The notes beneath the pieces are model-generated. The model did not search any database, was not told the DNA's origin, and worked only from the letters and a program-made list of their open reading frames with translations. A DNA stretch of 59,326 nucleotides, counting the filler. It is 5 parts of 5 records of this genome, joined end to end, with 100 filler letters (N's around TTAATTAATTAA, not from the genome) between each part and the next. Parts side by side here need not be neighbours in the genome. Positions count along the whole stretch, not along the records: positions 1 to 10,108 come from SRR2962707_5533; 4 more parts are not named here. The stretch is one strand, 5' to 3'. Position numbers and translations under genes: made by a program. Positions 1-59,326 of this stretch are shown here, in pieces (position 1 is the stretch's first letter; every line of letters starts with the position of its first letter).

Positions 1-1
1 G

Positions 2-610
2 GGCACGCTGACCATCTTCCGTGGTCTGGTGTTCGTCATCTCGGGCGGCGCCTGGGTGAACGCGGCGCAGATGAGCCCGGACTTTATCGGACTGCAGCGC
101 GTGATTTTCCTGGGGCTGCCCGTCTTGAGCTGGTTCGCCATTGTCACTGCTGTGCTGTTCTACATCCTGATGACCCGCACGCCGCTCGGCCGCTCGCTCT
201 ATGCCATCGGCGTCAACCCGACGGCCTCGGTCTATACCGGCATTGATGTGGGCAAGACCAAGTTCCTGGCCTTTACCATTGCTGGCGCCGTGGCCGGGCT
301 GTGCGGCTATCTGTGGATCTCGCGCTACGTCATCGCATCGGTCGAAGTGGCGGGCGGCTATGAGCTGACCATCATCGCGGCCTGTGTGATTGGCGGCGTC
401 TCGATTGCCGGTGGCATCGGCACCGTGCCCGGCGTGCTGCTGGGGGCGATCTTCCTGGGCGTGATCAACAATGCCCTGCCGGTGATCAATATCAGCCCGT
501 TCTGGCAGATGGCCATTTCTGGCTCCGCCATTCTGCTCGCCGTAGTGCTCAATGCACGCGGTGAAGCCAGCAAGGGCCGCATCATTCTCAAGAAGGCGGA
601 AGCCGCATGA
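2..610 (+). CDS. rhaP: Sugar (rhamnose) ABC transporter permease, 5'-truncated
   Basis: Frame is open from the window start (GTLTIFRGLV...). RbsC-type motifs RTPLGRSLYAIGVN and ELTIIAACVIGGVSIAGG. Lies upstream of a second permease and rhamnose mutarotase. Confidence 0.8.
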   Translation, partial: GTLTIFRGLVFVISGGAWVNAAQMSPDFIGLQRVIFLGLPVLSWFAIVTAVLFYILMTRTPLGRSLYAIGVNPTASVYTGIDVGKTKFLAFTIAGAVAGLCGYLWISRYVIASVEVAGGYELTIIAACVIGGVSIAGGIGTVPGVLLGAIFLGVINNALPVINISPFWQMAISGSAILLAVVLNARGEASKGRIILKKAEAA

Positions 611-1605
611 CCGACACCGCTGCGACTGGCCGCCAACTGCCAGACCGTCTGGACAACCCGCTCAAATCCGCTGTGCTCAGCTGGGAAAGCCTGCTGGTGC
701 TGGTGGCCGTGGTCATCTTCATCGTCAATTCCTTTGCCTCGCCCTATTTTCTCAATGCCTGGAGCCTGAGCGACCTCACGTTCAACTTCACCGAGAAGGC
801 ACTGATCGCGCTGGCCATGGCTCTGCTGATCATTTCAGGCGAGATTGATCTGTCGGTGGCTGCCATCATCTCGCTGGCCTCCACCCTGATGGGACTGGCC
901 CTTCAATATGGGGCGGATACGCCCGTTCTGGTGCTGGTGGGTATTGGCGCGGGCCTGGCCTGTGGTGCGGTCAACGGGGCACTGGTCACAAAGCTCAAGC
1001 TGCCCTCGATCGTGGTCACCATCGGTACCATGAGCCTGTTTCGCGGCATCAGCTTCATCATTCTGGGCGATCAGAGCTTCAAGGGTTATCCCAAGAGCTT
1101 TGCCTGGTTCGGTCAGGGCTATGTCGGCTGGGTCATCTCGTTTGAGCTGGTGCTGTTTCTGGTCTGCGCGGTAATCTACTGGGTGCTGCTGCACCGCACC
1201 AATTTTGGCCGTCGGGTCTTCGCCATCGGCAATAATGATGTTGCCGCGCGGTTCTCCGGCGTGCGGGTTGATCGCATCAAGTTCATCCTGTTCTGCCTGA
1301 CCGGACTGATGAGCGGTGTGGCCGCTGTTCTGCTCACCGCCCGCCTGGGCTCTACCCGGCCCTCCATCGCCGAAGGTTGGGAACTTGAAGCCATCACCAT
1401 GGTGGTGCTGGGCGGTGTCTCCATTCTGGGCGGCGCAGGGTCCATCATAGGCGTGGTGCTGGCAGCCCTGATCATGGGGCTGGTGACCTTTGGCCTTGGC
1501 CTGCTCAATGTGCCGGGCATCGTCATGTCGATCTTTATCGGCGGCCTGCTGATCGTGGTCATCGCGCTGCCCATTCTGTTCCGCATGTGGAGGCAGCGCG
1601 CATGA
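607..1605 (+). CDS. rhaQ: Sugar (rhamnose) ABC transporter permease
   Basis: Motifs [21 protein letters not shown] and [22 protein letters not shown] overlap with both neighbours. Confidence 0.8.
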
Positions 1606-1937
1606 TCATCACCGACGGCGACTACGAAAAGCATGCCTTCAAGATGCACCTCAATCCCGGGCAGACGGCCGAGTACAAGAAGCGGCACGACGAGATTTTC
1701 CCCGAGCTGGTCGATCTGCTGCACCAGGCCGGGGTGAAGGATTATTCGATCCACCTCGACGAAGAGACCAATACCCTTTTCGGGGTGCTCTGGCGGCGCC
1801 GGGATCACACCATGGCCGACCTGCCCGCGACGGCGGTGATGCAGCGCTGGTGGGCTCACATGGCCGATATCATGGCGACCAATGCGCAGAACGAGCCCAT
1901 CGCCACTGATCTGGTGCCCCTGTTCTGGATGAAATGA
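1602..1937 (+). CDS. rhaM: L-rhamnose mutarotase
   Basis: [19 protein letters not shown] and [12 protein letters not shown] are typical RhaM/RhaU motifs. ATG at 1602 overlaps the rhaQ stop. Confidence 0.93.
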
Positions 1938-1941
1938 ACCG

Positions 1942-3075
1942 CTAGCGGTTCTCGGCGATGGCGCCGATCAGCGCTGCGCCCAGCGTGGCCCCGCCACCAT
2001 CGCGCGGCCAGCACAGCCAGAAATTCATGTCATGGCGCCGGGGCAGGGCCAGTTGCGCCAGTTCCTCGCGAATGCGGCTGACCGAGGTTTGGGGCAGGAT
2101 CGACACAAAGCCGTGGTGCAGCACCAGATTGAGAATGACTGGAATGGAGTCGATTTCGATCATCTGCAGCGCGTCTCGCTCGATGTCGCTGAGATAGGTC
2201 GCAAGAATTTCGTTGATTGATTGCCGCAGGCCCGAGCGCGCGCTGGGCACCGCCAGCGGTGCGCCCAATAGCGCATCGCCAATGCTGGCGTGCCCCGCGC
2301 GAACGCCGACCACCGCCAATGGCGACGTGGCGACGATCTCGCCATCCAGGTCGGGGGGGAGGCGTGCGGTATCGAGGAAGGCCACATCGAACAAGCCGCT
2401 CTTGAGACCCGCCATAAGCTGGTCGGCCGTGGTCGAACTGACCAGCAGTGGGGCGCGGGGACGCTCGGCCAGCCAGCGCGCCGCCAGATTGGCCAATTGC
2501 CGGGCAATCTCGCTCTCATAGCCCAGTGGAATGACCGAGCCGAGCCGCGCCGTTGCTGCTGCCTTGCGAAACCGCTCATCGGAGGCCCCTGACAGTTCCC
2601 GCCAGACAGCCAGCAGGGCTTCGGCCCGCATCTGCAACGTCTTGCCCTCGGGCGTCAGTCGCGAGCCGCCACTGCTGCGCTGCAATAGTGTCTGGCCCAG
2701 CGTGGCTTCGAGTTGTGCCAGTTGGCGCGTCAGCTGCGGCTGTCCCAGCCCCATGGTGCGTGCCGCGCGCCGGATACTGCCCACACTGGCCACCTGAATG
2801 AAGCGCTCAAGCGCGTCGAGTTTGATGGCGTGATGCGGCGACACGGCCTGCGCCAGTTGTGCTGCCTGTTTGATGGCCGGCTCCAGCCGCACCGCTTCAA
2901 GACTGGCGACCAGGCCTGAGCCGGCGCGCTCGATTAGCCCGATCGAGACTTCTGCTTCAAAGCGGGCGATAGCGGCGGCAATTGTGGACGCGGGCCGGCT
3001 CAGCACTCTGGCGGTGCCGCGCACGCTGCGGGTCCGCAGAACGGAATCGACGGCGATCAGCGTAGCGGTATCCAT
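1942..3075 (-). CDS. LysR-family regulator with two tandem N-terminal HTH domains
   Basis: HTH1 aa ~1-60 (SVRGTARVLSRPASTIAAAIARFE), HTH2 aa ~84-145 (SIRRAARTMGLGQPQLTRQLAQLEATLGQTLLQRS), then a LysR substrate-binding domain. Confidence 0.88.
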   Translation of the reverse strand: MDTATLIAVDSVLRTRSVRGTARVLSRPASTIAAAIARFEAEVSIGLIERAGSGLVASLEAVRLEPAIKQAAQLAQAVSPHHAIKLDALERFIQVASVGSIRRAARTMGLGQPQLTRQLAQLEATLGQTLLQRSSGGSRLTPEGKTLQMRAEALLAVWRELSGASDERFRKAAATARLGSVIPLGYESEIARQLANLAARWLAERPRAPLLVSSTTADQLMAGLKSGLFDVAFLDTARLPPDLDGEIVATSPLAVVGVRAGHASIGDALLGAPLAVPSARSGLRQSINEILATYLSDIERDALQMIEIDSIPVILNLVLHHGFVSILPQTSVSRIREELAQLALPRRHDMNFWLCWPRDGGGATLGAALIGAIAENR

Positions 3076-3136
3076 CTGCCTGCCTTTCGAGCAGACTATG
3101 GTGGTGCACAGAATGAGCGCATAGCCTGTTCAGTAA

Positions 3137-3150
3137 TTGGGATATCCCAA
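3137..3150. promoter_or_regulatory. Palindromic candidate operator between the LysR and lyase genes
   Basis: Perfect palindrome TTGGGATATCCCAA containing T-N11-A, inside the ~104-bp divergent intergenic region. Confidence 0.5.
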
Positions 3151-3179
3151 CATGGCTGACTATCCAATAGCGTGCCCCC

Positions 3180-4739
3180 ATGAATGATCTGGCCATGACA
3201 GTGCGCGGCGACCCCATCATCCTCAACGGCAAGCCGCTGAGCTTTGCCGACATTGCGCGAATTGGCCGTCGCTCGGCCCGTCTGGTTGCCAATGACGACG
3301 CGCTGGTGCGCGTGGCAAACGCCCGTACGGTGGTCGAAGACGCAATAGCCGGCGGACAGGCCGTTTATGGAGCCACCACCGGCGTCGGCGCCATGAAGGA
3401 TGTCGAGTGGACCCCCGACCAGCTCGATGCGTTCAATCTCGGGCTGGTGCGCGCGCACCATTTTGGCACGGGTGATGCCTTTTCCAGTGAGATCGTCCGC
3501 ACCGCAATGGCCATTCGCGTCAATATGGCGCTGACCGGACGCGTTGGCTGCACCACCGATCTGGTTCACGCCTATCTTGCTTTGCTGTCCACCGACGTCG
3601 TGCCGGTCGTGCGGCGCACCGGCTCGATCGGCTGTGCCGATATCGGCCTGATGGGCCAGATCGGTGCGGTGCTGACCGGTGCAGGGGAGGCCACCTTCAA
3701 CGGTCAGCGCCTGCCCGCAGCCGAGGCGCTCTCACAGGCCGGTCTGAACGCCTTTCGACTGGCGCCACGCGATAGTCTGGCGTCGATCTCCACCAACGCC
3801 GTCGGCTATGCCGCGGCCGCCAACGCCATCCGCGAGGCCGCCAGAACCGTGCGTGTCATGTTGGCGACCGGCCTGACCACGGCAGGGGCGCTCGGCGCGT
3901 CGCGCGATCCGTGGAAAGCGGTGGCTCATGTTGGAACCGAACGCGAGGCGGGGATCGGGGCCTGGCTGTATTTCAATGCGATGGGCTGGGACTGGCCCAA
4001 TGCCACCCATATTCAGGATCCGCTTAGCCTGCGCATGATGAGCCAGGTTTTTGCCACCGGCTTTGAAACCCTGGTTGCCGCTGGCAAGACATTGCTGGCT
4101 GCCACCGGTCGGACGGATGACAATCCGGTCGTGGCTGGCGGGCAGGTGCTGACCTCTGGCGGTTCGCTGCCGCTGGATGTGACGGTCTTCATGCAAACCG
4201 CGCAATTGGGGCTGGCCCATATCGCCCGCAATTCATTTAACCGCTGCGTATTGCTGGGCAATGGTGGCCGGCGTGACCTGCCGGTCAATCTGGTGGCGCC
4301 CGGATCGATCGCCACCGGCTTTGGCCCCATCATCAAACTGGCTGGGGAACTGTTTGCCCGCGTGCTGAGCATGACCAACCCCATTTCAGCCAACTCCATG
4401 GTGGTGGCGGGTGGGCTGGAGGATGAAGCGGCTTTCCTGCCACTGGTCGTGGAACGCTTTGAGCGCCAGGTCATGGCGCTCAACCGCCTGTCAGCACTCG
4501 AAGGCATACTGGCGGCGCAGGCCATGGACATCTCGGGCGACCGTCCGGGTAATGTGCCGGGCATCATCTACCAGCTCGTGCGTCAGCACGCTGAATACTA
4601 CACGGTGGATCGGCCACTATCGGCCGAAGTTGAGGCTGTCGAACACGCACTCGGTTCTGACGCAATTATGAACGAACTAATCGCTCACTCAGCGATTATG
4701 GAATTGGACGAGTTTTTCGCCCTGGGCCCTGTCGAATAG
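3180..4739 (+). CDS. Aromatic amino-acid ammonia-lyase (HAL/PAL) superfamily protein, MIO-less, ergothionase-like
   Basis: Tyr-loop VYGATTGVGAMKD, GSIGCADI in place of GSVGASGDL, QDPLSLR, DDNP and GGLEDE. Confidence 0.85.
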   Translation: MNDLAMTVRGDPIILNGKPLSFADIARIGRRSARLVANDDALVRVANARTVVEDAIAGGQAVYGATTGVGAMKDVEWTPDQLDAFNLGLVRAHHFGTGDAFSSEIVRTAMAIRVNMALTGRVGCTTDLVHAYLALLSTDVVPVVRRTGSIGCADIGLMGQIGAVLTGAGEATFNGQRLPAAEALSQAGLNAFRLAPRDSLASISTNAVGYAAAANAIREAARTVRVMLATGLTTAGALGASRDPWKAVAHVGTEREAGIGAWLYFNAMGWDWPNATHIQDPLSLRMMSQVFATGFETLVAAGKTLLAATGRTDDNPVVAGGQVLTSGGSLPLDVTVFMQTAQLGLAHIARNSFNRCVLLGNGGRRDLPVNLVAPGSIATGFGPIIKLAGELFARVLSMTNPISANSMVVAGGLEDEAAFLPLVVERFERQVMALNRLSALEGILAAQAMDISGDRPGNVPGIIYQLVRQHAEYYTVDRPLSAEVEAVEHALGSDAIMNELIAHSAIMELDEFFALGPVE

Positions 4740-4820
4740 AATTTGCGATCTGGCTCATTTCTACCAAGACGCTACGTTAGGGACAGCCGGGTAACAGACC
4801 CGGAGAAAACGGAGAAACCA

Positions 4821-5732
4821 ATGCGCCTCACATCCACGCTTTTGAGCGCAGTCGCTGCGCTCGCCATTTCCGTCACGGCCGCAAACGCTCAAGTGGTTGT
4901 ATCGTCCAAGATCGACACTGAAGGTGGCGTTCTGGGCAACATCATCAAGCAGGTACTTGAGGCCAACGACATTGCCGTCGAAGACCGCATCCAGCTTGGT
5001 GGCACGCCCATTGTGCGTCAGGCCATCACCGCGGGCGAGATCGACATCTACCCCGAATATACCGGCAACGCCGCCTTCTTCTTCGAAAAGGCCGATGATC
5101 CGCTCTGGAACGACGCTGCACTGGCTTATGCCGAAGCCGCCAAGCTCGATTTTGAGGCCAACAATATCGTCTGGCTGACCCCATCGCCCGCCAATAACAC
5201 CTGGGCCGTGGCCATCCGGTCCGACGTTGCCGAAGCCAATAGCCTGAACACCTTCAGCGAATTCGGCGCCTGGGTTGCTGGCGGTGGCGAGGTCAAGCTT
5301 GCCGCATCGGCCGAGTTCGTCAATTCGCCCGCCGCGCTGCCAAAATTCCAGGAAGTCTATGGCTTCTCCTTGACCCCTGATCAGCTCATCACGCTGTCGG
5401 GTGGCGACACCGCGGCCACCATTGCCGCTGCCGCCCAGCAGACCAATGGCGTCAATGCCGCCATGGTCTATGGCACCGATGGCGGCATTGCCCCGTCCGG
5501 CCTCAAGGTGCTCGAGGACGACAAGGGTGTGCAGCCCGTCTATCAGCCTTCGCCGATCATCCGCGCTGACGTGTTGGCGGAATACCCGCAGATCGAAGAA
5601 CTGCTCAAGCCCGTCTTTGAAGGCCTGACGCTCGAAGTGCTCCAGGACCTCAATGGTCGCGTGCAGGTCGGTGGCGAAGCCTCTGCCGCCGTGGCAACCG
5701 ACTATCTGACTCAGGGCGGTTTCCTGCAGTAG
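4821..5732 (+). CDS. osmF: Osmoprotectant/betaine-type ABC substrate-binding protein (OsmF/YehZ-like)
   Basis: Signal peptide, VVVSSKIDTEG, IDIYPEYTGN, ANNTWA and MVYGTDG. GGAGA RBS before ATG 4821. Confidence 0.85.
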   Translation: MRLTSTLLSAVAALAISVTAANAQVVVSSKIDTEGGVLGNIIKQVLEANDIAVEDRIQLGGTPIVRQAITAGEIDIYPEYTGNAAFFFEKADDPLWNDAALAYAEAAKLDFEANNIVWLTPSPANNTWAVAIRSDVAEANSLNTFSEFGAWVAGGGEVKLAASAEFVNSPAALPKFQEVYGFSLTPDQLITLSGGDTAATIAAAAQQTNGVNAAMVYGTDGGIAPSGLKVLEDDKGVQPVYQPSPIIRADVLAEYPQIEELLKPVFEGLTLEVLQDLNGRVQVGGEASAAVATDYLTQGGFLQ

Positions 5733-5740
5733 GCCGAACC

Positions 5741-5765
5741 GGGGTGAGGGCAACGCGCTCACCCC
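5741..5765 (+). terminator. Intercistronic hairpin after the SBP gene (mRNA stabiliser or partial terminator)
   Basis: GGGGTGAG-N9-CTCACCCC stem with no U-tract. Confidence 0.45.
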
Positions 5766-5832
5766 ATTCCTTGCTCCGGCGGAGTAGGGGCCCTTTCAAG
5801 GCGAAGCATCTACTGACCGTTCTGGAGCCAGC

Positions 5833-7026
5833 ATGAGCATAGCCGACACCCCCACTGCCGCCACGCGACCCGTTAGGTTCGCGCTCGACAAGCTCGGCGT
5901 CATGATCGCCCTGATTGCTGCCGCCGGCGCCGCGCTACCCTTCGCCCTGTTCCGCGCCAACCGCATCGTGCTCGGCGAAACCAAAGCCCTCTTCGAAGCA
6001 CTCCCCGGCCAGCTTACTGCGCTGCTCATACTCGCATTGCTCACCGGTGTCGTCGTGGCGCTGCTGCGCTTTGCCCCACTGACCAAACTGATCGTTGGGT
6101 TTTTCATCCTCGCCGTGCTGTTCGTCCTGATGGGCCAATCAGCGGCCTATCTGACGCCCGAAGGTAATACCTTCGCCCGCGTCTCGCCCGGCGCCGGTTT
6201 CTGGCTGCTGGTCTTCGCCTTCGCCTTGCTGGTGACCGACGCCCTGACCCGGCTGCGCTTCAAGCCGCTGACACGCATTGCCATTCTGATCGCGGTCGCT
6301 GCCGCCATGGCGCTGCTATTGTGGAGCGGCGGCTGGGATCAGCTTTCCATGCTCAAGGAATATGCCAATCGCGCCCCGGCCTTCTGGTCCGAAGCCCAGG
6401 CGCATCTGGTGCTGGCCTTCGGCTCGGTCGCCATCGCCACGCTGGTCGGCCTGCCGCTGGGCATTCTTTGCTACAAGGTCAAACCCCTGCGCGCCGGCGT
6501 GCTCAATGTCCTCAACATCGTCCAGACCATCCCCTCAATTGCCCTGTTCGGCCTGCTGATCGCCCCACTGGCCTGGATCGCCGCCAATATTCCGGGCGCC
6601 TCGGCCATCGGCATTTCGGGCATTGGCACGGCGCCCGCTCTGGTGGCGCTATTCGCCTATTCGCTGCTGCCCATCGTCTCCAACACCGTGGTGGGCCTGC
6701 AAAGCGTCTCGCCCGCTGCCATTGATGCGGCGCGCGGCATGGGCATGACCGATTTCCAGCGCCTCAGGGCGGTTGAACTGCCGCTGGCCTTCCCGGTGAT
6801 CCTGACCGGCATCCGCATCGTGCTGGTGCAGAATATCGGCCTGACCACCATTGCCGCGCTGATCGGCGGCGGCGGCTTTGGTGTCTTCGTGTTTCAGGGC
6901 ATTGGCCAGACGGCCATGGATCTGGTGCTGCTGGGGGCTGTGCCGACAGTCGCCCTGGCTTTTGCTGCCGCTGTGGTGCTCGACGCCCTGGTGGAAATGA
7001 CCGCGCGCGAGGGGAAGCGCTCATGA
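5833..7026 (+). CDS. yehY: ABC transporter permease (YehY-like)
   Basis: Long hydrophobic N-terminus, QTIPSIALFGLL, and EAA loop DAARGMGMT...VELPLA. Confidence 0.8.
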   Translation: MSIADTPTAATRPVRFALDKLGVMIALIAAAGAALPFALFRANRIVLGETKALFEALPGQLTALLILALLTGVVVALLRFAPLTKLIVGFFILAVLFVLMGQSAAYLTPEGNTFARVSPGAGFWLLVFAFALLVTDALTRLRFKPLTRIAILIAVAAAMALLLWSGGWDQLSMLKEYANRAPAFWSEAQAHLVLAFGSVAIATLVGLPLGILCYKVKPLRAGVLNVLNIVQTIPSIALFGLLIAPLAWIAANIPGASAIGISGIGTAPALVALFAYSLLPIVSNTVVGLQSVSPAAIDAARGMGMTDFQRLRAVELPLAFPVILTGIRIVLVQNIGLTTIAALIGGGGFGVFVFQGIGQTAMDLVLLGAVPTVALAFAAAVVLDALVEMTAREGKRS

Positions 7027-7958
7027 TTGAGATCGACGACCTCACCAAGAGCTATGACGGCACCGTGGTGGTGGACCATGTGACTCTGACCATTCAGCCC
7101 CACACCATTTGCGTGGTGGTCGGCACCTCGGGCTCGGGCAAGACCACGCTGATGCGCATGATGAACAAGCTGGTGACGCCCACTTCGGGCACAGTGCGCA
7201 TCGATGGTCAGGATATCGCCGATATCCCCGCCTATGAACTGCGCCGCCGCATCGGCTACGCCATTCAAGGGCATGGTCTGTTTCCCCACCGTACCGTGGG
7301 CCAGAACATTGCCACCGTGCCCAAGCTGGCCGGCTGGGACAAGGCGCGCATCGCCCGCCGCGTCGACGAACTGATGGCGCTGTTCCAGCTCGATCCCGGC
7401 CAGTTCCGCGATCGGCTTCCGCACGAGCTCAGCGGCGGCCAGCAGCAGCGCGTTGGCGTAGCCCGTGCTTTGGCGGCCGAGCCCAATATCCTGCTGATGG
7501 ACGAGCCCTATGGCGCGCTTGATCCGGTGATCCGCGCCAAGGCACAGGAAGATTTGCTGGCCATTCAGCGCAAATTCGGCACCACGGTCGTGCTGGTTAC
7601 CCACGACATGGAAGAGGCCATTCACCTCGGCCACACTATCGCGGTGATGGACGAGGGAAAGCTGCTGCAATGTGCAGCGCCCGCCGAGATCATCGCCAAT
7701 CCTGCAACGCCCTTTGTCGCCGAACTGATCGGCACCAGCGAGCGTCCCTTCCGCCTGCTCTCGCTGTCCAAGGTTGCCGATCACATTGAGCCCGGCGAGG
7801 CCCCCGGCGAGCCCATCGCTGCACAAGCCTCCCTGCGTGATGCCTATGCCGAGCTGCTCTGGTCGCGTCGGCCCGCTCTGCCGGTCCTGCGCGATGGCCA
7901 GATTGTCGGTCAGGTCACGCTGGACGCGCTGGCCAAACTGGCGGCCAGACCACAATGA
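7023..7958 (+). CDS. yehX: ABC transporter ATP-binding protein (YehX-like)
   Basis: Walker A GTSGSGKTT, LSGGQQQRVG, Walker B LLMDEP, C-terminal CBS-like remnant. Confidence 0.88.
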   Translation: MIEIDDLTKSYDGTVVVDHVTLTIQPHTICVVVGTSGSGKTTLMRMMNKLVTPTSGTVRIDGQDIADIPAYELRRRIGYAIQGHGLFPHRTVGQNIATVPKLAGWDKARIARRVDELMALFQLDPGQFRDRLPHELSGGQQQRVGVARALAAEPNILLMDEPYGALDPVIRAKAQEDLLAIQRKFGTTVVLVTHDMEEAIHLGHTIAVMDEGKLLQCAAPAEIIANPATPFVAELIGTSERPFRLLSLSKVADHIEPGEAPGEPIAAQASLRDAYAELLWSRRPALPVLRDGQIVGQVTLDALAKLAARPQ

Positions 7959-8713
7959 CCACGGGTAATCTCCTCCGACTGCTGGCGTTTCTGGTGCTGG
8001 GCCTGTTTCTGGCCAGCCCCGAGCTGTTCAGCGGCTTCTTCAGCCTGTTCACCAAAAACAGCCAGCCCGCCATCTACAATCAGGGCAGCCTGCTCGACAT
8101 CACCCTCAATCACCTGGCCATCGTGGCCGCCGCGACCGCAGCCTCCACCATCATCGCCGTGGGCCTGGCCATCATCGTAACCCGGCCGTTTGGCGCCGAA
8201 TTCCTGCCGCTGTCGCGCAGTCTCGCCAATGTCGGGCAGACCTTTCCGCCCGTGGCCGTGCTGGCGCTGGCGGTGCCCATGCTGGGCTTCGGCACCGCCC
8301 CAACCCTGGTGGCGCTGTTTCTCTACGGTCTGCTGCCCATTTTCGAGAATACGCTGACCGGCCTGACCAATCTGCCATCCGCGGTGACCGACGCGGCCAA
8401 GGGCATGGGCATGACGGGCTGGCAGCGTCTGCTCAAGGTCGAACTGCCCCTGGCCCTGCCGGTCATTCTGGCCGGTATTCGACTTTCCGTGGTCATCTCG
8501 CTGGCCACTGCCACCATCGGCTCGACCGTCGCTGCACGGACCTTGGGGGAGGTCATCATTGCTGGCCTGCTTTCGAGCAACACCGCCTTTGTCTTGCAGG
8601 GCGGGCTGATCGTCGGGGTGCTGGCCGTGTTGATTTATGACGGCCTGTCGGCGCTGGAACGCTTTTTGATGGCCCGTACCGGGCAATTGGGCCGGGCGGC
8701 GGCCACATCATGA
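7955..8713 (+). CDS. yehW: ABC transporter permease (YehW-like)
   Basis: GQTFPPVAVLAL and EAA loop DAAKGMGMT...VELPLA. Confidence 0.8.
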   Translation: MTTGNLLRLLAFLVLGLFLASPELFSGFFSLFTKNSQPAIYNQGSLLDITLNHLAIVAAATAASTIIAVGLAIIVTRPFGAEFLPLSRSLANVGQTFPPVAVLALAVPMLGFGTAPTLVALFLYGLLPIFENTLTGLTNLPSAVTDAAKGMGMTGWQRLLKVELPLALPVILAGIRLSVVISLATATIGSTVAARTLGEVIIAGLLSSNTAFVLQGGLIVGVLAVLIYDGLSALERFLMARTGQLGRAAATS

Positions 8714-8733
8714 TACAGCTGGGGGGCTGAACC

Positions 8734-10092
8734 ATGTCTGACTTCGATCTCGTCCTGGCGGGCACTGTTGTGCTGCCAGATCTGATACTCGACCATGGCT
8801 ACGTCGCGATACGCGATGGCAAGATCGTCCATGTCGGCGAAGGCACGCCGCCCCATGCCCATGAACGCCATGAACTGGGCGACGCGCTGATCCTGCCCGG
8901 CGCCATCGACGCCCAGACCCATTCGCTCAGCCAGCGCGACCAGGAAGACTTCATCTGGTCCACCCGCTCGGCCGCTGCCGGTGGTGTCACCACCATTGTC
9001 GATATGCCCTATGACGAGGGCAATCTGGTCGCTTCAGCGGCCGCAGTGCGCACCAAGGTCGCGCTGGCCCAACCGCAGGCCCGGGTGGATTTCGCGCTCT
9101 ATGGCACCGTGGTGCCCGATGAGGGCGCCAGCCGCATCGCCGAGCAGGTTGAAGCCGGTGTCGCTGCCTTCAAGTTCTCCACCTTCGGCACCGATCCGGT
9201 CCGCTTCCCGCGTATCCCCGCAGCTTTGCTCGAGGAGTGCTTTGCGGCTATTGCGCCTACCGGACTGACCGCCGGCGTCCATAACGAAGATGACGAGGCC
9301 GTGCGCGCGGCAATGGCCAGGGTCAAGGCGCTTGGCATAACTGACTTTCGCGCCCATGGCCTGAGCCGCCCACCGCTGACCGAATTACTGGCCAGCCTGC
9401 AAATCTATGAAACCGGTGCCGCCACCAGTTGCCCCGCCCATGTTGTGCATTGCTCGCTCGGCCGGGGCTACGACATTGCCCGGTCCTATCGCGAGCAGGG
9501 CTTTGCAGCCACCATCGAATGCTGCATCCATTATCTGACGCTGGACGAGGAAAATGATGTCGCCCGGCTCGGCGGTAAAGCCAAGATCAACCCGCCCATC
9601 CGTCCGCGCGCCGAGGTTGAAAAGCTCTGGGAGCATGTGCGGGCCGGTAATGTCACCATGGTCTCGACCGACCATGTGAGCTGGTCGGAAAACCGCAAGA
9701 CCAACCCCGACATGCTGGCCAATGCCTCAGGCGTACCGGGCCTTGAGGTTATGGTGCCGCTTTTCATCAAGGGCGCCTTGGAGCGCAATATCCCGCTGAC
9801 CTGGGCCGCGAAGCTGATGGCCGAAAACCCGGCAAGACACTTCCGCATCGAACATTCAAAAGGCGCACTCAGCGTCGGCAAGGATGCCGACATCACCGTG
9901 CTGTTCCCGCGCTCCAAACGCTACGACGCTGCCGAGAGCGGCCACAACGTGGTGGGCTGGTCGCCCTATAACGGCATCGAACTGCCCTGGACGGTCGGCC
10001 TGACCTATCTGCGCGGCCAGCAGGTTTTCGACGGCACCAATGTCGGCGAGCCGGGTTTCGGAAGGTTCGTGCGGCCGGAGGTAGGCGCGTGA
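8734..10092 (+). CDS. Cyclic amidohydrolase (allantoinase/dihydroorotase/hydantoinase family)
   Basis: PGAIDAQTH, AAAGGVTTIVDMP, AAFKFS, GVHNE, HVVHCS, KINPPIR, STDH, GKDADI. The last base of the stop codon coincides with the adapter sequence. Confidence 0.85.
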   Translation: MSDFDLVLAGTVVLPDLILDHGYVAIRDGKIVHVGEGTPPHAHERHELGDALILPGAIDAQTHSLSQRDQEDFIWSTRSAAAGGVTTIVDMPYDEGNLVASAAAVRTKVALAQPQARVDFALYGTVVPDEGASRIAEQVEAGVAAFKFSTFGTDPVRFPRIPAALLEECFAAIAPTGLTAGVHNEDDEAVRAAMARVKALGITDFRAHGLSRPPLTELLASLQIYETGAATSCPAHVVHCSLGRGYDIARSYREQGFAATIECCIHYLTLDEENDVARLGGKAKINPPIRPRAEVEKLWEHVRAGNVTMVSTDHVSWSENRKTNPDMLANASGVPGLEVMVPLFIKGALERNIPLTWAAKLMAENPARHFRIEHSKGALSVGKDADITVLFPRSKRYDAAESGHNVVGWSPYNGIELPWTVGLTYLRGQQVFDGTNVGEPGFGRFVRPEVGA

Positions 10093-10108
10093 GATCGGAA
10101 GAGCGTCG
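10092..10108 (+). other. Untrimmed Illumina TruSeq adapter
   Basis: Exact AGATCGGAAGAGCGTCG at the contig end. Confidence 0.93.
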
Positions 10109-10208
10109 NNNNNNNNNNNNNNNNNNNNNNNNNNNNNNNNNNNNNNNNNNNNTTAATTAATTAANNNNNNNNNNNNNNNNNNNNNNNNNNNNNNNNNNNN
10201 NNNNNNNN
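10109..10208. other. Artificial contig linker
   Basis: 44 N + TTAATTAATTAA (stops in all six frames) + 44 N. Confidence 0.98.
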
Positions 10209-10209
10209 A

Positions 10210-10473
10210 GCCAAGATCAATTCGGGCGATCTGATCGCGATTTCCGAAGTGGTCCGCGATCTGTACCGCTCAGAAGAGCAGCCTGAGCAGTCCTATTCGG
10301 AACGCCAGTTGTTCGAGCAGGCCATGGATCGCATGAGCCGTGAGATCGGCGCCGTGCGCAAGCTTACCCTCACCGAGACGGTGCAGCTTATCGAAAAGCA
10401 GCTCGCCAAGAGCCCCAAGCGCACCAAGACCGATGCGGCTGAAGCCGAAAGCGACGAGGAAGCTGCCGCATAA
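10210..10473 (+). CDS. carD: CarD family transcriptional regulator, C-terminal fragment
   Basis: AKINSGDLIAISEVVRDLYR...EQSYSERQLFEQA is the alphaproteobacterial CarD C-terminus. Truncated by the contig start. Confidence 0.9.
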   Translation, partial: AKINSGDLIAISEVVRDLYRSEEQPEQSYSERQLFEQAMDRMSREIGAVRKLTLTETVQLIEKQLAKSPKRTKTDAAEAESDEEAAA

Positions 10474-10495
10474 GCGTTTGCGTCAGACCGATTGG

Positions 10496-10526
10496 AAAAA
10501 GGCCGGTGCAGACACCGGCCTTTTTT
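10496..10526 (+). terminator. Rho-independent terminator (likely bidirectional)
   Basis: AAAAAGGCCGGTG-CAGA-CACCGGCCTTTTTT downstream of carD. Confidence 0.9.
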
Positions 10527-10614
10527 GTGTTCAGGTAAACAACATTCGCCTTCGGGGTGACTCGGCCCCGACGATCTGGTCAAAGCCGGGGGATGCGAAA
10601 ATTTCGGTGACGCC

Positions 10615-10947
10615 ATGCCCAACTATGCCTTTCTTGCCATTGCCATTATTGCCGAGGTGATCGGCACCAGTGCGCTCAAGGCGTCGGAGGGGTTTTCCAA
10701 CCTGCTGCCCTCGATCCTGGTGGTGGTGGGCTATGGGGTGGCGTTCTACTGTCTGTCGATGACCCTGCGCACGCTTCCGGTGGGCATTGCCTATGCCGTG
10801 TGGTCGGGCGCCGGCATTGTGCTGGTGTCCCTGCTAGGCTGGATGCTCTACGGCCAGAAGCTCGATCTCTGGGCCATGCTGGGCATCGGCCTGATTATTT
10901 CTGGCGTGGTGATCCTCAACCTCCTGTCAAAATCGAGCGTGCACTGA
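10615..10947 (+). CDS. emrE: SMR family efflux protein, EmrE/QacE type
   Basis: 110 aa with 4 TM segments. [15 protein letters not shown] carries the membrane Glu; [11 protein letters not shown]. Confidence 0.88.
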
Positions 10948-11476
10948 GCCGATATCGGCCCGAGGCGAGGGCAGCTTGCAGGGCGGTCATGGTGTCCGCC
11001 CGGTTGAGACCGCTCACATTGAGGGCGTGATCCTCATGGCCCCCGAGATCGGCAAATTCGGCATGCAGGGCCGCCACCACAGCGGGGTCGGTCAGGCTGT
11101 CGCCACCGCGGGCCTGGCAGCGGGCCACAGCTTCCTCGGCGCTGGTGCGCAGGACGATATAGTGCAGCGGCAGGCCCAATTCGGCGAATTTGGGCAGGGC
11201 CCAGGGGCGGATCACGCCGTCCAGGGCGACGAAATAGCCATTGCTGGCATAGGCGCCCGCCACGCTCGCGGCGATCTGCATGATCATCTGATTCTGGGTG
11301 TGCGATTCAGGCAGCCAGGGGTCGACCTTGCCGGTCTTGATATAGCCCCAGAAATCGTCGGAGTGCATATGTACCTTGGGCCCGCCCGGCAGATGGGCGA
11401 GCGCCTCGGCGCAGGTGGTCTTGCCCGAGCCCGGATGGCCGGAAAGGATCAGGATATGGCCAGCCGGCAGGTCCAT
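10916..11476 (-). CDS. P-loop NTPase / small-molecule kinase-like protein
   Basis: [14 protein letters not shown] Walker A, HSDDF, ALDGV and lid motif RCQARG. Confidence 0.75.
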
Positions 11477-11479
11477 GGG

Positions 11480-12127
11480 TCAATCCGTTACGCGCAACGC
11501 GTCATAGGAGACCATGACGTGGTCTGCGAAGGCAGGACGCTCGGAAAGGGCCGCATAATAGCGGTCGATATGGGGCAGGTCGGGCCGGGCGATATCGATG
11601 TCGAAATAGCGATAGAGCACATGGCCGAACTGGATATCGGCCAGGGTGAAGTCCTCTCCGCAGAGGAACGCCTGCCGTTCCAGCCGCGCATTGGCGATGC
11701 GCAGGAAGCGGATGAGCGCTTCGAGGGCTGCGGTGATCGCCACCGGGTCCTGCATTGAGGGGGCGGTGCGCACCACGCGCCAGAAGACCGGGCCGGTAAA
11801 ATTAAGCGTGATGTTGATCTTGGCCCATTCGGCCCATTTGTCGATTTCGGCGCGACGGAGCGGGTCGGCAGGCCAGAAGCTGTCCGGGCCATAACGGCCG
11901 GCGAGATAGCGCAGGATGGCGCCCGTCTCCCACAATGCTGGGCCATCACCGTCCCGCAGCACCGGCACAGTGCCATTGGGGTTCATGGCCAGGAATTCGG
12001 GCGTGTCATTGCCGCCATGGATATGGCCAATGTCGTGACGCACATGGTCTAGGCCAAGCTCGCCAATGCACCACATCAGCGCCTGTACGTTGGAGGAGGT
12101 CTTGCGGCCCCAAACGGTCAGCGTCAT
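11480..12127 (-). CDS. Glutathione S-transferase (GstB/YliJ-like)
   Basis: VWGRKTSSNVQ, MNPNGTVPVL, WETGAILRYL and FTLADI. Confidence 0.92.
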   Translation of the reverse strand: MTLTVWGRKTSSNVQALMWCIGELGLDHVRHDIGHIHGGNDTPEFLAMNPNGTVPVLRDGDGPALWETGAILRYLAGRYGPDSFWPADPLRRAEIDKWAEWAKINITLNFTGPVFWRVVRTAPSMQDPVAITAALEALIRFLRIANARLERQAFLCGEDFTLADIQFGHVLYRYFDIDIARPDLPHIDRYYAALSERPAFADHVMVSYDALRVTD

Positions 12128-12957
12128 GGTTTTGGCCCACCCAGCACATCTTTCATGCTGACCGTGGCGCTGCCCGGCCGCAAGGGTTTTTGCTGGCTTT
12201 CATGCGGCACCCAGCCGGCGAGCCAGATGATTTCCAGTGTCGCGCGCACCCGGCCATCGGGGTCCGCGTCGCGCTCTGCATAGGCCTGGGCGGCAGTTGC
12301 GAGCAGGGTGCGAGTGGCAAAGCGCCGGGGGCGGTCGGCCAGGGGATTGGCGGCGCCCAGCGCCTTGAGTTCGGCCATCAGGGCAAAGGGGGTGGGGTAG
12401 CGCACGCGATGGGTTTCAACATCGGCGACCGGCAGGGCAAAGCCGGCCCGCTGCAACAGGGCGCCGGCATCGCGCACCTCGGCCATTGGGGCGACCCGGG
12501 CCGAGGCGCCGCCCGAGACCTGCAAATCGGCGGCCAGAAAGGCCTCGCGCAACTCGGTCAGGCTCTCGCCGCCAACAAAGGCGGCCATCAGCAATCCGTC
12601 AGGCTTGAGCAGCCGGCGCAACCGCGCCAGATGGCCGGGCACGTCATTGACCGCTTGCAGATGCAGCAGCGAAACAATCAGATCCTGCTCGCCCTCGGGC
12701 AGAAGGGGAAACTCGTCGCCGGAAAAGGCTTCGACGCGCTGCGCCTTCACAGGACCATTGGCGGTGAACAGAGTCTCGGGCAGGGTAGCGGCATCGGGGC
12801 CGATCAATATGGCGCGGTCAAAATCGCGCTTATAGGCACTCAGCCGATCGGCCAGGTCCTCGAGCACCAGGTCGCGCACGAAATTGTCGCTTGCCGGGCG
12901 GCGCTGGAGATTGCGGGCGATTTGGGTGGTGTCGAACAGGCGCGGAGGGGTGGTCAT
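12124..12957 (-). CDS. SAM-dependent methyltransferase (BioC/NDUFAF5-like)
   Basis: DLIVSLLHLQAVND, LKPDGL, GALLQRAGFALPVAD and QQKPLRPGSA. Divergent from comF, the usual alphaproteobacterial arrangement. Start placed at MTTPPRLF. Confidence 0.85.
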   Translation of the reverse strand: MTTPPRLFDTTQIARNLQRRPASDNFVRDLVLEDLADRLSAYKRDFDRAILIGPDAATLPETLFTANGPVKAQRVEAFSGDEFPLLPEGEQDLIVSLLHLQAVNDVPGHLARLRRLLKPDGLLMAAFVGGESLTELREAFLAADLQVSGGASARVAPMAEVRDAGALLQRAGFALPVADVETHRVRYPTPFALMAELKALGAANPLADRPRRFATRTLLATAAQAYAERDADPDGRVRATLEIIWLAGWVPHESQQKPLRPGSATVSMKDVLGGPKP

Positions 12958-12993
12958 CAAAAAGGCTTTCGCCGGGGCCGGGTCGGGAGCAAT

Positions 12994-13800
12994 ATGGCTG
13001 TTATGGAGACGGGGGCCGGGGAAGTCAAAGAGATCGGGCGCGGGGTGCGGCTGCGGCGGGGGCTGGCCGGGCTGCGGCACGCTCTGCTTGATCTGGTTTA
13101 TCCACCCGGCTGCGCTGCCTGCAGCGCGCCGCTGACCCGAGCGCAGGGGGTGTGCGCATCCTGCTTTGCCGGTTTGCGGCAGATCAGTGCGCCGTTTTGT
13201 CCGGTGCTGGGCATTCCTTTCGAGACCGATCTGGGTCCGGACACGCGCTCAGCCGAAGCACTGGCCGATCCCCCCCCCTTCGCGCGAGCGCGGGCAGCGG
13301 TGGTCTACAGTGCGGTGGCGGGCACGCTGGTCAGCCGGCTCAAGTATGGCGACAGGCCGGAACTGGCCCGGTTTTGCGCCCGGTTGATGGCTGTTGCCGG
13401 ACAAGGTTTCTGGGCCGATGGCCCGGTCATCGTGCCGGTGCCGCTGCATGCCAGCCGGTTGCGGTTTCGACGCTACAATCAATCCATGCTGCTGGCGCGC
13501 GAGCTGGGCCGGTTGACGGAACTGGATGTCGATCCGCATCTGATCGGGCGGCACAGAAAAACCCGGCAGCAGGTGGGGCTTTCCGGCGATGGGCGGTTGC
13601 GCAATGTGCGAGGGGCATTTTCAGCCCATCCGCATGCGCTTGAGCGCCTGGCCGGCCGGCCGGTGGTGCTGGTCGACGATGTCTACACCACCGGGGCCAC
13701 GGTCAAGGCAGCGACGCGGGTGCTCAAGCGGGCCGGTGCCACAGAGGTGAATGTGCTGACCTTTGCCCGCGTTGTCATTGGCGAGGATCTCCCCATATAA
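12994..13800 (+). CDS. comF: ComF family phosphoribosyltransferase-like protein
   Basis: CAAC...CASC...CPVLG zinc ribbon, LKYGDR, PVPLH..R...RRYNQ, LVDDVYTTGAT. The 621-aa ORF from 11935 is over-extended. Confidence 0.9.
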   Translation: MAVMETGAGEVKEIGRGVRLRRGLAGLRHALLDLVYPPGCAACSAPLTRAQGVCASCFAGLRQISAPFCPVLGIPFETDLGPDTRSAEALADPPPFARARAAVVYSAVAGTLVSRLKYGDRPELARFCARLMAVAGQGFWADGPVIVPVPLHASRLRFRRYNQSMLLARELGRLTELDVDPHLIGRHRKTRQQVGLSGDGRLRNVRGAFSAHPHALERLAGRPVVLVDDVYTTGATVKAATRVLKRAGATEVNVLTFARVVIGEDLPI

Positions 13801-13837
13801 AGGGGCCAGTTCATGATTTTCCGGAGCCCGGAGCGAT

Positions 13838-14092
13838 ATGACCAAGGTTGAAATCTACACCACCCCCACTTGCCCTTACTGTCACGCTGCCAAGGCGCTG
13901 CTCAATGAAAAGGGCGTGGACTATTCCGAGATCACAGTACTCGATCCCGATCTGCGCGAAAAAATGACCCAGCGCGCCCATGGCCGCCGTACCGTGCCAC
14001 AGATTTTTGTCGGCGATACCCATGTGGGTGGCTATGACGACATGGCGGCGCTCGACCGGCGCGGCGGGCTGGACCCCCTGCTGGCGCAGTAG
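13838..14092 (+). CDS. grxC: Glutaredoxin 3
   Basis: CPYC, TVPQIF and GGYDD. Confidence 0.95.
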   Translation: MTKVEIYTTPTCPYCHAAKALLNEKGVDYSEITVLDPDLREKMTQRAHGRRTVPQIFVGDTHVGGYDDMAALDRRGGLDPLLAQ

Positions 14093-14098
14093 TACGCC

Positions 14099-14926
14099 AT
14101 GAAAATCGCCGCTATCCAGATGTGCTCGGGGCTTGACCCGGCCGCCAATCTTGCCGCGCTCGCGCCGTTGCTGGCCGAGGCCGCCGCGCAAGGGGCGCGC
14201 TATGTGCTGACCCCGGAAGTCACCATGATCTTTCCCGAGAACCGGGATCAGCTCAAATCGGTGGCGGCGCCTTTCGAAGGGCATCCGCAATTGGCAGCGG
14301 TGGGCGCATTGGCCAGGCAGCATGACATGCATGTCCATATCGGCTCGCTGCCGATCCCGCTCGAGGATGGGCGCTTTGCCAATCGCTCGGTACTGTTCGG
14401 GCCGGATGGGGCGCAGCGCGCGACCTATGACAAGATCCATCTGTTCGATGCCGATATTGCCGGGCTCAACGCCTATCGGGAAAGCGCCACCTATAAGGGT
14501 GGCGACAGCGCGGTGATCGCGCCGCTGGGGGATTTTACCCTCGGCTTTTCGATCTGCTACGACATGCGCTTTCCCCGGCTTTACAACGCGCTGGCCAATG
14601 CCGGGGCGAGCCTTATGGCGGTGCCGGCGGCTTTCACCGTGCCCACGGGGCAGGCGCATTGGCATGTGCTGCTGCGGGCCCGTGCCATCGAGACCGGCTC
14701 CTATGTGATTGCCGCTGCGCAGGGCGGCAGCCATGCCAATGGCCGCGCGACCTATGGCCATTCGCTGGTCATCGACCCCTGGGGTAAAATCATTGCCGAG
14801 CTCGACCATGACCGGCCCGGCGTGCTGGTGGCCGAAATCGATGCGGCAGCGGTCGTCGAAGCACGCAAACGCGTTCCGGCGCTGGCCAATGCGCGGGACT
14901 TTGCGGCTCCGGGTTTGCACGACTGA
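14099..14926 (+). CDS. Carbon-nitrogen hydrolase (Nit1/deaminated glutathione amidase-like)
   Basis: Catalytic triad motifs LTPE, YDKIHLFD and ICYDMRFP; also RARAIETG. Confidence 0.9.
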   Translation: MKIAAIQMCSGLDPAANLAALAPLLAEAAAQGARYVLTPEVTMIFPENRDQLKSVAAPFEGHPQLAAVGALARQHDMHVHIGSLPIPLEDGRFANRSVLFGPDGAQRATYDKIHLFDADIAGLNAYRESATYKGGDSAVIAPLGDFTLGFSICYDMRFPRLYNALANAGASLMAVPAAFTVPTGQAHWHVLLRARAIETGSYVIAAAQGGSHANGRATYGHSLVIDPWGKIIAELDHDRPGVLVAEIDAAAVVEARKRVPALANARDFAAPGLHD

Positions 14927-14986
14927 GCCAAGGCCCTATATGGTCGGCAGATGGGCGCCCGACGCCGCAATGAAACGACAAGTCCA

Positions 14987-15332
14987 GTGATTCAGTATTC
15001 GCTTCAATGTTCGAACGGGCATCGCTTCGATGTCTGGTTCAAAAATGCAGCCGCCTATGAGGAACAGCATGGCCGCGGCCTGGTGAGCTGTGCCCAGTGT
15101 GGCGACGGCATGATTGAAAAGGCGCCGATGGCCCCCAATGTGGCGCGCACCGACCAGGACCGTGTGCCGGTTTCCGCGCATCACCCCGAGGCCGCCAAGA
15201 TCCGCGAGATGCTGCGGACCTATCGGCAAAAGGTGTTGGCCGAAGCTGAAAATGTCGGTGACCGCTTTGCCGAGGAAGCGCGCAAGATCCATTTCGAGGA
15301 GACCGAGGCGCGCGGCATTTATGGCGAGGCGA
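14987..15332 (+). CDS. DUF1178 family protein, 3'-truncated
   Basis: IQYSLQCSNGHRFDVWF, CAQCG, KAPMAP and VGDRFAEEARKIH...RGIYGEA. Confidence 0.88.
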
Positions 15333-15432
15333 NNNNNNNNNNNNNNNNNNNNNNNNNNNNNNNNNNNNNNNNNNNNTTAATTAATTAANNNNNNNNNNNN
15401 NNNNNNNNNNNNNNNNNNNNNNNNNNNNNNNN
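15333..15432. other. Artificial contig linker
   Basis: 44 N + TTAATTAATTAA + 44 N. Confidence 0.98.
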
Positions 15433-15912
15433 GCCGCGCCGAGGATCTGTTACCTGCACAACACCGCGCTTTACTTTCAGCACAGCGCCTGCTTCGTCCA
15501 CGATCACATTAAAGCGCGTGCCTTTAACAACCGCCGCTAAAAACGGTGTTTCAACACTTAGATGTTGATAGGACTTTGTTTCCACATCGAGAAGCAAGTC
15601 TCCAAATTTCTGGCTCACAACGGTATCGAGACCTGGCCCTTCAAGCCGCGTAATTGACGCCAAGGACTCTGGCTTGAAAAGGATCATCTCTTTGCCGCGA
15701 TTGAGAACTAAGCGACCATGCTTACCTGTATAGACCCAGCTCGCATCAGGAATGATCGTGCCCTTTTCGATGGCATCCCAGTTCTTACCATCCAAACTAT
15801 ACATAGCCGGATCGATCACCTTGGATGCGACCCACTCTAAGGCGCGCGAAGGAACGGAAAATACAAATAAAAGAAACGCTGTCGCGATGATACGCTTAAC
15901 AAGAAGAGACAT
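15433..15912 (-). CDS. Secreted FecR-domain protein, 3'-truncated
   Basis: Signal peptide and the FecR core VETPFLAAVVKGTRFNV...KVKRGVVQV. Confidence 0.8.
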
Positions 15913-16188
15913 TGCCCCGCCCTCAATCAATACAATAGCCCCCTAAAGTAAACGAATATGGTAAACGAACTTATAAGATACTTAGTGCTCTCTTGGATCG
16001 TGTTGGGGATTGGCACTTCCGAAATCAGAGAAAAAGCGCCAACCGTTTGAACCATTGCCGCGAATAATATAGAAGCGGATGATGTCCGCGCCTATATGTA
16101 TAGAGATGAGCGCATTGGCGAAACTCAAAAAGAGTCGTAAGTATTTGATAGATATAAATAAGTTTTGCGAATCGCAGGACGCGAACAA

Positions 16189-18645
16189 ATGAGCAACCCA
16201 TTCGACGATATTCCCTTTGATGATGGGCCTAGCGCACCGCGAAGCAGCGGCAAAGAACATGCCGGTTCCGGCATTGCCGCGCGTGCAATGGCAGCGCGTA
16301 GCACACCCAATTATCTTGAAGGGCTAAACCCTGAACAGCGCCGCGCGGTGGAAACCACCGAAGGGCCTGTGCTTGTGCTCGCCGGTGCAGGAACCGGCAA
16401 AACACGTGTTTTAACAACGCGCATCGCGCATATTTTGGCAATGGGCAATGCCTATCCAAGCCAAATCCTCGCTGTGACCTTTACCAATAAAGCAGCGAGG
16501 GAAATGAAAAACCGCATTGGCGTGCTCGTTGGCGGCGCAGTTGAAGGTATGCCATGGCTTGGCACGTTCCACTCCATCGGCGTTAAAATTCTGCGCAAAC
16601 ATGCAGAGCTTGTCGGCCTTAAATCTGATTTTTCTATTCTTGATACCGATGATCAAATTCGCCTGATTAAACAGCTTATTCAGGCAGACGGCATTGATGA
16701 TAAGCGCTGGCCCGCACGCACTTTTGCCCATTTGCTCGATAGCTGGAAAAACAAAGGCTGGGGTCCATCCGATATTCCAGAAGGTGAGGCCCGCGCTTTT
16801 GCCAATGGAAAGGGACGCGAACTTTTTACCGCCTATCAAGACCGCTTGCGCACCTTAAACGCCACCGATTTTGGCGATCTTCTGTGCTACCCAATTCGCA
16901 TTTTAAAGAACCATCCCGATGTGCTGGCCGAATACCACGCCAAGTTCAAATATATCCTTGTTGACGAGTATCAAGATACCAACGTCGCCCAATATATGTG
17001 GCTGCGCCTGCTCTCACAGCGTCCGAAAGGCACGCCCACAAATATCTGCTGCGTGGGCGATGATGACCAATCTATCTATGGCTGGCGCGGCGCAGAAGTT
17101 GACAATATTTTGCGCTTCGAAAAAGACTTTGTCGGCGCAGCCGTCATCAAACTTGAACGCAATTATCGCTCAACCGCGCATATTTTGGGCGCAGCATCGC
17201 ATTTGATTTCACACAATGAAGATCGCTTGGGCAAAACGCTTTTCACAGATGCGCCCGATATTGATGACCCCAAAGTGCAAGTTCATGCTGCATGGGATTC
17301 AGAAGAAGAAGCCCGCGCTGTTGGCGATCTAATCGAAACGCTGCACCGCGATGATCATAATCTCAACGATATGGCCATTCTCGTGCGCGCATCGTTTCAG
17401 ATGCGAGAGTTTGAGGACCGTTTTGTAACACTCGGCGTCAACTACCGCGTGATCGGCGGACCGCGCTTCTATGAACGCTTAGAAATACGCGATGCAATGG
17501 CGTTTTTGCGGGTTACCTGCCAGCCAGCCGATGATCTTGCCTTTGAGCGGATTATCAACACGCCAAAGCGCGGCATTGGCGATACGTCTGTTCGCCAAAT
17601 CCGCGAATATGCGCGCCATAAAAACATTCCAATGCTGGCCGCGGTCAGTGAAATGGTTGTCACCGACGAACTAAAGCCGAAACAACGCGCATCATTGCGC
17701 GAAGTCGTCGACAATTTTGACCGCTGGGCCAAAGCGCTTGATAAAACCCCGCCATTTGAACTTGCTGAAACCATTTTGGATGAAAGCGGTTATACCGCCA
17801 TGTGGCAGGCCGATCGCAGCGCTGAAGCGCCGGGCCGCCTAGAAAACTTAAAAGAGCTGATCACCTCCATTAGCGAATATGAGAGCATGCGCTCATTCCT
17901 TGAGCATGTGTCACTGGTCATGGACGCGGAGAAAAACGCCGATACGGACGCGGTGTCCATCATGACTTTGCATGCGGCCAAGGGCCTTGAGTTTAAAACC
18001 GTCTTTCTGCCTGGCTTTGAAGAGGGCCTGTTCCCGCACCAGCGTTCACTCGATGAAGGCGGGCGCAGCGGCTTGGAAGAAGAACGCCGCCTCGCCTATG
18101 TCGGCCTCACCCGCGCCAAAGTGAACTGCCATATCTGGTTTGTCTCCAACCGCCGTATTCACGGCCTTTGGCAATCAACCATTCCATCGCGCTTTTTAGA
18201 TGAGCTGCCGCTTGCCCACGTCGATGTGGCTGAACCGCCAAACTCTTACGGCGGCAGCTATGGACAATCGCGCTTTGACAAGGCTGAACCATTTACCAAT
18301 TCCTATTCAACGCCTGGATGGGCGCGTGCGCAGGCAAACAAAACCGAAGCAACGCGCACCAATTGGGGTTCGCGCTCGGGCGCAAATGTTGAACGCATCG
18401 GCTATGGCGAAACCGAGAGTTCACGCGGCGCCGGTCGCGGCTCTATCAAAGGCCGTGTGATCGAAGGAGAATTGGTTGCAAAATCTGTCGCAGACACGCC
18501 CTCAGAATTTGAAGTTGGCGACCGCGTTTTCCATCAAAAATTTGGCAACGGCAATGTTGCCAATATCGATGGAAACAAGCTGACAATCAATTTCGACAAA
18601 GCGGGCGAGAAAAAAGTGCTCGATGGCTTTGTTCAAAAAGCCTAG
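16189..18645 (+). CDS. uvrD: ATP-dependent DNA helicase UvrD/PcrA
   Basis: AGAGTGKT, TFTNKAA, VDEYQD, GDDDQSIY, TLHAAKGLEF, EEERRLAYV and a C-terminal Tudor-like GDRVFHQKFG. Confidence 0.96.
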   Translation: MSNPFDDIPFDDGPSAPRSSGKEHAGSGIAARAMAARSTPNYLEGLNPEQRRAVETTEGPVLVLAGAGTGKTRVLTTRIAHILAMGNAYPSQILAVTFTNKAAREMKNRIGVLVGGAVEGMPWLGTFHSIGVKILRKHAELVGLKSDFSILDTDDQIRLIKQLIQADGIDDKRWPARTFAHLLDSWKNKGWGPSDIPEGEARAFANGKGRELFTAYQDRLRTLNATDFGDLLCYPIRILKNHPDVLAEYHAKFKYILVDEYQDTNVAQYMWLRLLSQRPKGTPTNICCVGDDDQSIYGWRGAEVDNILRFEKDFVGAAVIKLERNYRSTAHILGAASHLISHNEDRLGKTLFTDAPDIDDPKVQVHAAWDSEEEARAVGDLIETLHRDDHNLNDMAILVRASFQMREFEDRFVTLGVNYRVIGGPRFYERLEIRDAMAFLRVTCQPADDLAFERIINTPKRGIGDTSVRQIREYARHKNIPMLAAVSEMVVTDELKPKQRASLREVVDNFDRWAKALDKTPPFELAETILDESGYTAMWQADRSAEAPGRLENLKELITSISEYESMRSFLEHVSLVMDAEKNADTDAVSIMTLHAAKGLEFKTVFLPGFEEGLFPHQRSLDEGGRSGLEEERRLAYVGLTRAKVNCHIWFVSNRRIHGLWQSTIPSRFLDELPLAHVDVAEPPNSYGGSYGQSRFDKAEPFTNSYSTPGWARAQANKTEATRTNWGSRSGANVERIGYGETESSRGAGRGSIKGRVIEGELVAKSVADTPSEFEVGDRVFHQKFGNGNVANIDGNKLTINFDKAGEKKVLDGFVQKA

Positions 18646-18682
18646 CGCGTTGCATTGATTTTCACATACAACCTATGATTTA

Positions 18683-18713
18683 GCGTGACTTCCCAATTAG
18701 TTAGGAGGCACGC
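18683..18713 (+). terminator. Hairpin downstream of uvrD (possible terminator)
   Basis: GCGTG-A-CTTCC...GGAGG-CACGC followed by AATTTT. Confidence 0.4.
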
Positions 18714-18748
18714 AATTTTATCAATTTTGGTCATTTGATTCGTAAAAA

Positions 18749-18762
18749 TACAACATGTTGTA
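18749..18762. promoter_or_regulatory. Perfect palindrome upstream of the small ORF-luxR unit
   Basis: TACAACATGTTGTA. Confidence 0.5.
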
Positions 18763-18817
18763 GGGCGGAAAATTTCAAAACTGCTGTTAACTGAGGTCAG
18801 ATAAAAAGGATCTCATC

Positions 18818-19060
18818 ATGCCATACACGCAATTTAAAAAAGGCGACTACAAGAAGCAAAGCCCTAAGGAGCAGGCGATCAGAGCGTTCGAAATCGCGAC
18901 CAGCCTGCGCGCTATGCTTTTAACCAATGAATTATTATCACATATTGAGGTTGAACCGGTTGAGAATTTGCTTGATAGCTTGGAGAGTGTCGTCATTGAC
19001 CTAAGCAAAGCAGATATTTACAGCTATGAGAATCCTCCTCGCGCCGAAATTCAAACCTAG
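18818..19060 (+). CDS. Hypothetical 80-aa protein overlapping the luxR start
   Basis: ATG preceded by an AAGGA RBS. Amphipathic helical sequence. 35-nt overlap with luxR. Confidence 0.6.
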   Translation: MPYTQFKKGDYKKQSPKEQAIRAFEIATSLRAMLLTNELLSHIEVEPVENLLDSLESVVIDLSKADIYSYENPPRAEIQT

Positions 19061-19751
19061 TCTTTTCGGGGAAAAATTCACCCCCGAGCTACTGTCTATT
19101 TTTGAACATGCGCGCGACGATCTTGATTGCCTCAATGTATCATTTTGGGGAACACGCAATGACAGCAAAACGCCGCGCCTTGATGGCAGTGTCGTCGCCA
19201 GCACCTATCCAATTTCTTGGATCCAGAAATACGCGATATTTGGCTATTCGAGCATCGACCCTGTTGTCACAGAATCGATGTTTACCAATGCGGTTAAATT
19301 GACCGATTTCACACAGCCCGCACCAGACGGGCTGGAATCATTTTACAAAGCCGTTCGCAACGCAAAAATTGGTGAGTTCAGCATCTCGGTTCCCATCCAT
19401 TTTTCTAGCGATATACGCAGCGTTTCAACTTTCATGTTTTCTGCGGCAAAAAACACAAAAGTCATCGGCAACCACGAAAATTTAGCCAAAGCGCGTGAAC
19501 ACGCCCATCGCATGGCCGATTTCATTTTCATGCAGAGTGGCGAAGCCAAAAAAGCGCAGCCAAAGCTAACAACACGCGAGACTGCTATCCTCAAAGCACT
19601 CGCCAAAGGCCAAACCTACCAAGAAATAGCCACCATGCTCGACCTGTCACGATGGACCATTGTTGCCCATGCCAAAAGCGCGCGCACAAAACTAGGCGCG
19701 AGAAGCAATTCTGAAGCGGTGAGCCTTGGACAAGAGCAAAATATAATTTAG
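19026..19751 (+). CDS. luxR: LuxR-family AHL-binding transcriptional regulator
   Basis: Autoinducer-binding STYPISWIQKY...IDPVV and C-terminal HTH LTTRE...GQTYQEIATMLDLSRWTI...ARTKLGA. Confidence 0.9.
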   Translation: MRILLAPKFKPSLFGEKFTPELLSIFEHARDDLDCLNVSFWGTRNDSKTPRLDGSVVASTYPISWIQKYAIFGYSSIDPVVTESMFTNAVKLTDFTQPAPDGLESFYKAVRNAKIGEFSISVPIHFSSDIRSVSTFMFSAAKNTKVIGNHENLAKAREHAHRMADFIFMQSGEAKKAQPKLTTRETAILKALAKGQTYQEIATMLDLSRWTIVAHAKSARTKLGARSNSEAVSLGQEQNII

Positions 19752-19816
19752 CAACTTTTGGTTGCATTTTTTCAATAGTGGGCTTAACACAACTCATAGT
19801 TGTTAGGAGAGCCGCT

Positions 19817-20410
19817 ATGATTATCCATGTAGAAGAGCGTGATCGCGCACGCTACGCCGATGAACTCCATCAATATTTCAAGCTGCGTAAGAAGGTTTTT
19901 TACGACGAGCTAAACTGGGACGTCATTGCCGATGGCGACATTGAGCGTGACCTGTTGGATGATGCCCCATGCACCTACACACTTTATTTGGGCGATGATG
20001 GCACCGTTCAAGGCGGCGCACGGCTCATTCCCACAACACAAACAACATTGCTGGAAATGGCTTTTGACGGGCTTGTTCCCGAAGATATTTCCTTCAGATC
20101 GCCCACAATCTGGGAAAGTTCGCGTTATTGCGTCAATCATGACACCGCAAAAAGCCGCATGTCTTCCGGCGCAAAAAGAGCGACCCTCGGCATTTCCATC
20201 GGCAATGTTGATTACGCTCTAGCCAACGGTATCACCCATTACATCGCAGTCGTTGAGGCCCGCCTCTTCCGCTTTTCACAAAACTACAATGCCGACGTTG
20301 AAATTTTGGGCGAAAAGAGAATTGGCGATTGCGACGTTATCTGTGCGCTTTACACCATGTCTGAAAAGACACTGGACACGATTAAATATCTGCGCCCAAT
20401 GGTGACATGA
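19817..20410 (+). CDS. luxI: Acyl-homoserine-lactone synthase
   Basis: LRKKVFYDELNW, ERDLLD, GGARLIPT and WESSRYCV. AGGAG RBS before ATG 19817. Confidence 0.93.
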   Translation: MIIHVEERDRARYADELHQYFKLRKKVFYDELNWDVIADGDIERDLLDDAPCTYTLYLGDDGTVQGGARLIPTTQTTLLEMAFDGLVPEDISFRSPTIWESSRYCVNHDTAKSRMSSGAKRATLGISIGNVDYALANGITHYIAVVEARLFRFSQNYNADVEILGEKRIGDCDVICALYTMSEKTLDTIKYLRPMVT

Positions 20411-20529
20411 AAGTTAAATACAACCTTTAATTGCATCGGTTAAGCGCCGATCAATCGACCGCACTTAAAATTTGCAATTTGAATACAGCGCTGACAACCG
20501 TTATAATCGCCCCATAAAATGGGTGTAAA

Positions 20530-20706
20530 ATGGACCAAAACGCGATCAATGACGAGAAGACCGCAGCAGAGGCGCAAAACTATGCGCCTTATGTTGCAAC
20601 GGCGATTATCAGCCTGATCGCATTGCTCGGCATGGCATTTTGGCTATTGGCTGGCCCAAACCTATTCTACTCCCTCATCAAAACTGGCCTATCGTGGTGC
20701 TTCTAG
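20530..20706 (+). CDS. Small membrane protein (58 aa), not in the ORF track
   Basis: MDQNAINDEKTAAEAQNYAPYVATAIISLIALLGMAFWLLAGPNLFYSLIKTGLSWCF: one clear TM helix, fills the gap before SCO. Confidence 0.7.
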   Translation: MDQNAINDEKTAAEAQNYAPYVATAIISLIALLGMAFWLLAGPNLFYSLIKTGLSWCF

Positions 20707-20777
20707 TCCCTGCGCCAATTAGCGCGGGTGGCATTTACAAAAAATTGCCTTAAAAGAGCGCAAAAAGGGATCAAATC

Positions 20778-21350
20778 ATGCGCCTCATTTTCTCATTATT
20801 GCTTATCGCAATCGCCGCCACGCTCGGTTTTGTTGGCTATACTTGGTACAATACGCAAAATAGCGATACACCTTATGGTGTGCCATTTTCACTTGTGGAC
20901 CAAAACGGCGCGCCCATCACAGAAGCTGCCTTTCGCGGCCATCCAACGGTTCTGTTTTTCGGCTTTACCCATTGCCCTGAAATCTGTCCAACGACGATCT
21001 ATGAACTCAATGGCTGGTTCGAGACACTTGGCGATGAAGCAAAGGATGTAAAAGCCTATTTCGTCACCATTGACCCTGAGCGTGATACACCCGAGATCTT
21101 GGGCAACTATCTTTCAAGCGTGACTGACCGCGTTATCGGCATAACTGGCGATCCTGACAAAGTGCGTGAAATGGCGTCTGGTTTTGGCATCTATTTTAAG
21201 CGCCAAGATTTGGACGATGGCGACTATACGATGGACCATACGGCATCGGTCATCTTGCTCGATTCAAATGGCGTGTTCCGAAAAACCATTGCATGGGGCG
21301 AGAACACAGACACAGCGGTTGAAAAAATACGCGCAATCGCCAAGCAATAA
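20778..21350 (+). CDS. SCO family copper chaperone
   Basis: FFGFTHCPEICP (CxxxC), TIDPERD and YTMDHTA. Confidence 0.94.
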   Translation: MRLIFSLLLIAIAATLGFVGYTWYNTQNSDTPYGVPFSLVDQNGAPITEAAFRGHPTVLFFGFTHCPEICPTTIYELNGWFETLGDEAKDVKAYFVTIDPERDTPEILGNYLSSVTDRVIGITGDPDKVREMASGFGIYFKRQDLDDGDYTMDHTASVILLDSNGVFRKTIAWGENTDTAVEKIRAIAKQ

Positions 21351-21442
21351 TGGTGCATGCCGCATCTTTTTCATGGTCAAGCAGAGAGCTTTGGCAGTAA
21401 AGACACAGTGTAATCACCCCTAGAAGTTCTCGAAAGCCAACA

Positions 21443-22345
21443 ATGTCACAAACGCTCATCAAGTTCCGCACCACGAAATCGGAAATCGAACATATGTTTG
21501 ATGTCCTGGAGCGTGACTTTGAAGAACAAGGCCTTGGCATGGCCATCATGGAGATCGACGAAAACGCCGATATCCATGAGTTTTCCATCTATGTTGATAA
21601 TGATGATGAACTGATTGATGCAACGCGCACCCGTATTCTTTTCCGCCTAAGCGAAAACAACATTCAAACAGATGTTGAAGTAGAAGCCCTGCCGGACATT
21701 GATTGGGTGGCAAAATCGCTTGAAGGCCTAAAGCCTGTGCGTGCGGGTCGTTTTCTCGTCCATGGTGCGCATGACCGCGAATCTGTCCGCCCAACCGACA
21801 TCGCCATCGAAATTGACGCGGGCCAAGCATTTGGCACGGGACACCATGGCACGACCAGCGGCTGCCTCATCATGCTTGATCGCTTGATCCGCAAACGCCA
21901 ACCGCACAACAGTCTTGATCTCGGCGCTGGCAGCGCGGTCTTGGCGATTGCCATTGCAAAACTAGCACATACGCCTGTTCTAGCCACTGACATTGACCCG
22001 ATTGCTGTGAAGGTCGCGCGCGAAAACGTTGCTCTAAATGGCGAAACACGCACCATTCGCTGCGAAACGTCCATCGGCCTGCGCCATCGCGCCTTTATTG
22101 AAACCGGTCCGTTTGATTTGATCGTCGCCAACATCTTGCCTTGGCCGCTCATGGCGATGGCCAGCGATATTGAAGCCAACCTCGCCTATGGCGGCGATTT
22201 GGTTCTGTCGGGCATTTTGACCCATCAACGTAATATGGTTTTAGCGGCCTTTAGAAACAGGGGCCTTTATCATCGCTCGACGATTGAGCGCGAAGGCTGG
22301 GTGACGCTGCATCTTGGCCGTGGCAGCGGCAACGCTAAGCTGTAA
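21443..22345 (+). CDS. prmA: Ribosomal protein L11 methyltransferase
   Basis: IDAGQAFGTGHHGTT, LDLGAGSAVLAIA, TDIDP and DLIVANIL. Confidence 0.93.
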   Translation: MSQTLIKFRTTKSEIEHMFDVLERDFEEQGLGMAIMEIDENADIHEFSIYVDNDDELIDATRTRILFRLSENNIQTDVEVEALPDIDWVAKSLEGLKPVRAGRFLVHGAHDRESVRPTDIAIEIDAGQAFGTGHHGTTSGCLIMLDRLIRKRQPHNSLDLGAGSAVLAIAIAKLAHTPVLATDIDPIAVKVARENVALNGETRTIRCETSIGLRHRAFIETGPFDLIVANILPWPLMAMASDIEANLAYGGDLVLSGILTHQRNMVLAAFRNRGLYHRSTIEREGWVTLHLGRGSGNAKL

Positions 22346-22368
22346 CAGCCTTCACAATCCACTTAAAC

Positions 22369-22398
22369 AAAAATGGCGACCCAAAGGTCGCCATTTTT
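22369..22398. terminator. Bidirectional rho-independent terminator
   Basis: AAAAATGGCGACC-CAAA-GGTCGCCATTTTT between convergent genes. Confidence 0.9.
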
Positions 22399-22441
22399 AT
22401 GATATCAAAGCGATATCACCAATTCTATTTTAAGCCTAAGC

Positions 22442-22621
22442 TTAGAACGGGTAGTAAGCGACTGGCTTGTTCTGCAAATCTTTACGGTTGTAGCCGTGTG
22501 ATTTCAAAGTGCTGTCGTCTAGCATAAGCAATGCACCGTTCACATAAGCGTTTGCTTGGCGTGTGCGCGCGTTGACCATTGCGTCGAATGCTGAACTCAT
22601 AAAGTTTTTACGCTGTGCCAT
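22442..22621 (-). CDS. Small protein (59 aa), DUF1127-like
   Basis: GGAG RBS. ARTRQANAYVNGALLMLDDSTLKSHGYNRKDL resembles the LxxLDDxxLxDxGxxR pattern of DUF1127. Confidence 0.65.
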   Translation of the reverse strand: MAQRKNFMSSAFDAMVNARTRQANAYVNGALLMLDDSTLKSHGYNRKDLQNKPVAYYPF

Positions 22622-22707
22622 TTTTATTCTCCAACTTGTTACGTCTAATTCTTGAACCCAATATGCGCTCATTTAAAAAAATGACCACGGACAATGCAGC
22701 AACGAAG

Positions 22708-22725
22708 CCATGCAGAAATGCATGG
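22708..22725. promoter_or_regulatory. Inverted repeat in the divergent promoter region
   Basis: CCATGCA-GAAA-TGCATGG. Confidence 0.4.
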
Positions 22726-22832
22726 ACTGAAAACCGCTGTGCAAACACATTGTTAATAGGTTCTGCATTTGCCAATTAAATTGAAGGAAGCGGCCACCTC
22801 CTATAGGGATGATGACAACAACGGAGCGGCCC

Positions 22833-24662
22833 ATGTTTCAAAAATTCGACACACCTTCACAAAAAGCAAAAACACCAAACCGCGTTGCTGCGCTGCGCGC
22901 TGAAATGCGCCGCTTAAACATTGATGCTTTCATCGTGCCGCACAGCGATGAATATCAAAATGAATATTTACCAGACCGCGCCGAGCGTCTGTCATGGATC
23001 ACCGGCTTTACCGGTTCAGCAGGCGCAGCCATCATTCTGCAAGACAGCGCGCATATCTTCACTGATGGGCGTTATACGCTGCAGGTGCGCGAGCAAAGCG
23101 ATCCGGCAATTTTTCAAACCCATGATAGCGTTGCCGCTGGCGCAAGCCTTGGTTTGGAAAACTGGGCGAGCAAGAACATGCGCGTCGCTGCAGACCCTTG
23201 GCTGCACACAATGGCCAGCCTTTCAGCGATTGAAAAAGCAGCCAACGGTGCAGGCGCAACCCTATTGCTTTTAGATGAAAACCCAATCGACACTGTTTGG
23301 ACAGATCAACCAGCCGCCCCCTGCAATCCTGTTTCCATTCATCCCGTTGAATTAGCTGGCGTAAAGCCAAAATCAAAATTAGCTGAAATTGCCAAAGCGG
23401 TGCGCAAACAAAGCGCAAAGGCGGTTGTGCTCACCGATCCAAGCTCGATCTGCTGGGCGTTTAATATTCGCGGCCATGATGTGGTTCACACGCCGCTTGT
23501 GCTTGCCTTTGCCATCATTCCAGCCAGCGGCGAACCAAAGCTATTCATCGATCACAAGAAACTGGCGACCCATGAACGCGCTTACCTGACGCAACTATGC
23601 GATCTTTATGTGCCGGACCAATTTGAAACCCATTTGCAACAGCTGGGCGCAGAAAAAGCATCCGTCTTGCTGGATCCCAATCTCGTTGCAGCAAAAATCG
23701 CCGATACGCTTAAAGGCGCAGGCGCTACCATCATTGAAGCCAAAGACCCTTGCAGCCTGCCCCGCGCCTGCAAAAACCGCGTTGAACGCAAAGGGGCTAT
23801 CGAAGCCCATAAGCGCGACGGCGCGGCATTAGTGACATTTTTAGCATGGCTTGATAGCCAGCCTGCCTCTGCGCTTGATGAGATAAAGATCGCCACCAAA
23901 TTAGAGCAGACACGCGCTGAAACCGGCGAACGCCTCGGCTTTCCCTTGCGCGAAATATCCTTTGATACGATCTCTGGCGCTGGGCCAAATGGCGCGATTG
24001 TCCATTACCGCGTTAATCTGGAAAGCAACCGTAAGCTCAATGATGGCGAACTGATCCTGATTGATTCCGGCGCCCAATATGATGATGGCACGACAGACAT
24101 CACCCGCGTCGTGCCCATTGGCGAACCCACAGCGGAATATCAGCGCCATTTCACGCTTGTGCTCAAAGGCATGATTGCGGTCAGCGAAGCCAAATTTCCA
24201 AAAGGCACACGCGGCGTCGATTTAGATATATTGGCGCGCGGTCCTCTTTGGGCCAATGGCCTCGATTATGCCCATGGCACGGGCCACGGCGTCGGCTCGT
24301 ATTTGAGCGTACACGAAGGCCCGCAGGGCATATCAAAACGCGCCATGACACCCTTTGAGACTGGCATGATAGTGTCAAACGAGCCAGGCTATTACAAAGA
24401 AGGTAGCCACGGCATCCGCATTGAAAATCTGCTGATTGTTGATCCGGTTAAAACGCCAAAAGACGGCGACATGGCCGTGCACGGATTTACCACGCTGACG
24501 CTTTGCCCGATTGATCGACGTTTGATCGATAAAAAGCTTCTAACGGCTGCCGAACGCCGCTGGGTCAACCGCTATCACGGCCAAGTGCAGCGCAACCTAT
24601 CAAAACTCATTGATGATGCAGCAACACTTGAATGGCTGGAAAAAGCGACAGCGCGTCTCTAA
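22833..24662 (+). CDS. Aminopeptidase P family (M24)
   Basis: DSGAQYDDGTTDITR, HGTGHGVG, VHEGP, SNEPGYY and GIRIEN. GGAG RBS before ATG 22833. Confidence 0.93.
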   Translation: MFQKFDTPSQKAKTPNRVAALRAEMRRLNIDAFIVPHSDEYQNEYLPDRAERLSWITGFTGSAGAAIILQDSAHIFTDGRYTLQVREQSDPAIFQTHDSVAAGASLGLENWASKNMRVAADPWLHTMASLSAIEKAANGAGATLLLLDENPIDTVWTDQPAAPCNPVSIHPVELAGVKPKSKLAEIAKAVRKQSAKAVVLTDPSSICWAFNIRGHDVVHTPLVLAFAIIPASGEPKLFIDHKKLATHERAYLTQLCDLYVPDQFETHLQQLGAEKASVLLDPNLVAAKIADTLKGAGATIIEAKDPCSLPRACKNRVERKGAIEAHKRDGAALVTFLAWLDSQPASALDEIKIATKLEQTRAETGERLGFPLREISFDTISGAGPNGAIVHYRVNLESNRKLNDGELILIDSGAQYDDGTTDITRVVPIGEPTAEYQRHFTLVLKGMIAVSEAKFPKGTRGVDLDILARGPLWANGLDYAHGTGHGVGSYLSVHEGPQGISKRAMTPFETGMIVSNEPGYYKEGSHGIRIENLLIVDPVKTPKDGDMAVHGFTTLTLCPIDRRLIDKKLLTAAERRWVNRYHGQVQRNLSKLIDDAATLEWLEKATARL

Positions 24663-24964
24663 CCCATAAAATGGCGCAGGACGAGAAGACATGCCCAGCC
24701 TGCAACAAACATCGGCAATGATTTAAGGCGCAATGCAAGCAACGCAACAATCACAAGCGTTAAAGTTTCCGCTGGGCCTTCAAACACCGCGTAAGGCGCA
24801 ACAATGGTGGTCAGAACGGCTGCAGGCACCGCATTCAGCGCTGCCTCAACGCGCGGATGAATACGCTCAAACCGCGATAAGATGAGATGGCCGCCAATAC
24901 GCGTCAAATAAGTGGCGACCGCACCGGCTAAAATCACCCAAACAGTTGTTGAAATATCTATCAT
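24659..24964 (-). CDS. azlD: AzlD family protein
   Basis: ATYLTRIGG...AALNAVPAAVLT; small, hydrophobic and coupled to azlC. Confidence 0.82.
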   Translation of the reverse strand: MIDISTTVWVILAGAVATYLTRIGGHLILSRFERIHPRVEAALNAVPAAVLTTIVAPYAVFEGPAETLTLVIVALLALRLKSLPMFVAGWACLLVLRHFMG

Positions 24965-25683
24965 TCGGCCAGCTCGCTTTCAGCGGGCTTGGCCAAAACA
25001 GCAGCAAGCAGAATACCCGCCGCCGCACCAATCGACACATGCCAAGGCGAACCGATATATTTATAGGCGAGCGCCGCAGCGACACCGCTGACGATAACAA
25101 TGCCCAGCCAATTGTTGCGGCCACGAAAACCCATAACAATACCGAGGAAATAGATCGCCAGCAGAAAGTCGAGACCCCAAACCCGCGGGTCTTCAATCAG
25201 CGAGCCAAACAGCGCGCCAACAATGGTCAAAACCAGCCATGCAAACCAGAATGTAAGGCCAGCGCCCATAAGCCAAGCAAAGGTCAGACGCTTGCCTTTG
25301 TCATTTTCATGTTCCATCAACGCAAATTGCGGATCGGTGAGCACGAAGAAAGAAGCATAACGCTGCCAAGGCTGCAAATGTTTGAGATAGCGGCCCGTGA
25401 CCGCAGAATATAAAATATGCCGAAAGTTCACCGCGAAAATCGACAAAACAATCAGCCATGGCGCGACGTGATTGCTAAACAGCTCCAAGCCAACCATCTG
25501 GCTTGCGCCCGCATACATCGTCATGCTCATCAACGCTGCTTCGAACACTGACAGACCGCTTTTCACGGCCAATGCGCCAAACAATGCGCCAAATGGCAAG
25601 GCGGCGATAACAGGTGGAAGCGCCGTGCGCAATCCTGCCAGGAACTCAGATTTCCATGTTACTTGCGATGATTGTGATGACAC
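24961..25683 (-). CDS. azlC: AzlC family branched-chain amino-acid exporter
   Basis: PFGALFG, YAGASQ, VNFRHILYS and LTDPQFA. Confidence 0.88.
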   Translation of the reverse strand: MSSQSSQVTWKSEFLAGLRTALPPVIAALPFGALFGALAVKSGLSVFEAALMSMTMYAGASQMVGLELFSNHVAPWLIVLSIFAVNFRHILYSAVTGRYLKHLQPWQRYASFFVLTDPQFALMEHENDKGKRLTFAWLMGAGLTFWFAWLVLTIVGALFGSLIEDPRVWGLDFLLAIYFLGIVMGFRGRNNWLGIVIVSGVAAALAYKYIGSPWHVSIGAAAGILLAAVLAKPAESELAE

Positions 25684-25792
25684 TTGCCTGCCCCTTGCTT
25701 CGCTTTCTTGTTAATCAGGAAAGGTCAGACAGTCACACGAAAAATTGTAACAGGTTCAATCAAAATTATTGAAGTAGCTGCAATGCAGTTGG

Positions 25793-29585
<3,793 letters not shown>

Positions 29586-29643
29586 CAACGATTATCCTGA
29601 AATCTCTAAGCGCGACTCACATAAGTCACTTTGCTCGAATCGA

Positions 29644-30531
29644 TCAGCTCTTAGATATACTGTTCCCTACGCGAGACAACCATGAGCCAGTGTTTTCCCG
29701 TGGTTCTAGTCCGCCGGTCTGCAACAATTTGTATGAATCAGCATACCATTGGCTATCAGGGAAGTTGTTGCCCAGAATTGCCGCTGCCGTCTGCGCTTCA
29801 GAGTTAAGACCCATAGAGTAATAAGTCTCTGTCAAACGCGCGAGCGCCTCTTCAATGTGGCGTGTTTTAGAATATTCTTCGACAACACTGCGGAAACGCG
29901 ACAAAGCAGCCGCATATTCACGGCGCTCTAGATAATAGCGGCCGATCTGCATTTCTTTACCGGCCAATTGGTCCATACCAATGCGGATTTTTGCTTGCGC
30001 ATCTTCCTCATAGATTGAACCTGGATAACGTTCGAGCAATTCATTGAAGTTTTGAATGGCAAGCTTGGTATCGCGCTGGTCGCGCGTGACCACAGGCATC
30101 TGTTTAAAGTAACATAGCCCGATAATGTATTGTGCATAGGCCGCATCTTCATGCGTTGGATAAAGCGAAACAAAGCGACGCGCAGAAGAGATCGCATCGT
30201 CAAATTTACCCATTTTGTAAGACGTGAAAGCCGCAAGCACATTGGCTTTGCGCGCATATTCTGAATATGGGTGCTGGCGATCAATCGCGTTAAATTTAGC
30301 AGAAGCCTCTTTCAGCTTGCCCGCATTCATATTCGCGAGACCTTGGTTATACAGCGTATCGGCTGGCTCAATCGTTTCCACATAGGAATTAAGATCAAGA
30401 TTATCATTGTCTTTGGCACAGCCAGCCAAGACACCGCCGCTTAAAACAGCGATCAGCGCAATGCGCCCTGCTTTAAGGGCCACACCTTTGGTATTCGACG
30501 ATGGATAGGCAAACTTCATATCAATAACCAA
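29644..30531 (-). CDS. bamD: Outer membrane assembly lipoprotein BamD
   Basis: Lipobox LAGC, TPR repeats, QHPYSEYA and [12 protein letters not shown]; located between lpxC and recN. Confidence 0.93.
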
Positions 30532-30694
30532 TTTCTAGCGCGGCCAAGCAAAATGTTAAACCACAATAACGCATCGCGCTTCAAAGACAAAGTAGAAACG
30601 CCATGCCGGTCAAATGCCGCAAATTTATGGCTTGTTCAAGCAGAAGTCGAATTTATTGTAAACAGCCGTGTTTTAAAAGGGGTGACTAAAAAGC

Positions 30695-31654
30695 CTAAAT
30701 ATCCCAAGGCGCGAAGGCTAAGCCTGCCACAGCAACGAATTCACTGGCATAAGCGCGCTCGCGCGGCTCCGGTGTTTCCACAATCTCATAGGCAGTTTTA
30801 TCAGCAAGCAAAGCCTGCAAAACCATCGCATTAAGACGGTGGCCACCACGATAAGAGCGGAAAGAGCCAATAAATTGCGCACCGGCCAGAGCAAGATCGC
30901 CCACCGCATCAAGCGTTTTGTGGCGAACGCATTCATCTGTGTAGCGAAGACCTTCACGGTTGATGACACGGCCATCATCGCCAAAGACTACGGAATTATC
31001 AAGCGATGAGCCAAGCGCATATCCCGCCGCCCAAAGGCGCTCTACATCGCGCATGAAGCCAAATGTGCGCGCATGACATAATTCTGAGCGGAAAACAGCG
31101 CCATCTACTTCTGATTTGAATTCTTGGCGGCCAATCGCTGGCGTATCAAAATCAATGATAACTTCAAAGCGTGTGCCTTCATAAGGGCTAAATTCAGCCC
31201 AAGAACCACCAATTTCAGCACGGATTGCTTTTTTAACGCGAATATAGCGGCGCTTTACGGCAAAGTGTTTAAGACCAACTTCGTCAATCGCATCCATAAA
31301 GATACGCGCGCTGCCGTCCATAATTGGCACTTCATTGCGATCAACTTCAATAATCACATTATCAAGGCCGATAGCAGAAAAAGTCGCCATCATATGTTCG
31401 ATTGTAGAAACGTGAACGCCTGCACGGTCACCCAAAATTGTGCACAGATCTGTTGCACCCACTTGGCTGATAACCGCAGGAAAATCGTGCCAGCTGCCAT
31501 CGCTCAAAACACGGCGAAATATAATCCCCGTATTAGGATCGGCAGGTAACAAAGAAATGGAAACGCGATCACCGCTGTGAACGCCAACGCCGGACAAGTT
31601 TATTGTGTCGCTGAGCGAGGTTTGAAAAGCCCGTAAATCGGTCCCCATGGACAA
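30695..31654 (-). CDS. lpxC: UDP-3-O-acyl-GlcNAc deacetylase
   Basis: GVGVHSG, STIEHM, EVPIMDGSA, ARTFGF and RHKTLDAVGDL. Confidence 0.97.
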   Translation of the reverse strand: MSMGTDLRAFQTSLSDTINLSGVGVHSGDRVSISLLPADPNTGIIFRRVLSDGSWHDFPAVISQVGATDLCTILGDRAGVHVSTIEHMMATFSAIGLDNVIIEVDRNEVPIMDGSARIFMDAIDEVGLKHFAVKRRYIRVKKAIRAEIGGSWAEFSPYEGTRFEVIIDFDTPAIGRQEFKSEVDGAVFRSELCHARTFGFMRDVERLWAAGYALGSSLDNSVVFGDDGRVINREGLRYTDECVRHKTLDAVGDLALAGAQFIGSFRSYRGGHRLNAMVLQALLADKTAYEIVETPEPRERAYASEFVAVAGLAFAPWDI

Positions 31655-31762
31655 TTCCTATTTTATCGGTCGCCCTACACCCCAGACGCCTTACTCAAAA
31701 GGACCTAAATCCCTACTTAACTCATACTAGCTAACATGTAGCGAGCGGCCAAATCACGCTTT

Positions 31763-31778
31763 TTTACGAACTGTTAAC
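31763..31778. promoter_or_regulatory. Possible CtrA-type box upstream of lpxC
   Basis: TTTA-N7-TTAAC, one mismatch to TTAA-N7-TTAAC. Confidence 0.3.
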
Positions 31779-31840
31779 AAAGCGATCTGCCCACACAAGT
31801 GCAAAAAGCACACTAGTATCAAACCATTAAGAAAAGCAAA

Positions 31841-31864
31841 ACAGGCGCCCCAAGGGACGCCTGT
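31841..31864 (-). terminator. Terminator after ftsZ
   Basis: ACAGGCG-CCC-CAA-GGG-A-CGCCTGT stem, with a T-rich tail on the minus strand. Confidence 0.7.
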
Positions 31865-31884
31865 CTCAATTGTAACCGAACTAA

Positions 31885-33633
31885 TTAGTTTGCTTGACGG
31901 CGTAGAAACGCTGGAATTTCAAGCTGGTCATCATCGTGAGTCGCAACCGGTGTTGGCGCACGACCATGATTATCAAGTTGACCCCGTGCTGGCGCATACA
32001 TTGAAGCATCCTGGCTTAGCGGACGGCGCGGCTGAGCAGCACCTTGCTGAGGATTACCCATTGGGCGAAGGCGCGGTTCTGCCGGTGCATGTGTCTCTTC
32101 ACGGCGCGAAAGACCGTTTGTGAGACGCTTTAGCAGACCAAGGGGACCGCGATCATCGTCTTCGTGGTCATGGTGATGATCTGTCTGTGCTTCCACTTGT
32201 GCTTGAACCATTGGCGGAAAATCTTCAACCTGTGGCATACGCGGTGATGACATCGGCTGTGATTGTTCGGCCCGTGCTTCTGGCGCCGGTGTTGGTTCAT
32301 ACATTTCAGGCTGCGGTGCAAGCTGAGCTGCAGTTTGTTGCACAGACTGGTGTGTAGGCGTAGCAATCGGCGCTGTGCGTGGCTGCTGTGTCATTGTCTG
32401 AGGCGATGTGCCTGCAAACAAACGGCTTTTTGGCGCAAAGCTTTCTTCTGATGTCTCAGCTTTTGGCTCAGCTGCTTGCGTAGAAAATGATTCCATTTTC
32501 TTTTGCGCTTCAGCAATTGGGTCAACGCGCGGTGCAGCTGCTACTGGCGCTGGTGCCGGTTCTGCAGGCTTTGTAGGAGCGCCCAAATATGGACGCTGTG
32601 CTGCGGCAATCGCTGCGCCGGTTACTGGACGGCTAACACGCTCATTTGAACCAAAACCAGCCGCTTCGCCCGCTTCAATACCTGTTGCAACAACAGATAC
32701 GCGGATGATGCCTTCCAAGCTCTCATCAAATGTAGCACCAAGAATGATGTTTGCATCTTGGTCAACTTCTTCGCGGATGCGCGTTGCCGCTTCATCAACT
32801 TCAAAGAGTGTCATATCGCGTCCACCAGTGATCGAAATCAACAGGCCGCGCGCACCTTTCATAGATGTCTCATCAAGAAGTGGGTTGGCAATTGCAGCTT
32901 CCGCTGCAGTCATTGCACGGCCTTCGCCAGATGCTTCGCCTGTGCCCATCATGGCTTTGCCCATATCGCGCATAACAGAGCGAACATCAGCAAAATCGAG
33001 GTTGATAAGGCCTTCTTTGACCATCAAATCAGTAATACAAGCAACGCCTGAATAAAGCACTTGGTCAGCCATACCAAACGCGTCAGCAAAAGTCGTCTTG
33101 TCATTAGCGATGCGGAACAAGTTCTGATTAGGGATAACAATCAGCGTGTCCACATTGGCCTGTAGTTCTTCGATGCCAGCATCAGCCGTTTTCATGCGGC
33201 GCGCGCCTTCAAAATGGAAAGGCTTTGTCACAACACCAACAGTTAGGATGCCGCGTTCACGTGCTGCGCGGGCAACAACTGGCGCTGCGCCTGTGCCAGT
33301 GCCACCGCCCATACCGGCGGTTACAAAGCACATATGCGTGCCGTTGAGGTGATCATTGATCTCGTCGATACATTCTTCAGCAGCTGCGCGACCAACTTCT
33401 GGCATTGAGCCAGCGCCAAGACCTTCAGTAACGCCCATACCAAGCTGGATGATGCGTTCGGCCTTGTTCATTGTCAGCGCTTGCGCGTCTGTATTGGCAA
33501 CAACAAATTCCACGCCAGCAAGACCGCCGGCGATCATGTTATTGACCGCATTGCCACCCCCGCCGCCAACACCGAAAACGGTGATGCGTGGTTTTAGCTC
33601 GGTAATGTCAGGCTTTTGCAAATTTATAGTCAT
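31885..33633 (-). CDS. ftsZ: Cell division protein FtsZ
   Basis: [26 protein letters not shown] and C-terminal [12 protein letters not shown]. Confidence 0.98.
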
Positions 33634-33697
33634 GGCTTTATCCCTGTTGTTTCAGAAGCGTCGCCGTGCTTCTGGTTGCCGCATCCTCATGCGAAAT

Positions 33698-34987
33698 CTA
33701 AAAACTCTCTTTGATCCATTGGGTCATACGACCAAGGGGACCATTTGTTCCGGTCTGCGCTCGGTTAGAAGCGCCGTGAAAACTCGTTAGGCCTTGATCA
33801 TTATGCGCCGTCTGCGGGTAGATGATCAGTCCTAGTGTTGCTGCAAATGCTGGCGTTTTGGCCGATGTCGGCAGGCCTTTAATGCCCAGCGGACGGCCAA
33901 CGCGAATATTGCGTCCAAGTGTTTTACGCGCCAGATCTGGCAAGCCGTTCATTTGCGCTGCGCCGCCTGTAAGCACGACGCGCTTGCCAATAACGCTTGA
34001 ATAGCCAGATTTGTTGAGCCGCTCGCGCAGCAATTCTAATGTTTCTTCAACGCGCGCTGCGATAATGCGATTGAGTAAGCTGCGCGGCACTTGATGTGGA
34101 TTTTCAAAGCCATCTTCGCCCATTGATGGCACTGCAATCATATCGCGGTCATCAGATGATGCGTTCAACACAGAACCCTGCATCACTTTTAGACGCTCGG
34201 CATCTTCAATGCTGCACGAAAAGCCGCGCGCAATGTCCATCGTTACATGATGGCCGCCAACCGGAATGCTGTCCGCATGGATGAAGCGACGATCTGAGAA
34301 AACAGAAATCGATGTTGTGCCGCCGCCCATATCAATACAGGCGCAGCCCATCTCAAGCTCATCATCAACAAGCGTTGAAAGGCCTGCCGCATAAGGCGTT
34401 GCAACCATTGTCGCCACGCTCAAATGCGCGCGGTTAATCGCAAGTTCGATATTGCGCATCGGCGCAGCATCTACGCTCAATAGGTGCATGTTGAGCGATA
34501 GCTCTTCGCCGATCATGCCGCGTGGATCAAGAATGCCTTTTTCACCATCAAGCGTGTGATCGACCGGCATCAAGTGAACTACTTGGCGGTCGGTACGCGC
34601 AGCGCGGGCAACCGCAGCTTTTAGAACTTTTGTAATATCGTTCGATGATACAGGTTTGCCCTGCAACGAGATCGACGCTGTCAGTGCATGGCTTTTCATG
34701 CGTCCGGCGGTGATGTTTGTTATGATGGAATCAACCGTCAATCCGGCCATGCGTTCCGCAGCTTCCACTGCATGGCGAATAGAGCGCTCAACGCCGTCAA
34801 GATCAACAATAACGCCAGATTTCATGCCAAGCGATTTAGTATGGCCAATGCCAATAACTTCAGTAGCGTGGGTGCGGCCATGCAAATATTTACCGCCATC
34901 AACAGGCTGCAAACGCGCAATAATACAAACGGTCTTGGTGCTACCAATATCCAATACGGTGATAATTGAGCTACGTGGTTTTACCAT
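33698..34987 (-). CDS. ftsA: Cell division protein FtsA
   Basis: LDIGSTK, IDMGGGTT, AERLK and VLTGG. Confidence 0.96.
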   Translation of the reverse strand: MVKPRSSIITVLDIGSTKTVCIIARLQPVDGGKYLHGRTHATEVIGIGHTKSLGMKSGVIVDLDGVERSIRHAVEAAERMAGLTVDSIITNITAGRMKSHALTASISLQGKPVSSNDITKVLKAAVARAARTDRQVVHLMPVDHTLDGEKGILDPRGMIGEELSLNMHLLSVDAAPMRNIELAINRAHLSVATMVATPYAAGLSTLVDDELEMGCACIDMGGGTTSISVFSDRRFIHADSIPVGGHHVTMDIARGFSCSIEDAERLKVMQGSVLNASSDDRDMIAVPSMGEDGFENPHQVPRSLLNRIIAARVEETLELLRERLNKSGYSSVIGKRVVLTGGAAQMNGLPDLARKTLGRNIRVGRPLGIKGLPTSAKTPAFAATLGLIIYPQTAHNDQGLTSFHGASNRAQTGTNGPLGRMTQWIKESF

Positions 34988-35928
34988 TATATACGGCTCC
35001 CGCGTGCTTTGCGTGCTTTTTTGTCCGCATCGGAACGCGCTTTAACGAACTCGTCGCGGTTCATCATCGCATTATTGGTCAAAGCGAATACGGTGCGGTC
35101 TTCAAGGCGCAAATCAATTGCTGCCAAATCCCGCTCCATAACGCCGAGGTCAGCTTCCAGCGCAACCAAGCGCTCAAGCGCATGCTCAACGCCGATTTCT
35201 GGCAAACGAATTGTCATGCCGTTTTCAAGACGTAGGTTCCAACGACGGGTGCCAACACGAATATAGGCGCGCACACGCGGCGCGATCTCTTTAAACTGCG
35301 CAACAGTCTGAACGAACTCTGCGCCCTCTTCTGTCGCGCCTTTGCCAACCAAAAGCGGCAAAGCGGCCAAACGCGCATCGCCGGCATAGCCGCCAATGAC
35401 CGTGCCGTCTCTTTCAACAACGGTCAGCGCTTCGCCCTGCTGCCAAATCGCAAAGGCATCGCGCTCACCAATTTCAATTTCCAATTTGTTTGGATAGACT
35501 TTTGCGATACGCGCCGCATCGACCCAAGGCAATTTGCGCAAAGCCAAACGCGCTTCCGCCGGATCAATCGAAATCAAAGAGCGCTTCACGCCAAGACCAA
35601 GCGCATTGTAAATATCGCTTGGCGTTGTGTATTCATTGCCAACAATCTGAATTTCACTGACACCGAAGCCGGTCTGCACAGTCACAGCTTCAACCGCATT
35701 GGCAAACTGACCACCGACAACAGAACCATAAACCACAGCGCCGCCGATAATGGCAGCAATGCCAAAACCTTCAATATGACGCGGAAGCGCAATATCGCCT
35801 TGCAGCAGGCGCTGGAAAAACCGAACAGGACGGCGCATTAATTTTGGCAAAACGCGTAGCTCGTCGCGAAGCACGCCATGCGGCGCACTTGCATTCGAAC
35901 CTTTAGTTTTTGCCTTTAACGCGAACAC
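34987..35928 (-). CDS. ftsQ: Cell division protein FtsQ
   Basis: Single TM segment, POTRA-like LPWVD...KVYPN, RRWNL and IDLRL; upstream of ftsA. Confidence 0.92.
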   Translation of the reverse strand: MFALKAKTKGSNASAPHGVLRDELRVLPKLMRRPVRFFQRLLQGDIALPRHIEGFGIAAIIGGAVVYGSVVGGQFANAVEAVTVQTGFGVSEIQIVGNEYTTPSDIYNALGLGVKRSLISIDPAEARLALRKLPWVDAARIAKVYPNKLEIEIGERDAFAIWQQGEALTVVERDGTVIGGYAGDARLAALPLLVGKGATEEGAEFVQTVAQFKEIAPRVRAYIRVGTRRWNLRLENGMTIRLPEIGVEHALERLVALEADLGVMERDLAAIDLRLEDRTVFALTNNAMMNRDEFVKARSDADKKARKARGSRI

Positions 35929-35947
35929 GAAGCGTCCTCCACCATCC
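35916..35947 (-). CDS. ddl: C-terminal fragment of D-alanine--D-alanine ligase
   Basis: Minus strand reads MVEDASCSR*, the usual alphaproteobacterial Ddl end, overlapping the ftsQ start. Confidence 0.8.
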
Positions 35948-36047
35948 NNNNNNNNNNNNNNNNNNNNNNNNNNNNNNNNNNNNNNNNNNNNTTAATTAAT
36001 TAANNNNNNNNNNNNNNNNNNNNNNNNNNNNNNNNNNNNNNNNNNNN
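35948..36047. other. Artificial contig linker
   Basis: 44 N + TTAATTAATTAA + 44 N. Confidence 0.98.
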
Positions 36048-36713
36048 CTTTTGGCCATAGATGTTGGACCATGTGTTCTCTTGTCCGTCGACAACGCCGG
36101 TCTGCAGTGCGCCATAAACCTCGGAAAAGGCCATCGGCTGGGGCGAAGCACCCAGCGCCTGCATCTGCGCGACCAGCACGTCGGACGGCTGCACGCGGAA
36201 CTTCAGGCCATCGGCATCCGACGGTTCGATCAGCGGCTTGTTGGCCGAAAACTGCTTCATGCCGTTGTGCCAGAACCCCAGCCCCTGAAGACCGCGGCGC
36301 TGCATGGAATCGAGCATGGCCTGGCCAGTGTCCGACGCCTGGAACGCGTCGACCGCGTTGATGTTCTTGAACATGAACGGCAGATCGAACAGGCGGTATG
36401 CCTTGGTGATGGATTCAAACAGCGACAGCGACGGCGCGGCCAGTTGCACGTCGCCGCGCAGCATCGCCTCAATCACCTGCTCATCGGTGTACAGCGTGGA
36501 GTTCGGGAACACCTCCATGCAGGCCTTGCCATTCATCTCGTCGTCCACGCGCTGCTGTAGCAGGCTGGCAGCGATACCTTTTGGGTGTTTATCGGTGTTG
36601 GTGACGTGGCTGAATTTGATGACCATTTCGCCATCTTCGCAGGATGCGGCGGCAGTCTGCGCAGTGGTGCCAAGCGCCAATACGGCAGCGGCGGTCATGA
36701 GAAATCTGTTCAT
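36048..36713 (-). CDS. dctP: TRAP C4-dicarboxylate-binding protein, 3'-truncated
   Basis: Signal peptide, IKFSHV, VFPNSTL, FDLPF, GLKFRVQ and EVYGALQTGVVDGQEN. GGAGG RBS. Confidence 0.92.
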
Positions 36714-36911
36714 CGGTGTCCTCCCGGAACGAAGTGTATGTGTGATCGCCGGACGCCGCTCCCATGACGTCCAGATGCGGGTAGAAGACCGTGCGGACGC
36801 CACAGTATCAATACTTTGTGTGCAGGCTTATAAATAACCAGAATAATATTCTATATATCAGTTGCTTGTATTATTTTTAGCCAGAGGCGGCATCACACCC
36901 TGCCGACGACT

Positions 36912-36962
36912 TGTGCGGAAATCCGCACATATATTGGCGCAATGTGTGCGGAAACCCGCCCG
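36912..36962. promoter_or_regulatory. Tandem DctD-type binding sites upstream of dctP
   Basis: TGTGCGGAAATCCGCACA (36912-36929) and TGTGCGGAAACCCGCCCG (36945-36962), 33 bp apart; they resemble the rhizobial DctD upstream activating sequence. Confidence 0.8.
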
Positions 36963-37024
36963 TTGCGACTCGAATTTCCTATGCGCAGCAAGTCGTCAGT
37001 ACGGGCGGGAACAGGTATCGCACG

Positions 37025-38260
37025 CTAGCGGAAGGTCTCTGGCTTCAAACCGTATTTCGCCAACTTGTCGTAGAATGTCTTTCGCGGCAGCCGCAGTTCG
37101 ACGGCCGCCGCGCTGGCATGACCTTGTGCGCGGCGCAGTGCTTCGGCCAGAAGGGATCGTTCGACATGGGCCAGCTGCGCGACCAGCCCCTGCCCCGCAT
37201 CGGGGCGATCGTTTTCTCGCAGGCCCAAGGCAAAGCGCATGGCGGCGGACATCAACGCGCGCGCGTTGCCAGGCCAGTCCTGCGCCATCAGTTCTGCCAT
37301 GACATCTGGGGTGATCTCGGGGGGGCGCAGACCGGCCTGTTCGCTCGCCTGGGCGACGTAGTGGCGAAACAACACCGGTATGTCCTCGGGGCGTTCGGAC
37401 AGCGACGGGATGCGCACCGCCACGACCTGCAGTCGGTAGTATAGCTCGGCGCTCAGCTCTCCGGCTTCGACCAGCCGCCCCAGATCCTGCGTGCTGCCTG
37501 CGATCAGCCGCGCCCCCCCTGCGTTCATTGACCGCTCAAGTACATCAACCAGCGCCAGTTGTGTATCCATTGGCAAGGCGGCAATATCGTCCAGAAACAG
37601 CGTTCCGGGACCACAGGCCTGCCAGATTTCCGTCAGGGTTTGGCGCCCCAGCCCGGCCGAGGCACGCTTTTCAAACGGGCCTTTGGCGCGAGGTGAACAG
37701 AGATGCACCACCTCTGCAATTTTGGAAATACCGGTACCGGGAGCGCCGGTCACCAACACTTCGGTGCCCGCGCGGGCCGCAGCGCGCACAGTTGAGCGCA
37801 ATGCCTCGGCCAGCGCAGAATTGCCAAAGACAAGCCGGGCGGCGGCATCCCCGGTTTCAAGCTGCAGCTTGAGCCGTCGGTTTTCAAGCACCAGCGCCCG
37901 GGTGATCAGCGCCCGCTCGATGACCGACGTCAGGTCGCCCGGCGCGCAGGGCTTTTCCAGAAAATCAAAGGCCCCGGCTGCCATCGCCCGCACCGCCATG
38001 GGAATGTCACCCTCACCGGTCAACAGGATCACCGGCAGGTCCGGGTCCGTTGCGCGGACGTAGTCAAGCAGGTGAAACCCATCGCGGCCCGGCATCCGCA
38101 GATCGGATACCACCACGCCGGCAAAGCTCGGTACGATATGGTCCTTCGCCTCGACAAAGGACCCTGCGGCAATCGCTTCCATATCGGCGAGTTCCAGCGT
38201 CTGACACAGGGCGTGGCGTACCGCCATGTCGTCATCGACCAAAAGCACCCGCCGGATCAT
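37025..38260 (-). CDS. dctD: DctD-like response regulator with a degenerate AAA+ domain
   Basis: Receiver (LLVDDD, SDLRMP, FLEKP), central domain lacking GAFTGA, WPGNAR, and Fis-type HTH (LPRKTFYDKL). Confidence 0.88.
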   Translation of the reverse strand: MIRRVLLVDDDMAVRHALCQTLELADMEAIAAGSFVEAKDHIVPSFAGVVVSDLRMPGRDGFHLLDYVRATDPDLPVILLTGEGDIPMAVRAMAAGAFDFLEKPCAPGDLTSVIERALITRALVLENRRLKLQLETGDAAARLVFGNSALAEALRSTVRAAARAGTEVLVTGAPGTGISKIAEVVHLCSPRAKGPFEKRASAGLGRQTLTEIWQACGPGTLFLDDIAALPMDTQLALVDVLERSMNAGGARLIAGSTQDLGRLVEAGELSAELYYRLQVVAVRIPSLSERPEDIPVLFRHYVAQASEQAGLRPPEITPDVMAELMAQDWPGNARALMSAAMRFALGLRENDRPDAGQGLVAQLAHVERSLLAEALRRAQGHASAAAVELRLPRKTFYDKLAKYGLKPETFR

Positions 38261-38330
38261 CGCTGACCCTTTGCGGGACGGCGGCCGACGCGGTAGGCGG
38301 CAGCCCGGGGGTCGCACGTCAGTCCGTATT

Positions 38331-40076
38331 TCATGCCGCCGCCTCCTCGTCGTCCCAAGCGTCCAACGCGACGGTGAACACCGCGCCGCCGCTTGGGCAG
38401 TTTGTACCGCTTATGGTTCCACCAAAGCTTTGCACCAGGCCATAGCTGATCGACAGGCCAAGCCCCATCCCCTCGCCCCCGCCCACTGCCTTTGTGGTGT
38501 AGAAGGGTTCGAAAATTCGCTCCGGCTCGGTGATCCCCGGACCTGTATCGCGAAAAGTGACCAAAAGTGGCGTGGCTGAAACGATCTCGATGTCCAGTCG
38601 CCGAAGATCGGCTCCCTCCATCGCATCCGCCGCGTTGGTGATGAGGTTGACAAAGACCTGCCCCAGCCGCACCTCTCCGCCCCGAACCCAGATTGGCGCA
38701 GAGGGGCGGTTCCAGATCAGTTCGACCTTGGCCTGTTCACGCCGGGATTCGGTCAATTCCACCGCCGATTGCAGCACCGCCCCCAGATCCAGCCGCGTCA
38801 CCGGAGCGCTTTGCTGCCGGGCAAAAGCGCGCAGGTTGCGAATGATCCGCGCCATGCGCTGCGTCATGTCCGAAATCCGCCCCAGCGCCTCGCCCACCTT
38901 GTCCGGCCGTTCGCGGTGCAGGAAGGCCACGCCATTTTCGGCATAGGACCGGATCGCCATCAGTGGCTGATTCAATTCGTGGCTGATACCGGCCGACATC
39001 TGTCCCAGCGCGCTCAGCTTGCCCGCCTGCACCAGTTCCGCCTGCGCATGGCGCAGCGCCTCTTCAGCCTCTTCGCGTTCGAGCACCTCGCGGCGCAAGG
39101 CCTCGTTGGCCTCGGACAACGCACGCGTGCGCGCCAGCACACGCCCTTCGAGCACGGCGTTGGCGACAGCCAGGGTACGGCGCCGCTCGGTCGTCAAGAA
39201 GAGCAGCGCGCCTAGGAACATGCAGACGGCCGCCACCGCCGCCGCCTGCAGCCCCGCAAGCCGACGGGCCGGTGCCACGTCGACCAACGCCACCCCCTCC
39301 ATCCCGATCACCGGGAGCGGCGTGGTCAGGTACAGTGCACGTTGCGGCACATAGGGGCTCCAGCCTTGCCGCCAAATCTCGTATCCCGCCACGTACCGCG
39401 GCGTCACGCCATATCGCGCGCCGCCCGGGGCCATCATCGCGCCCTCTCCGGCGCGCTTCCAGAACAACATCTCCGACCGGTTGGTGATGAATACACGCCC
39501 GCCCCCATCCGTAAAATAGACGGGCGGCAGGGTGCCCCGCCAGTCCTGTTCAAGGTCGACCGCACCAACCACGGCCACCAGAACGCCGCGCACCTTGCCA
39601 TCAGGCCCGAAATCCGGTGCGGCAAAGGAAATGATCCGCATCCCGTCGTTCGATCCCAGCGAAACCCCAAGCGCCCCCTGGAGAGCCCTGCGAAATTCGG
39701 GTGCCTGCGCCAGATCCGCCGGAACGTTACTGCTGGACGCCGCCAGGATCCGCCCCTGCGGATCGGCGTACAGCGCCGCCATTGTTCCGGTTATATCCGC
39801 TGCCACCAACAGCACCGAGTCGGCCGCCGCACGATCGCCGCCGCGATGTAGGGATCCAAGCGTCGGATTGCGTGCCATCAGCACGGCGAATTCGCGGTAC
39901 CGCTGAAGCTGGGTCACCAACCGGTCCGCCGCAAGTTCAAGGTCGGACCGTCCGCGAGCTGCAACCTGATCCAGTGCCTGAACATAACCATAGCCCCAGA
40001 CGCCCGCTGTCAGCACCGAAACGGCGGCAAGATACAGCGCGATCAGCGCGGAACGCGAGGAAAGCCAGCGACGCAT
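38331..40076 (-). CDS. dctB: C4-dicarboxylate sensor histidine kinase
   Basis: Two TM segments flanking a periplasmic domain, ISHELNQPL, QVFVNLITNA, DTGPG, FEPFYTTK and GMGLGLSISYG. Confidence 0.9.
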   Translation of the reverse strand: MRRWLSSRSALIALYLAAVSVLTAGVWGYGYVQALDQVAARGRSDLELAADRLVTQLQRYREFAVLMARNPTLGSLHRGGDRAAADSVLLVAADITGTMAALYADPQGRILAASSSNVPADLAQAPEFRRALQGALGVSLGSNDGMRIISFAAPDFGPDGKVRGVLVAVVGAVDLEQDWRGTLPPVYFTDGGGRVFITNRSEMLFWKRAGEGAMMAPGGARYGVTPRYVAGYEIWRQGWSPYVPQRALYLTTPLPVIGMEGVALVDVAPARRLAGLQAAAVAAVCMFLGALLFLTTERRRTLAVANAVLEGRVLARTRALSEANEALRREVLEREEAEEALRHAQAELVQAGKLSALGQMSAGISHELNQPLMAIRSYAENGVAFLHRERPDKVGEALGRISDMTQRMARIIRNLRAFARQQSAPVTRLDLGAVLQSAVELTESRREQAKVELIWNRPSAPIWVRGGEVRLGQVFVNLITNAADAMEGADLRRLDIEIVSATPLLVTFRDTGPGITEPERIFEPFYTTKAVGGGEGMGLGLSISYGLVQSFGGTISGTNCPSGGAVFTVALDAWDDEEAAA

Positions 40077-40135
40077 GGCCCTGCTTAGCAAAAGCCTACT
40101 TGCAATGGCCAGCGCCAAACGCCATGCCAAGGTTC

Positions 40136-41308
40136 ATGCAGCATTTCGACCAGACCCCGACCGATAGGGATTTTCATCAAAACCCCTATCCGCTTTATGC
40201 CGCGATGCGGGCGGCGGGCGATCTGGTCTGGTGGGATGACTATGACCGGGCCTGCGCAGTCAGTCACCGAGCGGTCAATGCCATCCTGCGCGACCGACGT
40301 TTTGGCCGGGAACTGCCGGCGGATCTTGCCCCGACGGTGCCGGACCACCTCGCGCCATTCTATCGGGTCGAGGCGCATTCGATGCTGGAACTGGAACCGC
40401 CTCGCCATACCCGCCTGCGCGGTCTGGTGCTGCGCGCCTTCACCTCGCGCCGGATCGCCGCTCTGGGACCGGAAATCACCGCCCTGTGTCATCAGCTGAT
40501 CGACGCGTTGCCGCCCGGGGATTTCGACCTGCTACCGCATTTTGCGCAGAAACTTCCGGTGATCATCATCGCACGCCTGCTGGGTGTACCGGACGCCCAT
40601 GCCGATCAGTTGCTACGCTGGTCCAACGCCATGGTCGCCATGTATCAGGCCGGGCGGACCCGCGAAATCGAAGATGTCGCCGCCCGGGCAGCCTCCGACT
40701 TTGCCGCCTTTCTGCGTGGCTATATCGATGCCCGCCGCAACGATCCGCGCGACGACCTGCTGACCCAGCTTATCGCGGCCGAAGAGGCAGGCGAGAAGCT
40801 GTCGACCGATGAGTTGATCGCAACGTGTGTGCTGCTGCTGAATGCGGGTCACGAGGCGACGGTGCACACCATTGGGAACGGCGTCGCATCTCTGCTGGCC
40901 CAGAACGTGACCCCGACCGAAGAAACGGCCGCCGCGATCAGCGAAGAAATCCTGCGCCATGACCCACCGCTGCACATATTTACCCGCATCGCCTATGAGG
41001 AAATTGACCTGTTTGGCCACAGGTTCAGACGTGGCGACACGGTGGCACTGCTGCTGGCATCGGCCAACCGCGACGCGGCGGTCTGGGCGCGGCCGGACCA
41101 GTTCGATCCATCGCGCACACCGGCCGCGCACACAAGCTTTGGCGGCGGGCTGCATTTTTGCGTCGGGGCTCCGTTGGCGCGGCTCGAACTACAGATTGCG
41201 TTGCCGATCCTGTTTGACCGGCTGCCGGGGCTGCGCCTGTCGGGGGTGCCGCGCTATGCACCAACGTATCATTTCCATGGGCTGGAGGCGTTGTTCCTGA
41301 AACGCTAA
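40136..41308 (+). CDS. Cytochrome P450
   Basis: EPPRHTRLR, AGHEAT, EEILR and heme motif FGGGLHFCVG. Start placed at MQHFDQ. Confidence 0.95.
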   Translation: MQHFDQTPTDRDFHQNPYPLYAAMRAAGDLVWWDDYDRACAVSHRAVNAILRDRRFGRELPADLAPTVPDHLAPFYRVEAHSMLELEPPRHTRLRGLVLRAFTSRRIAALGPEITALCHQLIDALPPGDFDLLPHFAQKLPVIIIARLLGVPDAHADQLLRWSNAMVAMYQAGRTREIEDVAARAASDFAAFLRGYIDARRNDPRDDLLTQLIAAEEAGEKLSTDELIATCVLLLNAGHEATVHTIGNGVASLLAQNVTPTEETAAAISEEILRHDPPLHIFTRIAYEEIDLFGHRFRRGDTVALLLASANRDAAVWARPDQFDPSRTPAAHTSFGGGLHFCVGAPLARLELQIALPILFDRLPGLRLSGVPRYAPTYHFHGLEALFLKR

Positions 41309-41521
41309 GGCCGCGAGACATATCTGTCACTCGCCCTTGCCCCAACCTTTATCGCGGAGTTGACCGACGTTGCTGGCGGACCCTTCTAATTGCGCGCCCA
41401 ATCGGCGGAGGTCGACAGCTCATCTGGTGCTGGCCCGCCGACGTGATAAGACGCGAATTAGGCCATCAAGCCGGACGCAGACAAAGAACCTTGGCATGAC
41501 ACCCAAAATCCATTCCCCCAG

Positions 41522-43018
41522 GTGCTGAAACGCTTTGGAACCATATCGGGCCTGACGCTGGCCAGCCGCGTCGCCGGTTTGCTGCGCGATCTTATCCTGG
41601 CCGCAGTACTTGGCGCCGGGCCATTGGCCGATGCCTTCATGTTGGCGTTTCGCCTGCCCAACCATTTCCGCGCGATCTTTGCCGAGGGCGCATTCAATGC
41701 GGCGTTTTTGCCGACCTATGCAGCCGCCCGGGTACGGGACGGGGAAAATGCGGCCAACGCCTTTGCCTCGACTGTTCTGGTCTGGCTCGTAGTTGTGAAC
41801 CTCTTGTTGCTGACGGGCGTCATGGTGGCTCCTGCCCTGACCCTTGATTTGCTGGCCCCGGGAATTGATTCCGGCGAGGCGATACTGACCTTGCAACTGA
41901 TATGGATTACCTTTCCCTACCTGCTTTGCATGTCGCTTGCAGCCTTCCTGTCGGCCCTTTTGAATGCACATGACAGGTTCGCTGCAGCTGCGGCGGCCCC
42001 CATCCTACTCAATCTCTTCATGATTGGCGGGCTCGCGACCGCCCATATATTTCCCACCGCAGCACATGCCGCCGCCTGGAGCGTTTTTGCCGCAGGCATC
42101 TCGCAGGTCACCCTGCTCATACTGGCGGTGCGCCGGGCGCGGATATCACTGTGCCCCGGCTGGCCAAAGATGTCCCCGCCCGCGCATCTGTTTCTGCGCA
42201 GGCTTGGTCCGGCGCTCCTTACCTCTGGCGCGGTGCAGGTCGCGGTGTTTGCCGATACGATTCTGGCCACATTCCTGCCTGTGGGCAGCCTGTCTCAGCT
42301 GTATTACGCCGACCGGATCTATCAGCTGCCGGTAGGGGTGATCGGCATTGCGGTAGGCACGATGCTGCTGCCGGATATCGCACGCCGCGCCGGGGCGGGC
42401 GATGACGCTGGAATGCACCATTCTGCCAGCCGTGCGCTGCGGTTCTGCCTGGATCTGGCCGCGCCGCTGACAGCTGTGATGATTGTTCTCGGGGATTGGA
42501 TCATGGCAGTCCTGTTCGTGCGCGGCGCCTTTGACATGGCAACGGCCCAGGCCTCGGCCGTGATCTTGGCCGCGTATAGCCTTGGGCTGGTGCCGGCCCT
42601 GTCGGTCCGCGCGTTGGTGTCCTGTTTTCAAGGGCGCGGTGATTTGCAAACGCCGTTTCGCGCCCTCGCTTTCGCCACGGCGGTAAACATCGCACTGAAG
42701 TTTTCTTTGGTCGCCCACTTCGGTGTCGCGGGTCTCGCGCTGGCCACCTCGGTCGGCCTCTGGCTTTATGTTGGAACCCTGTTCGTTATGGCGCGGAACC
42801 GGGGTTTCGTCACTCTCAGGCAGGGCAACGCTCTGATCTCGGCCGGCCCTTCTGTCATTTGCGGCGGTGCGATTTACGTCTTGCGCGACCCGCTGTTGAC
42901 CGGGTGCACCGCCCTGGCGGGCGATTTGGGGATGGTGCTGGCGCTGTTTGTCGCGGGCCTGGGCGCGATGCTGTTCCTGTTCGCGGTCCGGCTTGCTTTG
43001 GGCGAGGTTTGCGGTTGA
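41522..43018 (+). CDS. murJ: MurJ/MviN family flippase
   Basis: SRVAGLLRD, ADAF..AFRLPN.FR.IFAEGAF and LYYADRIYQLP. Confidence 0.88.
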   Translation: MLKRFGTISGLTLASRVAGLLRDLILAAVLGAGPLADAFMLAFRLPNHFRAIFAEGAFNAAFLPTYAAARVRDGENAANAFASTVLVWLVVVNLLLLTGVMVAPALTLDLLAPGIDSGEAILTLQLIWITFPYLLCMSLAAFLSALLNAHDRFAAAAAAPILLNLFMIGGLATAHIFPTAAHAAAWSVFAAGISQVTLLILAVRRARISLCPGWPKMSPPAHLFLRRLGPALLTSGAVQVAVFADTILATFLPVGSLSQLYYADRIYQLPVGVIGIAVGTMLLPDIARRAGAGDDAGMHHSASRALRFCLDLAAPLTAVMIVLGDWIMAVLFVRGAFDMATAQASAVILAAYSLGLVPALSVRALVSCFQGRGDLQTPFRALAFATAVNIALKFSLVAHFGVAGLALATSVGLWLYVGTLFVMARNRGFVTLRQGNALISAGPSVICGGAIYVLRDPLLTGCTALAGDLGMVLALFVAGLGAMLFLFAVRLALGEVCG

Positions 43019-43157
43019 ACGACTGCGGCACTGAGACGGCGCAATAACGTACTGCGTTACACCCCCAGCGTGATCCAAGGCCCTAACGCGGGCGGCGCGC
43101 TTGCCCGCAATCTGTGCGGCTGATAGGACGGCGACACATAAAGCAGCAGGGCAGCAG

Positions 43158-44291
43158 ATGCGCACGGCCATCGGAACAAGCGATTATCACGTCGGGGGCG
43201 AGACATTTATCAATCGGCATATCAATCTGCTTTTTGGCGGCGATACGGTTGTCCTTTGTGGCCGTTTCAACGGCGAAAACCCCTATGAAAAACAGGTGTT
43301 CGAACGCCGTTCCCGGCTTGGCGCGATGGATGTGGCCATCCTGCCCTTCTGGACACTATGGAACCGTATGCAGCACGCCACATCGCGCCTGCCATTTGGA
43401 CAGGCAAAGCGCGATCTGGCCGATTTCCTGCGCCGCGAGCGGGTCGAGGTCATCCTGGCCGAATTCGGTACGCAGGCACTGGCGTTGGCACCGCTGGCAA
43501 ACGAATTGGGCATTCCGATTTTCAGCTATTACCGTGGCACCGACGCATCAAAGGCGCTGCGCACCCCCCGGATCCAGGTCGCCTATCGCAAGATGATGCC
43601 ACGGCTGGCAGGTGTGTTTTCCGTTTCGCAGTTCCTGCTAGACAACCTTGCACGGCACGGGGTGCGCCACGACAACGCGCACGTGATCCCCAGCGGGGTC
43701 GATGTGCGCCGCTTCACCCCCGCCGAAAAGGAACCGTTGTCCTGTCTGGCGGTAGGTCGTTTTGTGGAAAAGAAGGCGCCGCTGATCACCCTGCAATCCT
43801 TTGCCAATGCCAGCGACGGCACCGGCGCAAGGCTCGACTTTATAGGTGACGGCCCGCTGCTCGACCCGGCCAGAACGCTGGCACGTGACCTGGGTGTGGC
43901 CGACCGGGTTACATTTCACGGGGCCCAAAACCACGAATTTGTGCGCGACAGACTGCGGCACACGCAGTTTTTTCTTCAGCATTCAGTCACAGCGGCAGAT
44001 GGCAATACCGAAGGCCTGCCAACCGCGATTCAAGAGGCGATGGCCTGCGGCTGCGTCACTGTTTCGACCCGCCATGCCGGCATTCCAGAGGCGATTGACG
44101 AGGGCGTAAACGGCTTTCTGGTCGAGGAGCATGATGCCGAAGGATTTACGCGCGCGATACGGAAAGCCCTCAGTTCTGACAACCTTGAGCAAACGGCGAC
44201 CAAAGCGCGCCAGGTCGCCGAGGCGCGGTTCGACAACGACATACTGCTGCAGCGGCTCGAAACTCAAATCAGCATGACGCTGGGGCGCTAG
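43158..44291 (+). CDS. Glycosyltransferase family 4
   Basis: VGRFVEKKAP, IGDGPL, EGLPTAIQEAMACG and HAGIPEAI. Confidence 0.9.
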   Translation: MRTAIGTSDYHVGGETFINRHINLLFGGDTVVLCGRFNGENPYEKQVFERRSRLGAMDVAILPFWTLWNRMQHATSRLPFGQAKRDLADFLRRERVEVILAEFGTQALALAPLANELGIPIFSYYRGTDASKALRTPRIQVAYRKMMPRLAGVFSVSQFLLDNLARHGVRHDNAHVIPSGVDVRRFTPAEKEPLSCLAVGRFVEKKAPLITLQSFANASDGTGARLDFIGDGPLLDPARTLARDLGVADRVTFHGAQNHEFVRDRLRHTQFFLQHSVTAADGNTEGLPTAIQEAMACGCVTVSTRHAGIPEAIDEGVNGFLVEEHDAEGFTRAIRKALSSDNLEQTATKARQVAEARFDNDILLQRLETQISMTLGR

Positions 44292-44295
44292 GCCA

Positions 44296-45516
44296 TTGCT
44301 GATCTACCGGGTTCTCATTTCGCTCTTTGCACTTTGGCAGATGGCACGACTTGTGCTCGCCCGGGATTGGGCTGCCCTTGCGCAACGACGCGGCGCGGTT
44401 GGCCCGGTCAATTCCGGCCCACACCTTTGGCTGCACGCCGCATCGAACGGTGAATTGGCTTCGGCCCGACCGCTGATACTGGCCCTGCGGGCGGCGCGCC
44501 CCGAACTGGCCCTGCTGATCACCTGCAACAGTGCGACCGGCGTGGCGCTGGTAACGGGATGGGGCCTGCCCGGTGTGTCCGCGCATCTGGCGCCGCTGGA
44601 TCTGGCCCATTTTGAGCGGCGCCTCTTACGGCGTTGGCAGATCGTGGCGCATGTGATGATGGAATCCGAAATCTGGCCAAACCGTGTACTTCTCTGCCCC
44701 GGCCCGGTGCTGGTGCTGGGTGGACGGATGTCGCAGGGATCGGCGCGTGGATGGGGGCGCCTTGGGAGTCTTGCAAGGCGCGTCCTGTCAAGAATTGCCT
44801 TTCTTTCGGCGCAGGATACGGAATCTCGGGACCGTTTTTTGCAGCTGGGATTGCGGGCGGAATCTTGCGGGCCGGTTGTCGACCTAAAGGCGCTTTATAC
44901 CCCCCCGCCCGACCAGATCCCCGACGATGCGTTGCGCGCCGCCTATCCCCGCGCGAATACATGGCTGGCCGCCTCAACCCATACTGGCGAAGAATCGGTC
45001 GTGATCGCCGCACATCTTGAGGCGCGTAAGGCCCGCCCTGATCTGCGGCTTATCCTGGCCATACGCCATCCGACCCGCGCGAAAGAGGTCGCCGGATTGC
45101 TACACGCGGCGGAGCTGAACTTTGACCGCCGGTCGGCTGGCAACAGCAAAGCAGAGGTGCTGCTTGCCGATACAATGGGCGAAATGGCGTTGTGGTATGC
45201 GCTGGCAGGTGTGGTGTTCATCGGCGGAACGCTGACCGACAGGGGCGGGCATACGCCCTTTGAACCGGCATTTTTTGGGGCGGCCATCCTGCACGGCCCC
45301 GATCTGCGCAATTTCCAGAAACCTTTTGCAGCGCTGGCAAAGGCCGACGCCGCCCGCGAAATCGGCGATGCCGCTGGACTGGCCGCTGCACTTGTGGCGC
45401 TTCGGGACCCGGCGCAGCAGCGCAGCCTTGGTGCCCGTGCGCAGGCAGCGCTGAGGCAGGATACCGGGCTTGATGGGTTGATGGGACAGATCCTACCCCT
45501 GATCCCGAAAGGTTGA
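44296..45516 (+). CDS. Kdo transferase (WaaA/KdtA)-like glycosyltransferase
   Basis: WLHAASNGE, APLD, ESEIWPN, AASTH.GEE, DTMGEM and GGHTPFEPA. Confidence 0.85.
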   Translation: MLIYRVLISLFALWQMARLVLARDWAALAQRRGAVGPVNSGPHLWLHAASNGELASARPLILALRAARPELALLITCNSATGVALVTGWGLPGVSAHLAPLDLAHFERRLLRRWQIVAHVMMESEIWPNRVLLCPGPVLVLGGRMSQGSARGWGRLGSLARRVLSRIAFLSAQDTESRDRFLQLGLRAESCGPVVDLKALYTPPPDQIPDDALRAAYPRANTWLAASTHTGEESVVIAAHLEARKARPDLRLILAIRHPTRAKEVAGLLHAAELNFDRRSAGNSKAEVLLADTMGEMALWYALAGVVFIGGTLTDRGGHTPFEPAFFGAAILHGPDLRNFQKPFAALAKADAAREIGDAAGLAAALVALRDPAQQRSLGARAQAALRQDTGLDGLMGQILPLIPKG

Positions 45517-45629
45517 ATGGTGGACACCCTTACCATGCCGCCCGCCCCGGACCCCAAACGCATTAACGATTTCTTGAAGTCGGCGCACGACAGTCTATCT
45601 AGAACGGGTATGCCAGACGGGACGTTTGC

Positions 45630-46052
45630 ATGATCCAGTACAGCCTCAAATGCGCCAGTGACCACCGGTTCGATTCCTGGTTCCAATCCGGCGATGCGTT
45701 TGACAAGCTGTCGAGCAGTCGGCTGATCAACTGCCCCGTCTGCGGGTCAGAATCGGTCGAAAAAGCCGTGATGGCACCCATGGTCAACAGTCTTGCCCCA
45801 ACAAACCACCGCCAGTTGAGCGCCGAAAAATCTTCAGCCGAGCAGGCGATCGCAGAGATGCGCAAACATATTGAATCGACATCGGACTATGTCGGGCCGG
45901 ATTTCGCCCGAGAGGCCCGCGCCATCCACGACGGAGAGGCCCCAGAGCGCCCGATCTGGGGCGAGGCACGCGGGGACGAGGCGAAAAAACTGATTGAGGA
46001 CGGTGTTCCGGTGGCGCCCTTGCCCTATGTTCCGACGCGCAAGACAAACTGA
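45630..46052 (+). CDS. DUF1178 family protein
   Basis: IQYSLKC..HRFDSWF, CPVCG, KAVMAP and YVG.DFAREARAIH. Confidence 0.9.
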   Translation: MIQYSLKCASDHRFDSWFQSGDAFDKLSSSRLINCPVCGSESVEKAVMAPMVNSLAPTNHRQLSAEKSSAEQAIAEMRKHIESTSDYVGPDFAREARAIHDGEAPERPIWGEARGDEAKKLIEDGVPVAPLPYVPTRKTN

Positions 46053-46075
46053 CATCTGAACAGGAAGAATCCCTT

Positions 46076-46720
46076 ATGACCGTACTGATAACAGGCGCCA
46101 ATCGCGGAATTGGCAATGCTATTTACAAGACACTCTCGACCCGTGGGGACACCGTGATAGGCACGGCCCGGGGTACGCAAGGTTTTCTGCCGCTGGATGT
46201 GAGCGACCCTGCGTCGCACACCGCACTTGCCCACGAAATCGATGGTACGCCGGTGGACCTGTTAGTGTGCAACGCCGGAGTCTACCTCGACAAGGGGCAG
46301 AGCCTGACAGACGGCTATCCGGCGCCGATGTGGGCCGACATGTTCGCGGTGAACGTGACCGGGGTCTTTCTGACCGTACAAGCGCTGCTTGAAAATCTGA
46401 AACTGGCCAAGAGCGCCAAGGTGGCGATCATATCGTCACAGATGGCGTCGTCCGAACGCGCGCCTGGGGGGAGCCTGATCTACCGCGCCTCAAAAGCGGC
46501 AGCGCTGAACCTTGGGCGCAATTTGGCGCAGGACCTGTCTGGGCTCGGGATTGCCGTGGGCATCTATCATCCCGGCTGGGTACGCACGGATATGGGCGGA
46601 TCAAGTGCTGCGATTTCGGTCGAGGAATCCGCCGCTGGCCTGGTGCAGCGGTTCGATGACCTGAGCCTGAAGACGACCGGCTGTTTCGAAACCTTCGACG
46701 GGCAGGCGCACCCTTATTGA
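46076..46720 (+). CDS. Short-chain dehydrogenase (CsgA/C-factor-like)
   Basis: ITGANRGIG, CNAG, YRASKAA and HPGWVRTDMGG. Confidence 0.92.
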   Translation: MTVLITGANRGIGNAIYKTLSTRGDTVIGTARGTQGFLPLDVSDPASHTALAHEIDGTPVDLLVCNAGVYLDKGQSLTDGYPAPMWADMFAVNVTGVFLTVQALLENLKLAKSAKVAIISSQMASSERAPGGSLIYRASKAAALNLGRNLAQDLSGLGIAVGIYHPGWVRTDMGGSSAAISVEESAAGLVQRFDDLSLKTTGCFETFDGQAHPY

Positions 46721-47166
46721 GTGTGACGGACCCAGACGGGTTTCCCGCTGGGTTCGCCGCCGCTTGGGCAACCCGCGATGGCAATGTCGTGGCTGCCCTG
46801 TTCTGCGAAGACGCGGATTTCGTAAACGTAGTCGCGCTCTGGTGGCGTCATCGCAGGGATATCGCCAAAGCGCATGACTATGCGTTGAAATCCTTTTTTG
46901 CCGACACCATCTGCGCACCGGCGTCGTCCGGGTGCGCCATCTGGGGGCAGGATCATGCTGTGGTGCATTGCCGTTTCCACCTATCGCGACAACGGGCACC
47001 GGATGGCAGCCGCGCGGGCGATCGTCAGACCGTGATGTGTTTTGTACCGGAACGTCGGGATCATAGCTGGTTGGCGGTGTCTGCCCAAAACACCGATGTT
47101 GTGCCGGGATCCGGAACGTATATCAATGCGGGCGAATTCCAACCGGCGGATTATCGAAGGGGCTGA
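46717..47166 (+). CDS. SgcJ/EcaC (SnoaL/NTF2-like) family protein, probably with an internal frame-shifted segment
   Basis: FAAAWATRD, LFCEDADFVNV and WLAVSAQNT. Confidence 0.75.
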   Translation: MSVTDPDGFPAGFAAAWATRDGNVVAALFCEDADFVNVVALWWRHRRDIAKAHDYALKSFFADTICAPASSGCAIWGQDHAVVHCRFHLSRQRAPDGSRAGDRQTVMCFVPERRDHSWLAVSAQNTDVVPGSGTYINAGEFQPADYRRG

Positions 47167-47214
47167 AAGGTATGAGTTTTCGCGGGCCTGCTCCCTTTGC
47201 TAGACCCACAGGAA

Positions 47215-47262
47215 AGAGAGGCGCTGCCCTCACGCTCCCCGGAGTATTTCTGAACAGATGAA
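47215..47262. repeat. Possible Rhodobacteraceae intergenic repeat unit
   Basis: GAGAGGCGCTGCCCTC...CTCCCCGGAGTATTT...AGATGAA resembles, from memory, a repeat common in roseobacter genomes. Only one copy is present here. Confidence 0.4.
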
Positions 47263-47364
47263 ATGCAAAAAGGGGGTGGCAGGAAGCCCGAGATTTTTAG
47301 CCCTCTTGCACTGTCACACGACCGCGCGTAAAGCACGGGGCGATTGTGACCCCGGGAGAGTCCC

Positions 47365-48603
47365 ATGCCCGTTCTCGTGATGAAATTCGGCGGCACCTCT
47401 GTCGCAACGCTCGACCGGATTCGGCGGGCTGCAAAACGCGTCGGTCTGGAAGTGGCCAAAGGCTATGACGTGATCGTCATCGTTTCTGCCATGTCGGGCA
47501 AGACAAATGAGCTGGTCGGCTGGGTCAATGAAACCTCGCCTCTGTTCGATGCGCGCGAATACGATGCGGTTGTCAGTTCGGGCGAAAACGTGACCGCCGG
47601 CCTTATGGCGCTGACGCTGCAGGAGATGGATATTCCCGCGCGCAGTTGGCAGGGCTGGCAGGTGCCACTTTTGACGACAAGCGCGCACAGTTCCGCGCGG
47701 ATCGAAGAGATCCTGACCGACAACATCAACCGCAAATTCGTCGAAGGCATGCAGGTCGCCGTGGTCGCCGGTTTTCAGGGCATCAGCCCCGAGGGACGCA
47801 TCACCACCCTGGGCCGGGGCGGGTCGGACACCACTGCCGTCGCCTTTGCCGCCGCCTTTGACGCGGAACGATGTGATATTTATACCGATGTAGATGGGGT
47901 CTATACCACCGACCCGCGTATCTGTGAAAAAGCCCGCAAGATGGACCGTATCGCGTTCGAGGAGATGCTCGAACTGGCCTCCCTAGGCGCGAAGGTCTTG
48001 CAGACCCGCTCGGTCGAGCTGGCGATGCGTTACAAGGTCAAACTTCGGGTGCTGAGCAGTTTTGAAGAACCGTCGGACACGGCCGGCACGCTGGTCTGTG
48101 CAGAGGAGGATATCGTGGAAAGCAATGTTGTGGCCGGTGTGGCCTATTCCCGCGACGAGGCCAAGATGACGCTCGTTTCGATCGAAGACCGTCCCGGCAT
48201 CGCCGCTGCGATCTTCATGCCGTTGTCTGAGGCGGGGGTAAACGTCGACATGATCGTGCAGAATATTGCGGAAGAAGGTCGCACAGACATGACCTTTTCC
48301 TGCCCGACCGATCAGGTGAAGCGCGCGCAAAAGGCAATGGACGAAGCAAAGGCCAAGGGCGACATAAATTTCGCCGATCTGGTGGCCGACACTGGCGTTG
48401 CAAAGATTTCCGTCGTGGGGATCGGCATGCGGTCGCACACGGGTGTGGCAGCCAAGATGTTCAAGGTACTCTCGTCCGAGGGGATCAACATCAAAGTCAT
48501 TACAACCTCTGAGATAAAGATTTCCGTACTGATCGACCGAAAATACATGGAACTTGCCGTGCAAGCCCTGCATGATGCCTTCGAGTTGGAAAAAAGCGCC
48601 TGA
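47365..48603 (+). CDS. lysC: Aspartate kinase
   Basis: VMKFGGTSV, VSAM, TTLGRGGSD, IYTDVDG, two ACT domains and TSEIKIS. Confidence 0.97.
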   Translation: MPVLVMKFGGTSVATLDRIRRAAKRVGLEVAKGYDVIVIVSAMSGKTNELVGWVNETSPLFDAREYDAVVSSGENVTAGLMALTLQEMDIPARSWQGWQVPLLTTSAHSSARIEEILTDNINRKFVEGMQVAVVAGFQGISPEGRITTLGRGGSDTTAVAFAAAFDAERCDIYTDVDGVYTTDPRICEKARKMDRIAFEEMLELASLGAKVLQTRSVELAMRYKVKLRVLSSFEEPSDTAGTLVCAEEDIVESNVVAGVAYSRDEAKMTLVSIEDRPGIAAAIFMPLSEAGVNVDMIVQNIAEEGRTDMTFSCPTDQVKRAQKAMDEAKAKGDINFADLVADTGVAKISVVGIGMRSHTGVAAKMFKVLSSEGINIKVITTSEIKISVLIDRKYMELAVQALHDAFELEKSA

Positions 48604-48642
48604 GGTCATCGCGCCCCAGGCAAGTTGTGATGGGGTTTCTGT

Positions 48643-50880
48643 ATGGCCGACCGGACGGAGAGCGAAAGCCGCAAACTACTGGGGCGGCTGCGCGACACCA
48701 TGGCCGAACAGGCGGCTGGCCAAGTGCGGCTGGACAAGATCACACATCTGACAGCAGATTCCATGGGCACCGAGGTGTGTTCGATCTATCTGTTTCGCGA
48801 TGACGAAACGCTTGAGCTGTGCGCATCGGAGGGTCTAAAGCCCGAGGCCGTGCACCAAACGCGCATGAAGCTGGGTGAAGGCCTGGTGGGACGTGTTGCC
48901 CGAAACGGCATTACGATGAACACAGCCGATGCGCCGTCGCAGCGCGGTTTCCGTTACATGCCCGAGACCGGCGAAGAGATCTATTCCAGCTTCCTTGGTG
49001 TGCCAATCCAGCGCCTTGGGGAAAAACTCGGCGTACTTGTCGTGCAATCAAAGGTGGCTCGGGAATTCACCTCGGACGAGGTTTATGCGCTGGAAGTTGT
49101 CGCAATGGTGCTGGCCGAAATGGCCGAACTGGGCGCTTTCGTGGGCGAAGGGGCGGCACTCACCGCGCGGCATACCCAGCCCGTCCTGCTGCGCGGCACC
49201 ACCGGCCAAGAAGGCACTGCCGAAGGCCATGTGTGGCTGCACGAACCACGTGTTGTTGTCACCAACCTCGTGACCGACGATCCTGTCAAGGAAAACGAAC
49301 GACTTGCGGCCGCCGTCGAAACCCTGCGGGTGAGCGTTGATCAATTGCTTGCTGTTTCGGGTGATCCCGAACAGGTGCAGATCCTCGAAGCCTACCGCAT
49401 GTTCGCCAAATCCAAGGGCTGGATGCGCCGGATGGCCGAGGACATCACCCGCGGTTTGTCTGCCGAAGCCGCCGTAGAAAAGGAACAATCCTCAGCCCGG
49501 GCGCGCATGTCCCAGGTGACCGACGCCTACCTGCGCGAACGGCTTCAGGATCTGGACGATCTCAGCAACCGGCTGCTACGTATCCTGACTGGCCAAGGCA
49601 AGGAAACCGGCGCCGACATGCCGCGCGATCCAATACTTATCGCCCGCAACATCGGCCCTGGCGAGCTTTTGGAATATGGCCGCAACCTCAAGGGAATAGT
49701 GCTTGAGGAGGGGTCTGTCGGCAGCCATGCGGCGATCATCGCGCGGGCCCTTGCGATCCCGCTGGTGGTGCATGCGGGCCGGATCACGAATGAGGCGTTG
49801 AACGGCGATCATGTGATGGTCGACGGCGATCAGGGCGTGGTTCACCTGCGCCCGGACGATACCGTTGTCAGCGCCTTTCGCGACAAGATTGCAATGCAGG
49901 CACAAGCACTCGAACGCTATGCGTCGATCCGCGAGACGCCCTGCGTGACAAAATGCGGACGCCGGATCGAACTGCATATGAATGCCGGGCTGATGGCTGA
50001 TCTGCCCAGCCTGGAGTCATCAGGCGCCGAAGGCGTTGGCCTGTTCCGCACCGAATTGCAGTTTTTGGTGCGCAACCAGATGCCGCGACGGATGGAACTC
50101 GCAGGGCTTTACCGGCGAGTACTGACGTCAGCCAAGGGACGCCGCGTGGTGTTTCGCACGCTCGACATCGGGTCGGACAAGGTGCTGCCCTATATGAAAC
50201 CCAACGACGAACCGAACCCCGCGTTGGGCTGGCGCGCAATTCGCGTTGGGCTGGACAAACCCGGCGTGTTGCGCATGCAGTTGCAGGCCCTTCTACGCGC
50301 CGCCCAGGGTGGTCCGCTAACAGTGATGTTCCCCTTTGTCGCCCAGTTCGAGGAATACCGGGCCGCGCGTGCCGAGATGGACAAGGCGCTGGAGCGTGAA
50401 CATATCCTGGGGCATCCGATTCCGTCCAAGATCGATGTCGGAGCCATGCTGGAAACGCCCAGCCTCGCGTTTGCGCCTCGGCAGTTCTTTGAAGAAGTCG
50501 AATTCCTGTCCATCGGCGGCAATGATCTCAAGCAATTCTTCTTTGCGGCGGACCGCGAAAACGAACGGGTCCGCAAACGTTATGACACGCTGAATGTGAG
50601 CTTTCTGACCTTTCTGGAAACCATCGTCATGCGCTGTCGCGACACCGGCACCCCCCTGTCCTTTTGTGGCGAGGATGCCGGTCGTCCGATAGAAGCGGTC
50701 TGTCTAGCCGCCATTGGTCTGCGGGCACTGTCGATGCGGCCAGCATCGATCGGGCCGGTAAAACACTTGATGATGCGCACAAATCTCGACGACCTTCGCG
50801 CGGTGATCGACGCGGCGATCAAGGACGGCAGTCAGTCGGTACGCACGACCGTGATGGAGTATTTTCGCGGTCAGGCCTAA
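48643..50880 (+). CDS. ptsP: Nitrogen-PTS enzyme I (EI-Ntr)
   Basis: N-terminal GAF domain, GSHAAI phospho-His, GLFRTE, EPNPALGWR and SIGGNDL; downstream of lysC. Confidence 0.96.
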   Translation: MADRTESESRKLLGRLRDTMAEQAAGQVRLDKITHLTADSMGTEVCSIYLFRDDETLELCASEGLKPEAVHQTRMKLGEGLVGRVARNGITMNTADAPSQRGFRYMPETGEEIYSSFLGVPIQRLGEKLGVLVVQSKVAREFTSDEVYALEVVAMVLAEMAELGAFVGEGAALTARHTQPVLLRGTTGQEGTAEGHVWLHEPRVVVTNLVTDDPVKENERLAAAVETLRVSVDQLLAVSGDPEQVQILEAYRMFAKSKGWMRRMAEDITRGLSAEAAVEKEQSSARARMSQVTDAYLRERLQDLDDLSNRLLRILTGQGKETGADMPRDPILIARNIGPGELLEYGRNLKGIVLEEGSVGSHAAIIARALAIPLVVHAGRITNEALNGDHVMVDGDQGVVHLRPDDTVVSAFRDKIAMQAQALERYASIRETPCVTKCGRRIELHMNAGLMADLPSLESSGAEGVGLFRTELQFLVRNQMPRRMELAGLYRRVLTSAKGRRVVFRTLDIGSDKVLPYMKPNDEPNPALGWRAIRVGLDKPGVLRMQLQALLRAAQGGPLTVMFPFVAQFEEYRAARAEMDKALEREHILGHPIPSKIDVGAMLETPSLAFAPRQFFEEVEFLSIGGNDLKQFFFAADRENERVRKRYDTLNVSFLTFLETIVMRCRDTGTPLSFCGEDAGRPIEAVCLAAIGLRALSMRPASIGPVKHLMMRTNLDDLRAVIDAAIKDGSQSVRTTVMEYFRGQA

Positions 50881-51075
50881 CCCGACGGCATCCGCAAACC
50901 GTCGACAATCGTAGCTCAAACCATCCCGCCGGTGGTCGGGTTACCTGGCCTGCTCCCGCACCAGAAAGGCACGGTTACTGTTTTCAGCCAGCCTAGTCTG
51001 AACGTTCAGATCAGCAACTGAATCGAACCAAATGCTTGCACCGAGTTCAGTCTGGTTTTGGGAACTAGGTAGAAA

Positions 51076-51828
51076 TCATAAGGCGTTGAGAGCACCGCGA
51101 AGGTGCGTGACTAGTTCTGCCCGTGTCCGACCGGATTTTTGTGACAGTTTGAGAAGGCCGAAATGCACATGCGCCATCTGCTGATAGTAGCTGGTATAGG
51201 CATAGTTCGTTGCAGCGCCAGTCACGGCGCCCAGCACCGGGATGGTCTGCGCGGCCAATTTCTGCCCCAGCACAGTGGCAAGCCGTGGCGCGACGCGGCC
51301 GATCAACGTATGCACAGTGCCCCCTGTCAGCGTGACGCGCGCCGAAAGAAACGCCATGTCCGCGCCATCACCCGACGCCAGCGGCCCAGCAGAGCCGAAC
51401 ACCAGCAGGCATTCTTTCTGAATCTCGGGGTCATTCGGGTCAAACCCGTATTGATAGGCGATGCCCTGAATGGATCGCAGCAGGACGGTTGTCGTCACCG
51501 GCAATTCAGCAAGCGCCGTTGGCAGGCCACCTGCCCCACCGATTGCGCCCATTGCCGTGGTCATGGTGACGTCCATCCAGCCCTTTTGATCCGGCACAAG
51601 CCCACGGGACTGGTTCGCCGCGCGCAGCGCCATGTTAAGGGCAAGGCCCGTCGCGTTTTCCAGCCGATCTTTGACCTTGTCCGGCAGCCGCTCCATCAGA
51701 TTTTCCGCCTGACCGCCGACAAAGTTGAGAAGCTGGAGACCAATGCCACCAGCATTTTTGTGCCGCCGCGCAAGCGCGGTCAGTTCCAGATCGATATCCA
51801 TCACTTGCACAAGATCGGTGTTGGTCAT
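51076..51828 (-). CDS. EcsC family protein
   Basis: GAIGGAGG...ELPVTTTVLLRSIQ.IA..YGFD and QTIPVLGA..GAATN. Confidence 0.8.
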   Translation of the reverse strand: MTNTDLVQVMDIDLELTALARRHKNAGGIGLQLLNFVGGQAENLMERLPDKVKDRLENATGLALNMALRAANQSRGLVPDQKGWMDVTMTTAMGAIGGAGGLPTALAELPVTTTVLLRSIQGIAYQYGFDPNDPEIQKECLLVFGSAGPLASGDGADMAFLSARVTLTGGTVHTLIGRVAPRLATVLGQKLAAQTIPVLGAVTGAATNYAYTSYYQQMAHVHFGLLKLSQKSGRTRAELVTHLRGALNAL

Positions 51829-51877
51829 CTGCTGTCTCCTGCCTACACGCATAACATTGGGTCACGTCGTATAGGTG

Positions 51878-52360
51878 TCAAGCGGCCCGCGTCACCGAGC
51901 CAGAGATGCCCGCCCAGGCATCGGGCGTAAGATCATAGCCCAGGACACGGTCGGGATTTGTCGGTGGCGGCATTTCGACACCCGACAGACGGAAAAAACC
52001 AAAGCGTTGGTAATATGGCAAATCCCCGACCAGCAAAACTCTTTCCCAACTTTCGGCGGCCTTGGCGAGGCTGTCGCGAATCATGGCCGCTGCGAGTCCC
52101 TCACCCTGTGCCGTCGGGTGTACCGCAACGGGGCCCAGTAGCAGTACAGCCTTGTCGCCAACCCGCACCGGCCAATACCGGATGGCCCCGCCAAGGATAC
52201 CATTCTCGTCCCGCGCGATACGCCCGAGGGAGGCGACCGGGGGCACATCATCGCGAAGCCGATAGGAAGACAGCGCCGTTCGTCCCGGCGCGAAGCAGAG
52301 ATCAAACAACGCTTCGACTTCCCACCAATCGTCGGGGTCCTCTTTTTTCAGAAAGAACAC
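51878..52360 (-). CDS. GNAT family N-acetyltransferase
   Basis: FAPGR, LLLGPVAVHP..QGEG and LLVGD.PYY.RFGF. Confidence 0.9.
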   Translation of the reverse strand: MFFLKKEDPDDWWEVEALFDLCFAPGRTALSSYRLRDDVPPVASLGRIARDENGILGGAIRYWPVRVGDKAVLLLGPVAVHPTAQGEGLAAAMIRDSLAKAAESWERVLLVGDLPYYQRFGFFRLSGVEMPPPTNPDRVLGYDLTPDAWAGISGSVTRAA

Positions 52361-52436
52361 AGGCGCACCTCGTGCATTCAGGGCAGAACCGGCCTATCAC
52401 GGTGCAACGCCTTGGGCAAACAGGAGAAAAGAATTC

Positions 52437-53045
52437 ATGTTCTACCGACCGTCCGAAGGCCACGGCCTGCCACACAATCCGTTCAACGCGATCGTCACAC
52501 CCCGCCCCATCGGCTGGATTTCAACGCGCGGGTCGGACGGTTTGGAAAACCTCGCACCTTATTCCTTTTTCAATGCAGTGGCTTACACGCCGCCACAAGT
52601 CATGTTCGCATCGACGTCTTCCAAGCCGGACCGTGGCAATACGAAGGACAGCGTCGCCAACATCCGCGACACTGGCGTTTTTTGTGTGAACATTGTCGAA
52701 TACGCGATGCGCGACGAAATGAACCAAAGTTCTGGGGCCTGGGACAAGGAAACCGATGAATTTGACATGACGGGAATCGAACGCGCGCCTTGCGATACAG
52801 TCGCCTGCAGCCGGGTCGCCCGCGCACCGGCCAATCTGGAATGCAAGCTAACCCAGATCGTACAGCTGCCCGGCGAGGCCAACTATGCCGTGTTCGGAGA
52901 GGTCACAGGCGTGCACATGCGCGACGATTGCATCGTCGATGGCCTTTTTGACATCCTGAAATTCAATCCGCTGACACGCCTTGGTTACAAGGACTATTCC
53001 GTGATCCGCGAAACCTTTGGCCTGAACCGCCCCGGCGAAACCTGA
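52437..53045 (+). CDS. Flavin reductase-like (flavoredoxin) protein
   Basis: PRPIGWIST, NLAPYSFFN and KDSVANIRDTG.F.VN. Confidence 0.9.
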   Translation: MFYRPSEGHGLPHNPFNAIVTPRPIGWISTRGSDGLENLAPYSFFNAVAYTPPQVMFASTSSKPDRGNTKDSVANIRDTGVFCVNIVEYAMRDEMNQSSGAWDKETDEFDMTGIERAPCDTVACSRVARAPANLECKLTQIVQLPGEANYAVFGEVTGVHMRDDCIVDGLFDILKFNPLTRLGYKDYSVIRETFGLNRPGET

Positions 53046-53121
53046 AACAGGTCACGGGCAGGAACACCCAATACCACCTGCAAGGACGGGGCCGTTGCCC
53101 CCCCTTGCAGCTGCGCCGGAG

Positions 53122-53505
53122 TCAGTGCCCGCCCAGAATGCCCGTGCGAACGTCATAATTCACGGCCAGCGCGTAATCGGGATCATCGTCACTGTCGACG
53201 ATCAGATGACCAGCCTTTTTCAGCAACTTATGACAATCGCGGCTTAGGTGGCGCAACTGGATGCGCTTGCCCACGGCCTCGTATTTGCTGGCCAATGCCT
53301 CGATCGCCTGAAGCGCAGACTGATCAACGACACGGCTGTCAGCAAAATCGATGATAACGGTTTGGGGATCATCCTCGACATTGAACATCTCGGAAAATCC
53401 TTCGGCTGAGCCAAAGAACAGCGGCCCCTGCACCTGATAGACCCGCGCCCCTTCGGGCGTTACGTAGGTCTTGGAATGGATGCGGCGCGCATTGTTCCAC
53501 GCATA
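53122..53505 (-). CDS. SulP family anion transporter, C-terminal STAS fragment
   Basis: YAWNNARRI...GPLFFGS...IDFADSRVVDQSAL. Confidence 0.88.
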   Translation of the reverse strand, partial: YAWNNARRIHSKTYVTPEGARVYQVQGPLFFGSAEGFSEMFNVEDDPQTVIIDFADSRVVDQSALQAIEALASKYEAVGKRIQLRHLSRDCHKLLKKAGHLIVDSDDDPDYALAVNYDVRTGILGGH

Positions 53506-53605
53506 NNNNNNNNNNNNNNNNNNNNNNNNNNNNNNNNNNNNNNNNNNNNTTAATTAATTAANNNNNNNNNNNNNNNNNNNNNNNNNNNNNNNNNNNNNNN
53601 NNNNN
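53506..53605. other. Artificial contig linker
   Basis: 44 N + TTAATTAATTAA + 44 N. Confidence 0.98.
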
Positions 53606-54494
53606 GATCCTCGCGGAACAGGCCCTGCCGGATCAACTGGCTGAGATCGCGATGGGTTGCGGCGACGATGCGCACGTCGGTCTTGATGGCCGTGCGGCCC
53701 CCGACCATTGTGTATTCACCCTCCTGGAGCACGCGCAGCAGGCGGGTTTGCGCATCCATGGGCATGTCGCCGATCTCATCGAGAAACAACGTTCCGCCTT
53801 CAGCCTGCTCGAAACGACCCGACGAGCGCGACGTCGCGCCGGTAAAAGCTCCTTTTTCGTGCCCGAACAGCTCGGCTTCGATCAGATCGCGGGGAATTGC
53901 GGCCATGTTTATGGCAACGAACGGTCCGTTCTTGCGCTTGCCGAAATTGTGCAGCGCCTTGGCCACCAGTTCCTTGCCGGTGCCGCTCTCGCCAGTCACC
54001 ATCACTGTCAAATCGGTCTGCATGAGGCGGGCAAGCGCCCGGTAGATGTCCTGCATGGCGGCGGATCGGCCGACCAGAGGCATGTTTTCGCCCTGATCTT
54101 CCTGACGGCGATCGGGCGCGGGCCGCTTGGCTTCGGCGAGGGCGCGGCCAACTACGGCCAGAACCTCGGTGATATCAAACGGCTTTGGCAGATATTCATA
54201 AGCGCCCATCTCGGATGCCCTGATGGCCGTCATGAAGGTGTTCTGCGCGCTCATCACGACGATGGGGAGATCGGGGCGGAGCTTTTTGATCTTGGGCATG
54301 ACGTCGAAGGCATTGCCGTCGGGCATTGAGACGTCGGTGATGAGGATGTCACCCTCGCCGCGTGTCACCCAGTTCCACATGGTCGAGATGTTGCCGGTGG
54401 GCCGGACCTCGTAACCGGCTCGCGAGAGCGCCTGATTGAGCACCATGCGGATCGCTGCGTCGTCATCTGCGAGGAGAATTGTCTGTCCGGCCAT
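53606..54494 (-). CDS. ntrC: Nitrogen regulation protein NR(I), 3'-truncated
   Basis: Receiver domain, [21 protein letters not shown] and LFLDEIGD; follows ntrB. Confidence 0.95.
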
Positions 54495-54498
54495 GGTC

Positions 54499-55614
54499 TT
54501 AGTCCTGGTCTTCGGCTTGGCTGATGTCGGTGTTCTGGGCGACGGGCAACAGGATACGGAAGCGCGTTCGTCCCGGCTTGCTGTCGCAATCGATGACCCC
54601 ACCATGATCGCCCACGATCTTTGCAACCAGCGCAAGGCCGAGGCCCGAACCCGAAAGCTTGGTGGTGACGAAGGGATCGAACAGGAACGGCAATATGTCG
54701 GAAGGGACACCCGGCCCGTTGTCCTCGATAACGATTTCGAGCGGCAGTGAGACACGGTTGCTGTTTCCCGACACGCTGATGCGGATGCCCGGCCGGAATG
54801 CTGTCATGATCTTGATTTCGGCTTTCGCAGTCCGTTCAAGCGCTTCTGCGGCATTCTTAATCAGGTTCAGGAATATCTGGATCAGCTGATCGCGGTCACC
54901 GAGCACCGGCGGCAGGCTCGGGTCATAGTCCTCCGAAAAGGTGATGCCCTTGGCGACACCGTTCGATGCAAGGAGCTTAACCCGCTCGAGAATGACGTGG
55001 ATGTTGATCGGAGTACGCTCGACGGGACGCTCGTCGCCGAACACTTCCATGCGGTCGACAAGATCGACGATCCTGTCGGTTTCGTCGCGGATGAGACGGG
55101 CTAGGGCACGGTCATCGCCGACAGCAGATTGCTCGAGCAATTGGGAGGCGCCGCGGATGCCGGAAAGCGGGTTCTTGATCTCGTGAGCCAGCATTGAAGC
55201 CAGACCGGTGACCGAGCGCGCCGCGCCGCGAGACACGAGCTGTCGATCGATCTTGTCAGCCATGGTCCGCTCCTGAAAGATGAGCGTGACGTGACCCGGC
55301 ATCTCGGGAATGGGGCTGGCATAGACGTCTGCCACCCTGTCCTCGATCACCCGGGCGGTCCCGACCTGAACCCGATATTCGATCATCGGAGCGAGGCGCG
55401 ATGCAACGCTTTCGATCAAGCCCAGAATGGGCGAGCCGAACGCAATGAAATCGGACAGCTTTTGCCGCGTCAGGATCGATGCGGAGGCGTGAAAAAAGGC
55501 TTCTGCTGCATAGTTGGCAAAGGCAATCGATCCGTCCTGCGCGCAGACGATCACCGGCTGCGGCAGCGACTGGAGTATGGACGCATGCAGATCGAGTTCC
55601 ATGAGCGCGCTCAT
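54499..55614 (-). CDS. ntrB: Nitrogen regulation sensor kinase NR(II)
   Basis: PAS domain, [26 protein letters not shown] and FDPFVTTK. Confidence 0.95.
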
Positions 55615-56609
55615 GCGGCCTGACTCCAGGTCTGTTCGAAAAGTTCGGGCATCAGGCGCAGGACAGCGCGCGGGTCGTTTTCAGTCATGATCGGGCGTCG
55701 TTGCGCATTGGAAAGCTCGCCCGAGGCGTCGAGATACCAGCCGATGTGCTTGCGGGCCATGCGGACGCCGAGCTCGGTGCCGTATTCGGACAGCATGTCC
55801 TCGTAATGGGCGCCAACAAGGGCGACCAGGTCGTCGCCGGTCGGTGTTGCGGGCGCTTCGCGTCCTTCGAGGTGCGCGGCCACCTGCCCTACGATCCATG
55901 GCTGTCCCTGTGCTCCGCGGCCTATCATGACGGCGTTGGCACCCGATTGGGTCAGTGCGGCGTCGGCTTCGTCCGTGCCGACAATGTCGCCGTTGACGAC
56001 AACGGGAACGGTGACGGCTTCGGTGACAGGCTTCACGAGGTGCCAGCGTGCAATGTCCTTATAGAACTGCTGGCGGGTGCGTCCGTGTACGGTGATCATT
56101 TTTACGCCGGCGCTTTCGGCGCGACGGGCGATGTCGGCTGCGTTGAGACTGTCGTCATCCCAGCCAAGCCGCATCTTGACGGTGACCGGGAGGCTGGTGG
56201 CAGCCACGACCGCATCGATGAGCGAAAGGGCAATATCGGGCACCCGCATCAGCGCGGACCCAGCAAAACCATTGGTGACGCGTTTGGACGGGCAGCCGAA
56301 ATTGATGTCGATGACATCGGCCCCGGCCTCCTCGGCAATTTTGGCGCCGCGCACGAGCCAATCGGCCTCGCAGCCAGCCAACTGGACGATATGAGGAAGG
56401 CCGTGACTGGGGGTCAGCTTGCGGATCATTTCCTTGTGCCCTGTCACGAGGGCGGCGCTGGCAATCATTTCCGACACCACGAGCCCTGCTCCGAAGCGGG
56501 CGGCAAGATCACGCATCGGGCGATCGGTGATTCCGGCCATGGGTGCAAGAAATGCACGATTTGGCAGACGAAGGTCACCTATGCTTATTTCAGAGGCACG
56601 CTTGGCCAA
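55611..56609 (-). CDS. dusB: tRNA-dihydrouridine synthase (NifR3)
   Basis: [30 protein letters not shown] and MIGRG; dusB-ntrB-ntrC order. Confidence 0.95.
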
Positions 56610-56795
56610 CTTATTGCCTTAAAACTATACAAGGGCTGCAATTTGGTGACAGATTAGTCAAAATTCGATCCCATTCAATGCCTCATATTGGATCAGTTTG
56701 CTAAAGACAGTGGTGCTGACCTTGTTTCGCGGCTCGTGGGGCTATAATTGCGGATGAAGTTTGCGCAACGCATCGCCGGGAACGAGCAAGGCCCT

Positions 56796-57980
56796 ATGAG
56801 TGAAGACAAAACAATCGTTGCGCTTGTTGTCGCTGCGGGGCGCGGCGAGCGTGCCGGCACGGCGGGCCTGCCCAAGCAGTATCGGCCCGTGGCTGGTGAG
56901 CCGCTGCTGGCGATGACACTGAGGGCCCTGCTCGCCATCAAGGCAATTGACCGGGTCGTACCTGTGATCGGCGCTGGACAGGAAGCGATGTTCGCTGATC
57001 TTGGGCTGTCCGATGCACGGCTTTCGGCCCCTGTGATTGGCGGCGATACGCGTCAGGTCTCGGTCCTGAGGGGGCTGCAGGCGCTGGCGGAACAGCAACC
57101 TGGTATTGTGCTGATCCACGATGGAGCCCGGCCCTTCGTGGATGCGGTGTTGATCGGCAATGTCATTGCGGCGTTGTCCGATGCCGACGGCGCGCTGCCG
57201 GTGACGCTGGTGACCGACACGATCAAGCGCTCCCTCGACGGCAAGACCGTGGGCGGTACGGAAGACCGGACCCAGCTTTTTGCTGCGCAAACGCCGCAGG
57301 GTTTTCGTTTCAACGCGATTTACAATGCACACAGGCGCGCCATCGAAATGAGCGATGGATTTACCGATGATGCAGCGATTGCCGAATGGGCCGGCCTGAG
57401 CGTTGCGCTTGCGCAAGGCAATACGCGCAACATCAAGATAACGCTGCCGGACGATTTTGAACGCGCCGAACGCATGATGACCGAGGGACAGGCCATGGAA
57501 ACACGTGTGGGCTCAGGATACGACGTTCATGCGTTCACTGACGGCGACGCGGTCATTCTGGGCAATATCAAAATTCCGCACACGGCGCGGCTCAAGGGCC
57601 ATTCGGATGCCGATGTGGTTCTGCACGCCCTTTCGGACGCCATTTACGGCGCTTTAGCCGATGGGGACATCGGCAAGCATTTTCCGCCCAGCGAAATGGA
57701 ATGGAAGAACGCCGACTCCTCGATTTTTCTCGAGCATGCCGCCGGGCTGGTCCGGCAGCGCGGCGGGCGGCTCGTCCATATGGATGCGACGATAATCTGT
57801 GAGTATCCCAAGATCGGGCCGCACGTCGAAGCCATGCGGGCGCGGATCGCCGAGATCACGGGCGTGAGCGTTGACCGGGTCGCGGTCAAGGCCACGACGT
57901 CGGAGCGGCTCGGCTTTACCGGCCGCGAGGAAGGTATTGCGGCGCAGGCCGTCGCGACGATCGAGTTGCCGCGGAGTTAG
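56796..57980 (+). CDS. ispDF: Bifunctional IspD/IspF
   Basis: AAGRGER..PKQY, IHDGARP, QTPQGF and NIKIT, followed by GYDVH, GHSDADV and KATTSE.LGFTGR.EG. Confidence 0.96.
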
Positions 57981-57983
57981 ACC

Positions 57984-58475
57984 ATGCTCGACAATGAAAC
58001 GCTGGCGCTGGCGAAAAAGGTCAATGACCGGCTGATCCTTGCCAGCCATATGATGGTCACCGCGGAAAGCTGCACCGGCGGGTTGATAGCCGGAGCGATC
58101 ACTTCAGTGTCGGGCTCTTCGGCCATGCTTTACGGCGGGTTCGTCACCTATTCCAACCGCGCCAAGACTGCGATGATCGATGTCCCCCAAGCGCTCATCG
58201 AACAACACGGAGCGGTTTCCGAACCGGTGGCGCGGGCCATGGCCGAGGGGGCGCTGCGTAGAGCCGGTGTCGATCTGGCAATATCGGTGACCGGGGTTGC
58301 CGGACCGGGCGGCGGGTCGGATCAAAAGCCCATCGGGCTTGTGCATTTCGGGCTGGCAACGCCAGACGAGACGCTGCTTCGCCAAGAGCGGTTCGGCGAC
58401 CTTGGCCGCGACATGATCAGGCTGGAAACGGTACGGGTCGCGCTGGAGATGATCCTTGAGGCTTACGCGCCGTAG
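57984..58475 (+). CDS. cinA: CinA/PncC family protein
   Basis: TAESCTGG, SGSS, VTYSN, GAVS and TGVAGPGG. Confidence 0.92.
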   Translation: MLDNETLALAKKVNDRLILASHMMVTAESCTGGLIAGAITSVSGSSAMLYGGFVTYSNRAKTAMIDVPQALIEQHGAVSEPVARAMAEGALRRAGVDLAISVTGVAGPGGGSDQKPIGLVHFGLATPDETLLRQERFGDLGRDMIRLETVRVALEMILEAYAP

Positions 58476-58903
58476 CGCCGGCGCGCCTCAGCGACAAACG
58501 CATCCATGATCTCCTCCTGCTTGGCGGCAAATGCCGGTTCGGCGACCGAGCGGATCAGGGGGTTGGCGATCTTGAATTCGATATCGAAGACGATGGTGGC
58601 CCCCTGCCCGTCATCGGAAAAGCGCCAGGTACTGTCGAGATGGCTGAACAGGCCGTCAACCGCCCGGGCCTTCAATGTCATGGCTTCTCGATCAACCACG
58701 ATCCGGCTCGTATAGGACTGGCTGATCGGGCCGAAGCGAATGTGCATGCGCGCGTCGAGTTTTCGGTCAGGGGCGGCCGCGTCGCGGCGCACCTCCATGC
58801 GCTCGCAATGGGGAATGAACTGGGGATAGGCATCGACGTCTGCCACCAGCGCAAGCATTTGCGCAGCCGAATGCGGCACGTGCCGCTCCAAATGCTTCTG
58901 CAT
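58463..58903 (-). CDS. RatA/Coq10 (START domain) protein
   Basis: LVADVDAYPQFIPHC, YTSR, WRF and AFVAEARRRYG; follows lipA. Confidence 0.9.
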   Translation of the reverse strand: MQKHLERHVPHSAAQMLALVADVDAYPQFIPHCERMEVRRDAAAPDRKLDARMHIRFGPISQSYTSRIVVDREAMTLKARAVDGLFSHLDSTWRFSDDGQGATIVFDIEFKIANPLIRSVAEPAFAAKQEEIMDAFVAEARRRYGA

Positions 58904-59325
58904 CAAGCCAGTCCGAGTTTTTCCTGCCGCGCCTTGCGCAGGGCCGCGAAATCCTCGCCCGCATGGTGCGAGGAGCGGGTGAGCGGGCTTGAGGATACCA
59001 GCAGGAAGCCCTTGGTCTTGGCGACCGTGGCGAAGGACTTGAATTCCTCGGGCGTGACGAACCGGTCAACCTTATGGTGCTTGCGGGTCGGCTGGAGGTA
59101 TTGGCCGATGGTGAGAAAATCGACGTCGGCAACGCGCAAATCATCCATGAGCTGAAGCACTTCGTTGCGCTCCTCGCCCAGCCCCACCATGATACCGGAC
59201 TTGGTGAACATCTGCGGATCGAGTTCCTTGACCCGCTGCAGCAGCCGGATGGAGTGGAAATAGCGCGCGCCCGGGCGGACCGTGAGGTATTTGGACGGCA
59301 CGGTTTCGAGATTGTGGTTGAAGAC
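58903..59325 (-). CDS. lipA: Lipoyl synthase, 5'-truncated
   Basis: [28 protein letters not shown] and LTRSSHHA. Confidence 0.96.
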
Positions 59326-59326
59326 G

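Follow-up and report, generated by a model that had tools for sequence, protein, structure and literature searches.

The promoter-proximal part of a very probable ergothioneine catabolic (ert) operon of a Devosia, with an embedded YehZYXW/OsmF-type transporter

The window, by which we mean the whole 59,326-nucleotide stretch of DNA analysed, consists of five contigs scaffolded together with N44-TTAATTAATTAA-N44 spacers; the first spacer occupies positions 10109-10208. Ahead of this spacer lie seven intact genes, all of them where an earlier note made from the sequence alone had placed them: a LysR-type regulator gene on the minus strand, divergent from six plus-strand genes, three of which are joined by 4-nt overlaps at 7023-7026 and 7955-7958. 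The features of the locus are as follows.

1942-3075, minus strand: divergent 377-aa LysR-type regulator whose N-terminal winged helix-turn-helix is duplicated (two Pfam HTH_1 matches and LysR_substrate)
3127-3148, plus strand: candidate LysR operator TGTTC-N9-GATATCCC, core palindrome TTGGGATATCCCAA, the sole match in the window and conserved before ertA
3160-3174, plus strand: another conserved box, CTATCCAATAGCGTG, downstream of the operator and ahead of the lyase start, unique in the window
3180-4739, plus strand: predicted ergothionase (ErtA-type trimethylammonia-lyase), cytoplasmic, 519 aa (PF00221, kinship to 6s7j)
4821-5732 (ORF 4743-5732), plus strand: periplasmic solute-binding protein, YehZ/OsmF orthologue and proposed ergothioneine binder (NF049931)
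5833-7026, plus strand: long YehY-like permease, 397 aa (BPD_transp_1, transport domain at residues 206-388)
7023-7958, plus strand: YehX-like ABC ATPase (ABC_tran, TIGR01186 proV subfamily)
7955-8713, plus strand: short YehW-like permease (BPD_transp_1)
8734-10092, plus strand: ErtD, hydantoin-5-propionate amidohydrolase, complete (NF058538)
10093-10108, no strand: sequencing adapter at the contig end, where the operon is cut (adapter letters, then N spacer)

These genes are the front half of the known bacterial set that degrades the antioxidant ergothioneine, cut after ErtD by an assembly break, and the stretch very probably represents the promoter-proximal end of a Devosia ert operon. As had been remarked before, the contig ends at the amidohydrolase gene: position 10092 is followed directly by an Illumina adapter and then by the N spacer. 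The ErtD stop codon itself is natural, since the C-terminus resembles those of relatives and the last nine bases are identical in Devosia alba (L027). Contigs from two other runs, close variants of this stretch, extend past 10093 with native sequence that resembles the spacer between ErtD and ErtE in D. alba L027. A search of all five contigs of the window gave no ErtE, thiohydantoin desulfurase (ErtC) or thiourocanate hydratase (ErtB), and we therefore infer rather than observe the full pathway in this strain.

The lyase matches the aromatic amino-acid lyase fold over its full length (PF00221, E 2.8e-81; residues 20-468 match positions 1-465 of the 466 in the profile), and its best solved relative is the ergothionase of Treponema denticola (6s7j, E 4.8e-55). 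At residues 148-154 it carries GSIGCAD in place of the Ala-Ser-Gly of the MIO cofactor in ammonia-lyases; its counterpart in 6s7j is SSIGEGD, in HAL 7tqr it falls at the position of the modified residue, and GSIG[CT]AD recurs in 81 of the 83 readable rows of an alignment of homologues. The earlier reading of this gene as a MIO-less, trimethylamine-eliminating HAL homologue is borne out. Tyr63, in a VYG motif, aligns with the catalytic Tyr of 6s7j, and Lys386 (PIIKLAG) aligns with the Lys of IQKTF, which is Lys384 of the Treponema enzyme, the residue numbers having been mapped by manual count on the printed alignment. The available text of one source (10.64898/2026.04.22.720169) reports that the catalytic Tyr of ergothionase abstracts the beta-proton, and that Lys384 is required for thiolate binding and is replaced in lyases using sulfur-free betaines. 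An equivalent of Lys386 is present in 84 of 86 readable rows; the two exceptions are true HutH paralogues, and every readable ert-linked lyase has the Lys. No NCBIfam model names the lyase, and the Devosia/Rhizobium lyase clade bears no specific name in any source listed. We identify it as a predicted ergothionase, which would turn ergothioneine into thiourocanate and trimethylamine. Its N-terminus has no signal peptide, and the substrate must therefore enter the cell by uptake.

ErtD scores 766.2 bits with the NF058538 equivalog model, whose cut-off is 600, and its residues 4-448 cover the entire profile (positions 1-446 of 446). The earlier assignment of the amidohydrolase to hydantoin ring opening in ergothioneine catabolism was right. 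A pass with this model is diagnostic of the reaction rather than of an ergothioneine setting, because an ErtD paralogue linked to a true HutH in relatives also passes it (737 bits). The Q61-T-H63 of ErtD aligns with the H-x-H of D-hydantoinase 1nfg, and the Lys, His, His and Asp further along are retained; QxH occurs in 60 of 60 ert-linked orthologues, and among 72 ErtD homologues read, 68 have QxH and four HxH. The deviations from family norms that had been pointed out in three components of the locus are all real, but those of the lyase and ErtD, GSIG[CT]AD and QxH, are what their subfamilies normally carry and do not set this locus apart.

The enzymes encoded beyond the contig end can be judged from relatives. 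In the four loci scanned (L002, L027, L072 and L042), ErtE, the desulfurase and the hydratase all score over their NCBIfam cut-offs. The thiourocanate hydratase reaches 1030-1055 bits with the thio model versus 739-743 with the S-methyl model, and the desulfurase 585-605 versus 269-285. All enzymes open to testing clear curated equivalog models for the established ert pathway, and the designation of the locus as a new catabolic system therefore has to be dropped. The suggestion that the substrate may not be ergothioneine itself fares little better. A unit handling another betainised or modified aromatic amino acid (hercynine, S-methyl-ergothioneine, N-methyl-hercynine or hypaphorine) would find precedent in two MIO-less enzymes described in the available text of 10.64898/2026.04.22.720169 and 10.1101/2025.08.13.670108, SO_3299, which takes N(pi)-methyl histidine betaine, and Swoo_3913, which takes histidine betaine; the distance of our lyase from the solved ergothionase and its want of an NCBIfam name also leave room for such a substrate. 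Yet the thiolate-binding Lys is kept in every readable ert-linked lyase, whereas enzymes using sulfur-free substrates are reported in the former source to lack it, the S-methyl models give the relatives' hydratase and desulfurase far lower scores than the thio models, which both enzymes pass, and a sulfur-free substrate would leave a desulfurase with nothing to do. We consider a substrate other than ergothioneine very improbable.

A neighbourhood survey of 80 related loci, in which ert genes were detected by tblastn, revealed the complete order lyase-yehZYXW-ErtD-ErtE-ErtC-ErtB in 40. A further 18 open with the same order and end early, and 11 have lyase-ErtD-ErtE-ErtC-ErtB without the transporter. 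We accept the view that the locus is one unit with a divergent LysR, and the urocanase-like gene that had been suspected beyond the contig end is, in relatives, the third gene downstream of ErtD. Other layouts occur as well: L006 is without ErtD; in G047 the transporter is embedded in the ert operon although the lyase is only 48% identical; in Ochrobactrum quorumnocens the order is yehWXYZ-LysR divergent from ertADECB; and G675, the sole ert cluster without a lyase, has an amino-acid-type ABC system instead, and a search of its genome found neither YehZ nor a lyase.

The survey also bears on whether the unit here could be a remnant of lyase, transporter and ErtD only. Devosia epidermidihirudinis (L004) has the lyase and transporter and then no ert gene within 5.7 kb, and nothing follows ErtD in our window, its other contigs being devoid of ErtE, ErtC and ErtB as well. 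Against such decay, all seven genes are intact, and all four downstream genes are present in 40 of the 42 loci that have an embedded transporter and sufficient reach. The ErtD stop lies within GTGA, versus ATGA or TTGA in relatives, and in L002 the ErtE frame starts 4 nt before the ErtD stop; the contigs of the two other runs, with their resemblance to the L027 spacer before ErtE, likewise speak for continuation. A remnant is very improbable, the least probable reading we weighed.

The LysR protein matches HTH_1 with 80.1 bits and LysR_substrate with 60.5 bits (Pfam). Residues 1-84 alone score 27.7 bits with HTH_1 (cut-off 26.6), and a second HTH_1 stretch lies at 86-145. An AlphaFold2 model has two consecutive three-helix-plus-hairpin units, 3-57 and 86-140, with block-mean pLDDT of 90-96 over both units and 75-77 over residues 41-60. 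The N-terminal extension is conserved, with nine invariant residues within 1-61 among 27 homologues, and the two-HTH form belongs to a family spread over Hyphomicrobiales, with lengths of 370-430 aa; it is found next to ertA or yehZ in other genera too. The profile matches and the model together indicate that the regulator truly has two winged-helix domains and that this form is conserved. Lyase, yehZYXW and amidohydrolase occur together in the 40 complete loci; a LysR adjoins ertA in only 17 of 75.

The candidate operator lies 32-53 nt before the lyase start, and its pattern has one match in the window versus 0.07 expected. In LysR-bearing Devosia, Pelagibacterium and Rhizobium this site is retained ahead of ertA, and an exact search of a LysR-less Devosia (G003) gave no match. 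In six of six Rhizobium genomes the exact pattern occurs exactly twice genome-wide, once before ertA and once about 380-390 bp before yehZ, with the ert and yeh units some 120 kb apart or on different contigs; the reversed pattern, used as a control in the exact search of G004, had no match. Copies of the motif also precede ertA and yehZ in O. quorumnocens. The box CTATCCAATAGCGTG (0.00 expected in the window) is kept in all eight of the LysR-bearing close relatives shown, and may be an activation site or promoter element. We think it likely that the LysR regulates the ert unit.

The binding protein passes the NF049931 OsmF equivalog model (484.5 bits, cut-off 400). Its start is likely the ATG at 4821, which a GGAG precedes by 8-9 nt and a signal peptide follows. 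Three solved relatives, 4nd9, 5teu (Brucella abortus YehZ, E 5.3e-136) and 5uve, match it at E about 1e-135; for E. coli OsmF (4wep) the E-value is 1.8e-99. The four proteins are 53% (OsmF), 42% (YehY), 48% (YehX) and 50% (YehW) identical to those of E. coli, in the gene order osmF-yehY-yehX-yehW of E. coli K-12. The OsmF type proposed for the ABC system is upheld by the equivalog and by this gene order, and the transporter is a true YehZYXW/OsmF orthologue. Membership of the EgtUV family was considered and rejected: EgtUC structures match the binding protein only distantly (E 8.6e-26 to 1.1e-23), ranking below choline and nicotine-sensor binders, and in our locus a free binding protein is accompanied by two separate permease genes.

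NCBIfam calls the binding protein a glycine-betaine binder, and the source names of all 120 homologues listed are betaine, osmoprotectant or generic ABC. If it were a general low-affinity glycine-betaine/osmoprotectant importer or a stress transporter, its position among ert genes would be irrelevant to its substrate. The OsmF equivalog fits that idea, as do the 11 ert loci that do without a transporter nearby. The system is also common without ergothionase, which was not found with our query in 10 of the 13 YehZ-positive genomes of an Alphaproteobacteria sample, and yehZYXW in E. coli K-12 and on S. meliloti pSymB has no ert gene nearby; since the family extends beyond ergothioneine degraders, its cargo may be broader or another one altogether. 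YehZ is the sole homologue in each of three Devosia genomes searched, and as such must also fill the family's general role. According to the available text of PMC5894108, which cites Herrou 2017 and Lang 2015, YehZ binds glycine betaine only in the millimolar range, with no binding seen to proline, choline, ectoine or carnitine. Since ergothioneine is itself a betaine, such weak binding would fit a mis-assigned ligand.

Four ties connect the transporter to ergothioneine: it is embedded in the operon in Devosia and one other genome, it is the divergent neighbour in Ochrobactrum, it has one half of the operator pair in Rhizobium, and it co-occurs with the lyase. Chance fails to account for the three linkages, of which the two-site operator recurs in 6/6 Rhizobium genomes. 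Nor does chance explain the co-occurrence, YehZ being present in 15/15 tested genomes with an ergothionase homologue versus 13/401 sampled Alphaproteobacteria, although the 15 represent perhaps six lineages and hence are not independent, and the contrast is inflated because the class sample is rich in small genomes. The lyase-less cluster of G675, with another transporter type and no YehZ found in its genome, also argues against a general importer, which we regard as unlikely but as the most serious of the alternatives. The widespread transporter inside this ert operon is therefore probably its importer of ergothioneine.

Taken together, the proposal of an ert operon with a YehZYXW importer and LysR control is, as a whole, one we hold with fair confidence. 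The periplasmic YehZ/OsmF-type protein would bind ergothioneine, and the YehY and YehW permeases with the YehX ATPase would import it. In the cytoplasm the MIO-less ergothionase would strip trimethylamine to give thiourocanate, which the thiourocanate hydratase and thiohydantoin desulfurase, both encoded past the contig end and known from relatives, would convert to hydantoin-5-propionate. ErtD would open the hydantoin ring to N-carbamoyl-glutamate, from which ErtE, its gene likewise presumed past the contig end, would free glutamate. The two-winged-helix LysR may bind TGTTC-N9-GATATCCC before ertA and turn the unit on, with ergothioneine or an early intermediate as the putative inducer.

Muramatsu et al. 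are said to have described a five-step ergothioneine catabolism by ErtA-E of Burkholderia sp. HME13, and Beliaeva, Leisinger and Seebeck (2021) reportedly reconstituted bacterial ergothioneine catabolism in vitro. The enzyme set here is the same, with ergothionase and ErtD in the window and ErtE, desulfurase and hydratase next in relatives; it differs in the YehZYXW importer between ertA and ertD and in the two-wHTH LysR with a conserved operator upstream. In the literature searched, which lay outside Beliaeva 2021 and the Muramatsu papers, we found neither a link between YehZYXW and ergothioneine nor a description of a two-wHTH LysR and operator beside ert. The apparent novelty is that a widespread transporter sits inside the ert operon.

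Compared with T. denticola ergothionase (6s7j, 6s7q), the lyase has the same fold without the MIO triad and aligned catalytic Tyr and thiolate-binding Lys, but it is distant and has SIGCAD where the Treponema enzyme has SIGEGD. The regulator shares with LysR-type proteins the HTH_1, linker helix and LysR_substrate, divergence from its presumed target and a dyad operator in the common intergenic region; it differs in an extra conserved wHTH-plus-helix unit before the canonical one, with 377 aa versus about 300.

The YehZYXW systems of E. coli and Brucella abortus are orthologous to the transporter, with the same gene order and sizes; in E. coli and in Brucella they are governed by sigma factors of the general stress response. 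In contrast to the E. coli K-12 and S. meliloti copies, which are without ert genes or a two-wHTH LysR, the one described here lies inside a catabolic operon and, in Rhizobium, has an operator in common with ert. EgtUV, the ergothioneine-specific ABC importer of Streptococcus pneumoniae and Helicobacter pylori, does the job proposed for the transporter here and has a binding protein of the same broad class. In EgtU the binding domain is fused to the permease, with one permease gene, and EgtUC is the solute-binding domain of the transporter protein, whereas here the binding protein is free and has a signal peptide. The available text of PMC9732360 assigns the EgtUV binding protein to Pfam OpuAC and cluster F-III, in which aromatic residues form a cage around the trimethylammonium group. 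If the ligand of YehZ is ergothioneine, its specificity would have arisen independently of EgtU.

Window positions 1-10108 form a single contig, one of the five that make up the scaffold, the spacers between them reading N44-TTAATTAATTAA-N44 at 10109, 15333, 35948 and 53506. On its plus strand are six genes encoding, in order, a lyase, a binding protein, a long permease, an ATPase, a short permease and an amidohydrolase, with 4-nt overlaps at two of the junctions, and a LysR gene lies on the other strand. The features on which the following analysis draws are:

1942-3075, minus strand: LysR gene
3127-3148: candidate operator, TGTTC-N9-GATATCCC, unique in the window
4821, plus strand: most likely start codon (ATG) of the binding protein, preceded by GGAG at a distance of 8-9 nt and followed by a signal peptide

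Scanning 1500-10108 gave no sigma-70-like promoter sites (1.7 expected) and eight terminator-like sites (6.0 +/- 2.5 expected), all of them intragenic, with the three intergenic gaps empty. This agrees weakly with a single transcript and is no evidence standing alone. The lyase has homologues at 73-94% identity, and the majority of the named ones are from Devosia, the genus to which, judged by this similarity, the organism belongs. Directly upstream of the LysR/lyase region, at 607-1937, are genes for a sugar ABC permease and an L-rhamnose mutarotase. In many relatives these sugar genes abut the lyase gene without a LysR between them, marking the LysR gene as a variable insert at this junction.

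The two enzymes place the locus in a pathway that has been described before. The amidohydrolase scores 766 bits against the NCBIfam equivalog model for ErtD, hydantoin-5-propionate amidohydrolase (cut-off 600). The best solved relative of the lyase is the ergothionase of Treponema denticola (E 4.8e-55), with histidine ammonia-lyases ranking lower, and in the alignment with the Treponema enzyme Tyr63 falls at the catalytic tyrosine, Lys386 at the Lys384 position and GSIGCAD occupies the place of the Ala-Ser-Gly of ammonia-lyases. A 2026 preprint on Shewanella trimethylammonia-lyases (10.64898/2026.04.22.720169) describes this lysine as needed for thiolate binding and as replaced in enzymes that use sulfur-free histidine betaines. 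GSIG[CT]AD and the lysine are present in every readable row of ert-linked lyases, and the QxH motif of the amidohydrolase is shared by all 60 ert-linked ErtD orthologues and, more widely, by 68 of the 72 homologues read. No signal peptide was found in the lyase, so that its substrate has to be imported. The lyase and, probably, the transporter genes belong to ergothioneine breakdown, which yields trimethylamine, sulfide and glutamate. The earlier note had proposed a new catabolic system whose lyase, amidohydrolase and LysR depart from their family norms; the route is already known and curated, and while QxH, GSIGCAD and the doubled HTH are indeed there, they are the norms of the respective subfamilies. 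Among the matches listed, every named source annotates the lyase as a histidine or aromatic amino-acid ammonia-lyase, and on the pathway side our result is chiefly a correction of that annotation.

Gene order was compared in species-representative genomes by mapping ten proteins onto each of 80 loci that surround a lyase homologue.

Layouts of the 80 loci around lyase homologues
40 loci: complete (lyase, four transporter genes, ErtD, ErtE, ErtC, ErtB)
18 loci: same beginning as the complete layout, locus ends early
11 loci: lyase-ErtD-ErtE-ErtC-ErtB without the transporter (nine Rhizobium-like, Pelagibacterium, Devosia ureilytica)
1 locus (L006): without ErtD
1 locus (L004, Devosia epidermidihirudinis): lyase and transporter, no ert gene within the following 5.7 kb
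5 loci (L059, L065, L066, L071, L076): neither pattern fits
4 loci: too short for judgement

Among the five loci that fit neither pattern, L059 reflects an artefact of the layout rule, L065 has a broken lyase gene and the other three carry the lyase alone. At least 60 of the 76 judgeable loci have the transporter between ertA and ertD. The LysR gene adjoins ertA in only 17 of 75 loci. In the four loci scanned, the three downstream proteins score above the respective NCBIfam cut-offs as ErtE, thiohydantoin desulfurase and thiourocanate hydratase, and far lower with the S-methyl variant models; the half of the operon that is absent from the window is present in relatives.

In the window ErtD is complete, its stop codon and C-terminus agreeing with those of relatives, and the last bases of the contig, 10093-10108, are adapter. 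Contigs from two other public runs extend beyond 10093 with native sequence that resembles the Devosia alba spacer ahead of ErtE. A 16-kb contig of run X5 likewise ends about 115 nt beyond that point, which suggests a possible assembly-breaking repeat after ErtD. In close relatives ErtD is followed by a spacer that is C-rich and repeat-like, of the CCCTCACTCCCTCCCC type (17040-17200 in L027, the Devosia alba locus; the place corresponds to 10093 onward in the window), and several short-read assemblies end within about 115 nt of it. The window's remaining four contigs yielded no ert genes. One of these, at 15433-35947, has a G+C content of 50.9% (61-64% in the other four contigs) with a much lower third-position G+C, and carries core genes (ftsZ with an alphaproteobacterial C-terminal extension, ftsA, lpxC, bamD, recN, ligA and a PcrA/UvrD helicase gene); given this deviation it possibly derives from an organism other than that of the Devosia contigs, which would mean a mixed scaffold or bin. 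An acyl-homoserine-lactone synthase homologue of the TraI/LuxI type, scoring below curated cut-offs, lies on it at 19778-20410. Close variants of the studied stretch occur on long contigs of four runs (labelled seawater, algae, marine and one coded organism), and the capacity for ergothioneine breakdown would accordingly be present in such communities.

YehZYXW transporters are conserved across a range that takes in E. coli, Salmonella, Brucella and rhizobia. They are stress-regulated and known only for very weak binding of glycine betaine, and the 'betaine' transporter reportedly confers no osmoprotection. The window's transporter is a YehZYXW orthologue: its binding protein exceeds the OsmF equivalog cut-off (484 against 400 bits), its E values are about 1e-135 with solved Agrobacterium and Brucella proteins and 2e-99 with E. 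coli OsmF, and the order of the four genes is that of E. coli K-12, with identities of 42-53%. In all sources among the 120 homologues listed, the binding protein is named for betaine, for osmoprotectants or as a generic ABC component. Portions of PMC5894108 identify 5teu as B. abortus YehZ and, summarising Herrou 2017 and Lang 2015, give a millimolar affinity for glycine betaine; as described there, binding of proline, choline, ectoine and carnitine was not seen, so that binding of the usual osmoprotectants is weak or absent. A passage in a paper on M. avium credits Dumitrescu 2022 with a link of 'yehZ' to oxidative stress in E. coli.

Several lines of genomic evidence tie this transporter to ergothioneine. 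In three of three Devosia genomes searched the ert-embedded copy is the sole YehZ homologue, and in another alphaproteobacterium (G047) the transporter is embedded identically despite a lyase of only 48% identity. The plasmid collection gave only three lyase matches, among them an informative one in Ochrobactrum quorumnocens A44, in which ertADECB is divergent from yehWXYZ and a LysR gene. YehZ is present in all 15 genomes with an ergothionase homologue, which represent perhaps six lineages, against a background of 13 in a class-wide sample of 401 that includes many small genomes; all three genomes of that sample with ErtD over the cut-off are also YehZ-positive. In a phylum-wide sample, likewise of 401 genomes, no linkage was seen outside the Alphaproteobacteria, though it may exist there. 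Thiourocanate hydratase was found in six of its genomes (the centre genome, one previously included and four new), the new ones being three with Rhizobium-like clusters and one, G675, that lacks the lyase. In G675 (L111, 4064-12685) a LysR gene of the two-HTH type faces away from genes for a polar-amino-acid-type ABC system, ErtD, ErtC and ErtB, with a related operator between; neither a lyase nor ErtE was found near the cluster, and a search of the genome found neither a YehZ nor a lyase homologue. This cluster may import thiourocanate or a thiohydantoin rather than ergothioneine, and as a single case it agrees with the idea that cells need a betaine-type importer only when they use the betaine itself as substrate.

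The YehZ-ergothionase link is one-directional only. Ergothionase was not found in ten of the 13 YehZ-positive genomes of the class-wide sample, and the lone lyase match among those genomes shows 28% identity and probably represents a histidine ammonia-lyase. Both E. coli K-12 and S. meliloti pSymB carry yehZYXW without nearby ert genes or a two-wHTH LysR. The occurrence of YehZ without ergothionase and of lone yehZYXW operons implies that the family either takes up ergothioneine that serves other purposes or carries a wider range of substrates. On pSymB (L114, 8844-15789) the lone operon is flanked by genes for a divergent FAD-containing oxidoreductase and an OsmC-family protein, a redox-stress flavoured neighbourhood.

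The LysR protein has a duplicated N-terminal domain. Residues 1-84 by themselves pass HTH_1, an AlphaFold2 model (mean pLDDT 80.5) has two consecutive wHTH-plus-helix units, and homologues of 370-430 aa with two HTHs occur across the Hyphomicrobiales, with invariant residues within the N-terminal extension. The two-HTH form is thus a trait of this LysR family, a conserved, unexplored variant within the commonest family of bacterial regulators. TGTTC-N9-GATATCCC lies 30-90 bp before ertA in LysR-bearing loci. The exact pattern occurs twice in the 6.0-Mb genome of Rhizobium sp. BK196 (reversed control, 0), before ertA and, about 120 kb away, in the intergenic region between yehZ and a LysR gene whose product likewise has two HTH_1 stretches. 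Five more Rhizobium genomes have exactly two exact sites each, one ahead of ertA and the other about 380-390 bp ahead of yehZ, and Ochrobactrum has related copies before both genes. This sharing of the candidate operator is a further tie between the transporter and ergothioneine. No exact match was found in G003, a Devosia without the LysR. On a Rhizobium sp. SL42 plasmid (L099) a two-HTH LysR gene, absent from the gene table of the plasmid collection, is inserted at 13605-14774, in opposite orientation, between ertA and ertD, and operator-like copies precede both of these genes.

Some genomes with ert also carry a second, paralogous cluster (L088 of G003, 6383-10750; L087 of G047). It comprises a true histidine ammonia-lyase gene (over the HutH cut-off), an Opp/Dpp-type ABC system, another two-HTH LysR gene, and ErtE-like and ErtD-like genes that exceed the ert cut-offs at 59-61% and 45% identity, and may encode a route from histidine via hydantoin-5-propionate. 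Since the HutH-linked paralogue passes the cut-off, the ErtD model is not specific to an ergothioneine context. Three Devosia loci (L006, L029 and L067) have no ErtD between yehW and ErtE, which in L006 leaves a gap of about 20 bp. In these loci the function of ErtD may be taken over by its HutH-linked paralogue.

A joint reading of these observations is that the whole YehZYXW family imports ergothioneine, a histidine betaine, and that the two-wHTH LysR is the ergothioneine-responsive regulator of a small regulon comprising ert and yehZYXW; we offer it tentatively, at somewhat less than an even chance. In the literature searched we found no paper linking YehZYXW to ergothioneine and no description of the importer within an ert unit, the tandem-wHTH LysR or the two-site regulon, though an earlier mention is possible. 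The chief value of the analysis is a specific and easily tested ligand hypothesis for YehZYXW, drawn from genomic context and testable on proteins already crystallised (4wep, 4nd9). Confirmation would explain a 'betaine' transporter that is said to give no osmoprotection, and would extend bacterial ergothioneine uptake far beyond carriers of EgtUV. The Devosia binding protein is not a relative of EgtU, as EgtUC matches it only at E 1e-24 to 1e-26. If the joint reading is true, YehZYXW would be a second bacterial ergothioneine uptake system, feeding catabolism in ert carriers, supplying an antioxidant in many carriers without ert, and independent in origin from EgtUV.

What the first reader, a model, noticed from the sequence alone, without database searches (positions are those of the whole stretch)
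3180..4739. HAL-superfamily lyase with Cys-Ala replacing the MIO-forming Ala-Ser-Gly
Seen: at 3621-3644 the motif is G-S-I-G-C-A-D-I, one residue shorter than G-S-V-G-A-S-G-D-L, so a canonical MIO cofactor cannot form. The Tyr loop is kept (Y63 in VYGATTGVG), with a Lys ten residues later (K73); QDPLSLR replaces HAL QDAYSLR. Known: ergothionases show this tripeptide-to-dipeptide shortening, as I recall with Glu in the first position. Inference: a Cys there points to a distinct subfamily with a different leaving group or substrate. Automatic annotation would wrongly call it hutH.
Basis: partly seen in the sequence, partly recalled or inferred. Interest (0 to 1): 0.8.

Follow-up and report, generated by a model that had tools for sequence, protein, structure and literature searches.

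The report
Devosia ergothionase mislabelled as histidine ammonia-lyase
This gene most likely encodes an ordinary ergothionase, the enzyme that starts bacterial breakdown of the antioxidant ergothioneine, from an alphaproteobacterial branch of the family that databases still label as histidine or aromatic amino acid lyase.

Summary
ORF 3180-4739 (+) encodes a 519-aa PF00221 lyase whose loop reads G-S-I-G-C-A-D-I (3621-3644), one residue shorter than G-S-x-G-A-S-G-D, so MIO cannot form.

The inferred different substrate is not supported. The best sequence and fold match is T. denticola ergothionase (6s7j; model TM 0.90/0.94, rmsd 1.8 Å). The catalytic Tyr (Y63), the carboxylate and imidazole binders, and the Lys that binds the ergothioneine thiolate (K386) are all kept.

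The gene heads an operon with an OsmF-type betaine ABC importer and ErtD. In orthologues from Devosia, Rhizobium, Acetobacteraceae and others the operon continues with ErtE, thiohydantoin desulfurase and thiourocanate hydratase. Here it stops only because the contig ends at 10108; the window is several contigs joined by linkers.

The dipeptide is variable. I counted 22 types among 104 short-loop representatives, and Cys is replaced by Thr in 22 of 120 close homologues in the same operon.

The Cys-Ala enzymes do form a well-supported alphaproteobacterial clade. It is sister to the Glu-type clade that holds the T. denticola-like and Burkholderia ert-cluster lyases, and it has its own signature (C152, S329, N370, E416).

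Verdict: a new member of a known kind, of low to moderate interest.

The parts
3180..4739 (+). ergothionase-type (MIO-less) trimethylammonia-lyase, 519 aa (P0001)
   Evidence: ORF and translation. PF00221 274 bits. Best PDB match 6s7j ergothionase, E 4.8e-55. Model pLDDT 94.9 with best fold match 6s7j, rmsd 1.8 Å.
3621..3644 (+). shortened loop G148-S-I-G-C152-A153-D-I155 in place of the MIO-forming G-S-x-G-A-S-G-D
3366..3398 (+). Tyr loop: Y63 (predicted beta-proton acceptor) to K73
   Evidence: Y63 is invariant in 19/19 Cys-Ala-clade, 22/22 Glu-clade and 12/12 MIO rows. K73 is present in 18/19 and 21/22 rows of the two MIO-less clades and in 0/12 MIO rows.
4014..4034 (+). Q279-D-P-L282-S-L-R285, the carboxylate-binding segment; L282 replaces HAL Tyr280
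   Evidence: Residue roles come from the preprints read.
4335..4337 (+). K386, equivalent of T. denticola ergothionase Lys384 (thiolate binder)
   Evidence: HMMER alignment to 6s7j. K in 19/19 and 22/22 rows of the two MIO-less clades and 0/12 MIO rows. K in 120/120 close homologues. Role.
4164..4427 (+). clade-specific residues S329 (4164-4166), N370 (4287-4289) and E416 (4425-4427), beside conserved E414 (4419-4421)
   Evidence: Each is 19/19 in the Cys-Ala clade, against F19/22, F18/22 and H10/22 in the Glu clade.
1942..3075 (-). divergent LysR-family regulator; the ORF as listed is probably too long at its 5' end, since the HTH starts at residue 86
   Evidence: PF00126 and PF03466. Present upstream in some relatives (L001, L002) and absent in others.
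4743..5732 (+). OsmF/YehZ-type quaternary-amine substrate-binding protein, candidate ergothioneine binder
   Evidence: NF049931 484.5 bits, cut-off 400. PDB 4nd9/5teu E about 1e-136; EgtUC E about 1e-25. Adjacent to the lyase in 64 of 80 related loci.
5833..8713 (+). ABC importer: permease 5833-7026, ATPase 7023-7958, permease 7955-8713, with overlapping stops and starts
   Evidence: PF00528, PF00005; proV subfamily 272 bits. Junction sequences.
8734..10092 (+). ErtD, hydantoin-5-propionate amidohydrolase
   Evidence: NF058538 766.2 bits, cut-off 600.
10092..10208 (.). end of contig: Illumina adapter remnant (10092-10108) followed by an N44-TTAATTAATTAA-N44 linker (10109-10208). The operon is cut here.
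   Evidence: Synteny with relatives stops at 10092. No ErtE, desulfurase or hydratase anywhere in the window.

Best explanation
The gene encodes a cytoplasmic ergothionase (ergothioneine trimethylammonia-lyase, the ErtA step) of a Devosia species. Ergothioneine is probably imported by the co-transcribed OsmF-type ABC system.

Proposed mechanism. The lyase binds the substrate carboxylate through Q279, R285 and N315. It binds the imidazole through H93 and E414, and the 2-thiolate through K386. Y63 takes the beta-proton and trimethylamine leaves without any MIO cofactor, giving thiourocanate. Thiourocanate hydratase, thiohydantoin desulfurase, ErtD (present here) and ErtE then convert it to glutamate, H2S, CO2 and NH3.

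The Cys-Ala dipeptide only fills the place of the missing MIO. It is the usual residue pair of an alphaproteobacterial sister clade of the Glu-type ergothionases, not a sign of new chemistry.

Shown here: sequence, loop, residue conservation, fold, operon context and phylogeny. Inferred: the activity, the residue roles (transferred from T. denticola ergothionase through the preprints read) and the transporter's ligand.
For: 1. Family and fold. PF00221. hutH models score far below cut-off. The best solved relative is ergothionase 6s7j at E 4.8e-55, against 1e-36 for the best HAL. The model (pLDDT 94.9, pTM 0.94) superposes on 6s7j at TM 0.90/0.94 and rmsd 1.8 Å, against rmsd 3.0-3.5 Å for P. 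putida HAL.

2. Residues. Y63, H93, D280, R285, N315, E414 and D415 are conserved. K386 aligns with Td Lys384. The histidine-betaine lyase Swoo_3913 has Asn there, and SO_3299 has Gln.

3. Context in the window: betaine-type ABC importer and ErtD over the curated cut-off, tightly spaced.

4. Context in orthologues. In L036, L050 and L074 the genes after the lyase score over cut-off for ErtD (NF058538), ErtE (NF058540), thiohydantoin desulfurase (NF058529) and thiourocanate hydratase (NF058530). The S-methyl variants stay below cut-off. Of 80 loci, 58 have ErtD, 59 ErtE, 59 the desulfurase and 53 the hydratase. Even 34-38% identical clade members (Acetobacter, Gluconobacter, Microvirga, Thioclava) precede the same four genes.

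5. Of 5 sampled Pseudomonadota genomes (out of 401) with a hydratase over cut-off, 4 carry a 66% identical Cys-Ala lyase nearby.

6. Trees. The Cys-Ala clade (SH-aLRT 100) is sister (99) to the clade with a T. denticola-like protein (P0151, 594 bits to 6s7j) and a Burkholderia ert-cluster lyase (P0307).
Against: No activity was measured, and no member of the Cys-Ala clade that I could verify has been characterised.

The clade has a long stem (0.58-0.61 changes per column) and four invariant differences near active-site positions (C152, S329, N370, E416). Altered specificity or kinetics is therefore not excluded.

The window itself holds only ErtD of the four downstream enzymes, because the contig ends there, and no whole genome is held.

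Of 69 Cys-Ala loci with at least 8 kb on both sides, 19 have none of the four ert genes nearby. In 4 of 5 such genomes tested, a hydratase over cut-off lies elsewhere in the genome.

Residue roles are taken from two preprints' accounts of Maurer et al. 2019, which I could not read.
Confidence: 0.85

Rival explanations
1. It is a trimethylammonia-lyase whose preferred substrate is an ergothioneine derivative (ergothioneine sulfonate or sulfinate, S-methyl-ergothioneine, selenoneine), or it has a wider scope than Glu-type ergothionases. On this reading the Cys-Ala clade's rebuilt pocket reflects that difference.
For: The clade-specific invariant residues C152, S329, N370 and E416 sit at or next to positions that are active-site residues in HAL and ergothionase. 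The clade has a long stem branch. NCBIfam holds separate models for S-methyl-thiourocanate enzymes, so derivative pathways exist. A paper on an ergothioneine sulfonate pathway is cited in PMC13405746, but I could not read it.
Against: The hydratases and desulfurases next to orthologues score over cut-off for the thiourocanate and thiohydantoin models and below cut-off for the S-methyl models. A thiohydantoin desulfurase fits a thione substrate, not a sulfonate. K386 is kept.
Confidence: 0.08
2. It is a histidine betaine (hercynine) or N-methyl-histidine-betaine lyase, like Swoo_3913 or SO_3299.
For: It has the same MIO-less fold and the same trimethylammonium leaving group. The betaine-type importer would fit hercynine equally well.
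Against: Those enzymes carry Asn or Gln where this protein has Lys (K386). They are periplasmic and coupled to flavocytochrome reductases, whereas this protein has no signal peptide and sits with ErtD. Hercynine would give urocanate, which needs no ErtD, desulfurase or thiourocanate hydratase.
Confidence: 0.03
3. It is a true histidine ammonia-lyase (HutH) or another MIO-dependent aromatic amino acid lyase, as many database names say.
For: Database names. It is homologous along its whole length to HAL.
Against: There is no Ala-Ser-Gly and the loop is one residue short. HAL Tyr280 is Leu here (L282). The hutH models score 200-217 bits against cut-offs of 524-539. No hut genes lie beside it.
Confidence: 0.01

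Closest known systems
[quoted passage not shown]
   Same: MIO-less, with a loop of the same length. The fold matches at TM 0.90/0.94 and rmsd 1.8 Å. The Tyr base, the Lys ten residues later, QDPLSxR, TDDNP, E-D and the thiolate-binding Lys (Td K384 = K386) are all kept.
   Different: Only 27-28% identity. The loop dipeptide is Glu-Gly there and Cys-Ala here. It belongs to the sister clade, placed through P0151, which scores 594 bits to 6s7j. S329, N370 and E416 here are mostly F, F and H in that clade.
Burkholderia ert-cluster ergothionase. The characterised enzyme is ErtA of Burkholderia sp. HME13 (BAM63550), whose sequence I did not obtain. I compared a stand-in: the lyase of the Burkholderia sp. 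JSH-S8 plasmid ert cluster (P0307).
   Same: It lies in a cluster with homologues of ErtD, ErtE, the DUF917 desulfurase and the hydratase. The loop is MIO-less and of the same length, and K73 and K386 are kept.
   Different: 32% identity. The loop is Glu-Ala. It has an N-terminal signal-peptide-like segment. The gene order differs, with MFS transporters and a porin in place of the ABC importer. That P0307 represents the HME13 enzyme is an assumption.
Shewanella trimethylammonia-lyases: SO_3057 (ergothionase), Swoo_3913 (histidine betaine lyase) and SO_3299 (N(pi)-methyl histidine betaine lyase)
   Same: All are MIO-less PF00221 lyases that release trimethylamine. Like SO_3057, this protein is reported or seen to keep every residue listed for ergothionase activity.
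   Different: The Shewanella enzymes are periplasmic and feed respiratory flavocytochromes. Swoo_3913 and SO_3299 have Asn or Gln at the Lys384 position. I did not have their sequences, so no direct alignment was made.
Histidine ammonia-lyase HutH (P. putida, PDB 1b8f)
   Same: Same superfamily and overall fold (TM 0.86). Shared residues are the Tyr base, H83-like His, Q/R/N carboxylate binders and E414.
   Different: HAL has Ala-Ser-Gly (MIO), Tyr280, Phe329 and no Lys at the 73 or 386 equivalents. Identity is 23-25% and rmsd 3.0-3.5 Å.

Membership tests
Ergothionase (ergothioneine trimethylammonia-lyase) | PF00221 fold closest to solved ergothionase | tested here: met
   6s7j is the best match both by sequence (E 4.8e-55) and by fold (rmsd 1.8 Å).
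Ergothionase (ergothioneine trimethylammonia-lyase) | No Ala-Ser-Gly (no MIO); loop one residue shorter | tested here: met
   Absence of the cofactor itself is inferred from sequence and was not measured.
Ergothionase (ergothioneine trimethylammonia-lyase) | Catalytic Tyr plus carboxylate (Q/R/N) and imidazole (H, E) binders | tested here: met
   Y63, Q279, R285, N315, H93 and E414. Roles are as listed in the preprints.
Ergothionase (ergothioneine trimethylammonia-lyase) | Lys equivalent to Td Lys384, which binds the thiolate | tested here: met
   K386; 120/120 close homologues.
Ergothionase (ergothioneine trimethylammonia-lyase) | Genomic link to thiourocanate hydratase, thiohydantoin desulfurase, ErtD and ErtE | tested here: met
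   ErtD is in the window. All four are present in orthologous loci. In the window the rest is cut off by the contig end.
Ergothionase (ergothioneine trimethylammonia-lyase) | Converts ergothioneine to thiourocanate and trimethylamine | not testable with these tools
   Needs an enzyme assay.
Ergothionase (ergothioneine trimethylammonia-lyase) | Glu at the first loop position, as in T. denticola and the Burkholderia stand-in | tested here: not met
   Cys here. But Glu is not general even in the Glu-type clade (16 of 22 rows; P0151 has Met-Ser), so I do not treat it as a defining feature.
Histidine ammonia-lyase (HutH) | Ala-Ser-Gly, Tyr280, and a score over the curated hutH cut-off | tested here: not met
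   (200 against 539 bits).
Histidine betaine trimethylammonia-lyase (Swoo_3913 type) | Neutral residue (Asn or Gln) at the Lys384 position; periplasmic; coupled to urocanate reductase | tested here: not met
   K386. No signal peptide is visible in the N-terminus. No reductase lies in the operon.

The most novel reading that the evidence does not exclude
The alphaproteobacterial Cys-Ala clade is an ergothionase variant with a rebuilt leaving-group pocket. The acidic residue that Glu-type enzymes place where MIO would sit (position 152) is lost. Phe329 and Phe370 become Ser and Asn, and a new invariant Glu appears at 416, next to the imidazole-binding E414. This could move the counter-charge for the trimethylammonium group. 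It could also change specificity, for example by accepting oxidised or selenium forms of ergothioneine, or make the enzyme redox-sensitive through Cys152.
Probability: 0.12. Interest if true: 0.5.

Novelty: new member of a known kind. Interest (0 to 1): 0.25.

Why it matters
It corrects an annotation. About 300 alphaproteobacterial species genomes carry this loop type, under names such as histidine ammonia-lyase or aromatic amino acid lyase, and no NCBIfam model names the lyase.

Recognising these genes as ergothionases widens the known spread of ergothioneine degradation and trimethylamine formation in soil and plant-associated bacteria. A 2026 paper (passages read) still describes ergothionase as restricted to a few genera.

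The clade signature (C152, S329, N370, E416) gives enzymologists a natural test of what the residue at the former MIO site does. The linked OsmF-type ABC system is a candidate ergothioneine importer, only distantly related to EgtUC by sequence (E about 1e-25).

Tried and rejected
- Whole-genome search of the window's own assembly: no genome is held. The missing ert genes could not be sought outside the window.
- Literature search was swamped by 'ertapenem' because of the term 'ertA', and was useless.
- Maurer 2019, Beliaeva 2021 and Yan 2022 are not held. Muramatsu 2013 was never looked up and is known only from citations. Residue roles and the list of characterised enzymes come second-hand.
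- Cluster look-ups of 20 representatives gave only generic names.
- tblastn of P0001 against plasmids gave one close hit (Ochrobactrum, 64%) and otherwise distant HALs.
- A locus search with P0131 returned only its own genome.
- I did not obtain the sequences of Td_ETL, BAM63550, SO_3057, SO_3299 or Swoo_3913 as stored proteins, so the trees use stand-ins (P0151, P0307). No Shewanella enzyme is placed.
- I considered that the absence of ErtE, desulfurase and hydratase after ErtD was a deletion. I rejected this on finding the adapter and contig linker at 10092-10208.
- I considered Cys152 as a catalytic nucleophile. I rejected this as unlikely because Thr or Ala replaces it in orthologues within the same operon.
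Full report
**Observation.** The ORF at 3180-4739 (+) is open and encodes 519 residues. The loop G148-S-I-G-C152-A153-D-I155 is encoded at 3621-3644, with C152 = TGT at 3633-3635. Against MIO enzymes the loop is one residue short: RTGSIGCA-DIG against EKGSLGASGDLAP. It is not an error. Of the 120 closest homologues listed (of 505 with E ≤ 0.001), 97 read GSIGCADIG, 22 GSIGTADIG and 1 GSIGCADLG. None has ASG.

**Family and fold.** The protein matches Pfam PF00221 (274 bits). It scores only 200-217 bits on the NCBIfam histidine ammonia-lyase models, whose cut-offs are 524-539, and no NCBIfam model names it. Its best solved relative by sequence is T. denticola ergothionase 6s7j (E 4.8e-55). The best HAL reaches 1e-36. 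An AlphaFold2 model built on an 86-row alignment has pLDDT 94.9 and pTM 0.94. Its best fold match is again 6s7j (TM 0.90/0.94, rmsd 1.8 Å over 494 columns, 27-28% identity). P. putida HAL structures align at rmsd 3.0-3.5 Å.

**Active-site residues.** Two preprints by Bertsova et al. give the relevant roles. I read the abstracts and sections 3, 15 and 19 of 10.64898/2026.04.22.720169 and section 14 of 10.1101/2025.08.13.670108.
- MIO-less lyases release trimethylamine.
- A conserved Tyr takes the beta-proton.
- Gln, Arg and Asn bind the carboxylate, and His and Glu bind the imidazole.
- Lys384 of the T. denticola enzyme binds the ergothioneine thiolate and is essential.
- The histidine-betaine lyase Swoo_3913 has Asn at that position, and the N(pi)-methyl-histidine-betaine lyase SO_3299 has Gln.

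In P0001 all of these residues are present: Y63, Q279, R285, N315, H93, E414 and K386. K386 aligns with the Lys of FGTIQK in 6s7j. I could not read the primary paper (Maurer et al. 2019), so the roles are second-hand.

**Context in the window.** A LysR-family gene lies divergently upstream (1942-3075, -). Downstream, tightly spaced or overlapping, come five genes:
- an OsmF-type binding protein (4743-5732; NF049931 484.5 bits, cut-off 400);
- a permease (5833-7026);
- an ATPase (7023-7958);
- a second permease (7955-8713);
- ErtD, hydantoin-5-propionate amidohydrolase (8734-10092; NF058538 766.2 bits, cut-off 600).

The binding protein is close to solved betaine binders of Alphaproteobacteria (4nd9, 5teu; E about 1e-136) and only distantly related to the ergothioneine binder EgtUC (E about 1e-25).

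**Why the operon stops at ErtD.** An Illumina adapter remnant sits at 10092-10108, directly at the ErtD stop codon. An N44-TTAATTAATTAA-N44 linker follows at 10109-10208. The same linker recurs at 15333-15432, 35948-36047 and 53506-53605. The window is therefore several contigs joined end to end. Synteny with relatives stops exactly at 10092. ErtE, desulfurase and hydratase homologues are found nowhere in the window. The break is an assembly artefact, not biology. No whole genome is held.

**Context in relatives.** A locus search returned 80 of 208 relatives, all Devosia-like (72-90% identity) or Rhizobium/Shinella-like (65-68%).

In Devosia sp. Naph2 (L036), Devosia sp. CN2-171 (L050) and Rhizobium esperanzae (L074), the genes after the lyase score over the curated cut-offs:
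- ErtD (NF058538, 765-785 against 600);
- ErtE (NF058540, 578-593 against 520; L036 and L050 only, as the L074 ErtE homologue seen was not among the ORFs scanned);
- thiohydantoin desulfurase (NF058529, 582-603 against 440);
- thiourocanate hydratase (NF058530, 1026-1058 against 930).

The S-methyl variants of the last two models stay below their cut-offs.

By tblastn (≥45% identity, ≥60% coverage), 64 of the 80 loci have the binding protein, 58 ErtD, 59 ErtE, 59 the desulfurase and 53 the hydratase. Many of the misses are loci cut short by contig ends.

A second search, seeded by the loop pattern itself, found 297 relatives in 185,579 species genomes. The 80 shown are all Alphaproteobacteria. 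Even members only 34-38% identical to P0001 (Acetobacter, Gluconobacter, Komagataeibacter, Microvirga, Thioclava, Celeribacter, Oharaeibacter) stand directly before the same four genes. Those genes are 49-84% identical to the Devosia ones.

Of 69 such loci with at least 8 kb on both sides, 47 have three or more of the four genes and 19 have none. In 4 of 5 genomes of the latter kind, a hydratase over cut-off lies elsewhere.

In a sample of 401 Pseudomonadota genomes, 5 have a hydratase over cut-off. The sample included one unpublished genome, G388, which gave only a sub-cut-off match. Of those 5, 4 have a 66% identical Cys-Ala lyase within the 20 kb fetched. The fifth (G295) has no ergothionase-like lyase; its best match is 26% identical.

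**Is Cys special?** I aligned 125 full-length 50%-identity representatives. Of these, 21 have an MIO-length loop (ASG 17, ACG 2, SSG 2) and 104 have the short loop. The short loops carry 22 different dipeptides: EA 17, AS 14, AA 12, CA 11, MA 6, VA 6, QA 5, EG 5 and others. Lys at the 386 position occurs in 87 of the 104 short-loop rows and in 0 of the 21 MIO-length rows.

Within the orthologous operon, a Devosia subgroup has Thr in place of Cys (13 of 80 loci; 22 of 120 proteins). Kaistia has Ala-Ala and one representative has Cys-Gly. An essential catalytic Cys is therefore unlikely.

**Phylogeny.** A FastTree tree (132 rows) and an IQ-TREE quick tree (73 rows, LG+G4) agree.
- The Cys-Ala proteins form one clade (support 100 in both; stem 0.58-0.61).
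- This clade is sister (97 and 99) to a clade with mostly Glu-Ala or Glu-Gly loops.
- The sister clade contains P0151, which scores 594 bits to 6s7j and carries Met-Ser.
- It also contains P0307, the lyase of a Burkholderia sp. JSH-S8 plasmid ert cluster. P0307 has the loop GSIGEADI, is 32% identical to P0001 and scores 276 bits to 6s7j.

P0151 and P0307 are stand-ins. I did not hold the sequences of the characterised T. denticola, Burkholderia HME13 or Shewanella enzymes.

Both clades share K73, K386 and L282 (Tyr in HAL), which the MIO enzymes lack. The Cys-Ala clade has its own invariant residues. In 19 rows against 22 Glu-clade rows:
- C152 (C17, T1, A1) against E16;
- S329 (19/19) against F19, aligned with HAL Phe329;
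- N370 (19/19) against F18;
- E416 (19/19) against H10;
- W245 and W272 (19/19 each).

That HAL Phe329 lies beside MIO is recalled, not tested. PDB titles show only that F329 mutants of HAL were studied.

**Most likely function and mechanism.** See the best explanation above: a cytoplasmic ergothionase fed by the operon's ABC importer. Elimination is started by Y63, with trimethylamine as a leaving group good enough to need no MIO. K386 holds the thiolate. The product thiourocanate goes to the hydratase, the desulfurase, ErtD and ErtE. The activity, the residue roles and the transporter's ligand are inferred.

**Comparison and novelty.** The gene works like, and passes the sequence-level membership tests of, ergothionase. 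It fails those of HutH and of the histidine-betaine lyases. It belongs to a sister subfamily of the enzymes I could place by stand-in.

Whether a Cys-Ala enzyme has already been assayed is open. PMC13405746 (passages read) lists Agrobacterium radiobacter among organisms with ergothionase, citing Yan et al. 2022, which I could not read. Rhizobium species do carry Cys-Ala lyases.

I searched the held library with 'ergothionase' and with 'thiourocanate', 'thiourocanic acid', 'ergothioneine sulfonate' and 'ergothioneine sulfonic acid'. Among the papers I opened, nothing discusses a Cys-Ala loop. Most of the listed papers were seen only as listings, so this is weak evidence of absence.

I therefore rate it a new member of a known kind. 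The finding is useful for annotation and offers a modest enzymological lead in the clade signature.

Noticed in passing
window 10092-10208, 15333-15432, 35948-36047, 53506-53605: The window is a chain of contigs joined by N44-TTAATTAATTAA-N44 linkers. An Illumina adapter remnant (10092-10108) abuts the ErtD stop codon. Gene neighbourhoods across these points are not real.
   Followed up: yes
L039, L043-L045, L047-L050, L052-L054, L057, L068 (Devosia loci, 73-75% identical lyases): A Devosia subgroup carries GSIGTADIG (Thr for Cys) in the same operon. That is 13 of 80 loci and 22 of 120 listed homologues.
   Followed up: yes
window 4743-8713: An OsmF/YehZ-type ABC importer is co-located with the lyase in 64 of 80 related loci. 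It is a candidate ergothioneine importer, only distantly related to EgtUC (E about 1e-25).
   Followed up: partly
G001:C1:3559886-3561488 (Devosia sp. A8/3-2; L085): The thiourocanate hydratase gene of this genome matches the model in three separate pieces, 1-115, 113-494 and 493-535. It looks frameshifted or broken.
   Followed up: no
It may use thiourocanate made by others or another lyase.
   Followed up: partly
L112, L113, L117, L122-L127 and others (Rhizobium and Neorhizobium loci): In 19 of 69 Cys-Ala loci the lyase stands without ert genes within about 9 kb; in L117 and L125 it follows ubiE-ubiB. In 4 of 5 such genomes tested the hydratase lies on another contig.
   Followed up: partly
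L180 (Burkholderia sp. JSH-S8 plasmid, CP110394.1 489401-514489): This ert cluster has a different layout: ErtE-ErtD divergent from LysR-desulfurase-hydratase-MFS-lyase-porin. The lyase has a signal-peptide-like N-terminus, and the cluster is flanked by a Tn3 transposase and recombinase genes.
   Followed up: partly
window 1942-3075 (-): The LysR ORF as listed has 85 residues before its HTH domain, so the true start is probably about 250 bases further in. The regulator is present upstream of the lyase in only some relatives (L001 and L002 yes; L027, L017, L008, L015 and L062 no).
   Followed up: no
window 19778-20410 (+): An acyl-homoserine-lactone synthase-like ORF (TraI-type models, 92-95 bits, below cut-off) lies on a different contig piece from the finding.
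   Followed up: no
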